Assembly: GCA_963514005.1 (NCBI GenBank)
Contig: OY740796.1
Coordinates: 18,786,001 to 18,850,000 of the forward strand
Length of the DNA: 64,000 bases
From: Raja brachyura
Lineage: Eukaryota
Reading direction: 5' to 3'
Part shown: one piece after another, positions 1 to 64,000 of the stretch
Position numbering within the stretch: position 1 is the stretch's first letter
How the letters are laid out: the number at the start of each line of letters is the position of its first letter
Position numbers and translations under genes: made by a program
The notes under the pieces: model-generated
What the model was told of the DNA's origin: nothing
The model's database searches: none
What the model saw: only the letters and a program-made list of their open reading frames with translations

Positions 1-3000
1 ACAAATTTCTTTTAGTGTGTAGGACTGTATGGAAAATAGGCTCAGAGAAAGTGATTTTTATTACAGGTTCATAGAAGATGATTTTTATTAAGTTATTTGT
101 TTTATTATGTTTTCAATAATTTAAAGAGTTCTTAGTTTGTAGTCATTTTGATGATGTAAACAGGCTAGGCGAGTTATGCAAATAAATCAAACAGCAATGA
201 GATAAGTGGTCACGATTCATTTAATTTATGAAAATAAAGGGATGGATATTGGCAAAGGCTAGTTTCATAAACTTATATCTTCTGAAAGAACAGATATGGC
301 TCCAGTTTAATATCTCGACCACATTGCCTAACATTACAGCAGTATCTCAACATTGCGCTGAATCACGTTCAAGTACCTGCAGTGGAGGTTAAATCCAGAG
401 CCTGCTGACTTTCCATTAAGAATGATACTATCGAGCCAAAACCATAACTGTATCCAAAGACACCCTGAAGCTGAGCCCTTCCATATGTTTTAATTTGGAT
501 TATTCCATCCATTTATAGATAGATCACTGATATTAAAAACACAAGCAGGGGACCATTGGTTTACAAGTAGTTGTTGATATTGCAAAATTACCTCTGCATT
601 AACATTGTCACCTCAGACAAGGAGGAAGAATTGTTCTAGTTTGTAATGTAAGTACGAAGCATGCTCCACAAGATCAGTTTCCTGGAGACTCATTTCAGTT
701 CTTCATCACTAAATCTGTATAATCACTGATGCAAAACTTTTGATTTCCTGTTTTTGTGCTTGTACTCATTGTATCCAAATTATTATATTCCATTCACGTG
801 GTTTCCAATGTTTATTGATCGATGTTAGCACCATCCTCCCATAATGGAAAGCCTGGAGGGATTTCACTCTGTACAGCTCCCTTTAAACTGAACAAATGTC
901 ATTATGTTGTTAGATGATCAGATCCTTGAATTTTCTAAGCACGAGTTTCTGCCATTTCATCTTTCTGATGCCCATTTTATACCTAAGGTGGGGGGTGGGG
1001 ACAAGATTAAGATTCAACACTGCTAGCTATTTAGGAGTGATAATTTTGAAAGTTGATAAGTAGTCAACAAATGTTCGGAAATATTGGAAGCATTTGTTCA
1101 TGACTTTATTCATCTGAATGTGATATGGTTGCATTCAGGGAATTCTCTCTTCTCTCGGCTATAATAACTCTTCAAATTGGGGTTATAATAAGCAAGAAAC
1201 TGTGCTGGAGTTTCGACGAAGACTTTTTTACTTGAAGGTATATTTCTCCAGACCACGTTTTCCTGTAAGTAAACAGCATAATAGAAAAACAAGTTCCGCT
1301 ATAATCAGAATTTTTCTTAGTTATGTCAAAGTCAATTTTATTCGTCACATGCACCCGAAGGTGCAGTGAAAAGAATTTGCCAGCAGCGATGGCAAATTAT
1401 AGGGTAAAAATGTGCAAATGGGATATTTATATGTCTTGATATCCAGAGTATAACAGTTTCTTATATTACATGCTTTTCTTACCTTAGTACATTTGCAATA
1501 GTAACCCTAGAAGGAAAGACAAGGAGGCACAAAGAACTTGAGCAAAACACAAAGTGCTGGAGTAACTCAGTGGATCAGGCAACATCTCGGGAGGGAATGG
1601 ATTAGCAACGTTTTGGGTCGGGACACTTCGTCAGGCTGCCAAGGAATGTGTATGGAGACAGAAATGAAAGATAAGCTGGTTATACAAAAGAGAGCAAGAA
1701 TTATATAGAAAGACATACCAGGGAGGAAGGGATAGTGATGGATATAAAGAGAGAGATAATTCTGTTTCTGCAATTCTGGCTTCTTGAAAATATCCAATTT
1801 CTGTCATTTGTTGTCCGAATAAGTTACAAGGTCCTACGTACATTTCAATGGTACCTACCTCACCTTCCTCCTTAAAACTGTATTATTTGGTCATCTGCTT
1901 TAATATCCACATAAATGGCTAATTCAAATGTGTTTGCTAATACAAATGAAAATTGAGGGGAAATGTGACAGGTATATATAAAATGAGGTAGGGATTGGAC
2001 AGAGTGGATAGTAGGAGGCTGCTCCCATCATTGGAAAGGTTGGGATGTAGAGGTCAGTGGAAATAAAGGGAAAGATAATTAGAATGGGAGAGACATCACC
2101 CTGGAGGGGTTTCAAACAAGGATACGAACTGCAAAATCACAATATGCTCAATGCTCGAAGGGCCTCCTCCTGCACCTATTTTCTATGTTTAAGTGGAAGC
2201 CAATGTACATTAGCGATTACCAGAATAATCGATGAATGCAACTTTGTAAAAATTAAGACACAGTCTGACAGTTTTGAATTGCAAAAAATTGCAGCGGATA
2301 AAGTCAGGGATAAGGTTTCAGTATCTGATGACTCATGGAAAGAGCAAGTTATGTTTTAGAGGTGGAAAGAAGTGGTATCATATGTAAGTTGTCAGAAATG
2401 CATCTTGTGTCAGATATGATGGTGTTGGCAAAAGCATGTTTCAGCTTCAGACATTTGTCATAAAGAGAAATAGTGTCAGTGCTTAGGCAAAGACTGAAGA
2501 TAATGACTTCAGTATTCCCAATTTTAATTGGAATGGATTACTGCTCAACCAATATTAGAAATCCAACAAGAATTTTTGACATTTCCACAATCTGTTCTGC
2601 AATCATTCTGCAAAATTTCCTTTCAAATATATAATCCAATCCTATAAAAAGGTTACAATTGTAGTGATTTCCACTAATCTTTCTGGTGGAGCATTAAAAT
2701 CAAAATAAATGGATGTGCAAAACAAATTGTCTTCCTCTCCCACAGCTCTCAAGCAAATTACTGTAAACCCATTTTCTTTGGTTTCCAAATTTCCTCCCAG
2801 TAAGAATCATACCCTTTTCAATGGAAACATTCGTAGCAAGTTCTTCCTTGAAAAATGAAATGTTTTTTTTATTTGCAGTTTCTTCACAAGTGCAAAATTG
2901 TTCTGTTTGAAGGTGAATGAGTCCTGGTTATGTGCTCTTCTCTAGTCACTTCATTGGGTGAAGAGCTGAAGACCTTCAGTTGAAGTTCATCTGTAACTAT

Positions 3001-3597
3001 CCAATGCACTCTGCAGGCACTGATATCAGTGACACACTTACCTGCACATCCATTCAAATCCCCAACCCATCCTCAGTCTTCAGAATTAGCATTTTAGACA
3101 GACCAACTCAAGCAATATATATATATGTGATTTTTTTAAAGAAAGGATGAATGGAGTATATGCCAGTCTTTCAGTAAAAAGGCACTGGCATATTATATTT
3201 AGTTGCACTGAAACAAAGTAAAAATATTTTAAAAGATCTATACACAGTATAATTCCTAAAAAGTCTAAATGCTGATATAACATTGCATTAATTTTATTGT
3301 GCATGGCCAGTAAGTGCTTATTGGCGATGCTACAAAATATGGCATGTTGGACTGAGATCCAGCAAAATTGGCAATGAAGGACTTTAACAACATCATGTAA
3401 AGATTTCAAGAAATTCTAGCTCACTAGCATTTTAGAAATGCTTTTCATCATTTCAGACCAAGGGAGTAATTGTCTATAAAGTCCTTTTAAGTGTGGTCAC
3501 TTTAGTAATGTAGAGTGTAACAGCCAATTTGTGCACAACACGTTTGTAGAACTGGCCACGTAATTCCCATTCCCGGGATCATGGTCGTCTTAAAAAA

Positions 3598-5020
3598 GGG
3601 GTGGCATAGTGGTGCAGCTGGTAGAGCTGTTGCCTCAAAGTGCCAGGGAACTGTGTATGATCCTAAACTTTAATGCTGTTTGTGTGGAGTTCTCCCTGTA
3701 ACTGAGTGGATTTCCTCTGGGTGCTCCAGTTTCATAAGTTCATAAATCATAAGTAGGCCATTTGGCCCATTGAGTCTACTCTACCATTCTATCATTATTG
3801 ATCTATCTTTCCTCTCAATCCCATTCTCCTGCCTTCTCCCCATAACCTAGGTATGTTACAAAACTTACCTTTAGCGGTGCTGCAGTTCTGTCACTGGCTG
3901 TGTGCGCGACTTTGGCGCCTTTAAGGGGGGGGGGCGGGGTTAAAATGCGTTTTTTTCACCTTGCCATCCGGAGCTTTATTTTGTCGGAGTGCGATCTATT
4001 TCTGGAGATGCGTTCTGACTGCCAGTAAGTTAATTTTTTAAAATAAATAGCCCGACTATTTCAGCGCTGGAGTAAAATAAAAATTAGCTCCTAATGCCGT
4101 GAACGCCGACAACGGTGATGGATTTTACGTAGGGGACAGGTAAATGAAAGCTGTTTATTTTTACATACAAACCTGCTTTTTTTAGATGACCTTAATCAAC
4201 ATTTCATGTTGCGAAACGGTGATTTAGTCCCCATACGAACCGGCAGAATTTTTCCTGCCGACATGGAGTTTAAATTCACCGCAACCGCAACGTTCTAATC
4301 CATCGCGTTCCATTAATTTATGGGCATTAAACACTAAATTCCTTCAATTTGGACTATAAATTAATCACAATTAAATTAAAAAATCATGTTATATTGTGAA
4401 TTATTGTGTGAATGTTAATTGGACACTTAGGCTTTAATTAAAAAAAAAAAATTCTTAAGAAATGGATAGATGTTTAGATTTAGTAATTGAATTTTGTAAT
4501 TAGCTACAATTGGGTAACTCACTAATTATATGCTTTAATTTCAGGTCATCCAAGTAAGATTGTTTCATATTTGTTTCAGAATACTTCAATGTCTAATAAC
4601 TGAAATTTTCTTTCAGTTCTCTTAATTTTTAAGAAAGTTATGGGCTTTTGACTGTCCCCGATCACAACTTTTGTGTTAAGTCAATAGAAAAGCAATAGGA
4701 AACAAGTTGCTAATTTCCGAGTATGAAAATGGCCATAACTTTTTTAATACTGAAGATATGAAAGTGAATTAGGTGTCAAATTGAACTTCTTTTTATGCTT
4801 TATCTGATGGGATAAATTGCAGACTTGATTTTTAAAACCTCAAAATTTTGTAACATTGCTACATAACCCATGACACCTCTACACCCCAAAGGGTTAATTG
4901 ACCTCAGTACGTAGGGAGTAGATGCGAAAGTGGGATAACATGGAACTAGTGTGAATGGGTGCTTGATGGTCAGCATGGTCTTGGTGGGCTGAAAAGTCAC
5001 GTTTCCATGCTGTATCTTTC
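3598..5020 (+). mobile_element. tRNA-derived V-SINE (HE1-like), interrupted by nested insertions at about 3735-4885
   Basis: tRNA-like head GGCATAGTGGTGCAGCTGGTAGAGC, then V-domain-like GTGTGGAGTTCTCCC...TTTCCTCTGGGTGCTCCAGTTTC. The tail resumes at about 4890 and ends with LINE-like GGTGGGCTGAA...TTTCCATGCTGTATCT. Confidence 0.75.
3848..4861. mobile_element. Non-autonomous TIR DNA transposon (hAT-like, 7-bp TSD) inserted in a CR1 3' fragment
   Basis: Left end TAGGTATGTTACAAAA; right end reverse complement TAGCAATGTTACAAAA. Exact direct repeat CATAACC at 3841-3847 and 4862-4868. No long ORF. Confidence 0.8.
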
Positions 5021-5365
5021 AATCCATCGCTCAATTAATTAATTTAAGGATTCTTCAAAAATTATCTTTATGGAAACTAGAAGGAATTCTGGATAAAATG
5101 TAAAAGCAAGATGTGATGGGTTTTACCTAGAAATTGGACTAGTTTCAGGTTAGTCTTTAAATGCTGACTCACTTCCCTGTGGCCAGTCAGAGCAGCAATG
5201 AGGCAGCATCTTCCAGTTCCTCACACTGGTTCCTATCACTGCACGGATCCACTGTGTTAAACGCCATGAGGATTTCTGTAATGGATCTTTACCCACATTC
5301 GTGTGTAATTTTTTTTTGTAACTCATTTTGGGCCTTAGCACACATATAGTCCAATTTCCAGACAT

Positions 5366-5930
5366 TTGTCCACGTTGTCCGTGGCGATGACAGCGCGCCG
5401 CCGCCGTTACTCACCCGGCTGCCGCTGCCGCTGCCTCCTCCTCTCAGGCGAGTTGGCAGCTCGAGCGCCGGCGGCTCACACGCGCCCTGCCCTGCCCTGC
5501 CCGCGCCCCGCGCGCTCCCTTCCATTTGACGGCGGGCACGCGCGGGCCGGGCAAACTGCCGCCGGCGCCTCCCAGTGCGCCTGCGCGGACGTTTCCCGCC
5601 CCTCTGCCAACGGCCGGGTGATTGGAGAGTGAACGAGGGAGACAGTGCGCAGGCGCGGGGGAGCGGGCGGGAAAAGCCTGACATCGGCGGCAGCCGCCAT
5701 CGACCAGAGGACGAGTCCGAGTCCGAGTTCGTGTCCGCGTCTGAGCGGTAAAGCAAGCCCTCAGTTTCCCCAACTCTTCCAGCCGTCCGAGCTTAAACCG
5801 AAGCGAAGCATAAGTGAACCGAAGTGACTCAACGGGTCGGGCAGCATCTGTGGAGGGAGATGAACAGGCGACGTTCCGGGTCTTCAGACACCTTCAACTG
5901 ACAAGCAAACGGGCTCAGGGCGCCGCATTG
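5366..5930. promoter_or_regulatory. CpG island, candidate bidirectional promoter
   Basis: Sharp rise in GC and CpG. NRF1-like GCGCCTGCGC at 5577-5586 and its reverse complement at 5647-5656; E2F-like TTTCCCGCC at 5592-5600 and GGCGGGAAA at 5666-5674; ATTGG at 5621-5625. Outward-facing donor-like sites on both strands. Confidence 0.7.
5415..5560 (-). other. Putative first exon of an unidentified minus-strand transcript
   Basis: Consensus donor CGG|GTGAGT (plus-strand ACTCAC at 5409-5414) at the edge of the CpG island. The 5' boundary is a guess. Confidence 0.55.
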
Positions 5931-5999
5931 ATGGCAGCCTCTGCTTACAGTCTTGTCTGTTTTTCTGTCTTTTTTTTTCCTCCGCAGTTTTAAAAGTTT

Positions 6000-6725
6000 G
6001 TAGATTTCTTTAGCTTTTCTATGTGGGGGAGGGGGGTAGGGTAAGGGGGAAACCGTTTCCCAAACACTTCCTGGCGAGGACGCGACTATTCTCCGAGTCA
6101 CCGCCTCGCCCCCGCCCTCCTCGCGGCCTACCACCTGGATTGGAGTGACCTTTCCTGCCAGGGACCCGAACCAGAGCTTCAGCAGCGGCGGTGCAGCGCT
6201 AGATGCATCGTGGAGCGGGCGATTGCTTACCTGGATCGCCGTGAAGCTCCGGAGTGTTGGGCCTGCTGCTCCAACATCGGAGTTGTGGTTTGTAGAGCTT
6301 CCAGCGTGGCCGGCGCTGACTTCAACATCGCAGAATCCTGGGACATTTTGCCGAGGGCTGCCGGCGTTGAATCTCCGCCCAGCGCGGCCTGTGGATTTTG
6401 GGAGGCTTGGATTCCGGTAGGAGGTGGCCGATTCGGATGTCCTCCAGTCCTGACGTCGGACTTCCATCAACCCGGCGAGGGGGCCTGAACATCAGGCCGC
6501 CCGTAGCGGCAACAGCAGGGGGTTCGGGAGCCCCCCGACCATGGGAAGACAACAGAGGAGGATGACTGAATTTTGTAGCCTTCCCTCACAGTGGGAAACT
6601 TTGATCCCGCTGTGTGGGGATGTCTGTTAAAGACTATCGTGTTCTGTGCTCTTTATTATTCTTATGGCTGTATGGCGACCGCACATTTCACTGTACCAAT
6701 TGGTACATGTGACAAATAAATGTAT
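6000..6725 (+). repeat. GC-rich interspersed repeat with a LINE-like (Rex/L2-type) 3' tail
   Basis: Ends in TTTCACTGTACCAATTGGTACATGTGACAAATAAA, resembling the tails at about 18060-18095 and 33970-34005; recurring AACATCGG/AACATCGC motifs. Confidence 0.45.
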
Positions 6726-6927
6726 CTTGCATCAAGGCCCAGGGACGGGCCTGGGGCCTCAACTGAACCGTTCAATGTGGATGATTCACTCCGATTTATT
6801 CTTCACGGACGGTGCCCGACCCGTTGTTTGTTTGCATCAACGCAAAATCTTTCACCTGAAAACTCGGGGATGGCAAAGCATGAGGGGGAGAGGGAAGGGA
6901 AGGGGAGGGGAGATGTCCCAGGACATC

Positions 6928-7300
6928 TATTATATTGTGGAGCAGAGCACAGATTTACTTATAATAGTGTGGATGGGAAGCACAGATTCTATGTTGTTGT
7001 GGAGTGGGGCACAGGTTTCATTATTGTGGAGGGGGAGCACATATTTCATTATTGTGGAGGAAAGCATATAGTGGAATGGAGAGCACAGTTATTACAGTGT
7101 GGAGGTGGAGCATGTATTTCATTGTTAAATTGTGAAGGGAAGCACAGATTTCATTGTTAAATAGTGAGGGGAAGCACATACATCATTATTGTGTGCTGGA
7201 GAGCACAAATTTCATTATTGTGTGCTGGAGAGCACAAATTTCATTATTGTGTGCTGGAGAGCACAAATTTCATTACAGTGTGGAGGGGGCTGTACAGATT
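6928..7300. repeat. About 29-bp minisatellite, roughly 12-13 degenerate copies
   Basis: Unit GAGCACAAATTTCATTATTGTGTGCTGGA is exact at 7201-7258, with diverged copies from about 6930. Confidence 0.9.
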
Positions 7301-7599
7301 TCGTGTGGAGTAACCTGTTTCGCCTGTGTAATGAGGAGGCATGAATTTGAGGGGCCTGTTCATGGCTGTGGAGAGCATTTTCTTTGGGGCAAATATGTGT
7401 AAATAGGTCTGAGGTACAGATCGCACCCGGATTATGACAGGTTCCATTCCTGAGAACTGATCATACCCCGAACTGTTCGCAAGGCAAATATTTGGTCAAA
7501 TTACCCCAAAGTCCAACCAAGGGCAAGGTGTAGTTAAACTAGGGCGCTTAATTCGACCATTCAAATGTCTCCATTAGTACAATTCCTTGATATTCATCC

Positions 7600-7792
7600 C
7601 CTTTGAATTCTCGCTTTAACACCCTACACTTATCTCTGTGTCTCCCTCTCCCCGACTCTCAGTCTGAAGAAGGGTCTCAACCCGAAACATCACCCATTCC
7701 TTCTATTCAGAGATGCTGCCTGCTGCTGCAGAGTTACTCCAGCATTTTGTCCTTTCTCCGGTGTAAACCAGCATTTGCAGTTCCTTCCTACA
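7600..7792 (+). mobile_element. Penelope-like element 3' end/pLTR-derived repeat with hammerhead-like core
   Basis: CTGAAGAAGGGTCTCAACCCGAAACATCACCC...GATGCTGCCTG...GAGTTACTCCAGC. The same family occurs at about 1540-1635, 11210-11610, 20330-20535, 22578-22700, 29820-29905, 37380-37500, 37880-38105, 46020-46430, 57480-57575, 58045-58150 and 63850-63950. Confidence 0.65.
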
Positions 7793-8727
7793 GTTACATC
7801 TTTAATTTGGGTCTCTAGTGTGAGGCATGTGAGCGATGTGGTCAGCCTAATTTAGTCAATTCAAGGTAACAAGAGTCAATGCTAGGGATATTAGCCTGCA
7901 ATAGACTGTTGATTCACTTATCTTTTCAATAAATGTGCATATTTTGGAGAAATAACATGAATGGTGATTTTCCATTGCTTTGGCCCATTGTCCAGGTCTT
8001 AGAAGGATTTATATCCTTATTAAATCATGGCATGAAATGAATAAACTTGTCAAGATAAACAATTCTGATGAGGACCGATATTGAGCTGTGGTGATGTGAA
8101 AATGGGAGAAAATCCATTTGTAAATTTAATGTAGAACTTATCGACTTTTTGTTGAAATTGTCTTTAAATGAAGCCTCTAAATGAGTGACTTTCACTATAA
8201 CCTTAATACATTAGAAAATATGTTTATAAATTGAGGTACCACTTTTGTTGTAAGTGTTCCTTTTATCTTTAAAAGATAAATAGGCAAAGCAGCACAGTGA
8301 GACCACAGGGCATTTCAAAACCTTCCTCTTGTCCACAAAGTGGGAATACATTTCTGGGGATTAGAAACATATATCGAAATATCTAAGCAACAGGGAGATT
8401 CTTATCATTAGCTAAATGGTTATACTGTTAAATATGTTAGTGGTTTTCGTTTGAAGTGTATATAGTGTGGCAAAAACATAGGACATAGGTTTTTTTAAAC
8501 AATGCTTATAGATGCAGAATTTTTAATATATAAACTTTTCAACATTTTAATGTGAATTGTGGTCTACATCTTTTGTTTAGAGCCATGATGTTTTGCAGTG
8601 GCGGATCAGAGTAATACAAATTTCCAAAGATTTTTGCTGATTTGAAGTATTGCACACGTGGTTTCATTTCCTGGACGATACATATCTACGTTTCAGATTT
8701 GAATCTCAGGCCACACTTGCAAAGAAG

Positions 8728-8952
8728 ATGGCAGAAGCCAGACTGACATTTTATAACTTGACAACAGAACTCCTCAATGGAGAAATCTTCAATTTTTCCG
8801 ATCTCAAAGGAAAGGTGGTGTTAATTGAAAATGTTGCATCCCTATGAGGGACAACTACCAGGGATTACCAGCAGATGAATGAGCTCCAGAGCCGCTATGG
8901 CAGCCAGGGGTTTGTGGTTCTGGGTTTTCCCTGCAATCAGTTTGGTTACCAG
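8728..8952 (+). CDS. GPX1: Glutathione peroxidase (GPX1/2 family selenoprotein), coding exon 1 with Sec codon TGA at 8845-8847
   Basis: [75 protein letters not shown]; phase-0 donor CAG|GTAAAT. The GPX1 name rests partly on linkage to USP4; it could be a GPX1/2 paralogue. Confidence 0.93.
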
Positions 8953-9671
8953 GTAAATGTGACATTAAAAAAAACCCATCATCTTTGTCTCACTTACTTT
9001 AGTTGACTTGTTTCCTAGTGAAAATTTCAAGCTGTTTTATATAAACTTATTTATTACAGCAACACTGGTAAATTTAATTACATTGTATTAAATTAAATAT
9101 TTAAGCCAGATTTCATTTTAAGGAATTTATCATAAATATCCTTATAGCTCCCAAATTTGTAATTCTAATTCTTAATTGTAGACATTCAAAATTCTTCGTT
9201 GTCATACAGGTCTTCCTCAGTTTATAAACACCCAACCTATATACGGCTTATACATTTGAGCAAGTACTTGGGAGACTGGCGGGGTAGATTTGCCAGCTGC
9301 TGTGGGACTTCAGGCATCTTCTAGCGTGTGGGAACTTGGTTTGTGACTGGATTTCCAGCATGTCAACCATTTAGCTTATGAAAAGTTCTCGGGAATGGAA
9401 ATCTGCGGAGAACCTGTATGACGAAATCTCTGCTCACTTCAACATAGGCAATTTAGGAACTGGTTAAGCTTACGTAAAAATGACCTCTTAAAGTAACTCA
9501 CAATGCCATGATGAGTTCTATTTTTAAACACATGAAGGTATGCTTCTCATAAATGGTTCTCTATCCATGTGGATTGAATCTGGTTCTCTATCCACAAGTG
9601 CTGCCTAATCTGCAGCACAATTGCAGTTTTGTTCCACGGAGATTATTTGGGAAAAATAGTTATTATTGAGA

Positions 9672-9952
9672 TTAGTTTAGAGATACAGTCTGGAACCAGG
9701 CGCTTGGGCCCACTCAGTCTGCGCTGACCAGCGATCCCCGCATACTAACACACTAAGGACAATTTACAATTTCACCCAGCCAATTAGCCTACAAACCTGT
9801 ACGTCATTGGAGTGTGAGAGGAAACTGGCGCTCCCGGAGAAAACCCACGTGGATCACGGGGAGTATGTACAAACTCCGCAAGACATCACCCGTAGTTAGG
9901 ATCACACCTGGGCTTCTGGCAGTCTAAGGCAGCAACGGTATTGCCGCCCTTA
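9672..9952 (-). mobile_element. V-SINE (HE1-like) in the GPX intron
   Basis: Reverse complement of the V domain (GAGGAAACTGGCGCTCCCGGAGAAAACCCACG) and a tRNA-like head near 9950. Confidence 0.75.
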
Positions 9953-10159
9953 CTATAGTTATTTTTGAAAATGTATCTGAATCCAAAACTAAATTTACAC
10001 CGTTCAGATAAATCTTCACTTGTGGAAAACATTAGCAGTGAAAGTGTTGGCTTAGTTCCATTTTGCGAAAAAATACCTATAAGATTCCATGACATGCATA
10101 TGTGGCTTGCATAAAATTATATTCCTTGTACTTGACCTTGCTTTATATTGATTTTGTAG

Positions 10160-10552
10160 GAAAATATCTACAATGAGGAGATTCTTAATTCTTTGAAATA
10201 TGTCCGTCCAGGCAATGGCTTTGAGCCCAATTTTTCTATATCTAAAAAGATGGAGGTCAATGGAGAAGATGAAAATCCAATCTTTACTTTTCTGAAACAG
10301 AGGTTGCCTGAAGCCCATGATGATCCTAAAACCTTAATGGTGGATCCCAAGTTCATAATCTGGAGGCCAGTCCATCGAAGCGATATAGGCTGGAATTTTG
10401 AGAAATTCCTTATTGGACGGGATGGTGAGCCATTCAGGCGATACAGCAAGAATTTCCTCACTATTGATGTTGACGAAGACATCAGAGCTCTTTTACAAAG
10501 TAATGAAAGACCATCTGATAAAGCCATTGAAGAAGAAATTGAAGTTGAGTAA
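10160..10552 (+). CDS. GPX1: Glutathione peroxidase, coding exon 2 (protein 205 aa in total)
   Basis: Acceptor TTTTGTAG|[28 protein letters not shown]...[22 protein letters not shown]...TAA. Catalytic Gln, Trp and Asn motifs intact. Confidence 0.95.
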
Positions 10553-10789
10553 CGTTTACAGTAGTTTTCAATGTTGAGCATGTTATGTTATGCTTTGTAT
10601 AAAGATTAGCCACAGGTATATAAATGTAAAATTCAATAATCACCACCTTTATGGATAATTGCATTTATAGTGCTAATCCAATTGGTCTGTTTGCTGTTTA
10701 GATTTTTTTTTTGTAAATGTTAAATGCATAAAAAGTTTCCTCAGTGAGATCCTGATTTCTCTGCTAAATGAGCCAATCCAGTTTCAGAT

Positions 10790-10867
10790 GTTAGACATTT
10801 TACTATATGATGGTGCTTTTTCAAAGGTCTGCTGAAAAGTACTTAATGTAGCCTGTAAAAGTCTAAC
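10790..10867 (+). promoter_or_regulatory. SECIS-like stem-loop in the GPX 3' UTR (non-canonical 3' core)
   Basis: ATGA at 10807-10810; helix GGTGCTTTTT (10812-10821) pairs with GAAAAGTACT (10834-10843); apical AAA at 10823-10825; lower helices CTAT/GTAG, TTTTAC/GTAAAA and GTTAGAC/GTCTAAC. The 3' core is TAAT at 10844-10847. Confidence 0.75.
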
Positions 10868-10902
10868 TGGATATTGAAGGCAACTTGTAAGGAGAATCTT
10901 CC

Positions 10903-10908
10903 ATTAAA
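10903..10908 (+). terminator. Candidate GPX polyadenylation signal
   Basis: ATTAAA 36 nt after the SECIS hairpin, followed by a T-rich tract near 10935-10950. Confidence 0.5.
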
Positions 10909-12286
10909 GATGTTTTAAGAAAAAACCACGTCCCATTTTCAGTTTTATTGTAGGGACTTACACCTTGCAAAACAGGCAGGAGATTTTTTATCCAGACAAG
11001 TGGAGATATTCCATCATGCTCTTGACTTGAAGATAATTGAAAGACATCAGAGTATCAGGTGGTTTGATTTCTGCTGCAGCATCAGACCTGTTCTGTAGCC
11101 ATGTGGCCTATAGACAGTTAGCCCCCACTGAGCAACTTCTGCGTTCGCAGGATGTTGTCAGTGGGATAATTAGCAGTCATAATTCAATTGAACACCAAGG
11201 CATACAGGTTAGACTAAACACAAAATGCTGGAGTAATTCAGCAGAGCAGGCAACATTACCGGAGAGAAGGAATGGGTGACGTTTTGGATCGGGACTTCTT
11301 CAGACAGAGCCCATAGTTCTCCGACTAGTTTCACTGTCCTGATTAATTTTACTGTTTGTATGCCACCTTCCCCTCAGCTAACAATCAATCATTCTACATT
11401 TCCTTATCACCAACTGCTTTGAAATGTCATTTTCACACCTTGCCCCTTCATATCACTAGACTTTGTCTCCACTGACTCAGTCTGAAGGGTCTCAACCCAA
11501 AATGTTATCCATTCCTTCTCTCCAGAGATGCTGCCTGTCCCACTGAGTTACTCCAGCATTTCGTGTCCATCTTCAGTGTAAACCAGCATCTGCAGTTCCT
11601 TCCTACACATGGTTAGACGCGTGCTTGGTGGATGTTTAAAGGCATAAATGCTACTTGCCATTTACAGATCCGTGTCTGAATGAGAAGCAGTTTTCGCTGT
11701 ATATGTATGGTTTAATTTGCTGAGGATTTTCATGTGGATTTGATGTTAAGAGATATAACAGGGTATCTGGTGGAGGTGGTATTTTAAAGAAAGCTGATAT
11801 TTGAGGACTGGTATAATATAGTCTTCTTTTATTCCATGTGAGTACCAATTTCGTTTTTGGGTGATACACGAGTAAAAGTTAGTTTCACCTGAATGTCAGA
11901 GAAATACGGGTTTCTTTCCAAGCTTCAATTTCTTTCCAAGGTTTCATTCAAGCAAAAAAAAAACTAGAGTTATGTATTTTAAACTGGCACACTTTTTCAT
12001 GGATAGCAAAATGACATAGAGTAACAGCAATCATCTTTTATATCCCAAACATTCTTCAGTCATCTCCTTTAGCATGGGTTTGTGGAGATGATTACAAAAT
12101 AATACCAGGGTTAGATAACAGCATGTTCTATTGCAGTGAGCTGCTGGATCCCTTTTTCCCCTCCCCCCATAGCTTACCAGGAGTCTCAGCTATAGACAGC
12201 GATGCATCAGGGAGATAAAAATTACCCAGGCAGTTGCAGGAGGCAAACATTTCTTATTTGCCCACTGACCCATTGTACACAAGTCA

Positions 12287-15200
12287 CAGTGCCCTCCATA
12301 ATGTTTGGGACAAAGACCCTTTATTTAATTATTTGCCTCTACTCCACAATTGGAGATTTGTAATAGAAAAAAAAATCACATGTGTTTAAAGTGCACATTG
12401 TCAGGTTTTTAAAGGCAATTTTTATACATGTTGGTTTCACCATGTCAAAATTACAGCAGTGTTTGTACATAGCCCCCCCCCCCCCCCCCCACCCCCACCC
12501 ATTTCAGGGCACCATGTGTGGGACACAGCAATGTCATGTAAATAAAAGTAGTAATGTTTAGTATTTTGGTGCATACTCTTTGCATGCAATGACTGCTTGA
12601 AGTCTGCAATTCATGGACATCACCAGTTGCTAGGTGTCTTCTCTGGCAATGCTCTGCCAGGCCTGTAGTGCAGCCATCTTTAGCTGATGCGTGTTTTGGG
12701 GGCTAGTCTCCTTCAGTTTTCTCTTTAGCATATAAAAAGCACGCTCAATCGGGTGATTGACTTGGCCACTCAAGAATTGACAATTTTTTTAGCTTTGAAA
12801 AACTCATTTGTTGCTTCAGCAATATGTTTGGGATCATTGTCTTGCTGTAGAATGAATCACCAGCCAATGAGTTTTGAGGCATTTGTTTGAACTTGAGCAG
12901 ATAGGATGTGTCCATACACTTCAGAATTTATTATGCTACTACCATCAGCAGTTACATCATCATTGAAGATAAACGAGCAAGTACCTTCAGCAGCCATACA
13001 TGCCCAGGCTATAACACCCCCACCACTGTATTTCACAGATGAGGTGGTATGCTTTGGATCTTGGGCAGTTCCTTCCCTCCTCCATACTTTGCTCTTGCCA
13101 ACACTCCATATAAGTTAATCTTCATCTCATCTGTCCATAAGATGTTTTTCCATTCCGAAGAGTGGTTGCTCGTTTAAGTACTTCTTGGCAAACTGTAATC
13201 TGGCCAACCTAGTTTTGCAGCGAGCTAATGGTTTGCATCTTCCAGTGTGGCCTCTGTATTTCTGTTCATGAAGTCTTCTGTGGACAGTGGCCATTGACAA
13301 ATCCACACCTGACTCCTGAAGAGTGTTTCTGATCTGTCGGACAGGTGTTTGGGGATTTTTCTTTATTATAGAGAGAATTCTTCTGTCATCAGCTGTGGAG
13401 GTATTCCTTGGCCTGCCAATCCCTTTGCGATTAATAAACTCATCAGTGCTCTCTTTCTTCTTAATGATGTTCCAAACAGTTGATTTTGGTAAGTCTACGG
13501 TTTGGCTGATGTCTCAAGAGTTTTATTCTTATTTCTCAGTCTCATAATGGCTTCTTTGACTTTCATTTGCACAACTTTGGTTCTCATGTTGATAAATACA
13601 ATAAAAGTTTTCAAAGGTGATGGAAAGACTGTAATGAGTGCTCTTATACCTGGATTAAGAAGGCATATAAACACACCTGACGCCATGTGTCCCAAACATT
13701 ATGGTGCCCTGAAATTGGGAGTGTGGGGGGAACTATGTATAAATGCAGCTGTAATTTCTGCAGGGTGAAAACAAAATGTATAAAAGTGGCCTTTAATAAA
13801 ATCTTTGACTTTCATTGGGACAACTTTGGTTCTCATGTTGATAAACAGCATTAAAAGTTTCAAAAGGTGATGGAAAGAAAGGAGGAAAGACTAGGTGCTG
13901 AGAGCTCTCATACCTGCATTAAGGAGGCAATTATTACACACCTGAGCAGTTACAAACACCTGTGAGCCATGTATCCCAAACATTACGGTGCCTGAAACGG
14001 GGAGACGGATTTTGCTGGGAGGACGGATAACTTGTTTCTTGCTGCAGCAAATATTCTTGGATAAGCGAGTTCGGTATTACAACTGCGCATGCCCAGGTCA
14101 TGGGTCATTTGGGATAAACATTCTCACCTAGTGCGTGTGTGTGTGTGATCTATAATTAGATTTATCCATCAAATATGTCAACAGTAGGCCACAGCGTACT
14201 GCAGGCTGCACAAATCCACAATTGTATCTATTTAAATTAGAGATACTTTGTCGACAGTTGGGGTGGAGGATCTGGGAGAGCGAGGAGCTGGCAATGCCGC
14301 ACAGACGGAACAGTTTAAAAATGACCAACTAAAATCTGCCATTCGGCCACTCGGCAACCTGGGCTGATCTGATCTGACAGCCCTCTCGCGAGCTCGCTGC
14401 GTGCCCAATCCCAACGCGGAACCTCCACAAAACCTTTGGGCTTCGGGTAACACCTGCAGAAAGAGCCTCTGCTAACAAGAGCTGGCGAACTGTGCTGGTC
14501 AACGTGCACTGGGCGAGATGGATTTAATAGAAACGCACCGCAACCACCGCAAACTTGGAACAGCACAGACCCTCTACTCAAACTATCCAATACTAAAGGG
14601 CAGGTATTTCGCAGTTAAATGTCTTATATCAGATTGGCGGCTCCTTCACAGGTCCAACCCTGTACTCAGTTTTCCTCGTAGATGAATCTTTGCCTTAACG
14701 GTACATTCACACCGCCTGTAGGTAAAGCATCAGCCCACATCACACTGATAGTCGCTGCCTGCCTCAGATTAAATATATTATTAAATTATGAATAAAGATA
14801 AGAAAATGGCTCAAACACAAGTAATATCGGTCACATTATCCAGACAGGCGGCAGGGGATCAGGAGCTGATATGAGGCATCGGCGTTGCTCTGGAATCCTA
14901 GTCGGCCGCTGCGGGGTCGAGGAGGCAGCGCCCGGCTCGGATTCCAGAGCATCGCCGATGCCTCGCATCGGCTCCTGATCCCCTGCCGCCTGTCCGGATA
15001 ATGTGACCGATGTTGGCTGAGCTGAAGGTGGGATCCAACCACTCTCACAAAACGCTCGTGTACAACGAGGACGGTAAGATCACTCTGTTCACTCAATGCA
15101 AACTTCAGATCATTTGTTCCTTGCGCCCACAAAAATGCCCGCTCCCATCCATGGTGCAAGTGTAATATGTAGGAAGTCTGAAGGAGGGTCTTCTATCCAG

Positions 15201-15922
15201 ACAACCGCAGAGATCCAGAGGAGAGGTGCCGGCTCCAGCTCGACTCTGCTTACCCCTCCGGCGGGCTGGGCGGGGTTTAGCTAGAGTTGGTGCTTCTTTT
15301 CCGCGCCGCCTGCGGTCCTGGGCTGGCGCGATAGGCAAAGTCTAACTGGAGCCGCCCCCAGGGGATGTTAGGGACGAGACGCAAGTCTGCAGCCGTGCAG
15401 CGGCACAGCTGCTGAGTGTTTTCCCCGAGCGGCCCATGACCTATGCATGTGCAGTCGGAATACCGAACTCGCTTGTTGAGCATGCTTTTTATATGCTGAA
15501 GAGAAAACAGAAGGGGACTAGCCCCCAAAACAAGCATAAGCTAAAGATGGCTGCAATACAGGCCTGGCAGAGCATCACCAGAGAAGACACACGGTTACTG
15601 GTGATGTCCATGAATCGCAGACTTCAAGCAGTCATTGCATGCAATGGATATGCACCAAAATACTAAACATGACTACTTTCATTTACATGACATTGCTGTG
15701 TCCCATACGTTAAAGTGCCCTGAAATGGGGGAGGACTATGTATAAACACTGCTGTAATTTCTACATGGTGAAACCAAAATGTATAAAAATGGCCTTTATT
15801 AAAATCTGACAATGTGCACTTTAACCACATGTGATGTTTTCTATTACAAATCTCAAATTGTGGAGTACAGAGGCAAATAAATAAATGATGGGTCTTTGTC
15901 ACAAACATTATGGAGGGCACTG
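12287..15922 (-). mobile_element. Rearranged Tc1/mariner element with decayed transposase and internal cargo
   Basis: Termini CAGTGCCCTCCATAATGTTTG (12287) and CAAACATTATGGAGGGCACTG|TA (15922), long ~250-bp TIRs. Frameshifted transposase on - at about 12560-13590 (MRTKVVQMKVKEAIMRLRNKNKT...). Partial duplication at 13805-14005; cargo at about 14005-15475; plus-oriented transposase 3' end at 15475-15666. Confidence 0.85.
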
Positions 15923-16786
15923 TAAGTTTTTAAAAAAAGGCCTCTCCAAGAAAGGTCAAAATTGGGTGAAGTGGCAAGGAGGCATAATTAAAAGGTGCAT
16001 TGTATTCTTAAACAGATAATAGTACAAATATCGGCATGATCTGAGACATTAGATGCAAACTGAAAAGCTGGAATGTAATCGTCTGAGCATTTAACCTTTT
16101 AGAAGAATAGATGGAAAGGAAATGAAGGTGGTGCTGTTTTGTTTATTGAAAATGAGATATTTGTGGCAGGGAGATAAAGTGGAGGGCAAGGTGCCACTGT
16201 TGGGAGAGTCCACAGGACCCCTTATACAAACTATACTGCATGACAGTATAAATCCATGGATGATCAAAATCGGAAGAAAACCAAACAGTTGTGATGACAA
16301 TATAATTATAAACAAAGATGGGAGAAATTAACAGGAATGGTACCTTGGATACTGAATGAAAACAAACTGAAACTAAAATATCATTGTTTTTGTAGCAGGT
16401 CGAGGAAAATAATTTCACATTTCAATAATAAGCCAGGATCTGTGGTGTGGCAGAACAAGATGCACATTGTATATTATTCAGATTATGATACTGGAGCCAA
16501 TTTCAATTTACAAAAGATAGATAGAAACAGAGCATCAGAGAGAATTAGAGATGAATTCAAAGGAAAACATTGTGAGAACATTATTCAGGGGAACTGACTA
16601 AAAATGGTCCACAGGACAACTTGGATGGATGTGGATGGTAGTTGATAATATGTTACAGAATTCAGTTACAAATCAGAGGTCATAAATATAATAGTGCATC
16701 AGTTTTTGCCAAAGAATCTCCACAAATATTACCATTCACGTTTCAGCTGAACCTAAATGACAGACGAGTCAACTCCAATCGTCGTC

Positions 16787-16792
16787 TTTATT
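16787..16792 (-). terminator. Candidate USP4 polyadenylation signal (alternative at 17270-17275)
   Basis: AATAAA on the minus strand about 720 nt after the USP4 stop; a second one about 240 nt after the stop. Confidence 0.45.
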
Positions 16793-17514
16793 TAAGTAGA
16801 CATATGTATTAAAACTAGTCACTTACAAAGTGCCAGTTTGGGCAAAAGGACTAGAAGAAACTGATGTAAAATTTACATTACAATACATACACAGCAAACT
16901 TATGCTGGTTTGGATCAGTATCTTACCTGGGGGCTGGAAACCTTTGTTCCTCTGCCACCTATATTACAATATAATATTACAAATTTTAGTATCCCAGTCA
17001 CAATAGTCAAACCACAAATAAACCAGTGCTTTGCTACAAATTTAAAATGCAAGATTTCTGGGATAAGATGCAAGGTGTCATTCATGCAAAGAAATACCAT
17101 TAAACCAATAAGGAAACAATACAAGTGGTTTATGACAAACTTAAAAAAATCCAAATTAATTTGAGAAGGAACTGGGAAAAACTGCAACCCTTTCCGAAAA
17201 TAAACCAAACCAAAAAACCCTGATGTCAAATAGCAGATGAAGAACTTCACTTAAAAATTTCCAAAGCCGTTTATTTTACAGTGCAGTGACATTCATTTCT
17301 TATTCATCAGAAATCATCAGTAGATTCTGAGCCAGAGCACCACTGAACAAAGGTTAACCAACTGACATTCCTGTTCAATCTAGTCATCCAGAATTTGCGT
17401 CTAAAAAGGTGATGCCATCAGGAGGGTTCTCTTTTCTTCCTACTCCCTCGAAGGGAGCCGGTGCTGAGGATACAGAGCAGCACTGTCCAGAAACAGTTTA
17501 TATGTTCTTCTTGC

Positions 17515-60859
<43,345 letters not shown>

Positions 60860-61269
60860 CTGAGAATGGAATACAACACAGCATTAGAAAAAACCCCATC
60901 AGATCATGGAAACAAAAATAAGGATAGGAGCTTTTGCATGAAAGACGCAATGAGTTGATTTTTTTTTATTTTTAATTTTTTTATATGAGACAGGCTCCCA
61001 AATTTTTAGTAACAGTTGAAACTGGCTGGCATTAGGCTCACTGATGATACGCTTTCTGGCAAACTTGTGAACTGAACAAAATATTAAAATCAAAAGAATA
61101 TTAAAGCACTTGTATGCCAACATTTGAACTGCTGCAATCTACTGAGATAGTCAAATTAATTAAATTTGTTAATCCCATTTAGGCGGTCAATGGCCAAGTT
61201 CAGATACTAATTATGCATTTTCTTTTTTTAAATATAAAGAGTGAGCTTTTTAAACTATTCTCAAATATT

Positions 61270-63235
61270 CGGTAATTGAGCAAACAAAGTTTAAGTCAGC
61301 CATTAACTTGCAATTTTAGTTCCTCATTATTTTTCCAACAGGGAATGGTGGTTGTTTTAAATGTATAAATTATTGATAGAGGGTTGAGACAATGAAACAG
61401 AGTTAAGTATTTTGCCTTCAATGCTAGATTTGTTGATGAAAACAATAAAATAGTAACTCGGGCATTAAGAGTAAAGGACTCCAAGGCACATCATGACAGC
61501 ATTCATTTCCATAACTTAATGAAAGAAATTTTGAAAGACTTTGAAATTAAGAAAGACCAGATTTGATGCATTGTCACTGACAATGCTTCAAATATGCTAA
61601 GAACAATGGAAAGGATTAATAAAGTTGAAGAAGAAAAAGTCACTACCCTCGAAAGGAAGATCTCTGATGCAGATTCTGAAACTGAAACAGCAGAAATAGA
61701 GCAGAATAATGAAACTTTAGATGATATTGTTGAGGAGGCATCTCAGCTCTGTCTAATCCAACATATGCGTTGTGCTGTACATATATTGTAGCTAGAAATA
61801 AGAGATGGATTGAAAGAACGCCATGCAGCTTCTCTGATAGGTAAGGGGAGGCAAGTAGCTACAGCAGCCAGGACCTCTAAAATTGATGCTATCCTCCAGA
61901 GACCTGCATGAAAGGGAGCTATTTTGGACCAAGCAACTCGTTGGAGCAGCACACATATGATGGTTAAGCGTTTTCTTGACCTAAAACCCTTTCTAGAAGA
62001 TATTGATAATCCCAGTATCTTACTGGCTAAAAGTCAATGTAGGTTGGTATCACAATTAGAAGCTCTGCTTCCTCACCCTTATGCAGTCACCAAAAATCTG
62101 CAAGCAGGGGATTTTACTCCTGGTACATTCCTATGGGAGTGCAAAAATGTAATATTTCACCTATCCAAAGCTGGAGGATTAATTGCTGAGGTAATTGTAT
62201 CGTCAATGAAGAGAGGAGGGTATGCTACTTGAAAATCAGATCTTGTTAGCTGCTGTCTATGTAGATCCAATGAACCGAATCTTGTTGAGCGAAGATTAAA
62301 AAAGCAAAAGAGGCCCTCTGTGATGTTGCAGTTCGGATAAAAGGGCTACTACCTGAAAAGTCAGAACCACAAAATGAAGATGGGAGTACCAAATCCTTCT
62401 CATCCTCTTCAAATGATGAAGAGCCAGATTTTGCCAAATATTTAGATAACATTGAACAGTCGAGAGCAAAGCATTCCCGTTTAAACGTGCAAAGGCAGCC
62501 TTTTGATGTTAAACTAATGGAATTTAAGCAAGATTTTCTTGGTGGTTTAAAAGTAGAGAAATATGATCACTCATCTAAACTTAAAGTACAAGAAGTCATC
62601 ACTGCCTATCCAGAAATAGTAAAATTTGCAGCTATGATAGTAACAGCCATACCACCCATTCAGGTCATAGTGGAGAAACTGTTCTCCACACTATAAATAA
62701 TTAAATCAGATTTAAGGGCTTCAAAGAAAGGATCTGGCAGAAGCACTTCTGTTCCTAAGGCTGTTATTAATAAATTTTAGGTATGTACTTTTGTAGCCAA
62801 CTTAACTACCTATGCATTTAGTTTTAAGTTCTATTGCACTTGAGATTTTTCTTTGTCATAATTCAGCGCATACCTGTGGCCTTAGTTCAATACATTGGAG
62901 TAATGCTTTTATAATTTTTATTTAATTCAAATGGCATTTTAATGTTGTCATAGTCCTATAGGTAACATTTGTTTTCTGTTTAGCATAATGAATTATGTTT
63001 TTTTTTAAATAAACAATAAAAAATGCCACAATAGCATAGCTACAACCATTAGACTCAAAACTTGGAATTGGGTTTAAAAGGTAACCTGATGATTCATGTA
63101 GTTCTTATGAGATGCCATCTTGTGTATTGTCATCATAGCAGATTTAGAATTATTACACCTAGGGGTCGTAGTTGGATACACAAGAAATCAAGGAGTTGGA
63201 GTTGGGTGTTTTGGGTATCGACTCCACAGCTCTGG
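61270..63235 (+). mobile_element. Decayed hAT transposon (hATx-like), 5'-truncated
   Basis: hAT motifs IVTDNASNM, HMRCAVHIL, DQATRWSST and PPIQVIVEKLFS, with stops and frameshifts; right terminus GGAGTTGGAGTTGG...CGACTCCACAGCTCTG. Confidence 0.85.
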
Positions 63236-64000
63236 TTGATGCTAAAACAATTTATGACTGTTGTAAAACCAAAACTGGTTCACCGATCTCATAATTGCGT
63301 CTAGTTTCACGCTATAAAAACAATATTTAATATATAAGCATTCTAAAAGGTCCTCTGGAAACAACGTTTTTATTTAAAATCTAACATACAAACGTAAGTG
63401 TTTAGTACTCCCAAGTCATTTTATTTCATGACATGCTGCCTTTATTTTTCAATATAAATTAGCTCAAAATTTATGTCTGCAGAATTAAGTACAAATAACC
63501 TGAAAGTCAGATGCTAATAACCCGTACTAATATCTTGTACAGGTTGATCCAGGATATGAATGATCTCTGTTTCTGCAGACATCCATAAGTCAGAAAACAT
63601 ACATCACTTGATATATAACCATACCTCCACTGTATTGTAATGAACGGCATTACTGAAGGTTAATTATTATGAGCATTTATTTATTGCCTTCCCATGCATA
63701 GTTACAATGGTACAGAATTAGGATAGTGCAAGCTCAATGGCTGGATTTGAAGAGCTTGAAGTATCAATGGCTATTACATTATAATAGAGTACTGTTGCAT
63801 AAGTATCAATAGAAGTGATTGCTTGTTAATTCACAAAGCAACTTTAAGTAGGGTCTGAAGAAGGGTTTCAACCCGAAACGTTGCCCATTTCTTTTGCTCC
63901 ATAGATGCCGCCTCACCCGCTGAGTTTCTCCAGCATTTTGTCTACCTTTCTTAAGTTGCCTCCAGTGGTGAATCCGGCAGCCTGTGTTCTTAAGAGACAT

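Follow-up and report, generated by a model that had tools for sequence, protein, structure and literature searches.

A skate GPX1-type gene with a SECIS-homologous hairpin carrying AA instead of GA in its 3' core

Among the features of vertebrate SECIS elements, the GA/GA core alone is regarded as invariant, and SECISearch3 uses it as a hard filter. The window considered here (the whole stretch of 64,000 nucleotides from Raja brachyura that was analysed) contains a GPX1-type gene with an in-frame UGA and, in its 3' UTR, a SECIS-like hairpin whose second sheared pair has A (A10845) in place of G. The locus thus raises the question of whether such an element can still work, or whether a single base of the 3' UTR has silenced the gene. 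The variant is shared between species, apparently unreported in vertebrates, and structurally plausible; its function is predicted only.

The hairpin and the gene that carries it

The bases of the core, read directly, are UGAU on the 5' side and UAAU on the 3' side, where A10845 stands in the place of the G that belongs to the SECIS 3' core (Table 1). All other SECIS features are present. Helix II, with its 10 pairs, is followed by a C10822/U10833 mismatch, and helix I comprises 13 pairs and one bulge in the predicted fold. The hairpin folds with -23.2 kcal/mol (z -3.16), a stability equalled in 1 of 200 shuffles. In 1000 dinucleotide shuffles of the 3' UTR (10553-10960), a SECIS-shaped match was obtained 21 times and an equally good one never. 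The earlier note on this DNA had described AUGA, a 10-bp helix II, an apical AAA and a long helix I, together with an A at 10845 instead of the core G; the bases and the fold bear out the shape, and direct reading confirms the A.

Helix I, internal loop, helix II and apical loop are all recognizable, as judged from the prediction and from the pair-keeping differences to the paralogue. The 5' RUGA is represented by AUGA (10807-10810) and the unpaired apical AA by AAA, and the gene in whose 3' UTR the hairpin lies has an in-frame UGA at the Sec position. The 3' GA needed for the tandem sheared pairs is, however, replaced by AA (10845-10846), and the hairpin is therefore not placed among the canonical eukaryotic SECIS elements. 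The third pair, U10811.U10844, is non-Watson-Crick and the fourth is G10812.U10843, both fitting the rules favoured by SBP2 (PMC1874613). In the putative kink-turn mapping, the element has the composition of the G2nA class, with G10809, A10810 and A10846 kept and A10845 at position 2n. The spliced model puts the hairpin about 750 nt from the UGA, inside the range of 0.2-5.2 kb quoted for the UGA-to-SECIS distance (PMC4989117).

Table 1. Features of the GPX1-type gene and of its hairpin, in window positions
Feature	Positions	Strand	Basis
First coding exon of the GPX1-type gene, ATG to splice donor	8728..8952	+	Pfam GSHPx 3e-26; donor CAG/GT (exon/intron); X10 contig joins 8950 to 10158
In-frame UGA at the selenocysteine position, codon 40	8845..8847	+	Unchanged in X10, with 0 other letters over 8819-8950
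Intron, GT..AG	8953..10159	+	Splice sites; X10 contig
Second coding exon to TAA, WNFEKF motif intact	10160..10552	+	Translation
SECIS-homologous hairpin, type I shape	10790..10867	+	Fold, paralogue homology, scan, shuffles
Helix I, 5' strand, pairs with 10855-10867	10790..10803	+	Fold
5' core A-UGAU (A10807 to U10811); putative kink-turn L2, L3 (U10808), G1b (10809), A2b (10810), U3b (10811)	10807..10811	+	Bases read; nomenclature of PMC3985660 and PMC1874613
Helix II, 5' strand, pairs with 10834-10843; first pair G.U	10812..10821	+	Fold
Apical AAA	10823..10825	+	Bases read
3' core U10844-A10845-A10846-U10847; putative U3n, 2n = A10845 (normally G), A1n = 10846	10844..10847	+	Bases read; G in the paralogue; A in organisms D and E
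Helix I, 3' strand	10855..10867	+	Fold
ATTAAA, likely polyadenylation signal, 36 nt 3' of the hairpin	10903..10908	+	Motif only

The gene consists of two coding exons separated by a GT-AG intron, with 205 codons and a single in-frame UGA located 105 nt upstream of the exon junction, a model in which the intact reading frame described earlier holds. The product has a GSHPx domain with the Sec, Gln and Trp-Asn catalytic motifs, residues that presumably play these roles in the window protein. In a tree of 22 rows, the gene falls outside the GPX2 clade, with which a copy on contig C9 groups (100/97), and is found among ray and shark proteins on the shorter branch of its tandem pair, the deeper forks being weak. 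USP4 exons occupy 17500-48005 of the minus strand, convergent with the GPX gene; GPX1 is likewise linked to USP4 in human, and this neighbourhood, with the position outside the GPX2 clade, marks the gene as GPX1 rather than GPX2. Antisense overlap with USP4 is an unlikely cause of conservation, the last USP4 coding exon lying near 17646. A third exon like that proposed for the paralogue was set aside for the window gene; X10 contigs run past the TAA into the hairpin. Further upstream, a GC-rich island (5340-5830) with a possible donor near 5747 may be where the GPX gene has its promoter and a first exon that is non-coding.

The window protein is identical to that of Pristis at 125 of 138 residues. 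The Amblyraja protein is full-length and differs from it at 5 residues apart from the Sec position, which is the reason for the label "skate". A full-length Logan protein also shows 5 differences apart from this position. One Logan protein (P0127) carries a W there, a point on the side of lost function, which may be either a UGA under another code or a real TGG. The available part of the PMC13134290 supplement predicts Sec in 9 of 9 listed chondrichthyan orthologues, and the window gene and its tandem partner, both with Sec, are found in 9 of 9 matches (sharks, rays and a skate). The same paper reports a chondrichthyan GPX1 duplicate named GPX1c; neither this name nor any text on SECIS was found in that part of its supplement. 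A metagenome scan for the elasmobranch locus returned none, with a best match of 50% identity.

Origin and distribution of A10845

When the plus strand was scanned from 10501 to 20000 with the 2n base left free, the hairpin at 10790-10867 was the sole candidate among the matches listed. The earlier claim that it is the only SECIS-shaped hairpin of the 3' UTR therefore stands, no canonical alternative appearing in the 9.5 kb downstream among those matches. Applied to 11 further regions, the same scan found convincing elements in 9 of them, 10 in all, and none in the remaining two. All 10 carry G at 2n, although these elements were chosen by place and energy, a choice that may favour canonical ones. 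They belong to genes which we take, from Pfam matches and known motifs, to be three deiodinases, GPX4, GPX3, two GPX2, an Rdx-family gene, a Sep15-like gene and the tandem paralogue. A hairpin directly 3' of the GPX2 stops was considered as a damaged SECIS and rejected, with better, canonical elements further downstream.

Covariance searches were of little help for this family. An Rfam search of the window gave no SECIS match, SECIS_1 (RF00031) passing over this copy at E <= 10; the canonical paralogue itself receives 23.5 bits, also below the 35-bit cut-off. A whole-genome search with RF00031 returned no matches anywhere and missed the control SECIS loci too. A weak SNORA16 match at 11906-12019 (26.6 bits against a cut-off of 35) is probably due to chance.

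Besides the window gene, three further GPX1/2 genes were located in the genome: a tandem paralogue about 35 kb upstream of it, and two GPX2-like copies that lie on C9. The 3' UTR of the window gene matches one other genomic place, the SECIS of the tandem paralogue (79 nt, 80% identical, E 3e-10), whose core is UGAU/UGAU. Because this homologous element carries G at the base aligned to 10845, the comparison indicates that A10845 is derived. By position and by this sequence ancestry, the hairpin is identified as the SECIS of the window gene. The two elements differ at 6 of 48 paired positions versus 10 of 30 others, and 4 of 5 changed pairs still pair, against 28 of 42 differing fourfold sites in the two tandem genes. 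This pattern indicates that, during most of their history, selection maintained the structure of both hairpins, or else that gene conversion homogenised them; it does not date A10845. In the window hairpin, the G-C pair that tops helix II in the paralogue is replaced by a C/U mismatch.

The paralogue SECIS lies 6.7 kb 3' of the second exon of its gene (C16:18761804-18768513). A GT following LLPQ, together with an AG at 18768336, points to a putative third exon encoding a short basic tail, with a UGA about 50 nt before the core. An orthologue search for the paralogue gave 1 protein at E <= 1e-45. The two GPX2-like genes are arranged in tandem (C9:59125132-59138700), each with a UGA and a canonical SECIS, and in the first of them Sec is followed by Arg rather than Gly, and the exon-2 match contains one TGA. 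Two dispersed fragments of exon 1 (110-120 nt, 92-94% identical to the window gene) were also found at C15:33911934 and C4:55468371, one with Trp at the Sec position and the other with stops; as they come without the 3' UTR, they are useless for dating the change to A.

The base was followed into other organisms through sequencing runs, all of them represented by contigs, which hide rare variants, rather than by raw reads, and with differences listed only where they lie some 31 letters or more from the end of a piece. Two of the four runs (X10 and X12) inform base 10845; of the other two, which come from the most distant organisms, X17 has a contig ending at 10827 and X19 gave no match. The X10 contig of organism D covers it at 34 nt from the piece end with no change listed, and the X12 contig of organism E spans the whole stretch with no change listed in 10790-10918, X12 holding the paralogue SECIS as a separate contig. 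For organism B, a contig (X3) spans 10845 with no change there among the 12 of 18 substitutions listed. The contig of organism A (X11, another sample) lies outside the hairpin, and for organism C (X7) 2 of 11 substitutions are listed. Judged from word shares, the divergence is about 1.9% for organism D and about 2.6% for organism E. The X10 contig joins 8950 to 10158, shows no unique cover of the intron and runs on into the hairpin, so that spliced mRNA is its simplest interpretation, despite the label "probably DNA".

A10845 is therefore common to organisms D and E, and is probably present in organism B as well. The earlier note had asked for a check of this base and had listed an assembly error and a private weak allele among its options. 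Contigs of two other organisms, one of them spliced and both from other studies, read A and not G, and both options are rejected: unless those contigs are wrong, an error or an allele private to the sequenced animal is hardly credible.

Candidate mechanism and alternatives

Two genes with an L7Ae-type helix were located in the genome, SBP2 at C3:66931218 and a probable SBP2L at C36:13263591, a label that we base on its motif. In the SBP2 exon that encodes the RNA-binding helix, the motif GLREVLKH is the same as in the human protein of structure 7zjw, so that no compensating change of SBP2 is seen in that exon. This unchanged motif is one of the points that stand against a working SECIS. Others are the G carried by all 10 of the other SECIS located in this genome, the GA/GA core, described as "essential and conserved" in every vertebrate SECIS examined (PMC3316567), the SBP2 SELEX, in which G arose and was selected at the 2n position in all winners (PMC1874613), the block that G2nA imposes on ion-induced folding, and the lost top pair of helix II. 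SECISearch3 uses the consensus UGAN/KGAW, and its filter discards candidates without GA-AG (PMC3753652).

In a kink-turn, named by Lilley's nomenclature, a bulge is followed by the pairs G1b.A1n and A2b.G2n (PMC3985660). If the SECIS AUGA corresponds to L2, L3, 1b and 2b, and the 3' GA to 2n and 1n, in line with PMC1874613, A10845 would occupy 2n. This is the position at which non-standard kink-turns vary most often (PMC5061560), and an A.A at 2b-2n is isosteric with A.G and folds with L7Ae or with tertiary contacts (PMC3985660, PMC5061560). The G2nA variant shows no ion-induced folding as a free duplex but folds within a riboswitch (PMC5061560), and L7Ae binds an A2n kink-turn normally, with only the contact of Asn33 to the G O6 being lost (PMC3985660). 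In kink-turn terms, 2n would thus be the most tolerant position of the core. Asgard SECIS elements with an AUGA...AA core are also known (PMC4989117, PMC11227280); as Asgard archaea are reported to be without SBP2 (a section title of PMC4989117), this precedent is about RNA shape and not about SBP2. The "AUGA_AA" of PMC3473315 refers to the apical AA rather than to the 3' core. Human SECIS strengths span over 2000-fold and include very weak ones (PMC2761289), so a weak element can be real. The premise that mutation of the tandem G.A pairs usually abolishes Sec insertion was thus only partly appropriate: the two pairs are unequal, and the change affects 2n, a position at which A does occur in natural kink-turns and in SECIS elements of Asgard archaea. 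In the largely open-access literature covered, no report of a vertebrate SECIS with a GA/AA core or of a skate SECIS was found.

The best explanation, held with little more than even confidence, is a working but weaker, protein-folded SECIS that has, in several related species, acquired an A in place of the G of its second sheared pair. Of the interpretations offered earlier, it is the tolerated natural variant that fares best. G10809.A10846 would form the normal first sheared pair, and A10810.A10845 a trans Hoogsteen/sugar pair of the same shape, with one hydrogen bond or none. The other SBP2 determinants (U10808, the U.U third pair and the G.U fourth pair) would be retained. The kink would not fold on ions alone, and SBP2 would be needed as a clamp; the lost contact to the G O6 would lower SBP2 affinity and, with it, read-through. 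Under low selenium, more nonsense-mediated decay would be expected, given the distance of the UGA to the exon junction. The more specific proposal is made tentatively, with somewhat less than even confidence: a vertebrate SECIS that inserts Sec in vivo at a useful level without one "invariant" sheared G.A pair, kept by selection on the more conserved skate GPX1 as a down-tuned, protein-folded kink-turn.

Alternatively, the G-to-A change may have killed the SECIS in a skate ancestor, leaving a pseudogene of recent origin that is still transcribed and whose loss the tandem paralogue and the two GPX2-like copies would buffer, in line with the recently inactivated paralogue of the earlier note. 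This is considered rather unlikely, although the vertebrate invariance of GA/GA (PMC3316567), the SELEX preference for G (PMC1874613), the unchanged SBP2 motif and the presence of three other GPX1/2 genes with canonical SECIS all favour it. The changed base is, however, the one that kink-turns tolerate best (PMC5061560), the window gene is the more conserved paralogue, and both the Amblyraja and the Logan protein are full-length, each differing at 5 residues outside the Sec position. Neither a stop nor a frameshift was found in exon 2 among the changes listed for organisms B, C and D. The listed changes of organism B are all synonymous (3 of 3 in exon 2, P about 0.01-0.02), which also speaks against loss; of all six distinct exon-2 changes listed, however, half are synonymous and half missense, 3 each (P 0.10-0.19). 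The missense changes, all three in one X10 contig of organism D (depth 5.6), agree with a dead gene, as does the low depth of the X10 contig, which is not an expression measure. The skate branch is slightly longer too, with 15 differences from the shark state at 127 sites versus 11 and 10 in two rays, mostly conservative. Where read, the hairpin is unchanged in organisms D and E, which counts against decay, although zero change would arise by chance with P 0.33 and 0.13, respectively, and so gives no proof of selection after the change. The species sharing the A are only about 1-3% apart, so decay may not yet show.

Two further explanations keep the element active by other means. It is improbable that another reader (SBP2L or ribosomal L30) or flanking 3' UTR structure helps, rather than SBP2 binding more weakly. 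The genome does encode SBP2 plus an SBP2L-like protein, and zebrafish Secisbp2l serves a subset of selenoproteins without Sbp2, but it is unable to support insertion in vitro (PMC8881744); L30 binds the same core, but its binding also requires the G.A pairs (PMC3706390). Less probable still is that A10845, located within a long hairpin, is edited to inosine in some transcripts, yielding a G-like base and a switchable SECIS. The X10 contig, most simply RNA, reads A, so editing would not be the major form, and the A.A mismatch is a poor context for ADAR, which counts against it as well. Inosine would, for its part, restore the O6 that L7Ae contacts at 2n (PMC3985660).

Two homologous SECIS elements, 80% identical and in one genome, differ at 2n and offer a natural pair for asking whether SBP2 needs G. 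If the window element is a working, weakened SECIS, SBP2 recognition is looser than the consensus, GA-AG filters are hiding real elements, both consensus and filters need loosening, and the Asgard GA/AA core gains a vertebrate parallel. If it is dead, the locus shows clearly how one base of the 3' UTR can silence a selenoprotein gene whose coding sequence still looks intact, and protein-based surveys of selenoproteomes would score such a gene as functional.

Comparison with known systems

At the level of the gene, the window copy and its upstream paralogue correspond to the chondrichthyan GPX1/GPX1c tandem pair of PMC13134290, where a pair of GPX1 predictions in tandem is given for 9 sharks, rays and skates. 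The hairpin resembles the eukaryotic type I SECIS of GPX1/GPX2 (Rfam RF00031) in its 3' UTR position, helix I, internal loop, AUGA, 10-bp helix II and apical AAA, and differs from it in the 3' core, which is UAAU.

The closest structural models for this core are Kt-23 of Thelohania solenopsae and the SAM-I riboswitch with G2nA (PMC3985660, PMC5061560), which share the A at 2n, keep G1b, A2b and A1n, and show an A.A isosteric with A.G. These kink-turns have, however, a 3-nt bulge and are folded by L7Ae or by tertiary contacts, whereas the skate element has a large internal loop. Its reader would be SBP2, in which motif alignment suggests an Arg in place of the Asn33 of L7Ae that contacts G2n.

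The Asgard elements, the lokiSECIS of VhuU (PMC4989117) and those of hdrA, frhD and frhA (PMC11227280), are archaeal, have a shorter stem, come from organisms with no SBP2 detected and were predicted by conservation. The A of the skate element is recent and independent, and no descent from them is implied. What they have in common with it is a GA/AA core in a SECIS placed behind selenoprotein genes.
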